From: a virus
Length of the DNA stretch: 64,000 nucleotides
Reading direction: 5' to 3' (one strand)
IMG/VR virus record: IMGVR_UViG_3300036772_000294
Span: 1-64,000 of that record
The notes under the pieces are model-generated. The model was given only the letters and a program-made list of their open reading frames with translations. It searched no databases and was not told the origin of the DNA. Shown piece by piece: positions 1 through 64,000 of the stretch (its first letter is position 1; each line of letters begins with the position of its first letter). A program made the translations under genes and the position numbers.

Positions 1-959
1 GGAAGAGTTAATGTTTGCCCCTCTGCGGCAACGACAATTACTCCGCCAAAGTCCTCTTTCTGGATGGTCGTTTTCGTCCCAAAGTTGGAAACGGAGGAAT
101 ACTCAAATCCTCTTTCTTTTAAACCAAGGTTTTTAATAAAGGTTTCCACGTTATTGATATCGGACCCGTTAGCCTTTTGGCTCATCATTCCGCTGAGCGA
201 TTTTGCGACATTTGCAGCAAAGTCAGGATCTCCACCAAGCGCTTTGGCTAATAGGCCCAACGTGTTCAAATTATCGGGTGCGTTATCCACCAGGTTAGTG
301 AACATTGTGTTCGCTGCTAAAGTGCTCAGACCTCCTAAGTTCGTTAGGGATACTGCGGCGTCATCGACATCACCCAGGTTCTGATTTTTTCGAAGATACT
401 GAGGTAAGGGATCTTGTTGTCGCGAAAGAGTGTTAATCACGTCCTGAACTGAGGCACCCAAAGTCGCAATTTGCCGGTCATCGGCATGAAGCATTTCAGT
501 CGTAACCTGAATTGCATCAGCCGGTACAACTGCGGTGCAGATAATCACCTGACCTTTTTTATAATCAGCCCGTGAAATGGCTTTAATCTCAGCCGCTTTT
601 ACAGGGCTATTGGGCGAAACCTGATCTGTTATGGTCCCAAAGCTAAATGCGACTTCCAGAACGATAAGTGACTCTTTACCGGCTGGCACGGCCACCATCA
701 CGGTTTTCATTTGGTTGGCGGTCAGGCACATCATTTCATGCTCGGAGAGTGCGGAGCCTCGTTCATTCTCCGCGCCGATGCAAACGGACAGACCTTCGCC
801 TGGCTCGAAATCAAAACCGTTATAGATGCCGTGAGGTAGGACGCCGAAGAACTTGCGATTCAAAGCCTCGCTCGTAAAGGACTCGTAATATTGCATATCA
901 GCAATGAGAGAGCGTTCCTTGAGATTCACCCCAGAGGTGACTGTTTTAATATTGCTCAT
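1..959 (-). CDS. Tail fibre protein, P1 gpS-like (5' part; runs off the window start)
   Basis: ATG at 959, open to the window edge (MSNIKTVTSG...LIADMQYYESFTSEALNRKFFGVLPHGIYNGF...DNAPDNLNTLGLLAKALGGDPDFA). Tail-fibre-type motifs; directly downstream of the R-like gene as in P1. Not in the ORF track because there is no stop in the window. Confidence 0.8.
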   Translation of the reverse strand, partial: MSNIKTVTSGVNLKERSLIADMQYYESFTSEALNRKFFGVLPHGIYNGFDFEPGEGLSVCIGAENERGSALSEHEMMCLTANQMKTVMVAVPAGKESLIVLEVAFSFGTITDQVSPNSPVKAAEIKAISRADYKKGQVIICTAVVPADAIQVTTEMLHADDRQIATLGASVQDVINTLSRQQDPLPQYLRKNQNLGDVDDAAVSLTNLGGLSTLAANTMFTNLVDNAPDNLNTLGLLAKALGGDPDFAANVAKSLSGMMSQKANGSDINNVETFIKNLGLKERGFEYSSVSNFGTKTTIQKEDFGGVIVVAAEGQTLTL

Positions 960-961
960 TA

Positions 962-1396
962 CTACCCCAGATTAGTTTCAATCACAGCTTCAACGACGAA
1001 AGAAAGGTCTTTATGCAACGTCATGTATTTGCAAATGAGGACGGCCACCAGCAGCCCAGCTTCATCGAGTATTCCCAATGTCGTGAAAGCATGATCTTCA
1101 TCACCCGCGCTGGAGCTGGGATAAACTGCACGCAGAGTTATACGGCCAGCTGCATAGTTGGTAATAAGTTCGCAGGTTGCGAAGGGAGAGATAATGTCGG
1201 CGAGATCGGCATCCATTGGGATGTCCTGCAACTCCCACTTACCCGTAATGGGGTTTTGCGTGACGAAGTTGCTGGTTCCGAAAATGGCGGTTTTGATTTC
1301 AAATCGCTCACCCAGGCCAATAGAGGACTCGGCGCGGCGATCGTAGTAGCGTCGGAGAAGTTTGCCCGTCGCATGATCTGAAGTTAGTGCTTCCAT
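962..1396 (-). CDS. Tail fibre assembly/structural protein, P1 gpR-like
   Basis: 144 aa; position between the gp16-like gene and S; C-terminal 'FTTLGILDEAGLLVAV' typical of fibre-attachment domains. Confidence 0.7.
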   Translation of the reverse strand: MEALTSDHATGKLLRRYYDRRAESSIGLGERFEIKTAIFGTSNFVTQNPITGKWELQDIPMDADLADIISPFATCELITNYAAGRITLRAVYPSSSAGDEDHAFTTLGILDEAGLLVAVLICKYMTLHKDLSFVVEAVIETNLG

Positions 1397-1444
1397 AATT
1401 CCCGTTAAACCGGACTCGCGCAGTCAAGCTAATGGGAGAATTCG

Positions 1445-1858
1445 TTACGCTGCGGACTCACCTTTCGGAATGCCAAATGTCATGAGCATTGCATCAGCGT
1501 CAAAGCTGGCTGTGGCCTCTTCTCCTGCGTTCAATGTAGCAGCGACTGCCCTCATGCCCGTAATGCTCTCAGCGGCTCCCTGAGCAGCTGTGACAGCGCT
1601 CTGAATGGTTTCGAGAGATGACGTTATGGTTTCAGCTTTTGAAGTGATATCGGCCTGAATAACTTTCATTTCAGCCAGGCAAGCCTGGATCTCTTCCAGC
1701 GCCGGCGAACCATCTCCGGGCAGCTCACCTAATTGTCTTTTGAGAACGTATTGCGGGTGTGGGTCTTCTTTCTGGTTGTGCTCGCGCATTTCAAGCGATG
1801 GATTCGACATAACTGTTTCCCTGAATGTGTATTTGCCTGGCATTGTTTCTGAACTCAT
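1445..1858 (-). CDS. Tail-associated hypothetical protein
   Basis: HNQKEDPHPQY tail-fibre motif, coiled coil, and C-terminal ATLNAGEEATASF...FGIPKG repeat seen in phage fibre proteins. Confidence 0.5.
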   Translation of the reverse strand: MSSETMPGKYTFRETVMSNPSLEMREHNQKEDPHPQYVLKRQLGELPGDGSPALEEIQACLAEMKVIQADITSKAETITSSLETIQSAVTAAQGAAESITGMRAVAATLNAGEEATASFDADAMLMTFGIPKGESAA

Positions 1859-2706
1859 CCGTTTGGATCAATGGCAGGAAACAGATGTCTGTCCAGGCTC
1901 CATGCATCCAGTGATGTCGTATCGAAGTGGAGCTCAAAGGCAGGGTATGCCAGCCCTGTTTGTACGGTCGACTCGATCTCAGCTGTGAGGTGAGGTGTGT
2001 CGATATTCTCGGCTATTTCGGTCAGCAGCAGCGCGCCGGTAAAACTTATATCAATCGCGGAAACCCGGAAAATATCCTCAAGCTCTGGGATTGTGTATTT
2101 TAGTGAAAGCTCAGCGCCGTCAAAAACGATATGCAACGGCACCAAAGGCTGTATGTACAAGGCAAACTCGGCCATCAGATCAGCAATGCTTTGCTCAAGA
2201 TCATCGCTGTCGAAGCTTCGCATAACTTCGTTGATCGGCACGCGAATGACTCCACGCGATGTCAGAAACCATTCTCCGTAACGGTCGCCGGCCTGATCGA
2301 CGCTTTCTTTTGTCATCAAAACTTGCCCGTAGGGATATTTTTCCTGGTCGACCGGCGCGTAGAGTTTTTCCCAGGTCACAGAGAGCCCCTGGAACTCTCG
2401 ATACAACGTATTAACTATCGGGATATCCGTATCTTTCAGGTGTATTTCGTCGAGCCGTTGTGCCAGTACGATCGGTTTAGTGCGTTTATCACGCCCTCTG
2501 ATGGCGAAGAATTGGCCCAGCTCGTCGATACGTTTTTGCAAATCGTCTTCGTGCATAGTGAATATTGAAGATACCGATTTCACGCGCGCCAGCAGCGGTT
2601 CAACGTGAGACTGCAATATCTCTTCCATGGAGTCACATAATTCAACCCACAGGGGCGAGGCTTGTTTTTTTGGGGTGAGTTGCCCGGTTAGCCATCCTTT
2701 GTTCAT
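1855..2706 (-). CDS. Baseplate wedge protein, P1 gp16-like
   Basis: 283 aa, overlaps the bplA stop, ends IQPLVPLHIVF; synteny. Confidence 0.7.
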   Translation of the reverse strand: MNKGWLTGQLTPKKQASPLWVELCDSMEEILQSHVEPLLARVKSVSSIFTMHEDDLQKRIDELGQFFAIRGRDKRTKPIVLAQRLDEIHLKDTDIPIVNTLYREFQGLSVTWEKLYAPVDQEKYPYGQVLMTKESVDQAGDRYGEWFLTSRGVIRVPINEVMRSFDSDDLEQSIADLMAEFALYIQPLVPLHIVFDGAELSLKYTIPELEDIFRVSAIDISFTGALLLTEIAENIDTPHLTAEIESTVQTGLAYPAFELHFDTTSLDAWSLDRHLFPAIDPNG

Positions 2707-4106
2707 GATGCCCCCTTGCTGTAGGTGATTTCGACCGTTGAATTTTCTGTATCGAGATACACAAAATCATTGAGCTGGTTGCCAGGCGTCAGGCCAATGG
2801 CCTCGAACTCAAACTCCATGACCAGTTTCAGCCCGTCGATGAACGTCCAGATATCTTTGAGAAGAATGCGGTTTTCGAGCTTCGTCGAATTAATACCGAA
2901 CCTCTCTTCCAATTTTGCTTTCAGCGCGATCACAATATCTTCAGGCACATCATTGGCGCTGACCTTACCGGCAAACTCAATTGTGAACGGCAGTGGATTG
3001 ATTGGCATGTAAGAGAAATGCTTATTCAGTTTGTCAGGTATGGTTTCCAGTTCGGAGTACACCATGGCTTCCATCTGCTCTTGGGTGACACCTGGCTTAT
3101 GTGCTGAGATGAAAATGCGATTAATATTTCTCAGGTCCACGACGCCCATCGCCTTTTCCTGCTCTGACTCACCCCATACGCGCAGGAATGTTATTCCTCC
3201 TATTTTGGTGTTAATGAAATAGGCATAATCACCGCCCCAAACGATTTGCTCGTCATACGCCGTCATGTACTGCGCGCGCTGGCGCGTTTCCTCAGTCGTT
3301 TCCGCAGGAGCACCGCCAGTAATTGGCTCAATCGTTGCGATATTCACGACGCTCGCGATCGTGGCCAGTTCATCAATAGGCGTTAGTTTCTGACCCTCAA
3401 CGAGTGTTGTTTCACCTTTTGTGCGCCAGATATCGAGAATGATCGTACTACCTTCCGGCGGCCGCATGCCGGTAACACCATCCCCGAAACGAAACCCAAT
3501 CTGTTCCGTCGGTTTATAAAACTCGGTGTAGCATTTTGTCGTGCTGTTTGCCGATCGAAATTGAGTCGATTTTTCCCATTCAGTTTTCTCGCCGCCTATG
3601 GACACGTAAACCGTGACTTTAAAGCATTCAGCTGTGACATCTTTTGGCAAAATGACTTCAAGCCAGTCTTTTTCCGTATCGACAAATTTCGAGGCTTCTT
3701 CACGGTCCATCTGAGAAACGGTAAACACTGCGTCTTCCCCAACGTTAACGTCAATTGAGGTCATAGTGACGTAAACCAGCTGGCTATTAGATATAAGCGG
3801 CGAGTAGACCGGTAGCTGTAGCCTTCGGTCGCTTTTATTCACGATCCGCGCCCGCCCGGTAGACGGCGTTATAGGACGGGGTACATAGGAACGGTCAGCA
3901 GCAGCGGCGAGAATCGAAGAGCGCCTTGTTGCGGTACTAATAAACGCCTCCATTAGGCCCCGCTCAAGAGCCTGGATGACACGGTAGTAAATCTGGCCCA
4001 CGAACAACGAAAAGCCGGTGACAAACTGACTGCCAACGAACCGGGACCAGTAGCTCTTGGACCTGATAATCTTTTCAAATTCATCGTTAATTTCTTGTTG
4101 GTTCAC
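2703..4106 (-). CDS. bplA: Baseplate wedge protein BplA (baseplate J-like)
   Basis: FISTATRRSSIL, FGDGVTGMRPP and ITGGAPAETTEETRQRA motifs of the baseplate J family; 467 aa. Confidence 0.8.
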   Translation of the reverse strand: MNQQEINDEFEKIIRSKSYWSRFVGSQFVTGFSLFVGQIYYRVIQALERGLMEAFISTATRRSSILAAAADRSYVPRPITPSTGRARIVNKSDRRLQLPVYSPLISNSQLVYVTMTSIDVNVGEDAVFTVSQMDREEASKFVDTEKDWLEVILPKDVTAECFKVTVYVSIGGEKTEWEKSTQFRSANSTTKCYTEFYKPTEQIGFRFGDGVTGMRPPEGSTIILDIWRTKGETTLVEGQKLTPIDELATIASVVNIATIEPITGGAPAETTEETRQRAQYMTAYDEQIVWGGDYAYFINTKIGGITFLRVWGESEQEKAMGVVDLRNINRIFISAHKPGVTQEQMEAMVYSELETIPDKLNKHFSYMPINPLPFTIEFAGKVSANDVPEDIVIALKAKLEERFGINSTKLENRILLKDIWTFIDGLKLVMEFEFEAIGLTPGNQLNDFVYLDTENSTVEITYSKGAS

Positions 4107-4444
4107 GCGATTTTCACCTGGGATTCGTTGCCGCCCTCTGGCGTCTGTATGTTGAGAATGTAGGTCTGAATGTCGGTCGTTTCACATCGGATACCGGTGA
4201 TGTTTAGTTGCGGGATATCGCGCTGTAGAGCCGGGATGAGGTAGTTTTCTATCGCAACCTCCGTGTCAGTATTGGTCGGATTATGTTTGAACCGGTTCAA
4301 ACGGTTTCCCCAGGCTGGTTTGCCGTAAATGGAGCCTTCAGGTGTGGCCAGCCATTCCTGAAAAATGGCAAATTTTGACTGGCTCTCCGGGTATGTCGTG
4401 ATGCCATCTGCATCAACGCTCATGAGAAAATCAATTTCTTCCAT
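4103..4444 (-). CDS. pmgA: Sheath initiator/baseplate protein PmgA (gp25-like)
   Basis: WLATPEGSIYGKPAWGNRL motif of the gp25/W family; between sit and bplA. Confidence 0.75.
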   Translation of the reverse strand: MEEIDFLMSVDADGITTYPESQSKFAIFQEWLATPEGSIYGKPAWGNRLNRFKHNPTNTDTEVAIENYLIPALQRDIPQLNITGIRCETTDIQTYILNIQTPEGGNESQVKIA

Positions 4445-4447
4445 TTT

Positions 4448-7400
4448 TTACGCCTGATCGTTAGCTATTTGTACAAGTGACGGATCGCTAAAAGTGCGCG
4501 GGATAGTAGGTTTTTTGGCTCGTTCTGACTGTGCGCCAGTCGTCGCCTCCTTTGCTCCATTTTTGGCAATCTTCTCGAGGTTTTGATTCATCTGTTTAAA
4601 CAGCTCTTTGGCTTCGGGATCTGTCTTCTGTGTGACTTCAATAGAGTCCTTTTTACCGGGCTGTTCGCCCGTCTTTTGTGGCTGTGCTGATTTAACCGTT
4701 GTTAAATCTGTGAGGGTGTGAACCTCTTTTGGTGTTTGGGTTGAACTCATCGCCTCAGCGGTTTGAGCCGCCGGTTTCGAAGGCGAAACAGGCTGTGCTA
4801 CGGAAACAGTCGCCTGGGCGTTTTCAGCCGGTAATTTAGCCACCTGAGAAGATGGGGCTGTCGGGTCGGTCGTGGCAGTTTGAATTGATTTTGTGCTCGG
4901 CTGCTCCGCGGCCTGCGTTTGTTGTGGTGCTACCGCGGCAGTTTGCTGTTCCGGCGCGCTATCTGTGTTTGTTGCGGCTTTGGGAGAGGTAATGCCGGAT
5001 GCCTTAGCTTGCTCCTGGTACTCGTTATAATTGCGCAATATATTGCGCACGTAGTCCTGAGTCTGCTTTGCGTTTTTAGGCCCCGTAACATCTGGCAATT
5101 GATTTAGAACCGCATCGATATCATCCGATTTTGCCTTTTTACGTGCTTTATCAATGTTGCCTGGGCCTGCGTTGTACGCGGCAAGCGCCAGTGCTGTATC
5201 GCCTTTGTATTTTTTCTTTAGCTGGGACATGTACTTTGCGCCACCAGCGACGGATTGCTCGGGGTTGAAACGATCAGTAACGCCAAGATCGCTCGCTGTA
5301 TCTGGCATTATTTGCATTAAACCACCGGCACCGGCATACGAAACCGCTTTATGATCGCCGCCTGACTCCTGTTTTGTCTGAGCCCGCAGCAATAGTGGGT
5401 CTATGTTGTAGTTTTTGCCTTCTTTCTCATAAAGTCCGTCAAATTTAGATAATTTCTCTTCAACTTTCGTATCATTTTTCAGGCCTTTGGTGACGCCAGC
5501 ACCAGTGTAATTTCCCACTGGCCCGGTCCCCAGATAGTTGCTTTTGGCCTGCTGGATAAGCTCGCCGACCTTCAGCGTTCGCAGTCCCAGCATATCCGCA
5601 ATGTTAAAGAAGGTATCGGCAACATCTTTCATGCCGTCTTTCACAACTTTTGCTGTCGCCGCACCCATCTCCTTAGCTTTTTTCTCGTCGGCATTTTCGG
5701 CAGCTGCGTCAGTTTTTGTGCCAAAGAGGCCTTGGGCGTAAGAGGCCATATTGCTGATATTTTTAGCAATATCACCAGTTTCAAATGTCAGTGCTTCTGC
5801 AACCTTGCTCATCCCAAGTTTTTCAGCGCCGGCGGCCAGCAATCCAGAACCACCTGATACCAGGCCCCCCATATCAAGCACATTTGCTGCTGTATAGGAG
5901 CCTCGATGTTTAGATGAAACTGCCTGTTCATCCGTCAGGCCGAAAGTCTGTCGCTGGCTATCTTCATCGGTGTAGCCTTCAGCTGCATCCATACCAGCGG
6001 TTATTGCCGTACCGATAATCGGTATGAATCTGAGTATCCCTTTCGCGGCGGCCTTTACGCCGAGCTTTGTGGCCAGCTTGCCGCCCGTTTTTTCTGCGAG
6101 GCTTCCGCCTGCCTTTGCTGCAACACCTGCACCCGCTTTTTTCTCAATTGACTGAGCCCGTTTAGCGGAAAGCGCCTCTGCTTCAGTTAATGGCCTGCCC
6201 ATGGATAATGTCTTTGGTTGCTTCTTACCGGGCTCATGGGCTGATTTTGACGAATTCGAAGAGACACCTGGGGTTTTGGATGGTGTGCCGTTGGCAGCTT
6301 TAGGCGTACCGGTAGAATTTGCCGGAGCTTTCGCTGGCCTGCCCCGGACGGGCTTAGTTTTAGGTGGCTCGCCTGTCTTCGGCTTTGGCGTGGAGGGTTT
6401 GCGTTCTGCAGCGCCGTTACCTCGGCTGAAAACACTTTTCAACTTACTAAAGCGCCCGCGCTTCCCTTTTGTTGAGCGGTTTTTTTGCGCCTTTTCTGAT
6501 TTAGCGGAACTCCTGCGTTCTCGCCGTGTTGTGCCATCCTTTCGTCTGCCTGTGAAGACGTCTTTCAGTTTTTTCAGGCCAAGCAGGCCAGCAAGACCGC
6601 TAAGCCCTTTCCCCATCAACCCGGATAACCCGCCGCCGCCTCCAGCGCCGCCGCCGCTTGCCTTGATCAGGTCATCCAGCCGATCGATAACCTCCTGATG
6701 ATTGGAGTTAATATCCTCTGTTTGCTCATCAATTTTGCGAGGGGTTTCTTTTGCTAACGCACGGTCTTTCGCTACGACCGAACCGGCGACGCGCGAGGTT
6801 TTATTTTTAACTTTTGGGGCGTTTTGAATGTGCTGAGCTACAACGGCAGATTGCGCATTTGGCCGCGGAGTAGATACCTGCGGCGATAAAGGTCCAGTTG
6901 AGACATCTGGTTGCTCTGCACCAGCGCTCAGGGCTGTAACTATGCTTTTTTGCGCTGCTGGCGCTGGGGTGTTTTCAGACTTAACTGTCTGGCCAGCTTT
7001 CAAACGCTCAGATGTAACTGGCTGGTATTCAGCACGGCGTATGATGCTGCGTGTATTTGGCGTCCCGGTAGACGCCTCTCTTTTGGCTTCCGGCTCGTCT
7101 GCAGGCGTTGCCGGTTTAGAAGAGAGTTTATTTTGAAGGGCTGAGAACGGCTTGAGAAACTTCGAAACGAGGCCCTCTTCACCGTTTTTACCTTCGCCAA
7201 TGAGCGACTTAGACAAATTGTAAGTTTCTACACCGGCTTTCCAGTATGAGCCACCGGCGGCGGTGCCCGCGACATCCAGGGCCGCGTTTTCTGTATTTAC
7301 CGTTTCTGAAATGAGATCGCCAATTTTCCTGATAACGCTTCGATCGTCATCATGATCACCATCATCATCCTGCCTTGTGCGCTTTCGCTCCGCCTCGTCC

Positions 7401-8017
7401 TGTTTTTTCTGAGACGCGGCATAAGAGACCTTCTCTTTTTTACTGGCATAGGTGCCATCTTCCCGACGCAGACGACCGCGGCTATCGCGTTTGAAACCTG
7501 AAAATGGATCGTTGATCTTAGGGGCCGAATGCTGCTCCTCTTTTTTTTGGGCTTCGGTAATGGCCAATGGGGCGATTAGCTGCGTGGGTTTTATGTCATG
7601 CGTATCAGTGGCAACTGATGGCTTATGCTCTGTTTCATTGCTTTTGGGTTGCACCAACGCATCAGGAACAGCATTGTCGTGTTTTATGTCACGCGTATCT
7701 CTGTTCTTAGAAGTTTTATCCGGGGTGTAGTAGTTGTGAATCTCAGTGCTGTTTATTTCATTCGTTGTTACGCTTGCGGGTATTTCACGTTCACGCCGTT
7801 TGAAAATTAGATCTGAGTGTTCTTCTTCGGGAACATCTGCGGGCATTGCAGGGGGAAGGGCAACATTGCCGTCGAGCTTGCTGTTGATTTCAGTTAGCTG
7901 CTCAAGCTCCTCTTTGCTGGCATTTTCGACGGCATCGATAACACCTGCAAAATCCAGCACCGGCGCAGGCTTTAGTGGTTTCCCTCGGAACTGACCATCA
8001 AAAATGTCATTACTCAT
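4448..8017 (-). CDS. sit: Tape measure protein with soluble lytic transglycosylase domain (Sit)
   Basis: 1189 aa, low complexity; SLT motifs QESGG, GAGGLMQIMPDTA, ALAAYNAGPG. Confidence 0.85.
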   Translation of the reverse strand: MSNDIFDGQFRGKPLKPAPVLDFAGVIDAVENASKEELEQLTEINSKLDGNVALPPAMPADVPEEEHSDLIFKRREREIPASVTTNEINSTEIHNYYTPDKTSKNRDTRDIKHDNAVPDALVQPKSNETEHKPSVATDTHDIKPTQLIAPLAITEAQKKEEQHSAPKINDPFSGFKRDSRGRLRREDGTYASKKEKVSYAASQKKQDEAERKRTRQDDDGDHDDDRSVIRKIGDLISETVNTENAALDVAGTAAGGSYWKAGVETYNLSKSLIGEGKNGEEGLVSKFLKPFSALQNKLSSKPATPADEPEAKREASTGTPNTRSIIRRAEYQPVTSERLKAGQTVKSENTPAPAAQKSIVTALSAGAEQPDVSTGPLSPQVSTPRPNAQSAVVAQHIQNAPKVKNKTSRVAGSVVAKDRALAKETPRKIDEQTEDINSNHQEVIDRLDDLIKASGGGAGGGGGLSGLMGKGLSGLAGLLGLKKLKDVFTGRRKDGTTRRERRSSAKSEKAQKNRSTKGKRGRFSKLKSVFSRGNGAAERKPSTPKPKTGEPPKTKPVRGRPAKAPANSTGTPKAANGTPSKTPGVSSNSSKSAHEPGKKQPKTLSMGRPLTEAEALSAKRAQSIEKKAGAGVAAKAGGSLAEKTGGKLATKLGVKAAAKGILRFIPIIGTAITAGMDAAEGYTDEDSQRQTFGLTDEQAVSSKHRGSYTAANVLDMGGLVSGGSGLLAAGAEKLGMSKVAEALTFETGDIAKNISNMASYAQGLFGTKTDAAAENADEKKAKEMGAATAKVVKDGMKDVADTFFNIADMLGLRTLKVGELIQQAKSNYLGTGPVGNYTGAGVTKGLKNDTKVEEKLSKFDGLYEKEGKNYNIDPLLLRAQTKQESGGDHKAVSYAGAGGLMQIMPDTASDLGVTDRFNPEQSVAGGAKYMSQLKKKYKGDTALALAAYNAGPGNIDKARKKAKSDDIDAVLNQLPDVTGPKNAKQTQDYVRNILRNYNEYQEQAKASGITSPKAATNTDSAPEQQTAAVAPQQTQAAEQPSTKSIQTATTDPTAPSSQVAKLPAENAQATVSVAQPVSPSKPAAQTAEAMSSTQTPKEVHTLTDLTTVKSAQPQKTGEQPGKKDSIEVTQKTDPEAKELFKQMNQNLEKIAKNGAKEATTGAQSERAKKPTIPRTFSDPSLVQIANDQA

Positions 8018-8029
8018 TCTGCTATGCCT

Positions 8030-8191
8030 CTACTTCAATTTTTCGGTCAGTGCGTTATTCATTTCAATGGCTCGCCATTCTTCCAGTGCATCCACAGCAT
8101 TAACCGGCTGCAGGCCGTAAACCGTCAGGTTGGTCACTAAGATTTGCCAGCCAATTAAATCGAACGTTTTCAATGAAGAATTTATTCCGAA
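8030..8191 (-). CDS. Overlapping +1-frame ORF; putative frameshift extension of PmgB or small T4 gp51-like protein
   Basis: Open frame FGINSSLKTFDLIGWQILVTNLTVYGLQPVNAVDALEEWRAIEMNNALTEKLK*, ending 13 nt before the sit ATG; no ATG near its 5' end. Confidence 0.55.
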   Translation of the reverse strand, partial: FGINSSLKTFDLIGWQILVTNLTVYGLQPVNAVDALEEWRAIEMNNALTEKLK

Positions 8192-8966
8192 AGCCAATCA
8201 AAAGTTGCGTTTGAGCGACTTTTGACTCCTTAGCCATCAGCTCTGGGCAGTTATGAAAGGGTGTATAGAGCAGGGCCTGGCCTTTATCGATCTTCATATT
8301 CAGACCATGCCTGAGAACGTCCTGCGCCTGCACCACGCGCGCAGCCAGGGCGAGAAATTCCTGATCCATATCCATGCCCTGGATTTGCTTGAAACGTCTT
8401 TCTGCTGCGGCGTCAAAATCAGTATCGAGGTCGTAAAAGAGACGAGTCTGATACACCAGCTCCCACAGGCGCAGCTCGGCAACATATTCGCTATAAAGCG
8501 GGTCATCCTTACCGGGGAGGTTGGCGCGCATAGCTTCAAGCCGTTCCATGGCATGACCATTAAGCGGGACAACGCGCCATTTCATCATTTCGCCACAGGT
8601 TTTAAGCTCAAAATCGATGAAAGGTTCGCGTGAGAGCACACGGTTAGTTGCATCGAGATCGATAAAATCCATATCGAAGTAATGCTCATTGCTGCAGTGC
8701 TGGCACTGATAGGAAAACGTCGTCGTCGTGACGGACCGCGAACCAATAAAAATCCACCACAGCGCGGTGCGCCGGTCCTGTGCCGTCCATTCAGCACTGT
8801 CTGAAATCGTCGGCCCGCTCTGGAGTTCATTGAGATACTGCGTCGTTGTTCGCTCTTCAAAATCCGGGTTGATTTCGCAATATTTAATGCCGGTTTTGAC
8901 TGTAGGGGTGGAGAACACAATTTTCTTTGCGGGGTTCGATGGCAAGAAAAAATCTGGAACAAACAT
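8100..8966 (-). CDS. pmgB: Tail/baseplate hub assembly protein PmgB-like
   Basis: CQHC Zn motif; immediately upstream of the tape measure gene as in P1. Confidence 0.65.
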   Translation of the reverse strand: MFVPDFFLPSNPAKKIVFSTPTVKTGIKYCEINPDFEERTTTQYLNELQSGPTISDSAEWTAQDRRTALWWIFIGSRSVTTTTFSYQCQHCSNEHYFDMDFIDLDATNRVLSREPFIDFELKTCGEMMKWRVVPLNGHAMERLEAMRANLPGKDDPLYSEYVAELRLWELVYQTRLFYDLDTDFDAAAERRFKQIQGMDMDQEFLALAARVVQAQDVLRHGLNMKIDKGQALLYTPFHNCPELMAKESKVAQTQLLIGFRNKFFIENVRFNWLANLSDQPDGLRPAAG

Positions 8967-8968
8967 GG

Positions 8969-9631
8969 CTATGCTCCTTTTGATGCTGAATCTGTATTGG
9001 ATGTATCAGGCTTTTGTCCGATGCCTGCTACGCCAAAGGCATCAAACGATGTGTATTTGGTAAATGTGATGGGGTAGCTGAAGAATTCACTAACTTGATC
9101 TCTGGACCGCGTAACCGCGCCGCGCTCCGTAGCGAAGACGAGATATTCACTTTCCAGCACCTTGCCGGCCTTTGCCGATACCTTGTAAATCCTGATGGTG
9201 AACACGTAGTCGCGCGGCAAATTAACCGTGCCATCCCTGTTGCACACGCGTGATTTTCGCTCTTCAAACCACTTTTCAACGGTCCCGGACTCATCGTCAC
9301 GGACAGTCATCGTTATTGTTTCTGCGGACAGGTGGGTTGGTTTATTAAACTCACCGGCGCCGATTTGCTTCGGCTCTGTCTGAACCGTTCCCGTGCCGTA
9401 TGAGATATCTTTAACGTAGAGGTCGAAAGTAGGGGGCATGCCGTCAGCTTCTACGAGAAACTCCCAGCTTTGTGCCCAGGGGATATTGACGAGCTGCTTC
9501 ATCGTCTGCCTGGCTTTAATGATTTCCATATTCGGCGTGAGATTGCCGATTACATGTGCGAGGCTGCTGGCCTGATCCATTATTCCCTGGACCGAGCCAA
9601 ACCCTCCCCGCGCTTTTTCGTATAGGCTCAA
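8969..9631 (-). CDS. tub: Baseplate tube/tube initiator Tub-like
   Basis: Tube-fold motifs (DLYVKDISY, ITMTVRDDESG, YPITF); synteny. Confidence 0.7.
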   Translation of the reverse strand: MSLYEKARGGFGSVQGIMDQASSLAHVIGNLTPNMEIIKARQTMKQLVNIPWAQSWEFLVEADGMPPTFDLYVKDISYGTGTVQTEPKQIGAGEFNKPTHLSAETITMTVRDDESGTVEKWFEERKSRVCNRDGTVNLPRDYVFTIRIYKVSAKAGKVLESEYLVFATERGAVTRSRDQVSEFFSYPITFTKYTSFDAFGVAGIGQKPDTSNTDSASKGA

Positions 9632-9640
9632 ATTGGCTCC

Positions 9641-10195
9641 TTAACCGCGGATTCGTGCCATACCGATTGCGACACGGTTGCTTGCCATTTCCAGTTCCAT
9701 CTGTTTTTTACGTTCAAATAACAATGCTTCATCGGGTACGCCGACGGCATTAAGTTTGCTGTCGATGGCGATCAGCCGTAACAGGTCTGCGTTGGGAATA
9801 GAGATCAGGATCTCCAGATAGTCACCAATCATGCCTATGGCAGTTTCAGGGACTTCACCTTTTTCTAAATCCAGTTTTCGCAGGTTCTGCAGGTATGTCA
9901 TACGCAGTGGCCAGCGCTCTCTCCCTGATAGCGAAAGACGAATTTCTCCGTCAATCTGGCGTGCGCTAACGTACTCAGATACCTGGTCTTCAACGGATAT
10001 AAGCGTGGTCATATCCGCGGGGGCAGGGAGGCATGCGCCTCCCTCTTCTTGCAACTCTACGGTCATGCTCGAGCCCGCTTTGTCCTGATACATTCCCAGC
10101 GCACGGACCAGCATCTTTTTTAGCTTCTGCGGATCGTCGTAAAGCAAAGTCACAAAGCGTTCGCTAACGTCCTCAAGCAGTTCCGTAGGCGTCAT
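9641..10195 (-). CDS. pmgC: Head-tail adaptor PmgC-like
   Basis: Likely start MTPTELLEDV just after the bplB stop; RALGMYQDKAG; synteny. Confidence 0.6.
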   Translation of the reverse strand: MTPTELLEDVSERFVTLLYDDPQKLKKMLVRALGMYQDKAGSSMTVELQEEGGACLPAPADMTTLISVEDQVSEYVSARQIDGEIRLSLSGRERWPLRMTYLQNLRKLDLEKGEVPETAIGMIGDYLEILISIPNADLLRLIAIDSKLNAVGVPDEALLFERKKQMELEMASNRVAIGMARIRG

Positions 10196-10199
10196 CTCA

Positions 10200-10694
10200 T
10201 TAACTCCAGAAGTTATAGGTAATTCGGAGTGAGGGCTTAACGAGGACAGCGGTATCTTCCGTGGAGAAATCGACCTGATCGCACGCAATCATACAGTCGC
10301 TTAATTCGGTTTTATGTGCAGGTGGGGTAAGCCCGCTTAACGATTCCGGCGTGGCTTTGAGCGTGATGTCGATATATTTCCTCTCTTGCACGCATTTTAC
10401 GATCATGGCGCTCACCGCTCCTTGCAGTGTATCTACACACTGGAGCTGGATTTCGCCGTTGTTTTTTAGCGCACCGTACTGCGAGAACTTAAGCCCGCTG
10501 GGTCCGTTGTCTTCCACATTCTCGCGTGAACGCTCAGGAATCTGCATAGTACGAACCAACACGGTGAGCTCGGGATATCCTGCAAACGATACTTCGAACT
10601 CGTAACCCATCAGCTTCTCACCCGCAGCTTTGTTGCGGTTGTAGTTCTGCTTGAGCATCCCCATGTCGCCACGGGCGTTAAAGTGACCTGACAT
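10200..10694 (-). CDS. bplB: Tail tube protein BplB
   Basis: 164 aa; N-terminus (NKAAGEKLMGYEF) resembles P1 BplB; synteny. Confidence 0.75.
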   Translation of the reverse strand: MSGHFNARGDMGMLKQNYNRNKAAGEKLMGYEFEVSFAGYPELTVLVRTMQIPERSRENVEDNGPSGLKFSQYGALKNNGEIQLQCVDTLQGAVSAMIVKCVQERKYIDITLKATPESLSGLTPPAHKTELSDCMIACDQVDFSTEDTAVLVKPSLRITYNFWS

Positions 10695-10703
10695 AATGTG
10701 TCC

Positions 10704-11285
10704 TTATAAGAAAAGGTTAGGTATTTCGGACTTGTTACGCATTTCTTTAGCGGTTAGCTGCAGCGTAACGGTGTTGTGGGTGTAGTAGCCCATCGGCGTT
10801 TTAGGGGCGTCGAGCATGTACGAAACTTCCTGTATCAGGACGTCCGTAATTTTGAATCGCCGTCCGATATCAATAACGACTGATTCAGGCCTGCGGCCCA
10901 GCGGCGCAATGTCATTTAGCTCTGGTGACATCATTGCCCATAAGTGTTTTATTGCGTCGTCCACCTCAGCTTTTGCATCGTTGATAGCCTGAAAATACAG
11001 TGACAGGTTGATAGACGGCGGCGGTGAGCCTTGCCAAATCATTTCGCTGTTGAGCTTGCTTACTGAGGTCATTTCGGTTTTGGACTGCCCAACATTCGCG
11101 AGGGTGGACACCCCGGCAATCGAACCCAGGGAATCGCCTTCGAAAGGGCTATTCCACATCGCAGAGAGCTGTGCAGTCGCACCTTCTCCGATAAATCCGA
11201 TCACAGTGTTACCCTGCTTGTCGGTCACGTAAGCCTTCAGATACTGGCTCAGTGAGTCCTGAGCTATTGCGCCTACAATTGCCAT
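10704..11285 (-). CDS. pmgG: Tube initiator PmgG-like
   Basis: 193 aa, WNSPFEGDS motif, between gene 21 and bplB. Confidence 0.7.
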   Translation of the reverse strand: MAIVGAIAQDSLSQYLKAYVTDKQGNTVIGFIGEGATAQLSAMWNSPFEGDSLGSIAGVSTLANVGQSKTEMTSVSKLNSEMIWQGSPPPSINLSLYFQAINDAKAEVDDAIKHLWAMMSPELNDIAPLGRRPESVVIDIGRRFKITDVLIQEVSYMLDAPKTPMGYYTHNTVTLQLTAKEMRNKSEIPNLFL

Positions 11286-11331
11286 ATAACCTCAGAGCAA
11301 GCCCACCAGCGGGCGCTGGCGGGCAGGGATA

Positions 11332-12033
11332 TTACTTACCGAAACGACGGCGGCGGATTTTCATGGATTTAGCGCGGTGCAGCTTGGCCGCTGAAGTTTG
11401 GGCTTTGCGTCGGGCTTTTTTGAGTGCCTGACGTTGCGCTCCATTCATGCGTTTGGGACGAATGCGCTTTTTGATGAGCTTCACCTTGCCCCCGCGAACA
11501 ACCTTCTTCATCGCTTCAAACATGTTTTCGTCGGTTGCAACGGAGAATGTTGCGATCAACTCCGCTTCGCTGTCAGCTGATACGCCGGAAATGGCATTCA
11601 TCACGGTTGCAGCTGCGTCGTCGTCTTCATCGTTGATCATATCGGCAACGTCGTCTTCCTTGGCCCCCAGCGTCACACAAGCTTCAGCCATGATTTCCAG
11701 CGCATCGTTGTAGTCGTCTGCTTCATCATCTGTAAGATCCGGCGCGCCTTCCTCATCGCCTTCGTCTTCATCAAGTCCAGCCACGCCCCAGGCCAGAGAG
11801 TCGAATGAAGCAAAAGAGGCGTCACCACCGGCAGCCCATTCCAGAACAGCAGCTGCAGCACTTGAACGGAATGTTTGAATGGACGCCGTAGCTACGGCCT
11901 CCAGGATTAAGCTGTCATCGTCTTTGTCCGGGTCAGCCTCCTTTTTTTTGGATTCCAGCATCATCGGATCTTTCCTGGCTGTAACCAGCAGCGAAGGGGA
12001 AAGGAACACCCCATTATCGAATGCGTTTTTCAC
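11332..12033 (-). CDS. P1 gp21-like protein (acidic core, basic C-terminus)
   Basis: Probable GTG start at 12033 after AAGGA; acidic middle; KKVVRGGK...KSMKIRRR tail; synteny 23-22-21. Confidence 0.65.
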   Translation of the reverse strand: MKNAFDNGVFLSPSLLVTARKDPMMLESKKKEADPDKDDDSLILEAVATASIQTFRSSAAAAVLEWAAGGDASFASFDSLAWGVAGLDEDEGDEEGAPDLTDDEADDYNDALEIMAEACVTLGAKEDDVADMINDEDDDAAATVMNAISGVSADSEAELIATFSVATDENMFEAMKKVVRGGKVKLIKKRIRPKRMNGAQRQALKKARRKAQTSAAKLHRAKSMKIRRRRFGK

Positions 12034-12043
12034 AATAATTTCC

Positions 12044-13702
12044 TTAGCGAATAAGGGCAGGGCGACCGAAGAAGCGGCGAGCGGTGCCTGTGACACAAAC
12101 GGCCCAATCAACTTCCCAGAGGTCGATATCTTTTTGGATGATATTCAGTACGTAAGGCTCTGTACCGTCCTCGGCATTGCGTGGCGCGCGAAGCGCACCC
12201 GACGTCACAAATCGTTCAAGCAACGACGTCATGCCCTTTGTCATGCCTTCCAGCGTCAGGCCATCGGGTTGATGTTTCAGTGAGCGAGCCAACGCGTAAA
12301 ATTCACGGGTGATCGCGTCCATCGTCGACACAACGTGGGAGAAACGTAGGTAGTTTTCTCGTTTACAAGAGGTAAGTGAGTCATCGATTAGCATGCTGCC
12401 GCCGGTGCCGACGGCGACTTTGTTGATACGGGCTTTCACCATCGCGACGTAATCGGGATTATCGAGATTTGCTCGCGCAACAATGCCACGGCGGTCGATA
12501 ACGCCGCGCTCTTCACCCGCTGGGGAGTAATGCCAGCCTCCAACATCCGAGACTTTTGCAACACCCATTGCTTTAGCCCGGAATGCTGTACCTGAAAGGC
12601 CCCAGCTGATTCTCGCGCCGGTAGTCGGATCTTTAGCGAGGAACGGGAAGTGATACCAGCTCATACGGAAGTTATCGATATTCATGTCGGCCATGAATTC
12701 GATAGCGGCGCCATAGTTGAGGGTCGTTGGCACGTCAAAGTACCCGCTGATACGTCGGGAGTTACACACGTCACCCAGCAGCGCCAGCACGGTTGTGTCG
12801 TAGCAGCCCAGGCCGCACATGCCGTTATAGCCCAACATTGTGTGCTTCAGAACATCGACCGCTTTGTCATATGCAGCGGGGTCGATTTTATTCATATCGC
12901 CGTTGGTGCCACCGGTAAACGCAGTTTTTTGCAGTGCTTTAATGATGCTCGTACTTGCAACATCGCTATTACAAACGGCGCGCATGCACTTTGACGCGGT
13001 TTCCAGAATGGTTTCAATGAACGCAGACTGGCCCATATCGTCTTTGGCGAGCGGATCGAGTGAGACAATGTGGCTTTCAAGCGCGGTATCAAAACCGAGC
13101 TCATCTGTTTCAGTCAGCTGTAGCGTGAAGCGATTATCACCGTATGTATCGGCATCTGCCGTAATCATCTCGATACTGCGATTTGTAGAAGGATCGCCGT
13201 CGTAAATAAAGAACTTCAGCAACTCACCCTCCGCCAGCACCGGATCGGCACCGTATGGCGCACCAGCGCATGTGACTTCGATTGGCAAAGGTTCTTCAGC
13301 TGCTAAAGGCACAGCTTTAGTTCCTGCGTCACCTTCTGCGGCGACGACTTTAGATTGCTTGAGTTTCTGTTGCTGAGCCGCGGGCTTTACGGTAATTACC
13401 GGAAATAGTGCGTCCTTACCCAAAACCCGAACGACATAACCATCACCACCGGCGACCGCTTCTGCAACGTGCCGCATTGGCTCCGCGCAGCTACCCATGC
13501 TTGGGTGCATCTCACGCCCCAGCACAGAGCGATAAGTGTTTTTCGTAACGAAGATTGGTTCGAAAGGTCGACCCTTCGAACACAGCACAACACCGGCAAA
13601 AACCGAAGCGCCGCCGGACGTGCCAACTGAGATCGTGGCATCAGCATTTATTTCCGCTGCGGCGACCTCGGAAACTGTACTTGTGGCAAATGGGATTTCC
13701 AT
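12044..13702 (-). CDS. Tail sheath protein (gp22-like)
   Basis: 552 aa; FTGGTNG, SPAGEERG and RENYLRF sheath motifs. Confidence 0.85.
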   Translation of the reverse strand: MEIPFATSTVSEVAAAEINADATISVGTSGGASVFAGVVLCSKGRPFEPIFVTKNTYRSVLGREMHPSMGSCAEPMRHVAEAVAGGDGYVVRVLGKDALFPVITVKPAAQQQKLKQSKVVAAEGDAGTKAVPLAAEEPLPIEVTCAGAPYGADPVLAEGELLKFFIYDGDPSTNRSIEMITADADTYGDNRFTLQLTETDELGFDTALESHIVSLDPLAKDDMGQSAFIETILETASKCMRAVCNSDVASTSIIKALQKTAFTGGTNGDMNKIDPAAYDKAVDVLKHTMLGYNGMCGLGCYDTTVLALLGDVCNSRRISGYFDVPTTLNYGAAIEFMADMNIDNFRMSWYHFPFLAKDPTTGARISWGLSGTAFRAKAMGVAKVSDVGGWHYSPAGEERGVIDRRGIVARANLDNPDYVAMVKARINKVAVGTGGSMLIDDSLTSCKRENYLRFSHVVSTMDAITREFYALARSLKHQPDGLTLEGMTKGMTSLLERFVTSGALRAPRNAEDGTEPYVLNIIQKDIDLWEVDWAVCVTGTARRFFGRPALIR

Positions 13703-13729
13703 TATGGCCCCTTAAAAATTGCTATCTGA

Positions 13730-13752
13730 AAATGCCCGCCAATGCGGGCATG
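13730..13752 (-). terminator. Intrinsic terminator/attenuator after the capsid gene
   Basis: ATGCCCGC-ATTG-GCGGGCAT followed by TTT on the minus strand. Confidence 0.6.
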
Positions 13753-13758
13753 GTCGCG

Positions 13759-15486
13759 TTACTCTTGTGGTTCTTCTGGTTCCACAGGCTTTTCTGGGGC
13801 GGTGTTTACCAGACCCGTGTTGTGATCGATGCCATCAATTTTGTCGTAGGTCACACGCAGCCACATGAAGTAGTCAGCGCCGTTGCGCGGATGAATGTCA
13901 TCGATGCCCAGGGACCATAGCGTTGAGCGGTTATTTAGCGCCGGAGTCGTGGGGTGGTTGAATGGAATCGGCGGAACGGCAGTGCCGGAAATGAATCCAG
14001 CCTGGGAAATGCTGTCGCCACGGCCATAACAAAGCATGTCCGAGTTTCCGAACTGGAGGTCATAACGAGAGAAGGCCTCACAAATCTTGTTCGGTACTTC
14101 GTAGAGCTTATAAATACCGAATAGCTTGCCGATGTAATGAATGTACGGCGTCTGGCGGTAGTTCGGCGCGGGTTCGAACATATCCGCACGAAGGGACTTC
14201 AGCTGCGTTGCTAGTTCCTGGCCGACAAACGCGCCGGTCATACCGACGGCGAGGGTTTTTTCCAGAATTGAACCGGACACCTGGGCGATCTTGGCCTTCA
14301 GCAAATACATCCAGTCGTTAAAGCTCTGCGTGCTTGGCTGAGCCAGATCGAAAAATGTTTCGTTGCGGCAGTGCCAGGCCATACGACCGATTCGCAGCAT
14401 ATCTACTTCGTGAGCCATCCAGTCACGCATAGCAGAGCCATTCAAATTACCCATATCAATACCGTATTCGCGACGCATGGCATACAGAGCCTGGATCGTA
14501 TGTTCTGCGGCAATAACGGACTGAGACGTGTACAACTTGAATGAGGTCATTTCATGGTTAATGACAGGAATGAACTCGGGCGCTTTTTCGACATCAATTT
14601 CAAAATCGATAGCCAGCTCAACACCAGCTGGTAGGACGGTATCGGCAGTAACAACGACTTTGGCCGCGACGTAATCTACTACGGCGTTGAACGTGGTTTT
14701 TGTTTGTTCGTGATAGGTCGTAATGCGTCCGTTTTTATCAACATCGGCCTTTTTACGATCGATAACGAGGAAAACGCGGCCAGGTTTAAACTGTACTTTG
14801 CCGCAGCGCGGTACAGCTGCGCCGTCAAACGTAAATACCTTTTTAGCACCATCAGGCTGTTCCCCTGCCGGGAAAACATAGTTGCGGCGCATCTGAGAAA
14901 AATTGCCAGTGGACTGCATCGTCAGGCGTTCGCCTGATTTGAAATCCCCGCTGTTTGAGCCTGCAACGTTGAAGATTTCGAAGATCTCCACCTCGTCACG
15001 TTCACACGGGACAAATGTGCAGGCGTCAGCCGTGGCGGCGCCCAGGGCGACGGGCAAAATCATCGCGGCAAACATCGCGCGTTGCTCTACGCCATCACTT
15101 TGAGAAAGTGACTGACCCAGGCCTTCCAGCATCATTCCTGAAGCTGTTTTACTGCCATTGCTCTTGCCGTCTGCACGCAGCAGTACGTTTTCAAGAGCCT
15201 GCGAGGCATTCGCCAGCAAACCGTCCGGCGGCATGGTGCTGTGAATGTTCACATAATTACGAATAGCACCACCCCACGCCGTAGCGATGGTGCTGGTGTC
15301 ATCAGTGCTGAGGCCTTCGAACATAGAAACTTCAGACGCGGCATTAATCAGTGATTCTGCGCGCAGGTCTGGATCTTTGATGAATTGCCCGCCTTCAAAC
15401 TGCGGATCAGAGGCAAAGCGGCGCACTTCGGCAGCACGTCGAGCAATGCCCTGTTGTTGTTCGTTGAATTTACTTAAGTCAGTCAC
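13759..15486 (-). CDS. Major capsid protein (gp23-like)
   Basis: 575 aa, first gene of the morphogenesis operon; MLE cleavage-type motif shared with gp21 and Pro; ILPVALGAATADACTF resembles P1 gp23. Confidence 0.85.
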   Translation of the reverse strand: MTDLSKFNEQQQGIARRAAEVRRFASDPQFEGGQFIKDPDLRAESLINAASEVSMFEGLSTDDTSTIATAWGGAIRNYVNIHSTMPPDGLLANASQALENVLLRADGKSNGSKTASGMMLEGLGQSLSQSDGVEQRAMFAAMILPVALGAATADACTFVPCERDEVEIFEIFNVAGSNSGDFKSGERLTMQSTGNFSQMRRNYVFPAGEQPDGAKKVFTFDGAAVPRCGKVQFKPGRVFLVIDRKKADVDKNGRITTYHEQTKTTFNAVVDYVAAKVVVTADTVLPAGVELAIDFEIDVEKAPEFIPVINHEMTSFKLYTSQSVIAAEHTIQALYAMRREYGIDMGNLNGSAMRDWMAHEVDMLRIGRMAWHCRNETFFDLAQPSTQSFNDWMYLLKAKIAQVSGSILEKTLAVGMTGAFVGQELATQLKSLRADMFEPAPNYRQTPYIHYIGKLFGIYKLYEVPNKICEAFSRYDLQFGNSDMLCYGRGDSISQAGFISGTAVPPIPFNHPTTPALNNRSTLWSLGIDDIHPRNGADYFMWLRVTYDKIDGIDHNTGLVNTAPEKPVEPEEPQE

Positions 15487-15718
15487 CTGGCGTTCCTTTT
15501 TTAGAATGCCGCGCAGTGCCTGTATTACTTTTCACAGCCGGATGATAGTTGAACTCTTCCTTGTGCATCCACAGTACTTGACAAGAAATCTCATGATGAC
15601 GAACAGGAGATTATCAAACCATATTATTACTTAATTACCTGATTTAAATAATTTATTTCTTCGTTGATGCATGAGCAATGGGGTAAGCTTAACTATTTAT
15701 TTTTGATATAAACTAAAG

Positions 15719-15728
15719 TTTAGGATAA
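15719..15728. promoter_or_regulatory. Operator-like motif TTATCCTAAA (copy 1)
   Basis: Exact reverse complement; intergenic, upstream of the 15813 ORF. Confidence 0.65.
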
Positions 15729-15812
15729 ATGTAGAAGCATCATTCACCTTCGCAAGGGTGCATGTTGAGATAGCTTTAGCCCTCATCAGGAAATCAGAAA
15801 AGGAGTATCGGC

Positions 15813-16067
15813 ATGAATGAGTTTCGCCAGATTAAGGAATGCTTGCGGGCAATGATGCCTGAGGTAAAGGCAGCATTTGATGCACCACTTAGCTCTGTTG
15901 AAAGTGCAAAAACGATTTCTAAATTTTTTAACATCGCCAACCCGGATGTGATTTTTCAACTGATTGTTGAATCAGATGAGCGAGACATTCTCGAAAAAGA
16001 AAATGCAAAACTTAAGGGGTCTGGCTTGCATCCAGTAACGACATTATCCGGGAACTCAAGTTACTAA
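15813..16067 (+). CDS. Hypothetical early protein
   Basis: Strong AAGGAG RBS, 84 aa. Confidence 0.6.
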   Translation: MNEFRQIKECLRAMMPEVKAAFDAPLSSVESAKTISKFFNIANPDVIFQLIVESDERDILEKENAKLKGSGLHPVTTLSGNSSY

Positions 16068-16295
16068 ATGATTAATCAAATCAAGCACTGCCCAGAGGGG
16101 AATACGCCATCATTGATTCATCGTCGTGCTGGAGGGCCAGACAGAAAGCAGTTTGTTTTGAAGTGCGAGTGCCAATGTTGTCGGGTCGCTGAGGTTTACT
16201 GGGATAGCCGCAGCGCTGAGCGCCAGGCAAAACATGACACGATAGAAAAATGGAACAGCGAGGTTGAACGTATTATTCTGGAGAGCAGGGAATAG
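16068..16295 (+). CDS. Small Cys-rich protein, Lar (restriction alleviation)-like
   Basis: IKHCP...CECQCC...IEKWN pattern; abuts the previous stop codon. Confidence 0.4.
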   Translation: MINQIKHCPEGNTPSLIHRRAGGPDRKQFVLKCECQCCRVAEVYWDSRSAERQAKHDTIEKWNSEVERIILESRE

Positions 16296-16373
16296 CTATC
16301 TGGGTCCGGCAAAGAGTGGATTTGCCCACAGAGTCGGCGTTAAAGCTCAGTGGGCACAGAAGTCGCGTATACA

Positions 16374-17093
16374 CTATTGGTTATTGATGGTTGTCTTAAC
16401 GCTTTCAGTCTTCTGGATAATGACCTCTTTGTTAAGGCTTGGCGCCGGACTTGATGTCAGGACGGAGATAAAATTTTTCCAGGCTGAACTTACAACGGTG
16501 CCTCTGTCGTCTGAAGACAAAAACTGAGCGGCTATACCGTAAATAACGATCGCAAATGCCAGTGCGGCAAACACTCCCTGAAATCCATTCAGGAACCAAC
16601 ATAAAGCACGATACCAGGCGTTAGCTTTTTTCTTCTCATTAGCGCCGGCAGCTCTGTAAAACTCTACAACGGCCTGAACTTTAGCAGCTTCAATTTCTTT
16701 TTTGTGTTGCGTTTCTCGCTCTTCGAGTCTCGCTGTTAACGATTGTATCTGCTCGTCTTTACTTTTTGTTTGAGAGATTTCCTCGCCAATTCGAGCCTCA
16801 ACCTCGCTGATTTGTTCTTCAAAGTTGGTATGAATAATTTCTTCCAGTTCTTCCATCAATTTTCGGATCATATCCTCGCCACGTGAGCGATACGAATTGA
16901 CCCTCATCGGGACATCGATGACCTGATCATGGAATTGCTGAACTTTGAAATTTATGTCATCAGTACTAAGCCCCTTCTCATGGAGCATTTCGGCATACTG
17001 GTTTTTTTCTAGTTTATAGAGAGCGTAGGCAAATAAGCCTGTATGGTCGTTCTCATCTTCCACTAATGCCGTAAAAACCCATTGCTTGGACAA
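16374..17093 (-). CDS. Hypothetical coiled-coil membrane protein (moron)
   Basis: GGGGGA RBS with TTG start; coiled coil plus C-terminal hydrophobic helix. Confidence 0.65.
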   Translation of the reverse strand: MSKQWVFTALVEDENDHTGLFAYALYKLEKNQYAEMLHEKGLSTDDINFKVQQFHDQVIDVPMRVNSYRSRGEDMIRKLMEELEEIIHTNFEEQISEVEARIGEEISQTKSKDEQIQSLTARLEERETQHKKEIEAAKVQAVVEFYRAAGANEKKKANAWYRALCWFLNGFQGVFAALAFAIVIYGIAAQFLSSDDRGTVVSSAWKNFISVLTSSPAPSLNKEVIIQKTESVKTTINNQ

Positions 17094-17153
17094 GCCATCC
17101 CCCTGATAGCAAAACGCCCCAATGAAGGGGCGTGGAAATTAAGATGATTCAGA

Positions 17154-17369
17154 CTACCGCGTAGACGATGTAACGGAAGCAAACACTCGACCCAGCAGGC
17201 TATTTACGTCACTGGAAGACATGCTCGCACTGGTAGAATTAGATTTGGCGGACGCAGGACGAGAAGTGTTGCGTTCAGCTGCAGGCGTTGTGCTGCGCTG
17301 TGCAATCTGGCGAACGATCTCGGTCTTACGTGATGCCGAAATAGTTTGTAAAACGATTTTTTTAGCCAT
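17154..17369 (-). CDS. Small Ser-rich hypothetical protein
   Basis: GGGAG RBS before MAKKIV; followed by a terminator-like hairpin at 17111-17133. Confidence 0.55.
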   Translation of the reverse strand: MAKKIVLQTISASRKTEIVRQIAQRSTTPAAERNTSRPASAKSNSTSASMSSSDVNSLLGRVFASVTSSTR

Positions 17370-17457
17370 GTTTAATCTCCCTCTCTGATCCATATAATAC
17401 CAGAAAAAGACCGATTAACAGGTCTTTTCAGCATGATCAACCCTCTTTTCCTGCTGT

Positions 17458-17504
17458 TCACTACATATAGGTGCCCTGGTTAAAACCGAGCCCATATATA
17501 GTAT
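17458..17504. promoter_or_regulatory. Tandem NrdR-box-like sites
   Basis: TCACTACATATAGGTG and AGCCCATATATAGTAT, 31 bp apart. Confidence 0.45.
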
Positions 17505-17546
17505 TTTAGATTCCCTGCTCATTTTTGATACGTCACAGAGGAAGGA

Positions 17547-17784
17547 TTAACGACAACCTTCACCCTTGGGTTGCGTATTGAAGGATTCCCAAAAACTCAT
17601 GAACTCTGCGGCTGGAAGAGCAGGGGAGTAGAAATAGCCCTGTAGAAATGAAACCCCCTTTTCCATGAGATATGACGCCTGAAAATCAGTCTCAACGCCC
17701 TCAGCAATTGTCGCCATCCCAAGTGTTTGGGCCATATCGATTACGCAATCGACCAGTCGTGTAGAGTCGGGATTGTTATTGATT
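17547..17784 (-). pseudogene. C-terminal remnant of an EAL c-di-GMP phosphodiesterase
   Basis: IAEGVET...FLQGYFYSPALP motif; N-terminal part missing. Confidence 0.8.
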
Positions 17785-17832
17785 CCTGCACACCTGCACA
17801 CCTGCACACCTGCACATTTGCACATCTGTAGA
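17785..17832. repeat. 8-bp tandem repeat (CCTGCACA)x4 plus 2 degenerate units
   Basis: Read directly from the sequence. Confidence 0.9.
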
Positions 17833-17839
17833 TATGTTT

Positions 17840-18352
17840 CTATTTCTCCACTGTACCCAGGCGCAGGCTGTCCACCTGCCTGATTGCCTGCTTATCAATA
17901 TTTTGTTCATGAATCAGGACAATCAACGGCTCAAGCCATTCAACTGCTTGCTGATAGGTTATGTCACTGGAGGCAAGGGGATAAGTACGGGTTGCGTCAG
18001 ATCCGCCGGAATGGGGGAGCATACCGGCATTGTACGTGGCAACGAGTGAGTGCAGGCGCTCAGCGTAAATACGAGGAACAGGTTTAGCAGCACAATCCTC
18101 AGTTTTGAAAACCGTACGGTTAATCGTTCGCCAGACCTGGGACTGGCCTGTCTCGTTTTGCTTTGCATTTTTTGCTTCCACTGAAATTGTATTGAGCCGT
18201 TGAAAAAGAGCTGATTGCAACGAAACTTTTGCTGTCAGGTTAAGGTTCTCTTTGTTCAGACTGATATTTTCCGCGCGTGTATCAATTGCCCAGTTAGCTG
18301 CGTAACACACCGCTATCGCTCCCCCCAGCATTAACATGATCTTCCATTTCAA
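17840..18352 (-). CDS. Rz-like i-spanin, extended by an Rz1-type C-terminus
   Basis: N-terminal TM helix, coiled coil, CAAKPVP motif; overlaps the endolysin stop. Confidence 0.75.
   Translation of the reverse strand: MKWKIMLMLGGAIAVCYAANWAIDTRAENISLNKENLNLTAKVSLQSALFQRLNTISVEAKNAKQNETGQSQVWRTINRTVFKTEDCAAKPVPRIYAERLHSLVATYNAGMLPHSGGSDATRTYPLASSDITYQQAVEWLEPLIVLIHEQNIDKQAIRQVDSLRLGTVEK
17959..18093 (-). pseudogene. Embedded Rz1-like o-spanin lipoprotein, truncated
   Basis: Lipobox LSAC, Pro-rich PIPADLTQPVLIPLPP, then a premature TAA. Confidence 0.65.
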
Positions 18353-18735
18353 GCTGGATAGTCCCTATGTGGGAGCTGAAAATGCGGCCCATCCTTCAGC
18401 GTTATCCAGTCCCCACCCCATTCAATCGGAATGTTCAGATCTTTGGCTGCCTGCTTAACGCTGTTAGCAATTTGCTTATAGTATTTCCATTCCCATGAGC
18501 CAGACGGTGTTGGAAAAGCGAAGACATCAACGGCATGGCCGGTAATGTGTCGGCTATTCATCGTCTGGCTTTTACCAGCGGCTAAAAGCTCCTTCTGCCT
18601 GGCGACCGTTCGCAGACCTTCGGTAATACCAAAGTCGATAGGGGAGAGCTCTAATGCGCGGCGAACAACTGTAACCAGTTGTGGATTGACGCCTTTGAGG
18701 TTTGTTTCGCTTCTTTGGCTGAATTTAAATGTCAT
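18349..18735 (-). CDS. Endolysin, M15 L-Ala-D-Glu peptidase (T5-type)
   Basis: EGLRT, SRHITGHAVD and WGGDW...DGPHFQL motifs. Confidence 0.9.
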   Translation of the reverse strand: MTFKFSQRSETNLKGVNPQLVTVVRRALELSPIDFGITEGLRTVARQKELLAAGKSQTMNSRHITGHAVDVFAFPTPSGSWEWKYYKQIANSVKQAAKDLNIPIEWGGDWITLKDGPHFQLPHRDYPA

Positions 18736-18736
18736 A

Positions 18737-19480
18737 TCAGGATGGCCTATTGAGTAGTTCGGACTTCACGCTATCGGGTAATAAGGTAAGGGCCGCATCG
18801 TTCATCGATCCGCCCTGTGTTAAAGAGTCCAGAAGGATAATGGTTATCGCGTCATCTTTGGCCGCGTGGGCCGCGTTGACAGAATTAGCGGCATTGCTGG
18901 CCAGCTGCTCAACATCGTGCGCAGGGGTATCGCATGCGGTTATCTGCTGCTGAAGAGCAGTAGTGACGCTCCTTACTTCCTGGATCAGAGCGTCAGATAG
19001 CACTGGCGGGACGAGCTTGAGGGCAGCGTTTACGCGTGCGAAGCATGCTGCAGCGGGCGCGGTATTTATCAGTTGAAGCTGAGATTGCAGGTTGCCGGAT
19101 TTACGGTCATCGGTAATGGCAACGAGAATCTGCGGCTGGGTATCGGACGGCAAATGATTCACCTTGCAATACACGTCCCATCCAATTTGTATGCCGATCA
19201 GTTCTGACTTAGTGGCATTGGCCTCTATCAAGCTGGCAAGCGCAGCGGCGTGCTCACAGATATTTTTCAAGGCCGCCGGAGAGCTTTTTATATAAGTCAC
19301 TTCAGGTGAAATGCTGGGCGGGTATACGACATCGGACGAAATCATTGCCGCCAGCTGCACCTGCCGGCTGGTAGCGAGATCAATGCAGGATGAGGCTGTC
19401 TTTAGTGCTGCTGGCTTAATAAGCCCACCAGTTGCCTGAAGCGCTTGAAAAGCACGTACCTGGTAGTCTTTATCAAGCAT
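18737..19480 (-). CDS. upfB: UpfB-like protein
   Basis: MLDKDYQV...IGWDVYC...LLPDSV resembles P1 UpfB; downstream of the PAAR gene. Confidence 0.7.
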   Translation of the reverse strand: MLDKDYQVRAFQALQATGGLIKPAALKTASSCIDLATSRQVQLAAMISSDVVYPPSISPEVTYIKSSPAALKNICEHAAALASLIEANATKSELIGIQIGWDVYCKVNHLPSDTQPQILVAITDDRKSGNLQSQLQLINTAPAAACFARVNAALKLVPPVLSDALIQEVRSVTTALQQQITACDTPAHDVEQLASNAANSVNAAHAAKDDAITIILLDSLTQGGSMNDAALTLLPDSVKSELLNRPS

Positions 19481-19664
19481 GCTTTGACTCCGGGATTGCC
19501 TGGAGCATGCATTCCCGGCAAACGTATTTGCCTGATGCCCGGTCAAAATAAATGGCTTCACGATTAGAGCAGGGCGCTGAATAACAAAGGCCGTTATAGA
19601 TGCCCTTTGTGTGACTGCCGCGCCCGCGTAAACGGCTTTCGCGCGTGGTGGCTGCTTTTTGCAT
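19473..19664 (-). CDS. Small Zn-finger hypothetical protein
   Basis: C-x4-C...CREC; fills the gap between PAAR and upfB. Confidence 0.45.
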   Translation of the reverse strand: MQKAATTRESRLRGRGSHTKGIYNGLCYSAPCSNREAIYFDRASGKYVCRECMLQAIPESKHA

Positions 19665-19669
19665 AACGT

Positions 19670-19954
19670 TTACTCGATTGTCAGAAAGCCGTCGCCGGTG
19701 GCCACCGATGACCCGCAGGAAACTGGATCGCCAACGCATACAATTGGTACGCCATTAACAGTGAAGTATGGGCGCGTACTGATAGCCGAACCATCGTGCG
19801 AAGAAACGATATCCGCGTGTACGGCAAACATATTGCCGGCGACTAAAACGGGTAGTCCGTTAACTGTCATAAAGGGCTCATTGGTTACGGCAGGACGCGG
19901 CGGAAACCCCCCGTGGCCTGAACAAATTGAACTCGCTATCGCGATCGCTGACAT
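19670..19954 (-). CDS. upfC: PAAR spike-tip protein (UpfC)
   Basis: CSGHGGFPP...HDG...GDPVSCGS PAAR signature. Confidence 0.9.
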   Translation of the reverse strand: MSAIAIASSICSGHGGFPPRPAVTNEPFMTVNGLPVLVAGNMFAVHADIVSSHDGSAISTRPYFTVNGVPIVCVGDPVSCGSSVATGDGFLTIE

Positions 19955-20020
19955 ATCTCAGTCTCTATCCGTTGAAGTGGTGACTGGTCATCTTAAGTTG
20001 ATTGTTTTATGACCTTGCAT

Positions 20021-20047
20021 TATAGGATAACAAAAAGTTTAGGATAG
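20021..20047. promoter_or_regulatory. Two degenerate operator-like copies next to a minus-strand TATAAT
   Basis: Minus strand CTATCCTAAACTTTTTGTTATCCTATAAT upstream of PAAR. Confidence 0.55.
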
Positions 20048-20214
20048 CGAGGGGAGAGTTTAATCAAGAAGAGGGCACACAAAGCAATACAGCCTCCACA
20101 GGAATCTGCGGAGGCTGTTATACACGCGGACTGCCAGATGCTTGCATTGCCCGGCATAGTTTCGGGCTGCGGTGATTACATGGTTAGCCTGGAGTTTTTA
20201 CCTCGTTTAGGCAA

Positions 20215-21204
20215 TTAATAAGCAATAATTTTCTCTTCAGCTCCACAAGCATTTGCGGGGGAATTTCTTGCTGAACCTATCCAGATTCCAAATGAGCCGT
20301 CTGGTTTTTTGCAATAAACACGGGCCTGCCTTTCACATACAGCACTAAGAGTAGGCATGTCAGTAATTGAAATTGGCGGGCAATCCTTGATCTGAGATAA
20401 AGGTTTACCAGTGGTGTTGCTGAACGGGAGAGGTGCTGGGCATCCAGGTTTTGGGGCACTTATCACTCCGTTACCCAATAACTGTGGTTCACAATTTTCT
20501 GGTGGTGGAGGAGGTGGGGTAATTTTTTCAACTTTCTTAGGATGTGGGATATATAACATTGCCCCATTGAAGTTGGTATTTATGATCAAAGTAACAGGGC
20601 GTTCACCGATTCTGTCACAACTAAAATATTGTTCATTCCCGTCAATCTCCTGATCTTTTTCAACCATACTATCGCAAGTCATTCCGATTATTTGAGGTTT
20701 TCTAATTATTGTCGTATGAGACACTGATCCTACATTCATAAATTTAATTGAGATATTTACCTGAGAATCATCTACAACTTCGCCATTAATTATCAAACCT
20801 CCTTGTCTGTTCTTGCATTGGCTCCATGCATCAATAATTTTAGGGTCTGCAACAAGACGGAGTGCCGAAGTGTAGCCTTGATCGGACATGTCACTCTGAT
20901 TTTTGCTGCAATACTGATTTTTAGTGTTATTAACATCACTTGAATTGGAACTACCAGTTAGGCCCAGCCCAATAGAGCCAAGTTGAAGGCTTACACCGCC
21001 ATCCCAGCCACCGGAGCTACTTTTATCCTGAGATGTAGAGGAGCAGAATTCGCTATTGAAAATGTTTCTCAGGTTTGATTTGTGCAGATCAGAGTAAGTA
21101 TTTCTCACGCCTTGCTCAAGTATGGCATCACATCCATCTAGGGCATAAGCGTTAGTTGATAAAAGGCCCAAAAGCGATACAACGCATAGTAACTTTGTAC
21201 ACAT
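20215..21204 (-). CDS. Secreted Cys-rich protein of unknown function (AT-rich moron)
   Basis: Signal peptide ending AYA, many Cys, poly-Pro linker, lower GC than its flanks. Confidence 0.75.
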   Translation of the reverse strand: MCTKLLCVVSLLGLLSTNAYALDGCDAILEQGVRNTYSDLHKSNLRNIFNSEFCSSTSQDKSSSGGWDGGVSLQLGSIGLGLTGSSNSSDVNNTKNQYCSKNQSDMSDQGYTSALRLVADPKIIDAWSQCKNRQGGLIINGEVVDDSQVNISIKFMNVGSVSHTTIIRKPQIIGMTCDSMVEKDQEIDGNEQYFSCDRIGERPVTLIINTNFNGAMLYIPHPKKVEKITPPPPPPENCEPQLLGNGVISAPKPGCPAPLPFSNTTGKPLSQIKDCPPISITDMPTLSAVCERQARVYCKKPDGSFGIWIGSARNSPANACGAEEKIIAY

Positions 21205-21345
21205 ATAGCGCCCTTATTTTTTTAATAGATATAAATCAAGGTAGCAGTACTATATAAATCCTCAATAGATAAGAAGTATAATTTTATTATATTTGATGAC
21301 CGTCCTCAAAGGAGGCCCAATGTATGTTGGGCCTGTGAGTCAGAA

Positions 21346-22275
21346 CTAGATAGGCTGCTGGCCTTTATATTCCCCACCTAAGGCAGCAATAACCTCGGCA
21401 ATCATTGCTGCAACCTCACTGGTAAAAAGAAGGAAATCAGCGTCGAAGCGCTGCGCCAGGTCCTCCAGGTCAATATCATCATTTTGATTTAGCAGCGTGT
21501 CGCAAAATTTAAGTTTTGAAAGCACGCCGTCGTCACTAAGTGAAAAGGTGATACGCTCTTGCCATTCCAACGCCAGCTTCGTCACGACCTTTCCGGCTTC
21601 AAGGTGGACACTTATCTCATCTGAGATCAGGTCTTGCCGTTTGCAGCCTATAACGCCTCCATGCTCAAGGATGGCGGTTAGCTGCGCCTCGTCCTGAATG
21701 AGGAAACCAGCTGGTGCATTACCCGTCTTGAGCCATTCGGTGAGCGTGAGTTCAACTGCACATTCAAACGTGAGGGGAACAACCGGCAAGGAGCCGATAG
21801 ATTTCCTCAGAAGCGCCAGGGCATCTTCTGCGCGTTTTGCGCTGGTGGCATTGATGGCAATCAGACCGGTTGTCGTATCGATCCAGATCTCGGTGCGGGA
21901 ATACTTGCTGAATGCGCGCGGCAGCAGCGTATGTAGCACCTCATCTTTGAGAGAATCCTTTTCGGCTTTTTTCAGCTTTCGGCCCAGACTCTGTTGAAGC
22001 TTCTCTATTTTCTCCTGCAGGTGCATTTTCAGCACCGGCGACGGGAGGATCTTCTCTTCACGCTGGACAACCAGAAGAATGTGCCCTGAGCCAGTGTGTA
22101 TGAGACTATCGCTGAGGTTCTCCAGTGGCGGCACCCAACCAGCTTTTGCCATGTCCTGGCTGGTACAAGTAACAAAGGCAAAAGCAGCCAGCTGTGCGGG
22201 CAGGCTTTCGGCATCCCAGGACAGATCACGCGATTGACGGTACAGGCAAAGGTTCTTAAAGGGTCTGAATAGCAT
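21346..22275 (-). CDS. rdgC: Recombination-associated protein RdgC (P1 HrdC)
   Basis: FKNLCLY...GWVPP...REEKILP...LLPRAFS...RFDADF. Confidence 0.95.
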
Positions 22276-22582
22276 CGTCTGCGGCCTCCATAGTCAAGAT
22301 GAAAGTGGACGCAGCGTGGGCAGGAATAAAAACGAGCGTAACGCTTTCCAGCCCGATCTCAGCGCAGTAACGCAGACAGCCGTCACTGGTGGTCCAGTAT
22401 TTGATCCCGCCGCGTGTTTCCTTAGCCACCAGCTCTAAATCGTCTTTATTAGCGGATTTGCAATAAAGAGCATATTTGTCGGTAGACAGGTCTTTACGGA
22501 CTTCGAAATTCTTCACTGACTCGCATTCAATCATCTGAATTAGAGAAAGCTTATCAATTAATCGTTGTTCCATTTGAGGCAC
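22256..22582 (-). CDS. Hypothetical protein (positional equivalent of P1 uhr)
   Basis: Overlaps the rdgC start; TRGGIKYW motif. Confidence 0.5.
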
Positions 22583-22639
22583 ACCCCGTGGTGAGAAAGT
22601 CAGCTTGTGCCCCTATTGAATCACACAATAAAATCAAAG

Positions 22640-22649
22640 TTTAGGATAA
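22640..22649. promoter_or_regulatory. Operator-like motif TTATCCTAAA
   Basis: Exact copy upstream of the uhr-rdgC operon. Confidence 0.65.
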
Positions 22650-22650
22650 C

Positions 22651-23271
22651 TTATTTTTTAAACTCCACCGCTGCGCTTTTTGAGCTGAGCATGCCCCCCG
22701 CTTTAAGGTTTATGTTGCCCGCGGCTTCCAGATCTAAATCACTCCCTGATTTTAATTTCATGCCCCCGTCGGCTTGAATAAAGGCATTTTGAGTAGTGAT
22801 GATGTAGATCTGTCCTGTGTCGTTCATACCCATCGTTGTATTGCTGGCCATGTGTGTAACGGACCAACTGCCATTAGGGCTGCGGTGCTCGAGCAGTCCG
22901 TTGCGGTTGTAAACGAAATCCTCGGTCGGGGTGTTGGGTGACACGTCAGGCGCGCCTTCTACCGCTGGTGGCTGATAACCTGGCCCTCCCCATGATTCAG
23001 GGGGAACATTTGGGGTGCCGCCGGGAGCATCCTGAGCGGCTCCAACGATAAGAGGGCGACGGGTATCCCCGTTATAGGGGAACTCTACCCACACATAATC
23101 GCCGACTTTACACGGGACAAATGCGCCGCCGATGGGGAGGAGGTATTCCGCCCAGGGGCAGGCTTCATCCGGGACTGCATCCCATGTGCCGACGAGCTTT
23201 ATCTGTGCGCGCATGAGCTTGTCAGGATCTATGGTGTTGGTGATTTTGGCCCGCATACGTAAATTAGTCAC
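22651..23271 (-). CDS. Baseplate spike gp5-like (gpV OB-fold)
   Basis: DPDKLMR...PWAE...VGDYVWVEF..GDTRRP; beta-helix C-terminus; start position uncertain. Confidence 0.85.
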   Translation of the reverse strand: MTNLRMRAKITNTIDPDKLMRAQIKLVGTWDAVPDEACPWAEYLLPIGGAFVPCKVGDYVWVEFPYNGDTRRPLIVGAAQDAPGGTPNVPPESWGGPGYQPPAVEGAPDVSPNTPTEDFVYNRNGLLEHRSPNGSWSVTHMASNTTMGMNDTGQIYIITTQNAFIQADGGMKLKSGSDLDLEAAGNINLKAGGMLSSKSAAVEFKK

Positions 23272-24253
23272 CGTTGAATACTCCCATTTCAACAAAGCAA
23301 CGATAATTATCGCCGGTATCGAAGTGCGTTACTTTCGTGGCAACCATAACAGCGGGCATCGACTCGTCTACACTGCTTTCGCTGTTATCGCGGTGAATGA
23401 CGCACTTTATCGGGTAGCCTGGAGTGATGGCACCGAAACCAGGCGTATCAAACTCAAGCGCCGGTGCGAAGTAGTTACGCAGGTTGTTTAGTTGTGCTAC
23501 GTCCCCAGCTGGCACCAGCCTGATAGGGTCGCTCTCGCCTCCCTTCGAGCTGCGTAAGCCTTCGGTCATGGAGTAACTGACGTAGCGCACTTTGTGCTGA
23601 CGTTCCAGCTCATAATCCTTACTCAGAATTTTGAAGGACAACATCGAGTGTCGGGCCTTCGCGTTGTTGGCCTCGATAGTGAGCATTGCTGACTGGCCGG
23701 ATAACCGGGCCATGTCTTTGAAATGCAGCTTGCCGCGGGACCACCAGCATAACGCACCATGATCTTTGGCTATCTGACGAAGGAGCTTAGATGGCAGCCC
23801 ACCAACATTCAGATGATATGTTCCCAGCCCGTGAAATGTATCCGCGTCGATCGCAGCACCTGGAGCGAGCTCGCGCAGTATCGCGGCGGGTTGCTTTTCA
23901 ACAAAGAAACGCGTCGTACTACTTGGCGTCTTAAGCTTGAATGTTGTTTCCGAAAACGCGTTGATCTCAATGATTGGGCCAGCCATTGGCGGCACGACAA
24001 CGGTAAAGCGTTCTTTGAAGATAGTGCCCCCCCCATCGGGGTCGCCTAATGACGCCTCTATCAAGGTCCCTTTCTGCACCTTCATATTGTCGTTATACGT
24101 ATGGTCGTTGTTGTTCAGCCTGATTATCAGCTGTGGACCGCTCATGTCCGACGTTTCTATGTATGCCAGCTGGGCAATGCGTTCGACGGGTATTTGCCTA
24201 CCCGCTAACGTCAGGTGCTGAACAAAGAAACTGGTCTGATTGTTATCGCTCAT
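23264..24253 (-). CDS. Baseplate hub gp6-like
   Basis: LLRQIAKDHGALCWWSRGKLHF hub motif; synteny 24-6-5. Confidence 0.7.
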   Translation of the reverse strand: MSDNNQTSFFVQHLTLAGRQIPVERIAQLAYIETSDMSGPQLIIRLNNNDHTYNDNMKVQKGTLIEASLGDPDGGGTIFKERFTVVVPPMAGPIIEINAFSETTFKLKTPSSTTRFFVEKQPAAILRELAPGAAIDADTFHGLGTYHLNVGGLPSKLLRQIAKDHGALCWWSRGKLHFKDMARLSGQSAMLTIEANNAKARHSMLSFKILSKDYELERQHKVRYVSYSMTEGLRSSKGGESDPIRLVPAGDVAQLNNLRNYFAPALEFDTPGFGAITPGYPIKCVIHRDNSESSVDESMPAVMVATKVTHFDTGDNYRCFVEMGVFNGD

Positions 24254-25037
24254 GCAGGACGCTCCCATAGACGCGCACTGTCGTATTCACCGGCTCTATA
24301 AATTCGGCTTCCAGTATCTCGGACACAACGTCTATTGCGATGGCATTTGCGTACAAGCGCCCCTCGTCGCGGCTTACTGACTGTGAGGCGAATGAAACCT
24401 CCATGGGGAATTCCACCTCAGTGTTGAGCATGACAGGCGCGCCGCCGAGGCGTGTTTTAGCCTGGAACGTTTTCGTCCTTTTTCGTGTGCTTCGCCGCAT
24501 ATAGGTTGCGAGCGTTGTACTCATCATGGAAAGGGAATGTTTTTCATCGGAGATCAGCACGACGGTATAGGTGAACTTCACAAACGATTTGTTAACGATG
24601 GCGTAAGCGAGCTGTCTGGCTGTTCCCTCGGTCCTAACCAACGTACCGATATTCTCGATATCGATGTAGGCGTCAGTGTCGAACATGCCAAAATCGACGC
24701 TGCGGCTAACATGGATAACGGGTAGTGCGTTGTGGTTGATATTTTTGCCGTGTTCACCCTTCCTCCCTTCTTTGGCCTTTGTTATGGCGTTTACCAGGTC
24801 CATAGGCGTGTCATATTCGCCTACAAATACACGGTCTTTAGGGTCGCGCGCCAGGAAGGCACGGAAGGGATCACTTTCGCGGCGCTGGTCGGTGATTCGT
24901 ATGCCGGTGAATATCTCCAGGATGTAATTCCCAAAGGCTGTATCGACGTCGCTCAGGTCCGTTATTTCCCGCTCACCAGTTAATGTTTTATTGGGGATTT
25001 GAAACTGCGCTAAAAGCTCTCTTGTCTCAGTGCTCAT
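24243..25037 (-). CDS. Tail terminator gp24-like
   Basis: 264 aa; synteny. Confidence 0.6.
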   Translation of the reverse strand: MSTETRELLAQFQIPNKTLTGEREITDLSDVDTAFGNYILEIFTGIRITDQRRESDPFRAFLARDPKDRVFVGEYDTPMDLVNAITKAKEGRKGEHGKNINHNALPVIHVSRSVDFGMFDTDAYIDIENIGTLVRTEGTARQLAYAIVNKSFVKFTYTVVLISDEKHSLSMMSTTLATYMRRSTRKRTKTFQAKTRLGGAPVMLNTEVEFPMEVSFASQSVSRDEGRLYANAIAIDVVSEILEAEFIEPVNTTVRVYGSVLHER

Positions 25038-25722
25038 CGGTAATTACTCCCTCAAAACTACGCGAAGGGATGCAGAAGTACAGACTGCCGACGTTGGTCG
25101 TACCGTAATTTGCAATACGCAACACGTACCACCAGGCGGTCCGGGTCTGGCCGCCCGCGATATCTTCTTTCCAGGCCAGCACGCTTCCGATCGGAATACC
25201 TTTTGAGGCTATCTTCAGCACCAGTGCGGAGTCACCGATCCCGGCGTTATCGTCTCCGGCATCCATCGAAATAAACGAGTCCATCTCATCGGGCACATCG
25301 ACAACACAAACCTCTTCAGGGTCACTATATGTGAGCTCCTGCTGGTGGGGATCAAGTCGGGTAAATTCAGCTTGTTCGTATGCGCCCGTTTCAAAGCCTG
25401 TCTCATCCACTTCTGAGGGGATGTCGCTTACAGGACGCCATAAAAGAGCATCAAAGCTATCAGGACTGGCTTTTATCAGTTTCATCCAGCTGTCGGCCAG
25501 AAGCTCATTAAGGCCGCTTTTAACACCGAGAGAGTGGCGATTACGTTCAAGCTTATCGAAATTGCCGGCTACGATAGGTTTTACAGGTAGGACGGGATCG
25601 ATTGTCGTTTCTCCAATACATTCAGGCATTGGCACCAATTTATCTTCGGCGCCCCCATTGCCGCTGCTGGATGCGTCAGGCGGCATGGGCTCATAAAATT
25701 CACTATAAATTGTCACGGTCAC
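25027..25722 (-). CDS. gp7-like head completion/tail stability protein
   Basis: 231 aa; synteny 25-7-24. Confidence 0.6.
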   Translation of the reverse strand: MTVTIYSEFYEPMPPDASSSGNGGAEDKLVPMPECIGETTIDPVLPVKPIVAGNFDKLERNRHSLGVKSGLNELLADSWMKLIKASPDSFDALLWRPVSDIPSEVDETGFETGAYEQAEFTRLDPHQQELTYSDPEEVCVVDVPDEMDSFISMDAGDDNAGIGDSALVLKIASKGIPIGSVLAWKEDIAGGQTRTAWWYVLRIANYGTTNVGSLYFCIPSRSFEGVITDEH

Positions 25723-26921
25723 TCCTTAAGTTTGTCTCTGACCATTTGCTCAAAGGCCACCAGCGCTTCGGCTTCTGTTTTCCCGCTCATTTTGAATGCA
25801 GCTATGACCATTTGCTTTCTAAGCTTCAGTTCGCTGGCTATACGGGTTTTAAGTAACTTATTCTCGGCGGCGGCTATGCGTGCTTTGTTTTCCGCTTGCT
25901 CGGCGCGTGTACGCTCTTCGGCACTTTGCTTCCGCGCTCGGCGGAGCTGCTGGCGGATCTTCTCAGTGGAGGCGTGCCCGCTGGATAATTTTTTGCCCAT
26001 TGCCTCTTGCCGGCGCTTATAGGTGTCAAATTCGGCGCGGAGTTTCTTCTGGTTAATCTGCGTTGAGCGGTTTCTCTTGAGTTCTTTCTGATCATCAGCA
26101 TCAAACGTCCGTGACGCGCGGTCTTCGCCGAAACCCACGCGGGAGGCCTGGCTTTCCATTTGGCGAGCAAGTAGGCGCTGCCATATCGACGACTGCAGCA
26201 TGACCATGACCTTAAGGACGTGTTTGCAGCTGGTGCCTTTGAGCTGTTTGTTACGGATCTTCGGATAGGCAAATTCTTTCGGGGGGGCCAGTGCATAGTT
26301 GCCGACCGTCGCCATGTAGCGATACCAGTATTGGTGGCGGCCGCAGTCACAATCAAACGATACCCTGCCAGCGCAAACGGCTTTCATTGCCTTCTGGTAG
26401 GCCTGCGGTGAATGATCGGATTCGGTGAGGTGATCGTCCCATTCCTCAAGTCGAATTTGTACACGGTGTTCCTGATGAACCGAGGCGCGGGAGGCTTTTA
26501 CCCTGAATGTTGCGACGTTTCCACGTATGCCTGTCATATTGGCATTCGTGATGCCGGTGTCGTCGCCCGTGCGGTTGTTGGCTCGGTCCACGTCAATTTT
26601 AAGCGCGCTGGCCACAAGCTGAGAATACATGATCCCGCTGGCACTGCCCGCGTGTCTGGCCTTGTGCTTTTGGCGGGATTTATCGAAGGCTTTGAGGTCA
26701 TCCGCCGTGAAGAAAGTACCGCCTTGTTTTTTCCCCAGCGCGAGCAAACCTTCTAGTGTTTTATTCTTCATCCCTACAGGCGTTAGCGTTCGCCTGGCCC
26801 CGCGGCGGGAAACCCGCTGCGCTTTGCCAATCATATTGAAAATGGCGTTAAAACCGTGCTCATCAAGGCCTGACGTCAGATAGCGACCGGCGTCGTCGCG
26901 CTCGACCGTAACTTTTGGCAT
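25719..26921 (-). CDS. gp25-like protein with SWIM-type Zn finger
   Basis: CDCGRHQYWYRY...CKH. Confidence 0.7.
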   Translation of the reverse strand: MPKVTVERDDAGRYLTSGLDEHGFNAIFNMIGKAQRVSRRGARRTLTPVGMKNKTLEGLLALGKKQGGTFFTADDLKAFDKSRQKHKARHAGSASGIMYSQLVASALKIDVDRANNRTGDDTGITNANMTGIRGNVATFRVKASRASVHQEHRVQIRLEEWDDHLTESDHSPQAYQKAMKAVCAGRVSFDCDCGRHQYWYRYMATVGNYALAPPKEFAYPKIRNKQLKGTSCKHVLKVMVMLQSSIWQRLLARQMESQASRVGFGEDRASRTFDADDQKELKRNRSTQINQKKLRAEFDTYKRRQEAMGKKLSSGHASTEKIRQQLRRARKQSAEERTRAEQAENKARIAAAENKLLKTRIASELKLRKQMVIAAFKMSGKTEAEALVAFEQMVRDKLKE

Positions 26922-27244
26922 TACTCGATACCTCCGCCTTCTGAAAAATGCCTGATGCGTTCGCGTATCCAGGTTCGGGAAGGGAGGCGGATCTCGTTAC
27001 CAACGGGCAGGGGGGAGGCCTCGTCATCGCCACCAGCCAGGAGGGTAATAACCCAACGTAGAATTTCCGTCTCATAAGCCCTGAATGCAGCGAGGTCTGG
27101 GCGGTATTGTTCGTCGGGCTGGATGGTATAGAACTTGCCTTCAGCACCGTAGTCGCCGCTTTGCGCAAGAATGGCGTTATACAAAAACGAACGGATGATC
27201 GGGTCTTCTAAATTTCTATCGTCCAGGCGGGAATATTCAGTCAC
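26921..27244 (-). CDS. Baseplate protein gp26-like (LysM-like)
   Basis: YRPDLAAFRAY...LRWV...LPVG..IRLP. Confidence 0.75.
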   Translation of the reverse strand: MTEYSRLDDRNLEDPIIRSFLYNAILAQSGDYGAEGKFYTIQPDEQYRPDLAAFRAYETEILRWVITLLAGGDDEASPLPVGNEIRLPSRTWIRERIRHFSEGGGIE

Positions 27245-27897
27245 AAGATGTTCCCCTTCCCGGTAAGTGGTGAGGCGAGTTTGGCCAGCCTCTCTGCCTC
27301 CAGCTTGTCATATGCGCTAAGCGTGTTCACCAGCGGTGCAATCACTGATGGCGTTCGTTCGCTGCGCCGGCCGCCAAACATTTTTTTGAGGTAGCCGATA
27401 GATGAGACGTCGTTGTAGGAGATACCGTAAACGGCCAGAAGGAGGAGGGCGATTTCCGGGGTTACTTCCGGCCAGTTAATGCGGTACATCGCCTCGCCCT
27501 TGCCGTCACGGTCCTCATCAACGATTGAAGCCGGAATATCGTAACGACCGGAGCAATCCGGGAAGGATATCGCCTGCTGGATGCCCAGCTCTTTGTAGTG
27601 TTCAAGTGCCACAACAATTACAGGCTTGCCGGTGGCAATATCGATTGAACCTAATCGGCAGTGGCTACCATAACGGCGTGAAATACGGGGCTGCGCTTCA
27701 TCAATCAGAATAATGGCGTCGGCCATTGCATACCTGGAAAGCTCCTCCTTCAGCACGGCATCCATTTCTTTGCGGGATTTTGGTAATGTTTTGGCCCCCA
27801 TGAAGTGCAATGTCTGGGATTCACTCGCGTAAACAGCTGTGGCGTACTGGCAGGGGGTGGTATTGAGTACAGCGGCAAAAATTGGTTTATTGCTCAT
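27241..27897 (-). CDS. mat: Maturation control protein Mat-like
   Basis: Downstream of ref as in P1; YRINWPEV motif; about 218 aa. Confidence 0.6.
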   Translation of the reverse strand: MSNKPIFAAVLNTTPCQYATAVYASESQTLHFMGAKTLPKSRKEMDAVLKEELSRYAMADAIILIDEAQPRISRRYGSHCRLGSIDIATGKPVIVVALEHYKELGIQQAISFPDCSGRYDIPASIVDEDRDGKGEAMYRINWPEVTPEIALLLLAVYGISYNDVSSIGYLKKMFGGRRSERTPSVIAPLVNTLSAYDKLEAERLAKLASPLTGKGNIL

Positions 27898-27912
27898 GGC
27901 GGTCCTCATATG

Positions 27913-27937
27913 AAAAAAGCCGCACTAGGCGGCTTTT
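27913..27937 (-). terminator. Intrinsic terminator (bidirectional shape)
   Basis: AAAAGCCGC-CTAGT-GCGGCTTTTTT on the minus strand. Confidence 0.75.
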
Positions 27938-27986
27938 GGTATATCTAAGTTTTGGGTAAAGCAAAGAACTACATGGACAAAGGTAA

Positions 27987-28058
27987 TGGCGGCTGGTGAA
28001 GAGAAAGTCTGCGCGAGCCCGGTGTGAATGTAATACAAGTTCCTCTCCCTTTACCAGC
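27987..28058 (-). ncRNA. Putative structured trans-acting sRNA (~72 nt)
   Basis: 16-bp closing stem GCTGGTAAAGGGAGAG/CTTTCTCTTCACCAGC with G-U pairs that favour the minus strand; 3' CGCCA; TTGCTC-N16-TATTAT promoter; downstream terminator; loop complementary to late-gene leaders. Confidence 0.65.
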
Positions 28059-28064
28059 ATTGAT

Positions 28065-28092
28065 ATAATATCTCATTTTAGGATAAGAGCAA
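28065..28092 (-). promoter_or_regulatory. Promoter with operator-like motif in its spacer (28077-28086)
   Basis: TTGCTC-TTATCCTAAAATGAGA-TATTAT. Confidence 0.6.
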
Positions 28093-28659
28093 TTAAATTT
28101 TTTTGTCGCCTTCAGCAATAGTGACAACCATCTCAAGCAGGTCCAGTTGCGATCCGTTAAGACGTTCGAACTCTGCCTTCCCGCCGGTTGCCATATCGGC
28201 ATGAACCGGCACCAGCCAGGGATATTGTGCTCTCATTGCCGCCGGTGCTGCATGCTGGTGGTGCCATTTGCACAGGGGGAGCTGCTTCTTGTGCGCTCCC
28301 GGCCTGGTCCTCCCATCAATGTGGTGTAAGGATACTTCATGGCTGATAACCCCATGCACGTAGCATGCAATGCACGGTAGGGAACCGATGGACTGAATGA
28401 AGCGAGCCTCTTCAGCTGTCGGTGTGCGGCCCTTAAGCCCCCTGGTACTTTGACTACGCACAGGCAAGGCGTTGAGCTTAGATTTTTTCTCGCGTTGTCG
28501 TGTCGCGCGCCGCTCGGCGGCCGCATATTGTTTCTCATACTGCCGCTTACGGTAATCAGGGTCTGCCAGGCGTTCTCGCTGGCGTTCGATCGCGCACGCC
28601 GTTGCTCGCTTTGCTGCCTCTAAAGCGTTCTGCCGTCGCTCTTCAATTGATTTAGCCAT
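28093..28659 (-). CDS. ref: Recombination enhancement function nuclease Ref (HNH)
   Basis: GLKGRTPTAEE, CIAC, HHIDGRT, LPLCKWHHQ. Confidence 0.95.
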   Translation of the reverse strand: MAKSIEERRQNALEAAKRATACAIERQRERLADPDYRKRQYEKQYAAAERRATRQREKKSKLNALPVRSQSTRGLKGRTPTAEEARFIQSIGSLPCIACYVHGVISHEVSLHHIDGRTRPGAHKKQLPLCKWHHQHAAPAAMRAQYPWLVPVHADMATGGKAEFERLNGSQLDLLEMVVTIAEGDKKI

Positions 28660-28807
28660 AACTTCCCGTTTATGATATTTGCGCAATGTTTAAATGCTGT
28701 AAGGCGTTTGATTACCCCCTGCTTTCCCAGGCGGGGGTAATATTTCATACCTGCTCCCACTCAGCGCCGGTGTCGACCGATACTATTCCATGACATACCC
28801 TCTCAAA

Positions 28808-29066
28808 GAGGTTTGACGGTCAATGATGTAAAAAACCACTTTAAGGCGATACTTGATTGTTTACATTGCGGTTTAATGGAGGAAGTTTTCCCTTTAAAAT
28901 ATCTTCCGGTAGCGTGAATGTATAATGCCCCAGCATATTGATATGGCCGTGTAGAAGTGGTGACAGCCGGGCAATATGTTCATCCTTCAGTGTTTTACCC
29001 GTTGTTGTCCTTATATGCGAAAGTGCTTCCTGTATGTAGAGTGAATTCCACAGCACCACTGCATTA
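28808..29066 (-). mobile_element. Tn3-family remnant: degenerate 38-bp IR plus TnpA C-terminus
   Basis: GAGGTTTGACGGTCAATGATGTAAAAAACCACTTTAAG at 28808-28845; VLWNSLYIQEAL...RLSPLLHGHINMLGHYTF. Confidence 0.85.
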
Positions 29067-29158
29067 GACAGGGAGTTGCATTTAAAACCGTAACGGAGAA
29101 GACAGCTATATCGAGACCAACATTTTTCAGGCTTAAAAAGAGCGTCAGAGACGCCTAG

Positions 29159-29701
29159 TCATAGGCAGGATAAAATAAATTCTGCGCGTTCTTCTACACC
29201 GCAGAGTGGTAATTTGATGAGTTCGTACCCGTGCCTGTTGTAAGACCCAACCATTTCATTGAATGTCTTAACCGCTTCCGGATATAACTGCTTACGCTCG
29301 GTATCCTGTACAAAAATTTCCTTCCAGGGCGGAGCGATAAATACTGCTCGTGCATAACGGAATAATTCAATTGCTCTTTCCACATGTGCCGGCACTGGCA
29401 AGTTTGATAGCGCCAGATAACCGGCAACGTCGGGAAGCCCTCTGTCAAAGAAAAATGGAGCTTTGCTTTCTTCTGCTGCATGCCAGGAACGTAACTCCCA
29501 GTTCAGCATCAACTCAGCAAAAGCTTCCCGATCTCCCCATGGTAGAGCATTTCCGCCGATTACTACCTGATCCCGGATTATTGCGCGACCGGCCTCAGTT
29601 GCAGTTGGGAAACCTTTTGCGCGCAGAGAGTCCAGCAACTTACTTTTACCTGACCCCGGACCACCGGTAATAATAATTCTTCTTTTGTTTTCAGAAAACA
29701 T
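29159..29701 (-). CDS. P-loop ATPase, NadR/AAA_28-like
   Basis: ITGGPGSGKS, FFDRGLPD, APPWKEIFVQDTERKQ. Confidence 0.85.
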   Translation of the reverse strand: MFSENKRRIIITGGPGSGKSKLLDSLRAKGFPTATEAGRAIIRDQVVIGGNALPWGDREAFAELMLNWELRSWHAAEESKAPFFFDRGLPDVAGYLALSNLPVPAHVERAIELFRYARAVFIAPPWKEIFVQDTERKQLYPEAVKTFNEMVGSYNRHGYELIKLPLCGVEERAEFILSCL

Positions 29702-29802
29702 AAAAATGCTCCTGTTTACCGCAAAAATAGCATGTAGAGAGCAGGTTATTTCATCATAGCCTGACGAGGGCATTAATGATTTTCATCATTAATAACATGA
29801 GC

Positions 29803-30087
29803 TTATCTGATTAGCGTGGTTTTTTTACACGATTGACCTTCAAACCCCTCAAACTCTTCTTTGTACGGAATAGCCGTAGGGTGCTGCTGTCCCAGATAAT
29901 GTCGATGCCCAGCAATGAACGCAGCTGGGCATGAGCAATATGAACTGTAGTCAATACCTTCACCTTTACGCGCCGTGCGTACACCGTCTACCCATGAAGT
30001 GAGAAAATCCGTTCGATCGGCCAGCTCAATTGCTGGTGGGGAGCTTTCTTCTACAAGAGTGAGAATGCTGGGATAACGCCTAGGCAT
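29803..30087 (-). CDS. Hypothetical protein
   Basis: 94-aa ORF with a plausible RBS only. Confidence 0.35.
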   Translation of the reverse strand: MPRRYPSILTLVEESSPPAIELADRTDFLTSWVDGVRTARKGEGIDYSSYCSCPAAFIAGHRHYLGQQHPTAIPYKEEFEGFEGQSCKKTTLIR

Positions 30088-30161
30088 TACCTGTCACATC
30101 CTCTCCCCAATAGTGGCCAATGGATGGGTCGACAAATGAAATGTCCCTGGTTACTATCCGA

Positions 30162-33100
30162 CTAGAAATTATACTTAATACCCAGTGTGGCACTGGTATC
30201 ACTATACCCTTTATCACCTACCTGTGTACCGACATTACCCCATAAATTGACACGTGGGTTAATTTGTCCTTCAATGCCCACTTTAACCTCGCCAATATTA
30301 CGAGCCCCTGCCTGACTGATTCGTGCTCCGTCCATTGTTGCACTATAGCTACGTGTATTATGCAGCCAGTTCGCTTCAATAAACGGTTCGAACTCTCGCC
30401 CTTTTCCTTCATCAATAGCATTGTGGCTCTTGAGATAAGTCCTTAAGCCAAGGCGCGTTTGAACATTTCCGTCTCCGTCGCTACTGACTCGCGTACCGTT
30501 GGCCTCTCTGTGGTCGTCTGCTTTCACGCCCATCCAAGTTGCTTGTGCTTGAGGTTGAATAAACCATTGGTTCAGAGTTCCATGGCTACCCGAAAACTCC
30601 CCCATCTTGAAGGTGTAACCACTTTCTAATGAAGCAGTGAACCCTTTAGATTTGTAAGATTCTTCAGCAAGTTCCTGTCCGTTCACGTGGTTGTTAAACC
30701 AGCTGTACTGGAGCCAGCTATCAACATACAAGCCCGCTTTATCAGCATCATTTGCAAACCATGTACCGTAGATGCCTGCGCTGTAACCATTGACGGAACC
30801 CTTCGAACTATAATCAGTCACTGAAGAATGGGTATTATTATGATTATTGCCATAACCAGCCATCAGACCAAGATGACCACGGTCAAGTCCATCTGAAGAC
30901 CATTGAGCTATATCTCCGCCCAATTGTGCAACATAACTATTGCTCTGGGTTTTTAATTGGCTACTACCATCGCGCCAGTTATTATGACTACCGACTTGTC
31001 GTAACCACAGGCTGGTGACCTTTTTTTCACCTGTCAGAGCATCTACGTATTGGGTTTCACCAAGACGGTCATGGAGGGTTGTGTTGAATAGTCTGTTTGC
31101 TGCGGCAAGGTTTTCTACGTAACTTCCGCCTTCAGGGCGAACATTTGGGTTAACAGGGTCAACAGGATCGACAGGGTCAACAGGGTCAACAGGGTCAACA
31201 GGATCGACAGGCTTTGTATTTGTTAAATACCAGTTGTTGCTATTGCTTCCGGTCCCACGAACCAGAGAATAGTCATAAGCTCCAGCGACTATACGACCAG
31301 CCTGTGTAAAAATACCATCAGATTTGCCGTTAACATCGATAAGCTCAATACCATTCAGAGTGTAATCACCAGCACCACCGGCATTCGTTACGCTGACAGA
31401 GGTGTTTCCTGAAGTATCGCCTGCGATCACCAGCTTGTCGGTTACAGAGCTATCGTTTCCTAGTGTGGTATTGAACTGTAAATGCCCATTGTCACCGATG
31501 TAATTTCCATTCACAGTTAAAGTGGTACCAGCAACAGGATTATTGTTTGCGTCGTTGTGTCCAATAACAACCGTACCGCTGTTGGTCAATTCTCCAATCT
31601 GGTATTGAGATGGCAGTGGTGCGCCGACTGATGCTCGTGAAACAGCATCATTTTGTCCAAGGTATAATGTTCCCTGGTTATTTACTTTCCCTGTACCGAT
31701 AGCTTGATTAGCAAGCATTCTAACTACACCATCAGAAGCTATAGTGGTATCAACAGACATATCCGAGTTATCGCTACTTATGGTAAGAGTGCCCCCGGTA
31801 ACGTTAAGACTGCCTTCACCAGTCATCGCACCGTCAACCTGCCCATTGTTTACTGTCAGAGCCCCTTTGCTAAAATCAAGTGTACTGCCTGACTCAGTGA
31901 CCAGATTCCTTAATGTTTGGCTGTAACCATTCATATCCAGATGCGTCCCGTCAGCCAGATTGAGCAAACGAGTGTTGCCCAGTACATCATTGTTTCCCAT
32001 TTTTAGCCCGCCAGCGGTTACCCATGTGGCGCCGGTGTAGCTGTTCCCGCTGTTGGATAATGAAACATCAGTATCTGTATCTATCCTGAGGTCACCATTG
32101 CCTACTACCTGAGCACTGAGGTCTGCTGCATTGCCAGTATTACCGTCTGCCGTTAGTGTTAAAGCATTATCTCCCTGTGCCAACAGCTCAACTTTGGTTA
32201 GACCATAATTTATATACAGGCCGTCACTATTGTCACCGCTTGTAAGACGATAATCATAGGTGCCCTGGGCAACGGTCTCTCCGCCTTGAGTGATATTGTT
32301 TACAACAGCATCAGATATTACATTACCATTTTGATCTATTAGGTTAAGATCACCGCCGCTACCTGTTATTGTTCCTGTGCTGTCGGCAAGCTTAACCATA
32401 ACCCCGGCATCATCCTGTTGAAGTAGAGGACGCGTGCCATCCGGCGCATGAGGTATGTTGTCAAAACTATCGCTGTCAGTAATTTGAATAGACCCTTTGC
32501 CAGTTAAGTCTAGGTTCTTACTCGTCTCTATAAAATTATCACTTGTAGTACTTCCTGGCGAAATATCCCCGAAAACGAGTGTTCCACCATTAAAAGCTAA
32601 CCCACCGATGTTTTGGGTACCACTGCCGACAGTTGTCGTGTTTTCATTTCCAATATGCAGTGTGGCATTTACCAGGGTGGCTGTATTCACGCCATCTAAT
32701 ACAAATTTATTCGTTTCGAGGAGAACGTCGCCTGAGAATTCATTGCCAACGGAAGATGAAAAATTAAAATCGTTGCCATCATTTTTTGCAGTTAGCTGAC
32801 CATCGCCAGTAAGTTTATTATCAAATGAAAATGAATCATTTGTATCTGCAATTAAAGAACCATTTTCGGCAATGTTTATACTACCACTACCAAAATTATC
32901 ATGGCTATTAGTCGCATTCTGAGCTGATGTTGCTACACCAACAACATTCCAATTACCGGCGTAGATGCTGTTGTCACTGACGATTTTCGCATCCCCCGAA
33001 ACGGTTGTGTCGCCACTACCACTCAGAGTATTGGTGAACTCAGACCCATCAGTATAGGCAATGTCTAAACCTTTAGTTATATCACCAGGGTCAGTATTAA

Positions 33101-34496
33101 CTACCACATCCCCACTTCCCAGTGCCTTGCTGTCCGCAATCGAAAGCAGGCCACCATTGATGACCGTGCCGCCATTATAGTTTGACGCGGCGCTTAATGT
33201 TGTGTGTCCTGACTGCTGCTCGACGCTTCCCGCCCCATCAATTGCCACATCAAATACATAACCACCTGCACCGATTTCAGTTGGTTTATTATTGTTGAAA
33301 ATGACTTTATTATCGCCATCACCTGACATAGTGATGCTTTTAGCAGATATGCCTGCCGGAGACCCATATTTTGAATCACCAATATAAAGATTTACGGCAC
33401 TACCATTCACACTGCTAAGATTGATATCTTTCTCACTGGTTACTTTAGCACCATGGCCAAATATTACATCAGTGGTGTTACCACTAACTGTTGATGAAAT
33501 ATTAAAGGCACCAAGAGTGGTTACACCGGAACCTCCAGCATTGATGATTTGCAATCCTGTGTTTCCAACATTTTTACCGATCACATTGATATCACCATTG
33601 ACATTTACAACAGCGGAATAAATCCCTGCGGTAGTGCTAACGGAGTTAATATCAGAAGATAATTTAACATTATTTGTTAATGTTAGATCACCGCCAACAT
33701 TAATACCTCGTGTGCTACTATCATTACTAACCAGAAGCGAACCATTGGTTGTGTCGAGATAAAGATTGCCTCCAACATTAAGGTTTGAATTTCCTGCTAA
33801 AAGGAAGCTACCCCCGGTCTTGTTAATGACAGTCATATCATTGACGACATTAATGTCAGCACCTAGTTCTGAATTACTTGGTTTATCAATGAATAAATCG
33901 TTTTTGTCAGCTTCAAGATCAATACTATTTGCGTTCAGTTTTGCTGTGGAAGTTGAAGAACCAAACATCCAGATTGTGGCGTCCGTTGCGCCAGGAGCAG
34001 TTTTTAAATCACCGATAGATAACGTTCCTGCTGAGCCACCAGACTGTTCACTGGTCAACCCCCCAACTTGAGCACCGCCTATTTGTAATAGACTATTGTT
34101 GCCCATCTGCAGGTTGCCAGTATTGCTAGCAGTTAATGAGCCACCATTGATCCATAAAGAAGTATTTCCCCCACCCGCTGGAGCCATATTCAAAGTAGTG
34201 TTACCAGATGAGTTGGAAACAGTAACATCTGCACCAGCGTCCACTTGAACGGTTGCCGTCGTGTTCCACTGCATACCATCAGTGATTGACGTAGATGAGT
34301 TAAAATCTGTATAACCATTAATATCAATCGCATAAGCGTTGCTGGTCATTGCAAGAAGTGCTGCTGCGGTTGCGAGGGCCATGGATCTCGTTTTGGCTTT
34401 TGAGGACGAACTTTTAGTTTTCCCTTTTCCAAACTCTGAAACAACAGTCCATGCCATTAAAGAATGATTCCAGACAATATTATAAATGAGATTCAT
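30162..34496 (-). CDS. AIDA/MisL/ShdA-like type Va autotransporter adhesin
   Basis: Extended signal peptide (YNIVWNHSLMAWTVVSE), beta-helix passenger with PATR repeats, pertactin-like domain, PVD linker, beta-barrel ending KYNF. Confidence 0.95.
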   Translation of the reverse strand: MNLIYNIVWNHSLMAWTVVSEFGKGKTKSSSSKAKTRSMALATAAALLAMTSNAYAIDINGYTDFNSSTSITDGMQWNTTATVQVDAGADVTVSNSSGNTTLNMAPAGGGNTSLWINGGSLTASNTGNLQMGNNSLLQIGGAQVGGLTSEQSGGSAGTLSIGDLKTAPGATDATIWMFGSSTSTAKLNANSIDLEADKNDLFIDKPSNSELGADINVVNDMTVINKTGGSFLLAGNSNLNVGGNLYLDTTNGSLLVSNDSSTRGINVGGDLTLTNNVKLSSDINSVSTTAGIYSAVVNVNGDINVIGKNVGNTGLQIINAGGSGVTTLGAFNISSTVSGNTTDVIFGHGAKVTSEKDINLSSVNGSAVNLYIGDSKYGSPAGISAKSITMSGDGDNKVIFNNNKPTEIGAGGYVFDVAIDGAGSVEQQSGHTTLSAASNYNGGTVINGGLLSIADSKALGSGDVVVNTDPGDITKGLDIAYTDGSEFTNTLSGSGDTTVSGDAKIVSDNSIYAGNWNVVGVATSAQNATNSHDNFGSGSINIAENGSLIADTNDSFSFDNKLTGDGQLTAKNDGNDFNFSSSVGNEFSGDVLLETNKFVLDGVNTATLVNATLHIGNENTTTVGSGTQNIGGLAFNGGTLVFGDISPGSTTSDNFIETSKNLDLTGKGSIQITDSDSFDNIPHAPDGTRPLLQQDDAGVMVKLADSTGTITGSGGDLNLIDQNGNVISDAVVNNITQGGETVAQGTYDYRLTSGDNSDGLYINYGLTKVELLAQGDNALTLTADGNTGNAADLSAQVVGNGDLRIDTDTDVSLSNSGNSYTGATWVTAGGLKMGNNDVLGNTRLLNLADGTHLDMNGYSQTLRNLVTESGSTLDFSKGALTVNNGQVDGAMTGEGSLNVTGGTLTISSDNSDMSVDTTIASDGVVRMLANQAIGTGKVNNQGTLYLGQNDAVSRASVGAPLPSQYQIGELTNSGTVVIGHNDANNNPVAGTTLTVNGNYIGDNGHLQFNTTLGNDSSVTDKLVIAGDTSGNTSVSVTNAGGAGDYTLNGIELIDVNGKSDGIFTQAGRIVAGAYDYSLVRGTGSNSNNWYLTNTKPVDPVDPVDPVDPVDPVDPVNPNVRPEGGSYVENLAAANRLFNTTLHDRLGETQYVDALTGEKKVTSLWLRQVGSHNNWRDGSSQLKTQSNSYVAQLGGDIAQWSSDGLDRGHLGLMAGYGNNHNNTHSSVTDYSSKGSVNGYSAGIYGTWFANDADKAGLYVDSWLQYSWFNNHVNGQELAEESYKSKGFTASLESGYTFKMGEFSGSHGTLNQWFIQPQAQATWMGVKADDHREANGTRVSSDGDGNVQTRLGLRTYLKSHNAIDEGKGREFEPFIEANWLHNTRSYSATMDGARISQAGARNIGEVKVGIEGQINPRVNLWGNVGTQVGDKGYSDTSATLGIKYNF
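31151..31211. repeat. 9-bp coding tandem repeat (PVD)n
   Basis: PVDPVDPVDPVDPVDPVDPVN linker. Confidence 0.9.
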
Positions 34497-35641
34497 ATTT
34501 TGATAAAACCTTCAGAGGATGATTATACTGGCCGATGGAGGAGGCGACACTGGCTGAACATCGTAAAGCCATTGAGAACAACAAGGATAGTTCATGTACC
34601 ACGAAGGTGGTATTCCAATGTTCACTAAACATACATTACCTCAATAGTGTAGCCACTATCAGACGTATTCTGTGAACATATAGAACTAAAAAAAAGATCA
34701 AAACGCAACTAATTGTCATACAAATTAGTCTGCTAATGATTTTTTGGGAAAGGACATCAATAATTAACTAATTGTTTTATTTGATATTACCTCAAGCAAC
34801 AAGACTAACCGAATATAGGAAAAAACAATCGTAAACCAATCCATGTGGTTTCAAAAATTAAATTATGTTCTGACTAACCAATCTATTGAGACCATAGCCA
34901 TGTTGAATAGCATTGTGCATCCACCCTGTAGACCCGCACTCTCCGTTGTTAGCAAGCCGAAGCTCTACCCACAAAACTAAACTGTAGTGCCCTATTGGTC
35001 TTTTACTCGTCCATCAATTAACTGTGTGCATAATATCGTTATGTTTTTAATTTTCAAACTTCGCGACAACCAAATTACATCATTTAAGATCTTTCTGGGA
35101 AAAAGTCCATTTATTCCTATTCTCATAAATGATTTTTTTAACGAAATAATTATCTATTTTATCTTACTACTGATAAGGAACAGTGCTTATATCACCTGGT
35201 GGCATCCCACAGTGGCCGGAATTCTGATATTGGTTTGGAGTCTTACAATGATATAACAAATAAGTCGAGAAACATTTAGTATTACTTTATTTCGTCATTT
35301 GCATTTTTCTCATTTAAATCAATAACATAAGACATTTCATCCCGTAACTAACTATATTTTGAATCTTAAAGATGTTTTTCATTTAATCTTTAAAAATCAT
35401 GTGATTATGTTCTTTTGGATTTTGATTGATAACTATTCCCTGAAGGTTTTTGTGATATTGATTTGCATTATTCCTATTTTTTGTTTTTTATATACACCGA
35501 ACTTTGTTTTTAATTAATGAGATTTAACATGCTGAGCCAATGATTATCATCCAGTCTACGAAAAATTATTAACATTGTTTATATCATTTGCCACTTAACT
35601 TACGGGGGCCCTCACGAGGCGGGCTAGTACTTTTAAGATGC

Positions 35642-36202
35642 ATGAAAAACATACTACGAACGAGTGTTGCTATGCGTATCATTTCTGATAATCTGTATCT
35701 ACACGCAGGACTGTCTTTTTTAGTCGAAAATTCATTACCAGAAGCCAAAACTAAACGATTGGTATTCATTGATACTACATATTTAGCAGAACTTACTGCT
35801 GCTGATTTTGACGGGTTCGTTATCTATATCACCCCGAAGAGATTTAATACCGGTTGGGAGACGATGTTCTACACCGAAGTCAAAAAAGGTGAGACCATAG
35901 ATATGACGATGCCTGTTACAGATATCAGAGAAAAAATCGAAAGGTTTGTATTTTTCGATGATGTACCCTTAGGTAGCATACAGCCTCAGTTTAGATTAAC
36001 ACAAAAGGAGGCATCGACAATAAAATCCATTGCCTGCGGAATGACTCCTGATAATTGTAGTAAGCTTACTGGCATTAGCATCAAGACTATTAGTTCACAC
36101 AAAAGAAGCGCCATGGAGAAACTGGGGCTAAAGACTCAACAGGAATTATTTTGCACCCTAAGGTTATTAATGAAATATACTAAGGCCATGCATGTGAATT
36201 GA
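35642..36202 (+). CDS. LuxR-family HTH regulator
   Basis: LTQKE...ISIKTISSHKRSAMEKLG; divergent from the autotransporter. Confidence 0.9.
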   Translation: MKNILRTSVAMRIISDNLYLHAGLSFLVENSLPEAKTKRLVFIDTTYLAELTAADFDGFVIYITPKRFNTGWETMFYTEVKKGETIDMTMPVTDIREKIERFVFFDDVPLGSIQPQFRLTQKEASTIKSIACGMTPDNCSKLTGISIKTISSHKRSAMEKLGLKTQQELFCTLRLLMKYTKAMHVN

Positions 36203-36373
36203 CTTAAAATTGCCCCGTCAATCCTATTTAATTAGTTTTTTAGTTTGCTGAGTCAAACTCACATTCCGTTATTTTCCTCTATTATCATCTCGATTCTGGT
36301 AGCCGGGCTGCATCTACGCTTGTCTGTTGCCGAGCAGGACCGTCGCTGCAGAGGTTAATTGGAGTACTGATAA

Positions 36374-36980
36374 ATGAAACGTTTACGCTTATCACATCCG
36401 CCTGCGAACACAGCCTTCTCTCCGGGCCTGCGCCGTCTAACCTGGCTTAATATCGCCATGCAGGCAGTATTTCCCTTGGCGGTTGCCTTCACTCCAATGA
36501 TGGCTGGGGCCGGTGTCGCCCCTGCCGGAAGTGCTCTTGAAAAATGATGCTTTCGCGAATGATATAGCAGAACAAAATAGTGATGAGCAGACACAGAAAG
36601 TGTCCGGGTATGCTTAACAGGCGGGCAGTTTTTTGAGTTCCGGTGCCGCTACGTCCATGGCCCGCGGCATGGCTACGGGAGACGTGGGAGGAGCTCTTCA
36701 GCAGTGGCTGAGCCGATTTGGTTCCGCACGCGTTTAATTGGACGCGGATAAAAACTTCTCCTTGAAGAATTCCCAGTTTGAGCTGCTTCTTCCATTGTAT
36801 GAGCAGCGACAGGATTGTCTTTACTCAGGGCAGTCTGCACCGCACTGACAGCAGAGCTCAGGCTAATTTAGGAGCCGGTGTCCGCTACTTTTATAATTCC
36901 TAGATGTTCGAGGCCAACACCTTCCTTGATTACGGCCTATCCCGCGACCACGCACGGGCGGGGCAGGTCTTGAATAATGG
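36374..36980 (+). pseudogene. Invasin/intimin (inverse autotransporter) pseudogene
   Basis: WLNIAMQAVFPLAVAFTP; QQWLSRFGSARV*LDADKNFSLKNSQF; TQGSLHRTDSRAQANLGAG; contains stops and frameshifts. Confidence 0.85.
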
Positions 36981-37016
36981 GGTTCATGAAGAATTAAATA
37001 ATCCTGAGCGGTCAGG

Positions 37017-38069
37017 TTAATCAAAATAGTCCTGCATCATTTTGAACATGGCACCTTCGGCCGCGGCTTGTTTACGTATATAGCGTTGCACTGTTTTGGC
37101 ATCGCGCCAGCCTCCGGCTTCCATGATGAGCGGCTGGGCTACGTTGCTGGCCGCCATATCCTGGGCGGCGCCCACGCGGGAACTGTGGCCTGTCCAAGTC
37201 TGGTATCTTTCTCCGGCTTCACCCAATTCCCCATTTTTGTTTAGCGCCCCCCAGCCCGCGGAGAAAATTGTCCGAAGGCCATCGGTAGTCATCGGCTTAC
37301 CGCTCGGCATGGCTTTGTTGTATTTATTCACCCGACAAAACATCGGCTGCCTCGGCTCATTTGTCAGCTCTGCCAGCATTAGCCAATGCCTGATCAGGTC
37401 TACGCACCATTTAGACAGGTATTTATACTCACCGTCGCCCGAAAGGTTTGTTTTGGTCCGGGCGACATAAAGCAGACCGGTGCCGTCGGGGTTAACGTCC
37501 AGATCGCCGACAACAAGCCGCGACATTTCGGAGATTCGCAGCAGCGTATGAAAGGCAACAGAGAGAAAGGCCAGGTTGCGAGCCTGCGTGAGGGAGGTTT
37601 TGTCATTCCAGACCATCATTAGCATTTTGATGTGGTCACGGCGAAGCGGGATCGCCTGGCCGATTGTTTCTCCATTCTCTACTGCGTTGCGGCGAATTTT
37701 CTTCAGCACGCGCTGCACCGTCGGGCTGGCCGTTGCGGGGATAAGTCCGGCGTTCTTTTCTACCATAGCGATTAGCGCCGCGTGGGTTGAAATGCTGTTA
37801 CTCGCCAGGCGGGTAGATAGCTCCTCGAGGTAATTTCTGAGCGATTCCGGCTGCACTGGAAGTTGCGCTACGCGATTTCTGACGCACCACGCGGCCCATT
37901 GTCCCCAAACATTTACGAGAGCGCGCCAAGTTTGTTCAGAATATGCACCGCGATCGGACTCAAATGCCTCAATATTTGCCAGCACAGCATTCAATTCAGT
38001 CGTAAGTGGTTCGACCACAGGCGACTGGCTGCCATCAAAAGGGGCTGGAAGCGTATTTTTAGAGGTCAT
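37017..38069 (-). CDS. cre: Cre-like tyrosine recombinase
   Basis: LLRISE (R), RTKT (K), WTGHSSRVGAAQDM (HxxR), GGW (W), VQRY (Y); 350 aa. Confidence 0.9.
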   Translation of the reverse strand: MTSKNTLPAPFDGSQSPVVEPLTTELNAVLANIEAFESDRGAYSEQTWRALVNVWGQWAAWCVRNRVAQLPVQPESLRNYLEELSTRLASNSISTHAALIAMVEKNAGLIPATASPTVQRVLKKIRRNAVENGETIGQAIPLRRDHIKMLMMVWNDKTSLTQARNLAFLSVAFHTLLRISEMSRLVVGDLDVNPDGTGLLYVARTKTNLSGDGEYKYLSKWCVDLIRHWLMLAELTNEPRQPMFCRVNKYNKAMPSGKPMTTDGLRTIFSAGWGALNKNGELGEAGERYQTWTGHSSRVGAAQDMAASNVAQPLIMEAGGWRDAKTVQRYIRKQAAAEGAMFKMMQDYFD

Positions 38070-38285
38070 ATCGTTACACCGTCACGTTTTGAGACATAAG
38101 GCTTTGAAGAGCGGCTGGCCGTTCTGGAATCTCTTCCTTTATATAGCTACTCATCAAACTTTCAGAATCAAACTCGCTACGACGTTTACAGAAACGTAAC
38201 GGCCAGAAATTAAGTTGAGCCATTTCTTCACATAACCAAAAGGAGTTATGCGTCATTTATAGGCTGCTGCTAAATCCTGAGATTC

Positions 38286-38319
38286 TTAACTTAGTATAAT
38301 GCCACTTATACTAAGTTAA
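38286..38319. other. lox-type recombination site (13-8-13)
   Basis: TTAACTTAGTATA-ATGCCACT-TATACTAAGTTAA, perfect inverted arms upstream of cre. Confidence 0.9.
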
Positions 38320-38488
38320 AGCGATTTTGAATAAAACTTGCCTTTTCCGTACACGTTGTAACATTTGACGCCCATTTGGACATTAAGCGGCATTCGACAG
38401 GATTCTGATACGTCCGTCTGGGGTAACATAGCGTTTCATTATTTCCTTACGTAATGATTCACTTTGTCATTTTTCAGAAGAGTTCACG

Positions 38489-38722
38489 ATGTTCACAACC
38501 TTTACACCGACCCAAATTGATGAGCAGCGCCAAAGACTAAAACTTGCGATTGATGATCCCGACATGTTACCGATGCTAACCGATCATCTCCTCGCCGTTG
38601 GAGACTTTAACCCGGGAACCGAAAAGGAAGCGCGGTTGTTACGAAAGCAGATGGAAACTTGCATCGTTAACTCATACGCCTTAAGCGCAATTGGTGCTCA
38701 TGTTTCTATCCAGGCCGCATAG
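38489..38722 (+). CDS. Coi-like C1 inactivator (positional call)
   Basis: 77 aa between lox and c1 as in P1; only weak N-terminal resemblance. Confidence 0.45.
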   Translation: MFTTFTPTQIDEQRQRLKLAIDDPDMLPMLTDHLLAVGDFNPGTEKEARLLRKQMETCIVNSYALSAIGAHVSIQAA

Positions 38723-38947
38723 ACCACGCCAACCGCAAATTGGTGATCCATTCCCATTTTGCGGTTATTTACCCCCGTTAATACGTCCAAACAGGTAATT
38801 CGTCCTAAAAATTCCGCCTCCCGCCACGCAGCACCCCCTCATTTCAAAAGTTTGCTTGCTTTACTCACTACACTGCCGATAATGACCATTGGATACTAAA
38901 CTCCAGTTTTATTCCGTACACATTCAAGCAACGACTTTGGAAGAATT

Positions 38948-39796
38948 ATGTCGGTCGATAACACACAAACACTCCAGCAACTTTATGAATCTTTCCTCGA
39001 ATTCCGAGACGGTTTGATGGCGAAGGCTATTGAACGCTCAGTGTTTTCTTCAAAAGGTTCCGACGGAGTAGAGTTTCGCCCTGTAGTGATCATTGAATCA
39101 GAGGACGATTATCGTTACTGGCAAGACCAGTTTGCTACATGGAAGTCTTACGCAAATAAGCTTAAAGAAGGCAGGCCGCTGATTTACCACGATACAAACC
39201 GCCAGGTTCATCCTCTGCCGGAAATTGTGAATAACATCACTGCCGTGACCATCCAGCTCTCGTCAGCAACCAGCTCGAAACGCTGGACAACCGCAGGCAT
39301 CATTAAAGTGTTGCTGCAGCGCCGTGATGCGACACTTACGAAGCTCCCGCCGGAGCCAGAGCTGGTGGATGCTTATGAAGCAGAGATTGAGCGCTTTGCC
39401 GCCTACGCAGATGATTACGAGTTCATGCTTCGTCGAACCGGCTACGAGGATACTATTCTTCAGCTCAAAGATAATGACGGCCAGGTCGCGAAATATCATG
39501 TGTCCCGTTTCGGCGCCTTCATCTATAACAACGGCAATAAGATCGTCGTAAGCGAAGCCGCAGCGCGAGCCCGCAAATCCATTTATGACACCCTTGAGCC
39601 AATCCCATGCATGGCATTTCTCAGCGGCGCGCTTTACGCGATTCCTGATAATGAAGCTGCATTGAAAAAATCCAAGCAGGAAGCGGCCAAGGCTGCCGGT
39701 GTTAAACGGATGAAACGTAAAAACGATGAGAAAGTCGCGTCAGCTAAGGCGGCGCAGTCTAAATCCAACGTTCGTACCGGTGAAGAACAGGAATAA
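38948..39796 (+). CDS. c1: Primary repressor C1-like
   Basis: QLYESFLEFRD...KAIER...RPVV...TTAGII...GYEDT...YHV...SIYDTLEPI matches P1 C1; convergent with pacB. Confidence 0.85.
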   Translation: MSVDNTQTLQQLYESFLEFRDGLMAKAIERSVFSSKGSDGVEFRPVVIIESEDDYRYWQDQFATWKSYANKLKEGRPLIYHDTNRQVHPLPEIVNNITAVTIQLSSATSSKRWTTAGIIKVLLQRRDATLTKLPPEPELVDAYEAEIERFAAYADDYEFMLRRTGYEDTILQLKDNDGQVAKYHVSRFGAFIYNNGNKIVVSEAAARARKSIYDTLEPIPCMAFLSGALYAIPDNEAALKKSKQEAAKAAGVKRMKRKNDEKVASAKAAQSKSNVRTGEEQE

Positions 39797-39844
39797 CCAC
39801 CAGCCGCCGTCAATGGGCTCAAATTTGTTGAGCCCATTTCAATC

Positions 39845-41350
39845 CTAAGCTGCTCCGTTCAGTTCCGCCTTCAGCCATTCCTCAATATTGTTTCGCTCAG
39901 CCGCTACCTCATCATTCAGCACTTCATTAGCCGGTATATAGTGCGCCAGGTGCGCAAAACAGTGTGTATCCCAATGGTCGGGGGAAGGAATGTTGTGTTT
40001 AGCCCGCATTTCTTTTTTCGGCATAATTGCCCACTGGCCAAGCTCGTTAATGCCACACGGAATCTTACTGGCCTCACTGATCGTTTTGGTATTGGCGGTT
40101 AGCCGATGGCGTCCCTGCTTAACGGCATCTCGGGCCATAATGTTTGCGTAAGCCCTTTCATTCTTGAACCGCTTCTTGTCGTCGGTGCTGTGCATTGGCC
40201 TCCCCCAGCGTATACGCTGCACGCGAAGCCCTGAACGCTCGGCTATTGTCGCAGTATCAGCACCTACACCGTCGCCATCGATAACCACCGTCATGTTTGG
40301 ATACAGCTCTGGGCGACACTGGCCAACGATATACTGCCCAAAACTGATAGGATCGCAGGTCCCCGGCATTTCTATCTCAGCATGCGGTACAACGCGCCGT
40401 TTCATACGATAGCCGCTTACCTTAAAGATGGAGATAACGCTCTTATCGCGACCGTTCCCCACGTCACAGCATGCAATCCAGCCCCAGCCCCTCTTCAGCC
40501 TAACCTGCCGGCGCGCGGCAAGGTCACACTCATGGCGGCCCAGCAGGTAGCCCGACACATTTTGAGGGAACTGGCCCAATACCTTGATCTGATACTCTGG
40601 CGCGTCCCTGCCCCCATATTCCACCATCTTATCTTTGATGAATTTTACGGTAACGAGCGGAGACTCTTCCGAGTTGAGCACAATTGCCGTGTACTCTCCG
40701 TCCGGGTTCTCCTCGGACTTCGCCAGGCTGTGATGTGACTCATAGAAATGTCCAGTTGGGCGGGTTGGCTGTGATAGTAGCAGCAGCCGGTTATCAGTTT
40801 GGGTGAGCGCGCCGCGCAGTACGCTTAGCGCCTTGTCTGACAGGCCGCTGGCTTCATCGACAATGATAAGCAAGTGATCGGCGTGCTCGCCGGCTAACGC
40901 TTCTTCATTACCCAGGCGGTAGCCTTTCCCCTGGACGCTCCAGACACCTTTGCGGGTCCTTTCGTAAAACATGGTGTCCGTGACAACAAAGTAATTTTGA
41001 AGCCATGGCGCTCGTTTTATGCAGGTATTCCAGTTCTCTTTGAGGTATTTGAAGACACCCGTTTTAACCTGGTCCAGTTTGTTGGCCACCAGCACGACAC
41101 GGGCGCCCGGAAAGGAAAGCATAAAGCACAGTAGCATGATCGATGTCATGTCCGATTTACCGGTGCCGTGCCCGGAGGCTACTGTCGTTCGGCTGCCTAT
41201 TTGCTGGACCGAGTCAATTATCTCGTCCTGCTGGAATGTTGGGTATTTACCAAAAAGTTCTGCGGCCGCCAGGTGCCAGTTATAGCGATAACGCCGGACA
41301 AAATCGCGGTAACGAATATCGGTAGTGACACTGCGGATCTTGCGAGCCAT
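39845..41350 (-). CDS. pacB: Terminase large subunit PacB
   Basis: SGHGTGKS Walker A, IIVDEASG Walker B, CDVG and SPDHWD nuclease motifs. Confidence 0.95.
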   Translation of the reverse strand: MARKIRSVTTDIRYRDFVRRYRYNWHLAAAELFGKYPTFQQDEIIDSVQQIGSRTTVASGHGTGKSDMTSIMLLCFMLSFPGARVVLVANKLDQVKTGVFKYLKENWNTCIKRAPWLQNYFVVTDTMFYERTRKGVWSVQGKGYRLGNEEALAGEHADHLLIIVDEASGLSDKALSVLRGALTQTDNRLLLLSQPTRPTGHFYESHHSLAKSEENPDGEYTAIVLNSEESPLVTVKFIKDKMVEYGGRDAPEYQIKVLGQFPQNVSGYLLGRHECDLAARRQVRLKRGWGWIACCDVGNGRDKSVISIFKVSGYRMKRRVVPHAEIEMPGTCDPISFGQYIVGQCRPELYPNMTVVIDGDGVGADTATIAERSGLRVQRIRWGRPMHSTDDKKRFKNERAYANIMARDAVKQGRHRLTANTKTISEASKIPCGINELGQWAIMPKKEMRAKHNIPSPDHWDTHCFAHLAHYIPANEVLNDEVAAERNNIEEWLKAELNGAA

Positions 41351-42486
41351 TACTCACTATCCTCATGCGCCGCTGACGAGTAATACTCGCTCGTTGCCTC
41401 ATCGTCCCAATCATCATCATCGTCGTCGTCATCCAGAAGTATTCCTCCCTCATGCAGGAGGCCTTCTGTATTTACGTCACCGAAGCCCTTTTGATCGGAT
41501 AGCAGCTGAATCTCTTCACGGCGCTGAGGCAAGAATTCGTTGAGCTGCCTTGCCCGCTTCCGGGCGTATATCTGCGCCTCGTCATCGAGCTGTTCGTCGC
41601 TCCACTCTTCCCCCAGATCAATCTCCGGCTCAATGAGGCGCAGCTCGTTAGCCATCATCTTCTCAAGTGCTGGTGGCACACGTACCCCTTGAGCCTCTAT
41701 GTATGTGGCCGTATCGATAGCCGACCAGTCTTTCTCTTCCTTCAGCCGGAACGCCTCAATGACTACACGCCGATCCAACGCCTTTTGCTCCTCACGAAAG
41801 GCTTCCCGCTTTGCTTTGTCCCGGCTTTGCTTAATCTGGATGAGGGTCCGTAGGCTACCCGCAAGCGGCTCCGCCGTGCTGGCGATCATGCCGAGCTTTT
41901 TTACTTCTACCGGCGGGCCACCACTATCTGCATCTTTATCGCCACTATCTGATGAGTTATCCAACGCCTCGAGCGCCTCATCCCGGCAGGAAGAAATCAA
42001 ATGGACGTGGGCCACCAGGTGAGCGAAAGCGTAATCCTCAAGATTTTCAACCAAACCATTGTCGATCATGGCCTGGGCCTGGAGTATTTCGTCAGGCGTA
42101 AGCTGGGTGTATACACCGCTGGTCATGCTGGCCCGGTTACCTGGCGCGAACGCACGCCCACGGGGGCGGTTCTTTTTTGCAGGGATCAGTTTTGCGCTTT
42201 TGGGTATCTGATCCCCTTTCGCTGGCAGCAGTGTGCCGGATGTGATCTCATCGTTTATTTTGCTGTTTTTTCTGGCTTTTTTAGTTCTTGATAGTTTCGA
42301 AAACGAGGGATCATTCTTCGGATCATTTACTGGATCAGCTTGAGAGTGATCTCGGTCTGTTTTCCGAAGGTGCTTGCGGGCAGTATTGGCATTGAGTCCG
42401 TGCAGCTCAGCATAAGCGGCAATAGACAGGCCACCGTTGGCAGCTGCCATGGCTGAGTATTTTTTCTTATGCTCTTCCCAATTCAC
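41350..42486 (-). CDS. pacA: Terminase small subunit PacA
   Basis: N-terminal HTH (YAELHGLNANTARKHL), FAPGN motif, acidic tail. Confidence 0.85.
   Translation of the reverse strand: MNWEEHKKKYSAMAAANGGLSIAAYAELHGLNANTARKHLRKTDRDHSQADPVNDPKNDPSFSKLSRTKKARKNSKINDEITSGTLLPAKGDQIPKSAKLIPAKKNRPRGRAFAPGNRASMTSGVYTQLTPDEILQAQAMIDNGLVENLEDYAFAHLVAHVHLISSCRDEALEALDNSSDSGDKDADSGGPPVEVKKLGMIASTAEPLAGSLRTLIQIKQSRDKAKREAFREEQKALDRRVVIEAFRLKEEKDWSAIDTATYIEAQGVRVPPALEKMMANELRLIEPEIDLGEEWSDEQLDDEAQIYARKRARQLNEFLPQRREEIQLLSDQKGFGDVNTEGLLHEGGILLDDDDDDDDWDDEATSEYYSSAAHEDSE
42184..42351. other. pac site candidate
   Basis: Seven GATC sites (42184, 42210, 42244; 42309, 42321, 42333, 42348) within the 5' part of pacA. 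Confidence 0.75.
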
Positions 42487-42507
42487 TGTTTTATTGCCTA
42501 CAGCTAG

Positions 42508-42517
42508 TTATCCTAAA
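42508..42517. promoter_or_regulatory. Operator-like motif TTATCCTAAA
   Basis: Exact copy upstream of pacA. Confidence 0.65.
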
Positions 42518-42617
42518 CGTTGGCTTTATTCTATTAGATAAATACCCATGAGTGTGAATAGCGTGGTTTGACGATGTGGCCGGTTCAGTGCAGCGTGAAT
42601 TTGCTCTAATTAATTGC

Positions 42618-43355
42618 CTAAAAGTCTATGTCGTCACTGTCTGCTGGTTGTTCCAGGGTAATAGGTGGCGGCGTAGTTAGAACTGGTAACTTTCTATATG
42701 TTAAAGCTGAGCTTCCCCCAGTCTTTGGAAAGAAATAAAACGAGTCATGAAAGAGTTCTGTTGTGTAAAATTCCACCGATTTCTTAGCCATATGATCCAT
42801 CAGCCCTATGTGAAGCAAATAAGTCAGAGCCTTATTCAAGTCGGGCAAGGTACAATTTAGTTTGTCGCAAATCGTCTTCTTCCTTGCCAGTGTGTACTCG
42901 TATTTATTGTCTCTCGCATACAGAAGGTACAAGTATGCCTGAAGAGCAATGAGCTCGAATGGATAACGATTGTGCATGGACTGGAACGAATTTATGTTTT
43001 TTTCTTCATCTACTAATCCTTTAAATGGCAACTTGCACCACCCATCATTGAGCTTACCATCTACATCGACGGTATAGATTTTCTTCCTTGGTGTCATACA
43101 TAGGTTCTTTATAAGCCCCTTTTTAAAAAGGATTTTTAACCCCTCGCTTACAAGAGAGCGGCTCAGCGAAGCGATCCTGGTAAGCTCAGTGAATGTCAGA
43201 CAGACAGTCCTAACTCCGTTGAGCTCTTCTTTACCAAAGAGGCAAAACACAATGTAGATTTTGAGAGCAGCAATCGCCTTCGCTGTATCAAGAGTATTAA
43301 ACTCAGTGATGCGTGAGCCGATCCAAAGAGATGGCATTTTTTTCCAAAAAAGCAT
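42618..43355 (-). CDS. Tandem winged-HTH protein of unknown function
   Basis: Internal duplication WKKMP..ALKIY..HTH / WCKLP..ALQAY..HTH; GAGGAG RBS; AT-rich. Confidence 0.65.
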   Translation of the reverse strand: MLFWKKMPSLWIGSRITEFNTLDTAKAIAALKIYIVFCLFGKEELNGVRTVCLTFTELTRIASLSRSLVSEGLKILFKKGLIKNLCMTPRKKIYTVDVDGKLNDGWCKLPFKGLVDEEKNINSFQSMHNRYPFELIALQAYLYLLYARDNKYEYTLARKKTICDKLNCTLPDLNKALTYLLHIGLMDHMAKKSVEFYTTELFHDSFYFFPKTGGSSALTYRKLPVLTTPPPITLEQPADSDDIDF

Positions 43356-43653
43356 TGGCTATCTCCTCAGCGTAATCTGTAAACCAAAAGCAATATTGCT
43401 ACTGCAGTTACTAGTTGAGTAAGGGCAGGAGCAATCTGACCGACCCTCTCCAGCAAAGCGACAATTTCTGCCATATGTTTAATCATTTTCTGCCCCATAA
43501 GTTGTCTTTGATGGGGTGATTATTTCATTGTTTTAATGCTTTGTGTTTAGAGTCTAAGAATCTATCTAGAAAGAAGATATCATGCATATGATTACATATC
43601 TAGATGATAAATATGATCATTTAGTTTCATTATGGTACTACAGGATACTTTAA

Positions 43654-43674
43654 TATGGTTCACGGTGAACCATA
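43654..43674. promoter_or_regulatory. Perfect palindrome, putative operator
   Basis: TATGGTTCAC-G-GTGAACCATA. Confidence 0.5.
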
Positions 43675-43843
43675 CATTTTGGAACGAACCTATTTTTGAC
43701 CTTACCAAGCAAAGCCGTTACAAATGATTTATGTCATATTTATGTCACGCCAAACGTTGACGACAGCAGCTCATATTTGCCAGAATGGTTAACGCAGCAC
43801 AGAAGCTGCGCTTACACGTTTGAACATTGCAAAGGACAAACAA

Positions 43844-44950
43844 ATGACTGACAAAATCACGCTGGTTGCTGTTGATGGCGGCTCAGGCAACATAGCTATC
43901 CGCTTTAAAAACGGGGCGGGTGAAGAGCAAGAAAGTATTACCCCCGCAAGAATTCGCAGAGGTGTAACGAAGAAGAATAACCGTGACTCCGTAACAGCTT
44001 GGGAAACTGTAAACGGTGAGACGTATTCGACTGAGGGGGCAGTAAACAATCAGGATGTTATCGATACCTGCGATCCGAACTATCAAACCAGCGATGCTAA
44101 CCGCGTGTTGGTCATTAACGCCCTGGCTCAATCCGGGCTTGCCGGCAAAGACATCGTAATAGGCGACACGCTTCCGGCAGCGCAGTTTTATAGCGATACC
44201 GATGCTATTAACCGCCCCTTGATTGCGGCGAAAAAGGAAAGTCTGCGCCAGCAGCTGAAGAACGTTAGTGGCGACATCAAAGCGCCGGTTATACGGGACG
44301 TCATTATTTTTCCTGAAGCTGTCGCGGCGTATGCGGCTTGCACCACCGACGAACGTGGAAAAACGCGGCCTGAATTTGTAGGTGTTGAAAAAACGCTGGT
44401 TGTAGACCTGGGGCGCTTTACATGCGATATCGCGGTTGTCACCCCTGATAAAACGATAATCTCCCGGCGCACATCAGAGAATGGCGTCCAGAAGATGATT
44501 CAGCGCCTCCATATGCTCTTGCAGAAGAATGAGGCGGCTCTGGGCCTTACCGAGGCCAAAGAAATCAATCTCACGGCTTTGGACGACTATATCAATCTTG
44601 GCTATATAGGTTCGAAAGCCGCGGCACGGGAAAAGGACCGGATTGATATTAAGCCCCTTGTCCATCAAGCTGCAGAATCCCTCGCTCTCGATGTGTTCAA
44701 TGACATTCGTAGCACTCATCGCAACCTGATTGATATTGACGTCGTGCTCTTCGTCGGCGGCGGCGCCAATTGGCTAGGCGGTAAGCTAAGCTATCTCCCA
44801 AACTTCGCAGAAAACTGGCATTCTTACGTTTATATTCCTGACGAGCCCCAAATGGCTAACGTGCGTGGTGTTTATCGCGAACTGATAGCCTATGAGGACG
44901 AAATTATTGCTTCCGTTCTGGAAAAATCAGAGGGGATAGCCACCAGCTAA
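43844..44950 (+). CDS. parM: ParM/StbA actin-like partition ATPase
   Basis: VDGGSGNI, FPEAVAA, VDLGRFTCD, VGGGA and ANVRG actin-fold motifs. Confidence 0.9.
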   Translation: MTDKITLVAVDGGSGNIAIRFKNGAGEEQESITPARIRRGVTKKNNRDSVTAWETVNGETYSTEGAVNNQDVIDTCDPNYQTSDANRVLVINALAQSGLAGKDIVIGDTLPAAQFYSDTDAINRPLIAAKKESLRQQLKNVSGDIKAPVIRDVIIFPEAVAAYAACTTDERGKTRPEFVGVEKTLVVDLGRFTCDIAVVTPDKTIISRRTSENGVQKMIQRLHMLLQKNEAALGLTEAKEINLTALDDYINLGYIGSKAAAREKDRIDIKPLVHQAAESLALDVFNDIRSTHRNLIDIDVVLFVGGGANWLGGKLSYLPNFAENWHSYVYIPDEPQMANVRGVYRELIAYEDEIIASVLEKSEGIATS

Positions 44951-44960
44951 AAGGTGAACA

Positions 44961-45380
44961 ATGACAACAACAAGGGCAAGAACACTGGTTCAGTTTGATT
45001 TTAATGACTACCAGACGCAGGACGTTGCTATGGGCCGATTTTATGCCGAATACAAAGGCACCAACCGCCGGTCGTTGAAGTCGAAAATGGCTACTGATGT
45101 GCTGCAGGCTGGATCGTTGTTACGAGAAGCAGACCTGTGCGCTCTAATGGACCTGATAGACAAGCCCCAATACGCCGCAGCATCAGTGACTGAACGTCGC
45201 AAAATGATTCTGTCGATGATAAACGGTGCGTTGGGCTTGTTCGGGGATGTTGAGCCACCAGCTACGCCCGCTGAACAACCAACACCCTCAGTAGCGGCTA
45301 TCAGCAAAAAAGATGAAAGCGAAATTAACGAGGTAAATGAAAAACCCGCTCATAGCAAGAAAGGGTTCCTCGGCGCTTAA
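44961..45380 (+). CDS. ParR/StbB-like adaptor
   Basis: Directly after parM; flexible C-terminus ending in hydrophobic residues; followed by a hairpin. Confidence 0.6.
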   Translation: MTTTRARTLVQFDFNDYQTQDVAMGRFYAEYKGTNRRSLKSKMATDVLQAGSLLREADLCALMDLIDKPQYAAASVTERRKMILSMINGALGLFGDVEPPATPAEQPTPSVAAISKKDESEINEVNEKPAHSKKGFLGA

Positions 45381-45587
45381 GTTCTGTTTAACCAGCCCCA
45401 CCATTACTACTAGCGGTGGGGCTTACTCTCTAACAACCCCACCAGCAACTGATCTACTCACATTAGATTTCTTTTGAGGCTAGCTTAAATTTTTTTGAAA
45501 TTAAGCTCATAAATATCCTATAGTCGGATTGTGGACACGAAGTCCCAATTGTGCGGTAAGTGCAATTTTTATCTATGGAGAAATATT

Positions 45588-45791
45588 ATGAATGGTTCAA
45601 TTACAACCATAACAAAGCATAGCTATATGAGCTTAGAAAAACGTTTGAAGGAGATAGCTCGTGCCTGGCGGGAGTTGGAAAAATTCGGACGTTCGGTGTG
45701 GCGAGATGAATTAATGAGCAAGCTATTAGCTGAATTCGTTCGTCTAATACCGCAAGCCAAATACTATGGTTTTATTACAGATAAAAAATAG
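45588..45791 (+). CDS. Small hypothetical protein
   Basis: GGAG RBS, 67 aa, terminator-like hairpin at about 45808-45830. Confidence 0.5.
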   Translation: MNGSITTITKHSYMSLEKRLKEIARAWRELEKFGRSVWRDELMSKLLAEFVRLIPQAKYYGFITDKK

Positions 45792-45934
45792 ATTCGATCT
45801 GGTTTTTTAAGGGGTGGAAGCCCCTTTTTTAAGCATATGAAGACGCGAGAAGCGGATTGACTAACATTCTGCCCAAGCATCGTCTTTGTATGCAGCCCCC
45901 ATTGGGAGGCTGCATTAGCATTCTTACCTGAACA

Positions 45935-46015
45935 TTAACGAGCTTCCAGGTAATCCAGGATGGCCATGATAATGACCAACACTGCTTGCACGATTTTTAA
46001 AGCTAGTACCACCAT
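45935..46015 (-). CDS. TisB/DinQ-like type I membrane toxin (26 aa)
   Basis: MVVLALKIVQAVLVIIMAILDYLEAR; hairpin at 45890-45915 downstream. Confidence 0.7.
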   Translation of the reverse strand: MVVLALKIVQAVLVIIMAILDYLEAR

Positions 46016-46253
46016 AGTGTCACCAATTTCGTGGTTCTCACCTTCCCGTGAAAGCCCTTGGGTTTTCATTCACGGTATGTGTGCATCGTGCTGACAGATA
46101 CACTCGCGGCTCGAATTGGTTTGGGCTCAGTTCCCGCATCACCAGGAACTGGAAAATCTAAATACTCTTTTTTTTTAGTCTGTTAGTTCAGCCGAACAAA
46201 ATAATCCCGCTAAAAGTTTGTCGTTCTCTGCCCGTATACGTTAATCTTACCTC

Positions 46254-46347
46254 GCTGGCAGATACACTCGCCGAAAGTGACGTTCGAAGCTTTAGCTGGA
46301 AATTTCACTTTAAGAAAAGCCTGGACTCATCATCCGGGCTTTTTTTT
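46254..46347 (+). ncRNA. Putative antitoxin sRNA
   Basis: TTGTCG-N18-TAATCT promoter; first 18 nt complementary to the toxin leader (46090-46107); terminator with T-run. Confidence 0.65.
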
Positions 46348-46385
46348 ATCCAAAATTCCCAACAATGATTCTTTCTTATAGATAA

Positions 46386-46433
46386 ATACTATATATAGGT
46401 GTCTAACCCTATGTCATTGCCTATATGCTGAGT
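46386..46433. promoter_or_regulatory. Second NrdR-box-like tandem
   Basis: ATACTATATATAGGTG and the weaker TGCCTATATGCTGAGT, 32 bp apart. Confidence 0.35.
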
Positions 46434-46682
46434 ATTCTAGTAACTAATCGGCTGAGAACAAGTATTAATTTCGCCGGGGATTTGAGGTTGTGACAGGCTG
46501 AAATTCGCTAAGTCCACGGCACATAAGGCCCGTAGGATTTGTCAATGGGATGCAAAAAAAATGATAATTTTGATCGAATGCTGATTTCTTAAACTTTATG
46601 GATAATCGGGTTACGTACTTTTACTCAAAACAGTTATTCAAACCTTTCAAATAAATTTATCCATGCTCTCCGGCAATTATCA

Positions 46683-47057
46683 TCAAGCACTTTTCCGAAC
46701 ATTTCGGAGTAGCCGATCCAGCATATGCATCATTGGCACATACTCGTCCGGTCGTTGTCTTTTCTTTCTCGGCTTGTTCACGTCCATGGCCAGACGCGTT
46801 TTCATGTGTCGGAAGTATTTCTCTTTGATGGATATCAGCCGGAACTTGTGCGGCCGCCCACTCTGGCAATGACATACCGCGTTCGCGGAAGTTGAGAATT
46901 CCAGGCAGCGGTTATAGACCGAGGCTTGTTGAACCTGGTGATCGGGATACCGAACCTGAAGAATGTCAGTTAGCTGGCGGGCTGTAACGTAATCGCCAAG
47001 CTCCAGCATTAGCGCAGATATTTCCCTGCTTGTAATGTTGGGTTTGCTGACGATCAT
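46683..47057 (-). CDS. lpa: Late promoter activator Lpa-like
   Basis: Downstream of the pdcB-like gene; YVTARQL..IL..YP..V...VY.R and RPHKF..S..YFR pattern resembles P1 Lpa. Confidence 0.7.
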   Translation of the reverse strand: MIVSKPNITSREISALMLELGDYVTARQLTDILQVRYPDHQVQQASVYNRCLEFSTSANAVCHCQSGRPHKFRLISIKEKYFRHMKTRLAMDVNKPRKKRQRPDEYVPMMHMLDRLLRNVRKSA

Positions 47058-47113
47058 GAAAGCTCCTGGCGGTTTAATCACGGTGGCTAATGTGGGGGTG
47101 ACAATAATACCTC

Positions 47114-47143
47114 TTATCCTAAACATTGAATTTATTTTGTCAA
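47114..47143 (-). promoter_or_regulatory. sigma70 promoter with overlapping operator-like motif
   Basis: TTGACA-N16-TAGGAT, the -10 lying inside TTTAGGATAA (47114-47123). Confidence 0.7.
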
Positions 47144-47197
47144 AATTAAGGCGTAAAAAAAGGCAGAGCCTGAGCTCTGCCTGTGAGTTTATTCCTT

Positions 47198-48361
47198 CTA
47201 TGCGGCTACCTTACCGTGTTCTGCTTCCCATTCCTGAACACGCTTTCGGCCCAATGCAATAGCAGCACGCGCTGACGTTTCGCTCATGCCTTTCATCTCG
47301 CTCAGCGTAGCCGGTGAATGGGACATCAGATAACGCAATGTCGGAATATTCCCCGCCTCCAGCGCGCTAAGTGTTCGTGCTGGCAGGCCCAGGTCGGCAA
47401 TGTAAATGCTGTCTGCCCACAGCGCGCGCTCCACCAGCAGCGGGTGCGATTCACTCAGGAGGGACACAATACGGTCGCACAATCCCCCATCAAGTTCTGA
47501 TGGCCAGTCGCCTTTAAAGAGTCCCAGGCTTGAACGAACCGGCGTACACCACTCTGTAGGCTGTACCAGTAGATCCACGCCAACAGTGGAACGCACGACA
47601 ATGTGCCATGGCAGTTTATCCACCAGCACGATATCTCTGTCCTGAATACGTGACTTAAGGGCGAACTGGTAAACGTAGATAAAGAATTCAGTACCCTTGT
47701 ATCCGTAGAAGATCTGGCCGTGAACATTCCCCTCCGTTTTTTCCAGATTCGACCAGGCCGTTTTTAGCTTCCCGATAAGCGTTACATTGTGGTCCTGCAA
47801 TTCGAGATTGTCGGCCTTGAGTTTGTTATTAGCTTTACGCAGCTCCCGCGCTTCATCGGCCTGCTTATCAATGGTGGCATTTTTCTCTTTAAGCTCTTTG
47901 CTTTTACGCGCCAGCTGGTCGGCCTGCCGTTGCGGATTAAGAGATTTTAGGCTGTGATTCTCGGCTTTCAAATCACTCTCGACCAACAGCTTAACCTTCA
48001 GTGCCTGACGAAACTCCTCAGCTTTATTCAGCGCCTCGTCGCGAGCAAATTCCAGATCCGCTATGCGATCGCATAGTTCCTTTTGGCCTTCATCCATACG
48101 TTGCTGGGTGTCGGTGAGCTGCGCCTGCACGGTTAGCAGCTGGACCTGCAATTTTTCGCATTGCTCCACCAGCTCGTTGTATTCGTCGTAGTCCTCATTT
48201 TGACGGTTTATCAGCAGCGCTTGTGTCTGGTTGATGTGCGTATCAGCACTCTCCAGCACGGCGATTAACAGATCAGACCCTCGGGCTTGGTTAATCGCCA
48301 GTTTGATTTGCGCGCGCAGGGGTTCGAACATCGTAACGATGGTGTTTTCTTCTTGAGACAT
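47198..48361 (-). CDS. PdcB-like coiled-coil protein with alpha-CTD-like HhH C-terminus
   Basis: Long coiled coil; IADLGLPARTLSALEAGNIPTL...MKGMSETS. Confidence 0.6.
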   Translation of the reverse strand: MSQEENTIVTMFEPLRAQIKLAINQARGSDLLIAVLESADTHINQTQALLINRQNEDYDEYNELVEQCEKLQVQLLTVQAQLTDTQQRMDEGQKELCDRIADLEFARDEALNKAEEFRQALKVKLLVESDLKAENHSLKSLNPQRQADQLARKSKELKEKNATIDKQADEARELRKANNKLKADNLELQDHNVTLIGKLKTAWSNLEKTEGNVHGQIFYGYKGTEFFIYVYQFALKSRIQDRDIVLVDKLPWHIVVRSTVGVDLLVQPTEWCTPVRSSLGLFKGDWPSELDGGLCDRIVSLLSESHPLLVERALWADSIYIADLGLPARTLSALEAGNIPTLRYLMSHSPATLSEMKGMSETSARAAIALGRKRVQEWEAEHGKVAA

Positions 48362-48424
48362 GGGCGTGTTACCTTTGAAATATGTTCTGAAGAGCCTTAT
48401 TCAGGCTCTGGTAAAATGCGGAAA

Positions 48425-48598
48425 TTAAGATTTCACTTGAGCTGTGGCCGCGCTGAGCATTCCAGCAAGCCCGGTTGATCCAATCAGCACCAGCGCCGCC
48501 GAAAGGCCAGTTAACCAATATGCGTGGATATCGAAGCTAAAGCCCAGCAGCGCGCAACCGGCAATGAATATGGATAAAAGAACGTAAGTAATTAGCAT
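48425..48598 (-). CDS. Small 2-TM protein (57 aa)
   Basis: AGGAG RBS; MLITYVLLSIFIAG... Confidence 0.6.
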   Translation of the reverse strand: MLITYVLLSIFIAGCALLGFSFDIHAYWLTGLSAALVLIGSTGLAGMLSAATAQVKS

Positions 48599-48612
48599 GT
48601 TTACTCCTGCCG

Positions 48613-48744
48613 TTAAGTGGCTGCACCTGTCAGAAAAATTGCACCAAAGAGGAAATACCCCCAACCGTTCAGCCCATTGATTGCCATATAGGCAGCCGCT
48701 ATGGCGCAGATAATGCCTGGTATAATCAGTATTCCGGCTTTCAA
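48613..48744 (-). CDS. Small 2-TM protein (43 aa)
   Basis: TTG start overlapping the upstream TGA; MKAGILIIPGIICAIAAAYMAINGLNGWGYFLFGAIFLTGAAT. Confidence 0.55.
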   Translation of the reverse strand: MKAGILIIPGIICAIAAAYMAINGLNGWGYFLFGAIFLTGAAT

Positions 48745-49133
48745 CTGGTGAACCCCTGTTTGTATTTGAGGAAAAACTTGTAGCGTGTCTTGTCTTTATC
48801 CATGTGGCGGATCGTATTTCGGGCCAGCATGATAATGTCGTGATGGTTTTCGTTGCGGGCGCCCAGCTCGTCAAGCAGCGAGGCCACCAGCAAAAGTAGC
48901 TCTTCTCTCCCCCCGAAATAGTTATAAAAACGCTGCCGGGAGTAGCCGTAGGCAATGAGGCATGAAGGGCCAAAATCCAGCGCAGGGTTGTGCTCAAAAA
49001 ACAGTAGCGCCGCAGTAATCATCCCCGAGTAGGCCGTCATTGCTTTTACATGCTCTGATACGCCCATATTTGCCAGGAACCTGCGAACTTCCACGTCTGA
49101 AATCGCTGTCTGTGCGCTCATATCTGGCTCCAT
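48741..49133 (-). CDS. Hypothetical protein with TetR-like HTH
   Basis: GYSRQRFYNYFGGREELL. Confidence 0.55.
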   Translation of the reverse strand: MEPDMSAQTAISDVEVRRFLANMGVSEHVKAMTAYSGMITAALLFFEHNPALDFGPSCLIAYGYSRQRFYNYFGGREELLLLVASLLDELGARNENHHDIIMLARNTIRHMDKDKTRYKFFLKYKQGFTS

Positions 49134-49696
49134 AATTTATCCGTTTCGTACTCTGGCATTGCTTCATCAGCATCGAGCTCCCAGTACGTCTCCAGTAGCC
49201 GGATGGCTTCCTTATGCCCATAAGCGACCACGCAGTAATAACCTTGCTCCGTAAGTCGGTTGAGGATGGCTTTTTGATTGTCGGAAGGACGGTTTTTGCC
49301 GTATTTCAGTTCAAGGCGCATGCCGAAATACACACCGCGTGGTGCATCGAGAATCGTGTCGGGATATCCTGACTTTTGTCCCTCAGCTTTCATCTTCCCG
49401 GCTGTGGCCTTGCTGCGTTTGCCTCCATTCGGCACAGCGGTTAACAGGTCATATAGCTCAATGTTAAACAGTTCAAAGTTACGGAAGATTCGCGCCTGCT
49501 CGTAGTGCTCGGGCTGCTTTTTGAAGTGCTCTGGGTGTCTTTCCAGATAATTCAGCGCCGCCTGGTGCGGAGAGCTCGTTTTGCTCGCGGCCAGTAGGGC
49601 ATTCGCAGCAGTTATCCGGCGGGTTTTTGGTAGCGCCGCTGCACTACGTTGCTGAAAGTCCTTAAGCCATTCATCGGTAAATCGTGCTGATTTCAC
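49118..49696 (-). CDS. lxr: VRR-NUC nuclease, P1 Lxr-like
   Basis: VPNGGKRSKATAGKMKAEGQKSGYPD...LELK. Confidence 0.85.
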   Translation of the reverse strand: MKSARFTDEWLKDFQQRSAAALPKTRRITAANALLAASKTSSPHQAALNYLERHPEHFKKQPEHYEQARIFRNFELFNIELYDLLTAVPNGGKRSKATAGKMKAEGQKSGYPDTILDAPRGVYFGMRLELKYGKNRPSDNQKAILNRLTEQGYYCVVAYGHKEAIRLLETYWELDADEAMPEYETDKLWSQI

Positions 49697-49718
49697 ATTA
49701 ACCTCCGTGAAATTACCC

Positions 49719-49728
49719 TTATCCTAAA
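49719..49728. promoter_or_regulatory. Operator-like motif TTATCCTAAA
   Basis: Exact copy upstream of lxr. Confidence 0.65.
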
Positions 49729-49837
49729 ACATGATTTTTTATTGGTTATTAAAGAGCATTACGCACTTCAGGAATGCGTCAGCACCTGCCTTTTGCAGGC
49801 ACTCAAAAACGCCACCTGCATAGGTGGCGCTACGAAC

Positions 49838-50020
49838 TTATTGAAGGTTTATCGAATGCTCATAAATAATGAACAGCAGCCATACCGCGGCCAGAATGGC
49901 CGGGGCAGCAAGGACCATCTGAGCCAACGAGCGCAGCATTGTAGTTTTTTTACCGCGAGGAATAGCCTGTACTGTAGGGGTATGTCTGGAGGGGATATCT
50001 CGACCGACGTATTGGGTCAT
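49838..50020 (-). CDS. Small membrane protein
   Basis: AAGGA RBS, single TM helix. Confidence 0.45.
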   Translation of the reverse strand: MTQYVGRDIPSRHTPTVQAIPRGKKTTMLRSLAQMVLAAPAILAAVWLLFIIYEHSINLQ

Positions 50021-50134
50021 GGTATTATCCTTTTCGATTTGGCATTGGTTGTGTCCGCAAAAACTAGACCTTTGCCGGGTTAAGAAGAGCCAGCGTAATG
50101 CTGGCTTTTTTTTATCTCTTTGTGAGAGACAGTC

Positions 50135-50165
50135 TTATCCTAAACTCTGATTTTATATTGATCAA
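50135..50165 (-). promoter_or_regulatory. sigma70 promoter with overlapping operator-like motif
   Basis: TTGATC-N17-TAGGAT; motif at 50135-50144. Confidence 0.65.
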
Positions 50166-50206
50166 GGAAAATCAGACAAACTGTCTGTATTTGTATAGGC
50201 GGGAGA

Positions 50207-50461
50207 TTATTGAGAAGACGCGTTGAGGTTATGGGCGGCGCTTTTGATCACTTCACGCCACTCATCAAGTGAAATATCGCGGATTCGGGTTATTTGAGTT
50301 CCCCGAGCCGTGGCATCGAGCCAGACCTCTTTGCTCTCATCATCCTTTAGCACCAAAGCAAAAAGATAGTGACCGCCGAACCGCTGCCTTAAAACCACAC
50401 TGCACCCCCACGTCGCCGCGATGAGCTGTAGATCTTTGAATTTTGCTGATCGGATAGCCAT
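50207..50461 (-). CDS. Lxc-like C1 corepressor (positional call)
   Basis: 84 aa after darB-ulx; C-terminal LDEWREVI resembles Lxc. Confidence 0.5.
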   Translation of the reverse strand: MAIRSAKFKDLQLIAATWGCSVVLRQRFGGHYLFALVLKDDESKEVWLDATARGTQITRIRDISLDEWREVIKSAAHNLNASSQ

Positions 50462-50521
50462 TTCTTACCCCAGGTAAAACAGCCTCCAGCGAGGCTGCAT
50501 GTATTCGATTATTTGCCTATT

Positions 50522-50941
50522 TTACATCGCTTTGCATTCCAGGGCTAAGTCTTCGAGATAATATGAATACGTCTCGCCGTCCTCCGTTGGAAGCTCATGG
50601 CCAGCATTGTAAATTAGCCCGTCCTCTACCCGGTTCTGATAGTACAACCAGGCAGCTATGATCGTGTAAGCCTCACGTTCATAGCTATAAATCTGAGCCA
50701 CGGTATGCTCGTACTCCTCACCGGCTAACGCACCGTGCCCGCGCTCCACCAGCATACGTTTAATTTCATGCCACCACGGGCCATATGCCCTGTAGGCTTT
50801 AGGTTTCTTGTTCAGAATGGCAACCAGCCCATTCAGATAGCCCGCGATAAATTCCTCTTCGTTGCGGCCTGCCAGCGCCTCAGTCATAAGGGGTTCTAAA
50901 TGCTCACTGGCTGGGACCAGCGTGTTCATCAATGTATTCAT
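50522..50941 (-). CDS. ulx: Ulx-like protein
   Basis: YRAYGPWW motif; immediately after darB. Confidence 0.7.
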   Translation of the reverse strand: MNTLMNTLVPASEHLEPLMTEALAGRNEEEFIAGYLNGLVAILNKKPKAYRAYGPWWHEIKRMLVERGHGALAGEEYEHTVAQIYSYEREAYTIIAAWLYYQNRVEDGLIYNAGHELPTEDGETYSYYLEDLALECKAM

Positions 50942-50972
50942 GGTTTAACAGCCCGCGCTTGCGGGCCTCTCC

Positions 50973-53900
50973 TTATGCGTGAGACTTGATAACAGACAAA
51001 ACGTCTTCAATGTTGTTACTGGAGGATACCAGCCACCAGGAGCCTTCAAACTCTTCACCGGCGTTTCTGCCGTTATAGTATTTGGCGTTGAAGCGGTCCT
51101 TAAGTTCGTCCTTGGCTTTAAACAGGCTGCCGGATTTACCGCGAGAATCCTGAATGCCGTAACACCCCCCTTCGGAGAAATTAATACCCCACTTCGCACG
51201 TATTCTGGTTGTGTTCTTTTTGACAGACAGGCCGAGATCGTCAATCGACACGTCGACTTCTTCCGCCGCCGTCTGGGCCGCCTCTACTTTCGCCTTGGCC
51301 GCCTCGAGCTCTTCGGGAGAAATTAACCCAATTTTCAGGCGAATGTCATTCAGGAAGTCTTCCGCACCACCAGCATTGATAGCCTTAAGCTTCTCCACGA
51401 CTTCACGCATAGCGACGTCATAGGCATTTTTTGTGGCGAGCATTTTTGCCGTTACAGCGCTTTTTGCAAACAGGCCGGCAAACACCATATCGGCAAAATA
51501 GCGGCTTCCGTTCAGCATGCTGGCAAGCGGCTCGCCGTACTTAGCGGCGGTCCGTTGATAGCCTGACACTACGGCGTATCCGCTTGATTCAGTCCGTTGC
51601 ATCGCCCGTTGCAGACGCTCGACGATCCCGGGATCAATCACGGTCAGGTTGCTCTCAAACTCTTCCATCCAGCGTAAGCCATACTGGTTAACCGCGTTGC
51701 GGCAATCATCGATAGCCTGCGCTGAAAGTTGGTTGACCATTGATTCTATAGCTGCGTTGAAATCCCCTTTATTTGCGAATCGTCCGGGTATGCGTTTGCG
51801 CGCTTGGTAACCAAAGTCAGCACCTCTTTGCTCCGGCAGCCGGTCATTTGCAATGAGGTAGATAACGTCCCGTTCATTCGCGCCTGAAATGAGCTTTGCA
51901 AGCGAGTCATCTGCGCGCATCATCGCCAGGGTGTCACTGATGAACAGTGCAATCTCTGATTCTGACGCTTGCTCACCGTAACTCTCCATAACGACTTTCC
52001 AGTTTTCTCCCATCACGGCCTGAATAAAGGTTTCACCGGCAAATTTCAGCTTATTGGTTAACGTTGGCTCCGCCTCACGTAGCCAGTTCGCCAGGCGGGT
52101 TTTAAGAACATCATCGGTCGGGTCCGGGTAAATAATCTTCATCGAATTGGATTTGAACCAGCCAGCGTCTATGTTCTGCGTGCGTGAGCTGTAAGAGGAT
52201 GTGGTGCCTGCCCGGACATTGATTTCATCGCCGTCATAAAATGGTATGGCCTTGTCATTGAGGGTAAGGGACCCATCAGCGAGGTATTTCTGAAACTGTG
52301 ATTTTGACAGCCGCTCAGAAATGGCTTTGGCCCAGACGCCGCTCATCATCCACTGGCGTAGCGATACTTCGCTTTCGCTCACGGTGACGCGCTTACGCAG
52401 ATTGTCGACGTGAGTCTTAACTTTCCGGTTTGCTCCAGCGCGATCCGTGCCTGGCGCGTAAATTTGAGAAAGCTCGGCAATACCTGAGTCAAAGTCTATG
52501 CTCTCAATGCGGCATAGCGCGGCATCTGATTGTATACCTCTGGCCACGTCATAAGCGAAGGTTTCACCAGTGCTGAATTGCCCATTTTTTGAAATATAAA
52601 ACTCGCTGGCCCGGTCCAGGATTCGTGCAGGAACTTCTATCAATCCGGCCTCGATTGCTTTGCTAATGGTCGGGCGGAGGCGTTTAATTTCACTCTCTGA
52701 TTTCTTCTGACGCTCGACCTTGCGCTCCATTTTTCTTAGCACTGCCTGTGCTTTATTGATGGACTTACTTGCTTTCTCAAGGCTTTCTTTGGCATTACGC
52801 ATGCGAAATGCTGCATTTTCGGCGTCGACACGGTAACGGTAGCCAACTGGCGATTCTGAACGAACCTCTATCATTGCCGCATCGTAATCAGCCTGGCCCT
52901 GTGCCATTTCGTTCTGCACTTCTTCAATGCGGGCCTGATCGCGCTCAAAAACCTGCTTTTGCTTCTCAATATCTGCCAGCAGCGTATCCATATCGCCTTT
53001 CGCCGCGTGGCTGGCTTTGATGTAATTCTGCAGATCGATACCGGCGCGTTTCTGGGCTGCTGCCATGGCTTTAGTTTTAGCTTCCTCCATCATTTCCGCG
53101 TTTCTGCAGGCGCGCTCTTCGGGATTGGCTGCCAACAGCAAACTCATATCAGCCGCATCACTGGCGTCGGCGTTTGCCATGCGCGCCTCGTCGGACGTAA
53201 ACAGCGTGGTAATCCATTCTTTCTTGCGCTTAAGAGTAGACAGGCGGAACTCATCAAATGAGCCCTTACCAGCATAGTAATGCACCCTGACTTTGGACTG
53301 CTTCGATCCCGTGCGTGCGCCGCGACCATTTCGCTGATCGATACTGGCCGGCGTCCAGGGTAACGTCAGATGGTGGATATCCGTTGTGCCGTGGTGAAGG
53401 TTGATCCCAACTTCCGCCTTCTTGTTGCAGATCAGAATGCGTTTGCGGCCCTCGTTGTAATCAGCTGCTATGGACTCAATACCTGTCAGGCTGAGCTCGC
53501 CACTCTGGGCAATGTAATCCTCATACGCCAGCTTCTGCGTGTAATAGGCTTCCATTTCTGCCTCGGTCGCATCCTCTTTCGGCTCCCTTGGGGGTTTGAC
53601 GGCCTTTAGCTTCTTCTTGCCCTTTCCTGCAGCAGCGACCGAGGCCGCGTTAATAATGCCGATCTCACTGGCATCAATGCCGAGTTCTGCGCACAGGATA
53701 CGTGCCAGCTTTTCATGTTGTGACTTTTCATCGGTGAAGATGATCTGCTTCCCGCCTTCCTCGTATCCTCGCTTCACTTTCTCAATCAGTGCGGAATATT
53801 TCGGCATTATCGGGTGCGATACGGCGGAAGCATCGATTTTAAACGCCGACAGGCGCTTCATCACTTCGCCTTCATAATCCTCCGGGACCACCAGCTCAAT

Positions 53901-56900
53901 AACTTCGCCACGGAGTGCAATACTAACCTGCGCCTCTACGTCGTAGGTTTCGTCGCTATCTTCACTTACCGCTTTGGTTTTGGCCGGTAGGGCTTCAGCA
54001 AGGCCACGAATTGCCGTTTCATACTGCGCTGGCAACCTGAAGGTCATCTGCCGACGGTAGAGGTCCAGATCGGTACACACACGATCCATGTCACGAATGA
54101 TGGCGAAAATACTGTCTTTTTCGATAAGGTGGCCATGCGCATCGCGTGATTCCTCCGCGTCGGCTTTCGGTCCGTTCTGGTTCGACAATGCCTCAGCACG
54201 CTGGCGTAATTCCTCGTAGATCGCTGCCTGCGCACCGGTCATCGGTGCCTCTACGGTGTGTTCTTCTAAATCCGGGATTTTTACTGAATCTGAAACATCC
54301 TTAACGGACTTGAGATCTACCCATCGATGGAAGATCCCGCGCAGGCCAGAAAGGTTCTGGAAGCCTACCAGCCCTTCCTTCTCTTCAACCTCCCCGGACA
54401 GTTTCTGCACCAGCACGGTATCCGTCGCGCCGAAGACTTTTACGAAGTCGTCTGGTGTCTGAATACCCAGCTTGCCCCACTCTTCCATAGTCATGACGTG
54501 GGAAAGCATGTTGAAGGCATCGATCGGGGAGTTTACGGCTGGGGTAGCCGTGCCCAGCAGCACACCACGTCCGTTATTTTTGCTCAACATGTAAGCATTT
54601 TTGACGGCCATATCTCGCGCCGACTGCGCAACAGAAGGCGACGGCAAATAGGCGAGCTGCCCGGCTTCCCGGCCCGCGGCATAGCTGTTTCGGTAGTTAT
54701 GCCCCTCATCGACTATTACGTTGTCAAATGCCATATCCTCAAAGTACGGATAGTCATGTTCTTTCGCCGTGCCGGTGTCTGAGGCTTTCGCCAGAATTCG
54801 GCTTTTTGCATTGGCATCACGGTGTTTGGTGCCGTCCAGATTGACACGCCCCGCCTCCGCTGCGTTGTAGAGCACATCGTAGGCATGATCCCGGATAGTC
54901 TCTTCTTTCATCGGAATCTTCGCGTACTGCTCTTTAGTCATGACCACCATGCGGTAGTTGGACTGCGGGATCAGGTGCATGCGCTGCTTAACGGTGTCTC
55001 CGTCCACAAGCTTCACATTAAGACGATATTCTTCTTCTCCGGTGTGCTGGTTAACTCGCGGCTTTCCTTCATCGTCCAGGACCGGTACGCGTTGAGGCTG
55101 CCCGTTCTCATCGGAGATGACATCCAGGCCAACAAAGAACATCGTTGAGAGCGCTTCGGCACTGTAGAAGTTATGCGCTTCGTGGAACCAGTTCTCATAA
55201 ACAGCTTTGGGCACAACCGTAGCGGTACGCTTGGCACGGCCATTCTCAAAGTTAAAAGCTTCCGTCGCCATCATGGTGACGGTTTTGCCGGTGCCGGTGC
55301 CATGGCCTAAAATCCCGCGTCCGTCTTCTGAGGCGCGCCGAGCGGCAGAGTTCTGGTGCGCAGCCGGTATCACTCGCCCTGAAATGCCTTTTAAGCCCAG
55401 CGGAGCGTCTGAATACTCAAAGGGGATGTGGCCATTGAAGGTGTCGTTATATTCCTGGACCAGGTTATCAATTTCGTCGTGCTGGCGTATCCAGTCGTTA
55501 AATCCGGCTTCCAGGACTTTAATACGCGCCATGTAATCCGCTGCGTATACGCCGCGTGGCTTGTTGCCGTTGAGGTAGTTTTCCAACTGCTCGAGGAAAG
55601 CGTCCTTTTGCTTAACTCGCTTATAACTGGACTTCATGATCCCGTTTGTTTTATCGCGGGAAACCACCGTGCCATAGCGGTAGCCGCTAAATACCCCCTG
55701 CCGTCCGTGATAGTCGCGATCGGCATTCATAATACCGTTGTCATCCACGGTCACATCGCCGGTATAGCTAAGCTTGTCGTACCCCTGCTCGGTCAGGTAT
55801 TCAAGTACAAGGGAACGATCAAACCAGCGCGCGTTTAGGTTGAAATCCAGATCGTCGACTTCGGTCCACTTCCGGCGGCGGCGAACTTCCACCAGCTGGC
55901 GCAGATAGTTTTGTCGAATGGCCTCGTTATCGATAACCGCCAGCGCACCATTAAGCGAGCTGGTAAGGGCGCTAATATCGCCGCTGGTGGCGCGGTCCAT
56001 TGGCATCAGGTCGCCAGAAGCGGTGATGGCAATACCTTCAACATGGGCCAGGGCAGACAGCGCCTCGTTGTCATCCTCCGGCAGCTCGCCGGTGAAGTGC
56101 TGGCGAAAGGCCTCCAGCGTGATCGGGTCCAGGTCAATCTGGCTAAACAGATGGCTCACGACCTGCACATGATCCGCGGTGTTGTGCGTAATGGTGCCGC
56201 CAATGTCCAATTGACCTTTTAGCAGCGCTGAAAGGTTGCCGTCTAAATCAGTTGAGGCGGCAAATTTCAGCCAGTTTTTAGCGTGGTTGCCGCGTATGCC
56301 GCTCACTTTTCCCGTTGCAGCACCGAACCGGCTAACTTCCCGCGCGACCAGGCGGGCCACGTCTGCGCGCAGCGGCTCGATGTAGTCAGGCCTGAGCTTG
56401 TTACTTTGGGCATCCTGCAACGTGGCAATTTGCACGCCGATCAGCGACCCTCTAAAAATACGCTCCCGAAGCTCTACAGGCTGCGATTGTGCCAGTGCCA
56501 TTGCCTGGCTCAAGTTGGCGTCAAACAGCGCAGGGAACGTCTGCCAGGCGGCAAGGATATGATCGAATGGCTTACCCAGCGTTGCACTGCAATCTTTCAG
56601 CTGGCCGGCAAGCTCGTCGTAAGATGCCGCCCCATACTTTGCTTCAGTAATGTCTGATACGCCGCGCGCGTCGTTGATTACCCAGCGTTCATTCTCAAAA
56701 CGATACCAGACGTCATTGATCAAGCGATCGTCGCCTTCGGCGTACCGTTCCACCATCGGCTCCACCAGCTCGAACTCATCCCACAAAATGCGGCTATCAA
56801 AGCGCTGAGCAAGCTTTGCCTTTATCCCTGCAGGTTTAATCTGGTCATTCTGGACACTCATGCGATAGCCCTGGACTACCGTGCCATGCAGGAAGCGCTT

Positions 56901-57860
56901 GCCGTCGAGATCGAACCACTTGCCTTTAATGAAGGTGTCCCACAACACGTTGGTATGCTTCAGGAATGGCGCTTTTTCGGTCAGGATGCGATCGGCCAGT
57001 TCTTCGGGGTGTTTACGCAATACCCAGACGTCTACCGCCGTGGAGGTGCCGTTATTCTCAAATGTCCCGGAGGGTAGCCGGTGCGCCCCCAAAAATTCGG
57101 CCTTACGAGAAACCTGCTCACGTAATTTTTTGTGCGTTGCGCCGGTCGTCATGCCAAAGGGTACGACGATGCAGATCATGCCGCCGGCTTTGACCTTATC
57201 GATAAGGCGCAGGATGAAATAACGGCCAATGTTGCTTTCTTTGGCATACGCGGGATCGAGGTTGGCAAACTCGCCTCGGGAATTACCAAAAGGCACATTG
57301 CCCACACAGCTGTCATAAGTGCCGTCGGGCGTGCTGGCGGCCAGCCTTTCAAATGGAGAGGTGATTACGGTGTCTTCGGGATGGAGCAGCTGGTTGATAC
57401 GGCTGGAGACGTCGCTTATCTCCGTGGCGGTCATAATAACCCCGGTTGGCTTGGTTTCGTGAAATACGCCGGTGCCGGAGGCGGGTTCTAAGGTGTTGCC
57501 GGTATCTGCGCCGTACCCAGCCAGGAGATCCCAAATTCCTTCCGCAACATATTGGGGAGTGTAATATTCATGCTCATTTGCACCGATCCCCCCCTCCCCT
57601 GTATACGCTGCCAGCACCTGCCTTTCTTCGTCGGTCAGGGTATCGCCTGGCGAGAATTTTCTAAGGAGCGCAACGGCTGCGGCGTTAGCTTCCTTTCGTT
57701 CTCTTTCGAGTGATCGTCCTTCAATTTTCTCAACACCGAACTGTGCACTCTTGCGCCGTTGGGTAAACAGGTGCAGCACACTCAGTAGAGCGCCGACACT
57801 CGTAGCACGGTTAATTGCTTCCACCGCGCGCCGCTTGTTGGGCTCAAAATCATCACTCAT
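50973..57860 (-). CDS. darB: Defence-against-restriction protein DarB (MTase + SF2 helicase)
   Basis: EYYTP, EPASGTG, GNVPF; GTGTGKT, VDEGH, TATP, QRNGRGAR; 2295 aa; divergent from the portal gene. Confidence 0.92.
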   Translation of the reverse strand: MSDDFEPNKRRAVEAINRATSVGALLSVLHLFTQRRKSAQFGVEKIEGRSLERERKEANAAAVALLRKFSPGDTLTDEERQVLAAYTGEGGIGANEHEYYTPQYVAEGIWDLLAGYGADTGNTLEPASGTGVFHETKPTGVIMTATEISDVSSRINQLLHPEDTVITSPFERLAASTPDGTYDSCVGNVPFGNSRGEFANLDPAYAKESNIGRYFILRLIDKVKAGGMICIVVPFGMTTGATHKKLREQVSRKAEFLGAHRLPSGTFENNGTSTAVDVWVLRKHPEELADRILTEKAPFLKHTNVLWDTFIKGKWFDLDGKRFLHGTVVQGYRMSVQNDQIKPAGIKAKLAQRFDSRILWDEFELVEPMVERYAEGDDRLINDVWYRFENERWVINDARGVSDITEAKYGAASYDELAGQLKDCSATLGKPFDHILAAWQTFPALFDANLSQAMALAQSQPVELRERIFRGSLIGVQIATLQDAQSNKLRPDYIEPLRADVARLVAREVSRFGAATGKVSGIRGNHAKNWLKFAASTDLDGNLSALLKGQLDIGGTITHNTADHVQVVSHLFSQIDLDPITLEAFRQHFTGELPEDDNEALSALAHVEGIAITASGDLMPMDRATSGDISALTSSLNGALAVIDNEAIRQNYLRQLVEVRRRRKWTEVDDLDFNLNARWFDRSLVLEYLTEQGYDKLSYTGDVTVDDNGIMNADRDYHGRQGVFSGYRYGTVVSRDKTNGIMKSSYKRVKQKDAFLEQLENYLNGNKPRGVYAADYMARIKVLEAGFNDWIRQHDEIDNLVQEYNDTFNGHIPFEYSDAPLGLKGISGRVIPAAHQNSAARRASEDGRGILGHGTGTGKTVTMMATEAFNFENGRAKRTATVVPKAVYENWFHEAHNFYSAEALSTMFFVGLDVISDENGQPQRVPVLDDEGKPRVNQHTGEEEYRLNVKLVDGDTVKQRMHLIPQSNYRMVVMTKEQYAKIPMKEETIRDHAYDVLYNAAEAGRVNLDGTKHRDANAKSRILAKASDTGTAKEHDYPYFEDMAFDNVIVDEGHNYRNSYAAGREAGQLAYLPSPSVAQSARDMAVKNAYMLSKNNGRGVLLGTATPAVNSPIDAFNMLSHVMTMEEWGKLGIQTPDDFVKVFGATDTVLVQKLSGEVEEKEGLVGFQNLSGLRGIFHRWVDLKSVKDVSDSVKIPDLEEHTVEAPMTGAQAAIYEELRQRAEALSNQNGPKADAEESRDAHGHLIEKDSIFAIIRDMDRVCTDLDLYRRQMTFRLPAQYETAIRGLAEALPAKTKAVSEDSDETYDVEAQVSIALRGEVIELVVPEDYEGEVMKRLSAFKIDASAVSHPIMPKYSALIEKVKRGYEEGGKQIIFTDEKSQHEKLARILCAELGIDASEIGIINAASVAAAGKGKKKLKAVKPPREPKEDATEAEMEAYYTQKLAYEDYIAQSGELSLTGIESIAADYNEGRKRILICNKKAEVGINLHHGTTDIHHLTLPWTPASIDQRNGRGARTGSKQSKVRVHYYAGKGSFDEFRLSTLKRKKEWITTLFTSDEARMANADASDAADMSLLLAANPEERACRNAEMMEEAKTKAMAAAQKRAGIDLQNYIKASHAAKGDMDTLLADIEKQKQVFERDQARIEEVQNEMAQGQADYDAAMIEVRSESPVGYRYRVDAENAAFRMRNAKESLEKASKSINKAQAVLRKMERKVERQKKSESEIKRLRPTISKAIEAGLIEVPARILDRASEFYISKNGQFSTGETFAYDVARGIQSDAALCRIESIDFDSGIAELSQIYAPGTDRAGANRKVKTHVDNLRKRVTVSESEVSLRQWMMSGVWAKAISERLSKSQFQKYLADGSLTLNDKAIPFYDGDEINVRAGTTSSYSSRTQNIDAGWFKSNSMKIIYPDPTDDVLKTRLANWLREAEPTLTNKLKFAGETFIQAVMGENWKVVMESYGEQASESEIALFISDTLAMMRADDSLAKLISGANERDVIYLIANDRLPEQRGADFGYQARKRIPGRFANKGDFNAAIESMVNQLSAQAIDDCRNAVNQYGLRWMEEFESNLTVIDPGIVERLQRAMQRTESSGYAVVSGYQRTAAKYGEPLASMLNGSRYFADMVFAGLFAKSAVTAKMLATKNAYDVAMREVVEKLKAINAGGAEDFLNDIRLKIGLISPEELEAAKAKVEAAQTAAEEVDVSIDDLGLSVKKNTTRIRAKWGINFSEGGCYGIQDSRGKSGSLFKAKDELKDRFNAKYYNGRNAGEEFEGSWWLVSSSNNIEDVLSVIKSHA

Positions 57861-57899
57861 TTACTACTCTCCTGTCTCTCTATTGTACACTTCGCGCAG

Positions 57900-57909
57900 T
57901 TATCCTAAA
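57900..57909. promoter_or_regulatory. Operator-like motif TTATCCTAAA
   Basis: Exact copy between the divergent darB and prt genes. Confidence 0.65.
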
Positions 57910-57939
57910 AAGTGGGTTTATTCTAGAGGATTGTTAAGG

Positions 57940-59610
57940 ATGAGTAAGACCAAAAGGCGCACAGGCTCGTTGATGGGGGCGTTACAGCAGCTCTTTACGG
58001 GTTCTCATGCCGTCGACGCGCACGACTATGGTGCAGGTTATGAACAAGGCGGCGGCGGTGCATCCTTTCAGACTCAGGCACCTTCACAATTAACCGATGA
58101 CGGCATGGCAATGTTGTCGGCGGCCAGCACCGTTCAGGGAGAAGCAAAATTGCCGACGGCGCGCCGGCAAAAGCTCGCCGTCCTGGAAGAAATGGGAGAA
58201 TACGGCACGCTTGCCTCTGCTATTGATATTCACCTGGCGCATGCCCTGTCCGTAGACAAACAAACCGGTACGATTTTCCAGATCAAACCTCGCGCCCAGG
58301 GTGACGGGCAGATTTCCGCGGCTGACCGCGAGCTTGCCAGCATGCTGATGGGGGAACTCGGCGAGCCTATCAATGAATATCTGCCCAGCTGGATGCGGCC
58401 AACCGCAGTATTCGGCGTGAGCTATGTACGACCTTACGCAGAACATGGCCTGGGCATTAAGAGCTATGAGAGCTCTTATTACACCCTCCCCCACCATGTT
58501 CGCGAGTACGTGCGCGGCGGCGACCTGGCGGGCTTCACGAATGAATATTTCTATAAGCCAGACCATAACGGGATTCTATTAGCGGCCCCCTGGGAGCTCA
58601 TCCCTATCAAAATCCCTTACTGGTCGCCTTCGGCAAGTCAGGTCCCAATTGGGCGCGGTACACAGCGCTATTCTCTCCTTCAGGAACCGGCAGAACGCAC
58701 GCCAATCGAAACACAGAACTATGGCACCAGCCTTATAGAAAACTGTTACGAGCCCTGGTCCAATCTGAGACAGTCGATTAACGCACTGAAGGCCAGCCGC
58801 GCAAACGCCAGCCGTATCGACCGCATACTTGGCGTCCAGACCTCCCAACTCGACCCGGACCGCGCCGCGTCCTACACGCGCAACATCAACAACATTCTGA
58901 AAGATGATGCGGAGTACATGAGCCGACGCGCGCGGCAACAAGGCGTGACTCCCACGGTTGTGAACAGCGTGATCCCGATTATGGGTGACGGCAAAGGCGC
59001 GATGACAATCGATACCCAGATGATCGGGGCTGATATCGCGCACATTGAAGATATTATGTTCCACATGAAGCAGCTGTGTAGCTCCGCGGGTATTGATGCC
59101 TCCATGCTCGGGTTTTCTGACATGCTGGCCGGGGGCCTCGGCGAAGGTGGATTTTTCAGAACCGCGATTCAGGCCGCAATGCGTGCGCAGTGGTTGCGCT
59201 TTGCCGCTCAGACAGCAATTTATCGCAGTATTGATCTGCACCTGGCTTATAAAACAGGCAAGGTGTATCCCGCGCAATCACGTCCCTATTACCTGGAATT
59301 CAACTCCCTTAATACCGCGATTCAGGAAGAAGAAAACTCCGCCCGTGAAAGCCAGGCTAACTTTGCATCAATGGTCGTCACCGTCCTGGATCAGATGCAG
59401 AACGGGCAGCTGGCCCATTCGAAAACGCTAAAAGAAATCGTGCTGGGTAAGCAATTCAAATTCTCTGACAGTGAGGTACAAAACGTCATTAAAGAGCTCG
59501 CTGAAGCTCTACAGAAATCCGATACCGAAAACGATATGTACGAGTCGTTACGCAGGCTACCAGCCTCTGATGTGGAAGAAATGCTGCTCGAAGCATTCCG
59601 ACAAAAATAA
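57940..59610 (+). CDS. prt: Portal protein Prt
   Basis: 556 aa from the ATG at 57940; ETQNYGTSL and GGLGEGGF motifs; synteny. Confidence 0.85.
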   Translation: MSKTKRRTGSLMGALQQLFTGSHAVDAHDYGAGYEQGGGGASFQTQAPSQLTDDGMAMLSAASTVQGEAKLPTARRQKLAVLEEMGEYGTLASAIDIHLAHALSVDKQTGTIFQIKPRAQGDGQISAADRELASMLMGELGEPINEYLPSWMRPTAVFGVSYVRPYAEHGLGIKSYESSYYTLPHHVREYVRGGDLAGFTNEYFYKPDHNGILLAAPWELIPIKIPYWSPSASQVPIGRGTQRYSLLQEPAERTPIETQNYGTSLIENCYEPWSNLRQSINALKASRANASRIDRILGVQTSQLDPDRAASYTRNINNILKDDAEYMSRRARQQGVTPTVVNSVIPIMGDGKGAMTIDTQMIGADIAHIEDIMFHMKQLCSSAGIDASMLGFSDMLAGGLGEGGFFRTAIQAAMRAQWLRFAAQTAIYRSIDLHLAYKTGKVYPAQSRPYYLEFNSLNTAIQEEENSARESQANFASMVVTVLDQMQNGQLAHSKTLKEIVLGKQFKFSDSEVQNVIKELAEALQKSDTENDMYESLRRLPASDVEEMLLEAFRQK

Positions 59611-59662
59611 CCCGCCCTCCCCTGTTTCGATCAGCTGCGCGAGCCGATGGAGATAACAGAGC

Positions 59663-60691
59663 ATGAAATACGATTCGCTGGAGACTGTTACTGACCGTTT
59701 CAGCATTTTCCGTAACGCACGGACGACCAGAGAAAATGGACGCAATTACATTATTGTCTCAATTAAGAACACCCTGGCTTCGGAGGCTGTGCAGGAAGGG
59801 ATACGCCTGGGCGAACTGTTTGGATTCTGGGGCCACCAGCGCCGGGAGTTAAACGGCAAGCTGGATGTGCCCGAAGAATCAATCATCATGGTCGACGGCA
59901 AACCCGTTCTGACGCAAAACGTACCGTCCAACCGCACCGTCAATATTGAAATCGACGACGATGGCGTGATCTCTCATTCGGAGGAAATCCTCAAGACTGA
60001 CCCCGGTAATATTGTCAGCAGCATGATCGCGTCCAGAGCTGGTGGCTGGAGCTGGGCAACCGGCGGCCCGGACACGACCCGCGCCTCAGTGGTTCGACGC
60101 TTCAAAGGGTGTGATTACGTTCTGCAGCCCAACTACATCAGTCTGGACCACCCGGCGATGATGCTGGAGTCCGTGCATGATCGCCACCAGCTAATGCTCG
60201 AGTCGTTAAGGAGCAAAGGTTATTCTGAGCAGGGAGCTCAAACCATCATCGAGCACTTTGAAGCGATGGGCGACACCCATGAACAGCTGGCCATTGTTCA
60301 GGATGATGTTTTGCTGCTTGAGGGGCTGCTTTCTCATGAACGGAGCCAGTCAGTCGAGATCCGCCTGGCTAACGAAGAGCTTACCCGCCTAAACGGCGAA
60401 CTCGATGCGCTCCAGCGCAATCGGGAAATGCTCATGACAGAGGTGCTTCAGCGCATGCCGGTGCATGCTACTGAAGAGCAGCGCGAGGCGTTCCTTAATC
60501 CGAAGACGAAGGCAGATGCCGAGCTGGTGACAATGATGTTTGAATCCATCATGAAGACGGATTTCACGCAGTTGCCGGGTAAACATGCCGGACAATCCCG
60601 CGTCTACGTACCGTCACATTTTGAACAGTCAAAAGTGAAACCATCTCGCGTCGTTACTTTTGGCAATTCTGAAGTGCCGAAGTTTGATTAA
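59663..60691 (+). CDS. pro: Prohead processing protease Pro
   Basis: FWGH, GGWSW, DYVLQPNY; MLES repeats. Confidence 0.85.
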   Translation: MKYDSLETVTDRFSIFRNARTTRENGRNYIIVSIKNTLASEAVQEGIRLGELFGFWGHQRRELNGKLDVPEESIIMVDGKPVLTQNVPSNRTVNIEIDDDGVISHSEEILKTDPGNIVSSMIASRAGGWSWATGGPDTTRASVVRRFKGCDYVLQPNYISLDHPAMMLESVHDRHQLMLESLRSKGYSEQGAQTIIEHFEAMGDTHEQLAIVQDDVLLLEGLLSHERSQSVEIRLANEELTRLNGELDALQRNREMLMTEVLQRMPVHATEEQREAFLNPKTKADAELVTMMFESIMKTDFTQLPGKHAGQSRVYVPSHFEQSKVKPSRVVTFGNSEVPKFD

Positions 60692-60833
60692 TGCTGTTGA
60701 GGGCGAGGTAGTCGCTTCGCCCTTACTCTCCCCATTCGTAACCCCTCTCACACTACGAATATTCACCCATAGCCCACAGCGTGAAATGCCGATAAGATGT
60801 TAAGTAACAAGGCAATTATTCCAGGAGCAAGAA

Positions 60834-61628
60834 ATGGATATTCGAGAATTTCTTCAGGTTTTTAACAACAAAATGACCCCTTCCGTCTACAGATTGGATT
60901 ATGCAGACGCCCTTAACCATGACATGTATACAACCTATATCGAACCTTATCCGGGTGCATTCCATCTTTTTCAGAGCTATGAAAATGGAGTTGTAAAAAC
61001 AAAGAAATGGAGTGATTACGACAATGACTATTCGACCCATAGCATATTGAAAGCTGACGATCTTAAAGCTGAAAATTTCTCCGGGGCGTATATGTATAAA
61101 GCGCACACTCTTTCTTTCTCTTCACTCAAAGACCTCTCACCCTGGAAAATTAAGCGGTTCAGGCTAACCGCATCTTTGGATAATTTGGTTGATGGCCGCA
61201 TTAAGTATGCCAAGCGCAGATTACGACAAACAACTCAGGATGGAATGATTATCCTGAATGCTGTGACACAGCGTTATTTAGCTCACGGTGGTGAAGGTGG
61301 GGTACACATAGCAGCGATTCTTTATGATGTCCGCCCCGTGCTGGATTTTCGCAATGGCAACTGGCCTGCGGTTCAACGGGAAGTTAACCTCATTCTAAAC
61401 GGCTTCGTTAGCAGCGGCGAGCTTCGTAAAGGAGATAAATCTACGTATATACCGGAAGGGAAGGCGATTCTGACACAAAATCTCTACCTCAAAGAATTAG
61501 ATAAATATAAGGAGTCTACTCGGCTCCAGAGGAAGATGTTTTGGGTTACCTTTTTTGCCGCCATATCAGCACTAGGAAGCGCATTAGCAGCATTAGCGCC
61601 ATACCTCACAAAATTAATGCATCAGTGA
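60834..61628 (+). CDS. Hypothetical protein with C-terminal TM helix (moron)
   Basis: AGGAG RBS, AT-rich, MFWVTFFAAISALGSALAAL. Confidence 0.7.
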   Translation: MDIREFLQVFNNKMTPSVYRLDYADALNHDMYTTYIEPYPGAFHLFQSYENGVVKTKKWSDYDNDYSTHSILKADDLKAENFSGAYMYKAHTLSFSSLKDLSPWKIKRFRLTASLDNLVDGRIKYAKRRLRQTTQDGMIILNAVTQRYLAHGGEGGVHIAAILYDVRPVLDFRNGNWPAVQREVNLILNGFVSSGELRKGDKSTYIPEGKAILTQNLYLKELDKYKESTRLQRKMFWVTFFAAISALGSALAALAPYLTKLMHQ

Positions 61629-61868
61629 GCCCTCACTGCGTGTGTCACGTCCAACGCGCATTAATCAGGGGAAGCAGCTTCCCCGCTAGCAACACAAAAC
61701 TCGCCACCCGGTGCATAAATTACACGGTTCGTAGAGTTAGAAGGTGCCAAAGGTTATTTTATCGGCTAGAATACAAACATATAAACATATTGTCATAAGT
61801 AATACTTTTGCACTTGCACAAGTGACACCTATGCCTCTATGCTAACGTTATGTTTGTAATACTTTCTC

Positions 61869-62516
61869 ATGGAGAGTCAGATGATAACTATCATAGGTTG
61901 CAACAAAGGCGGCGCAGCCAAAACGACGACCGCTGTTAACGTTGCTGTAGGCCTGGCTTTGCGCGGGCATGACGTTTGCCTTGTCGATGCCGATCCCCAA
62001 CGCTCTTCTTCACAATGGTATGCAGACCGCGAAGAGGCCGGAATTAAACCAGCAATCACTCTCATCGAAAAACGCGATAATATTACCCAGACCTTGCGGA
62101 ATTTAGATGAGAAATATGATCATGTTATCGTTGACGTGTCTGGCCGGAACAGCCGGGAATTATTAACGGGTGGTACAGTGGCGCATCAAATTATCGCCCC
62201 TCACCAGAGCTCCCAGCTCGATTTAAACACCCTCGTTGAGCTTCAAAATCAGATGCAAGGCTGGCATGACTTTAACCCTGACCTGAAGGTATTCGTTTAT
62301 CAGTCAATGGCAACAACCAACCCAATACTTCAGGGCACCGAGCGCAAGGAGTTTCTGGACTTTGTGGCCGAGTTTGAAGGCATGCAACCACTGGAATCAG
62401 TAGCCTGTTACCGCAAGGTGTACCGTGATGTCATGTCCGAGGGGAAATCTGTACTCGAAACAACTAACCAGAAAGCGATTAGCGAAGTTACCAGCTTGCT
62501 GGATGAGGTATTCTGA
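61869..62516 (+). CDS. parA: ParA/ParF Walker-type partition ATPase (type Ib)
   Basis: KGGAAKTT, VDADPQ, VIVD; no N-terminal HTH. Confidence 0.9.
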   Translation: MESQMITIIGCNKGGAAKTTTAVNVAVGLALRGHDVCLVDADPQRSSSQWYADREEAGIKPAITLIEKRDNITQTLRNLDEKYDHVIVDVSGRNSRELLTGGTVAHQIIAPHQSSQLDLNTLVELQNQMQGWHDFNPDLKVFVYQSMATTNPILQGTERKEFLDFVAEFEGMQPLESVACYRKVYRDVMSEGKSVLETTNQKAISEVTSLLDEVF

Positions 62517-62833
62517 TGGCACTAAAAAAACCAAGTCAACGACCGCCGATTACGCCTGAGCAGGCCGATGCCTTTGCCAATCAATTTGCTGATAGACCTT
62601 ACGCCGGTATAGCGGCAGAAACACCCGCTCCCACTCCACCAGCACAGCCAACAAAAGTAGCTAAGGTTGCAGCTGAAGAGAAATTGGTCAGGACGACAAT
62701 GACAATTCCTCCGGCACTGCTGGAAAGAACTGAAGATCTGGCGATCAGAAATAAGCGTTCGGGTATTGAGCCTAAAAACGTCAGCGCCATCGTACGTGCA
62801 GCCCTGGAAGAGTATCTGGCGAAGCACGAATAA
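62516..62833 (+). CDS. Ribbon-helix-helix partition adaptor
   Basis: Flexible N-terminus; RTTMTIP...NVSAIVRAALEEYL. Confidence 0.75.
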   Translation: MALKKPSQRPPITPEQADAFANQFADRPYAGIAAETPAPTPPAQPTKVAKVAAEEKLVRTTMTIPPALLERTEDLAIRNKRSGIEPKNVSAIVRAALEEYLAKHE

Positions 62834-62923
62834 TAACTCTCTAAGAGAGTGCTACTCAAAAAGACCGGCCACTCCGGTCTTTTTTATTTCAAGAGGTCGG
62901 CAGGTTTACTCAACACCGGATAA

Positions 62924-63196
62924 TCACGCCCTGCGAATAAATTTGAACACAAGAGAGTAGCCATTTTTGGTTCTGGGGATTAGGTCTGTTGCTTCGCCGA
63001 CTTTGAGCTCCTCCCCTCCTGCTTTTGCTATTTGAGTTGCCCGGAAGGTTGGCGTACATGCCCCTTGACCAAACACTTTGTTAACCTCCCCCGCACTGCT
63101 GAAAGTTGCAAATGGGCCTCCGCTGCTTGCCACTTCAACCGTATACCGTCGCTTCTTCATTTCTGCTGCCAAAATTGGCTCATAAAGATTGGTCAT
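62924..63196 (-). CDS. Hypothetical protein
   Basis: AGGGG RBS, 90 aa. Confidence 0.5.
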   Translation of the reverse strand: MTNLYEPILAAEMKKRRYTVEVASSGGPFATFSSAGEVNKVFGQGACTPTFRATQIAKAGGEELKVGEATDLIPRTKNGYSLVFKFIRRA

Positions 63197-63392
63197 TTTT
63201 TCCCCTGAGTTGAGTTTGTATCATCATTCAAAGATGCCTCTCTATGATAGAAAAGATAGTGCTGATATCAAGAAAGGTATTACTTTCATACGGGCATAAA
63301 TACATACTTTCATACATAACGAATGAGGTTGCATACTCAGAAATGACAAAGCCACCCTTACGGTGGCTTTGTTACATCATGTTATGGCAGAA

Positions 63393-63743
63393 CTAAGCGG
63401 CTTCGCTGCTACTTTCAGCCTGCTTGTCTTTCTTTGCCATCATTTCATCTAGTGTGATTATTCTACTGATTTCTTCCTGGGTCCGCGTGTCGTTTTGAAC
63501 TTCCCATATATCAACATTCGCTTGTAGATTTAGCCAAAACTCAACACTCGTATCAAACGCTCTTGCGAGCCTAAAGGCCATATCGGTAGTGAGCTTGCAG
63601 TTGTTGTTTACAAGTTTACTTACGGTATTCCTGTGAACTTGCAGCATCTCTGCAAGCTCATTGATTTTAATGCCGGTCGGCTCAAGGTATTCGTATAACA
63701 CTACATCACCAACAGACGTGGGTTTACGTTGTGCCTGGACCAT
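63393..63743 (-). CDS. higA: HigA antitoxin
   Basis: EYLEP...LAEMLQVHRNTVS...MAFRLARAFDTSVEFWLNLQ. Confidence 0.9.
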   Translation of the reverse strand: MVQAQRKPTSVGDVVLYEYLEPTGIKINELAEMLQVHRNTVSKLVNNNCKLTTDMAFRLARAFDTSVEFWLNLQANVDIWEVQNDTRTQEEISRIITLDEMMAKKDKQAESSSEAA

Positions 63744-63937
63744 GTACTTCCTCTCTATAGTATCTTTGTTCAAAACACCCTTGAAAGGGGGTTCTGAAGA
63801 CAGGCTATCAGCCTCTAGCAAAAGCCATGCGGCTTTGCGGTTATGCAACCTAATGATGCAGTCGTAGGGACTAGTCATCTGCCTGACAATGCTGCCAGGT
63901 CTTTAAGGTCTGGCCCCGCTAAGGGCCAGACTTTATC

Positions 63938-64000
63938 TTATCTGTGCTTCTTATACCCGTGGTCATCAAGGTACAAGTCACTCGCTTTTCCGTCCTTCCA
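63938..64000 (-). CDS. higB: HigB toxin, 3' end
   Basis: WKDGKASDLYLDDHGYKKHR* upstream of higA. Confidence 0.7.
   Translation of the reverse strand, partial: WKDGKASDLYLDDHGYKKHR

Follow-up and report, generated by a model that had tools for sequence, protein, structure and literature searches.

The DNA analysed here, referred to throughout as the window, is the 64,000-nt stretch IMGVR_UViG_3300036772_000294, which on sequence comparison is a deep-branching relative of phage P1. It is assigned to a contig of a metagenome-assembled enterobacterial genome. The region of interest lies between two genes of the minus strand. The gene ref (28093-28686, minus; with a match to the Pfam family RecA_dep_nuc) is the upstream neighbour of the spacer preceding mat, and the mat homologue was called as the ORF 27241-27909 (minus), with 35% identity to P1 Mat. 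Matching of P1-like records at the DNA level is confined to 56 bases of ref. No close relative of the ref–mat spacer or of Mat was found among phages, plasmids, 200-400 family genomes, genome contigs, IMG/VR and metagenome contigs, and an exact 24-mer from the loop described below had no match in metagenome or genome contigs. The family genome G171 carries an 81-kb phage contig, of which Mat and gp23 are 38% and 45% identical, respectively, to those of the window. The features of the spacer are as follows.

28065-28092, minus: promoter of the RNA and of mat, assigned from sequence
27913-28058, minus: predicted leader RNA, ~145 nt as folded, which begins at the inferred start and finishes in the terminator U-tract
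27992-28058, minus: closing stem (28058-28043 with 28007-27992) and 35-nt open loop (28042-28008) of the centroid structure
28019-28039, minus: loop element a′, CUUGUAUUACAUUCACACCGG, complementary to the gene 23 leader
28009-28023, minus: loop element b′, ACCGGGCUCGCGCAG, the seed of the earlier note
27913-27937, minus: intrinsic terminator AAAAGCCGC-CUAGU-GCGGCUUUUUU, with a 9-bp stem, a 5-nt loop and U6
27241-27897, minus: mat (maturation control), from the second ATG (27897) with the SD sequence GAGG at 27907-27904; the N-termini align across seven homologues

The promoter comprises a -35-like TTGCTC (28092-28087) and a -10 TATTAT (28070-28065) separated by a 16-nt spacer, with TTATCCTAAA (28086-28077) located within the spacer. 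This arrangement had been described in the earlier note, and is confirmed on the minus strand. Transcription would start near G28058, the first base of the stem, which was chosen because of its distance of ~7 nt from the -10. A simple consensus scan did not flag the promoter, and the -35 agrees with TTGACA at only three of six positions.

The TTATCCTAAA box is found in eight exact copies in the window, and in 12 copies if up to one mismatch is allowed. The expected number is 3.7, and 12 was reached in none of 100 shuffles. Every exact copy has a T-rich hexamer at N6, and the exact copies are intergenic, with the exception of a single copy that extends into the beginning of a called ORF. Copies stand ahead of the capsid gene 23, the portal gene prt and mat.

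15719-15728, 22640-22649, 28077-28086 and 42508-42517: exact TTATCCTAAA-N6-(T-rich hexamer)
47114-47123, 49719-49728, 50135-50144 and 57900-57909: exact TTATCCTAAA-N6-(T-rich hexamer)

Three of these elements (at 42508, 47114 and 50135) point toward stretches that have no called gene on that strand. The prt gene (57751-59610, plus; 46% identical to P1 Prt) has its likely start at the ATG at 57944, behind the late box, giving a gene of 57944-59610. The long minus-strand ORFs opposite prt (58090-58566 and 58579-59277) are shadow frames. The genes darB and prt are divergent in the window, unlike in P1.

In the annotation of the homologous P1 promoter, a -35 and a C1 operator are joined to a late promoter, the latter comprising a -22 box AAGTGACTT, four bases and the -10. 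The TTATCCTAAA box occupies the position of the -22 box in P1 LPmat, and in D6 AAATCACAAA is found at the same position ahead of both mat and gene 23. The P1 late box AAGTNACTT is confined to the interior of genes in the window, and the window phage appears to use TTATCCTAAA instead. The eight elements are probably the late promoters of this phage, with TTATCCTAAA replacing the P1 AAGTGACTT box.

The alternative that TTATCCTAAA is a repressor site is less likely than its being the late-promoter box. Compared with the P1 C1-operator consensus, only ATTGCTCT agrees at the mat promoter and the 17-mer differs at seven positions. A search of the whole window allowing up to three mismatches found no operator at the mat promoter, and the earlier description of the RNA as repressor-controlled was not borne out. 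The sole match in the window is TTTGCTCTAATTAATTG (42600-42616, plus; three mismatches), which adjoins a TTATCCTAAA element.

The closing stem is formed by 6 + 9 base pairs, including two G.U pairs, around one A.C mismatch. The 16-bp stem and open loop of the earlier note are therefore present, as 15 pairs plus the mismatch. The loop contains CCGGGCUCGCGCAG at 28022-28009, and the seed includes GGCUCGCGCAG and GCUCGCGCAG. Element a′ occupies the position in the loop that is taken by the anti-capsid element in P1, JK004, D6, V39, G171, G052 and G361. The sequence CGCCA (27991-27987) follows directly after the stem. The terminator is located ~50 nt downstream of the stem and immediately before the mat SD; it was missed by a simple consensus scan, and there are weak, sub-threshold Rfam matches to terminator-bearing leaders and sRNAs over 27910-27987. 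Folding z-scores for the window leader are weak (about -1.3) and not significant.

On this architecture the RNA is best described as the 5′ leader of mat, ending at an attenuator-type terminator and ~145 nt in length if unprocessed. The earlier note had proposed an RNA of ~72 nt that ended with CGCCA and was followed by a terminator. The terminator exists, and its position leads to the longer leader instead of a free-standing, tRNA-sized RNA. A 72-nt tRNA-like product is not supported: CGCCA is conserved in neither G171 nor P1, ARAGORN found no tRNA or tmRNA in the window, nothing in the window reached the Rfam gathering score, and the proposed comparison with C4 gave no match to that model at E values up to 10 within 27000-29000. 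A leader peptide was rejected, the 57-aa frame from 28060 not being conserved, with an unrelated 18-aa frame in G171.

The mat leader in the P1 family

The order of late box and -10, stem-loop, spacer, terminator and SD-ATG of mat is also found in P1, in Cronobacter phage JK004, in D6 and in a Klebsiella plasmid, as well as in IMG/VR relatives and in the family genomes G171, G346, G052 and G361. The terminator is at the same place in P1, JK004, D6, the Klebsiella type, V39 and G171. The P1 leader is located at ~2703-2815 of NC_005856. Four of the ten pairs of the closing stem exhibit compensatory double changes among the P1-type leaders, and an identical copy of the D6-type leader stands in a relative with a Mat match of 84% identity across the first 128 residues. 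A conserved sequence, GGACGGCAC, falls in a different reading frame in each of P1, JK004 and L039, with the frame of JK004 stopping early, from which it follows that the leader region is non-coding. The mat leader is absent from Pantoea-type elements; the lineages that lack it are a Pantoea plasmid, L058 and G122.

A covariance model (R1) built from the leaders of ten relatives matched the window in the terminator part only, with 20.5 bits, a score that other terminators attain equally. Membership of the window RNA in the family therefore rests on position, architecture and capsid complementarity, and not on sequence homology. The RNA is placed on the mat strand between a late-type promoter and the start of mat, its closing stem surrounds a loop within the 30-45 nt of the family, its terminator lies directly before the mat SD, and its loop is complementary to the leader of its own major capsid gene. 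While it resembles the P1- and D6-type leaders in position, terminator and capsid-leader complementarity, it differs from them in its greater length (~145 nt), in a closing stem that is unrelated to theirs and in its late box. In addition its loop element is extended to reach pro and R, and its capsid site is removed from the 5′ end of the mRNA.

Two observations were made on relatives. The annotated mat CDS of P1 (250 aa) starts within the stem-loop of the leader and crosses the terminator (L009:817-929, NC_005856 2716-2828). Mat homologues align from MDKKIC at P1 2827, behind the terminator and SD, and the true start of P1 mat is probably 37 codons downstream of the annotated one, which falls within the leader RNA. 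A Klebsiella plasmid (L036/W05, OW967891.1) is a 118-kb conjugative IncFII plasmid on which mat and the leader RNA are both present. A query with the window's protein found no gp23 homologue on OW967891.1, and the RNA may persist there, on a phage remnant, without its capsid target.

Complementarity to the capsid gene 23 leader

Each leader was scanned against all the start regions of its own phage, with pairing scored without gaps or as a duplex of the loop by itself. The leader of capsid gene 23 (565-575 aa) ranks first or second genome-wide in P1, JK004, D6 and V39. The loop of D6 forms 17 perfect pairs with its capsid leader. In P1 the loop sequence CCCUUUUC has its partner GAAAAGGG in the gene 23 leader (58773-58860). 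Within the window there are two sites.

15519-15541, minus: gene 23 target site 1, CCGGCUGUGAAAAGUAAUACAGG, in the major capsid leader; the core GUGAAAA is kept in G171
15510-15516, minus: gene 23 target site 2, CUGCGCG, 7 bp; abuts the 5′ arm of the SD-covering hairpin

For these four phages the cognate pair outscores every non-cognate pair, with p = 0.0015, 0.007, 0.002 and 0.0005 for P1, JK004, D6 and V39, respectively. The ungapped score for gene 23 in the window is weak (p 0.09), and combining the five values by Fisher's method gives 3e-8, which is overstated as the lineages are related. Comparison of loop with capsid leader gave p 0.002 for G052 and 0.016 for G361, while G171 and G346 have ungapped matches of 9-10 bp that are not significant alone. 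As a duplex, element a′ of the window pairs with the gene 23 leader over an interrupted ~20 bp, in which CUUGUAUUAC-A-UUCACA-CCGG is matched with CCGG-C-UGUGAA-AA-GUAAUACAGG. The calculated energy is -26.5 kcal/mol, compared with -16.9 (sd 3.2) for shuffled sequences (p 0.01). The earlier note had identified this second complementary segment, at 15521-15541, and the duplex calculation upholds it. It had listed gene 23 last among its targets, for the 7 bp at 15510-15516; these are present, yet gene 23 emerges as the conserved main target.

From these comparisons, complementarity of the loop to the gene 23 leader holds in nine lineages, and loop and site co-vary. The earlier note had looked to covariation across relatives, and it is found in the manner in which capsid site and loop change together in the four cognate pairs. 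The one leader-less lineage with a readable capsid leader, G122, has no GAAAAG-type site in that leader.

In every lineage the first block of complementarity is succeeded by a second, shorter one: GGCAC with GUGCC in the P1 type, GCGCGGU with GCCGCGC in D6 and CGCGCAG with CUGCGCG in the window, and the G171 leader has an equivalent. The two elements run in the same 5′-3′ order in both RNAs, and are thus permuted. It follows that simple inversion of the loop sequence does not account for the capsid leader, and that a′ and b′ could not form one continuous duplex with gene 23; two separate contacts would be needed. The gene 23 leaders are predicted to fold so as to pair the SD or the start codon, in a structure whose 5′ arm is adjoined or overlapped by the target. 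The capsid site of P1 starts close to +1 of LP23, an annotated late promoter, and that of the relatives is at the 5′ end of the mRNA, whereas in the window ~200 nt separate the site from the nearest TTATCCTAAA box upstream of it.

The shared sequences might instead be DNA sites for one protein of drifting specificity, involving no pairing of RNA. The late box differs among the lineages (AAGTGACTT, AAATCACAAA and TTATCCTAAA), showing that proteins and their sites do co-evolve, and co-evolving binding sites could mimic a part of the co-variation. However, the complementary segments are always antisense to transcription, irrespective of whether the genes are on the same strand (window, JK004 and D6) or on opposite strands (P1). 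The mismatches within the loop–capsid helices are G.U, one partner belongs to an open loop that is closed off by a covarying stem while its counterpart is on SD-pairing hairpins, and the two elements keep their permuted order. We regard an explanation by DNA sites as very improbable.

A second possibility is that the structure is solely a cis-acting attenuator of mat, in which stem-loop and terminator would determine the amount of transcription that gets through to mat and the tail genes, for example by read-through of a late-modified polymerase, and that the complementarities have no function. A terminator stands between promoter and gene in every leader-bearing lineage, and in the MFE fold of the window leader the 5′ arm of the stem pairs alternatively with 27965-27950. 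Evidence for attenuator/antiterminator control of the neighbouring gene ref is cited in a review of P1 (PMC10695390). This explanation would leave unaccounted for both the tracking of the capsid leader by the loop in the nine lineages and the islands of identity at the seed and pro site described below, and no convincing antiterminator pairing with the arms of the terminator was seen. While an exclusively cis-acting role is improbable, a cis role and a trans role of the leader RNA are compatible.

The pro, R and darB leaders

Element b′ has its two best matches in leaders other than that of gene 23.

59635-59645, plus: pro target CUGCGCGAGCC, in the prt–pro spacer 18-28 nt before the pro ATG; 11 bp, perfect
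1409-1423, minus: target ahead of the R-like tail-fibre assembly gene (962-1396); 15 bp with one G.U

The scores of R (40) and pro (31) compare with a background of up to 24 over 70 start regions. When the 72-nt RNA was shuffled, a top score of 40 was obtained once in 300 trials and a second match of at least 31 in 2.7%. A shuffled-sequence null had been envisaged in the earlier note. In a census, 14-mers complementary to some start region with up to one mismatch are common, giving 249 overlapping matches across the window, so that anyone inspecting all the spacers would meet one by chance, and the R match alone would therefore fail a look-elsewhere correction. The sequence CTGCGCG is present in 23 copies in the window, so matches of 7-8 bp on their own are background. 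All four complementarities of the earlier note do exist, that of R extending to 15 bp, but with chance matches so common the case must rest on conservation. The darB match (57892-57899, 8 bp) was rejected as a target. In addition to the abundance of CTGCGCG, it is upstream of a likely -10 (TACAAT) and has no counterpart in G171. A third complement of the seed (23867-23878, minus; 12 bp with one G.U) is in frame as CTG CGC GAG CTC within the gene 23264-24268, and is probably a coincidence of codon usage.

Conservation can be assessed in G171. Its mat leader carries ACCCGGCUCGCGCAG, and the island ACC(G/C)GGCUCGCGCAG is common to the window and G171. Its pro gene has CAGCUGCGCGAGCCG before the SD. 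Besides the seed itself, the 81-kb contig has a single sequence that comes within two mismatches of the seed complement, namely CAGCUGCGCGAGCCGGU in the prt–pro spacer, 13 nt ahead of the pro ATG and immediately on the 5′ side of the SD. On pairwise alignment a 15-nt sequence of the pro spacer, CAGCTGCGCGAGCCG, is identical in G171 while its flanks have diverged, and the seed is likewise an island of identity within a diverged mat-leader spacer. The pro target is thus, on this alignment, co-conserved with the seed, which is conservation and not co-variation, in one relative. The earlier expectation that seed and targets would be conserved together stands for pro but not for R and darB, the G171 genes of which have no equivalent site upstream. 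The R site was found only in the window, and the R and pro leaders of P1, JK004, D6 and V39 have no complementarity.

The targets have a common predicted structure. In the R leader an SD-pairing stem is topped by the apical hairpin GACU-GCGCG-AGUC, and in window R, window pro and G171 pro (z -2.5 in G171) the target is located on the apical stem-loop, with a GCGCG loop, of an SD-pairing hairpin. Because R has the same hairpin shape as the other targets, we lean towards the R-like leader being a real target, on the strength of these folds.

The matches of R and pro could both be due to chance, with the capsid interaction alone being real. Such a reading would be in keeping with the frequency of complementary 14-mers, with the preferred codons CTG-CGC-GAG and their in-frame third copy at 23867-23878, and with the absence of matches from the R and pro leaders of P1, JK004, D6 and V39. 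It would require coincidence in several respects: a single loop element accounts for both matches, which are found 13-28 nt ahead of a start codon, G171 preserves 15 nt at the pro site as an island of identity, and three sites form the same type of hairpin with the GCGCG loop. We consider it unlikely.

The host of G171 contains type I-E CRISPR arrays (contig C1 1608629-1609557, L184-L193; contig C3 36346-36908). Their repeat, GTGTTCCCTGCGCGAGCGGGGATAAACCG, agrees with the complement of the G171 seed (L208:8957-8971) at 13 of 14 positions, corresponding to 10 contiguous pairs plus three. No such arrays were found in five genomes of the host genus of the window, where G000 is 78% complete. The match could be coincidence, or reflect a shared origin or an anti-repeat function, and we treat it as an unexplained coincidence. 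It is highly improbable that b′ is an antisense RNA directed against type I-E repeats, pairing with every repeat of the pre-crRNA and disturbing its processing; were this so, it would represent a novel type of RNA-based anti-CRISPR that acts as an anti-repeat instead of mimicking the repeat.

Proposed mode of action and relation to known RNAs

We propose the following sequence of events. The late-type promoter, with its TTATCCTAAA box six bases upstream of the -10 and its weak -35, would drive transcription from ~28058, and the structured RNA would be made first, consisting of the closing stem of 15-16 bp, the 35-nt open loop, the spacer and the terminator. Most transcripts would stop at 27937-27913, releasing the ~145-nt RNA, while read-through would yield mat and the baseplate and tail genes behind it. 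The terminated RNA would accumulate and act in trans. Element a′ (28039-28019) would pair with the capsid gene 23 leader, and b′ (28023-28009) with the second block of gene 23 and with the prt–pro spacer immediately upstream of the ribosome site of pro; the R-like tail-fibre assembly gene would probably also be contacted by b′, in its leader. Pairing would be initiated by loop–loop contact, followed by opening of the hairpins that hide the SD, so that translation would be activated.

Taken together, the RNA between this promoter and terminator is probably a trans-pairing regulator of the leaders of dispersed virion genes. Trans-acting coordination of virion genes was the central proposal of the earlier note. 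The co-variation with the capsid leader and the co-conservation of pro argue for it, while darB proved to be a chance match and R has no counterpart in a relative. The direction of the effect is more tentative. If the pairing is real, activation of translation by the opening of hairpins has somewhat short of an even chance of being correct on the predicted folds; it is favoured because the targets of pro, R and gene 23 sit on or abut hairpins that pair the ribosome site. Repression, or processing that depends on an RNase, is possible instead.

The same complementarity data could be read in reverse, with the capsid and pro leaders binding the nascent mat leader and altering its termination, thereby coupling the tail operon to the head genes. 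In the window and many relatives mat does stand at the head of baseplate and tail genes. Against this reading, 50-90 nt separate the paired loop from the terminator downstream, with no shared alternative pairing between them, and the location of the targets on SD-pairing hairpins looks built for control of the target. Reversal of the pairing is in our view quite unlikely, about as much so as a purely cis-acting attenuator, and we retain regulation in trans as the preferred reading.

Comparable phage RNAs are known. C4 of P1 and P7, and CI of P4, are structured phage RNAs in which two unpaired antisense elements contact two blocks of a target leader. The window RNA is similar to C4 (RF01695) and CI in being phage-encoded, of ~80-150 nt and having two antisense elements, and C4 comes from the same phage family. 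The differences from C4 are that the window RNA does not match the C4 model, that it is located before mat and not immI, that its putative targets are the leaders of virion genes rather than the icd/ant transcript, and that RNase P processing and a CCA end are unsupported, given the absence of CGCCA from G171 and P1.

A second parallel is provided by StxS and the lambda 6S RNA (PR′ to tR′), for which a late-type promoter closely before a terminator is described, the by-product being regulatory (PMC7547250). The window leader likewise has a promoter-proximal intrinsic terminator upstream of the first gene, but its proposed targets are the phage's own virion mRNAs instead of host genes, and P1 is not known to have a Q-type antiterminator.

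The proposed mode of activation has parallels. DsrA, RprA and ArcZ acting on rpoS, and RNAIII on hla, pair with the arm or loop of a hairpin that hides the SD and so free the ribosome site. The same mechanism is proposed for the window RNA from predicted folds only, and it differs from these in being the product of a leader and attenuator. The terminator hairpin with its U-tract is the only feature of an Hfq-type sRNA that is visible.

P1 has long served as a model phage, and enterobacteria commonly harbour phage-plasmids of the P1 type. The activator Lpa is credited with control of the P1 late genes, and the phage has a known antisense RNA in C4. We found no description of the mat-leader RNA in Rfam or in the papers searched. 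If the proposal is correct, a second RNA of the P1 family would add a post-transcriptional layer that couples the expression of head and tail genes. The window would represent a lineage of deep branching, where both the guide and its targets differ from those of the relatives yet are still matched, and it adds evidence for a second target (pro) and possibly a third (R), the first hint in these data that the RNA may have several targets.
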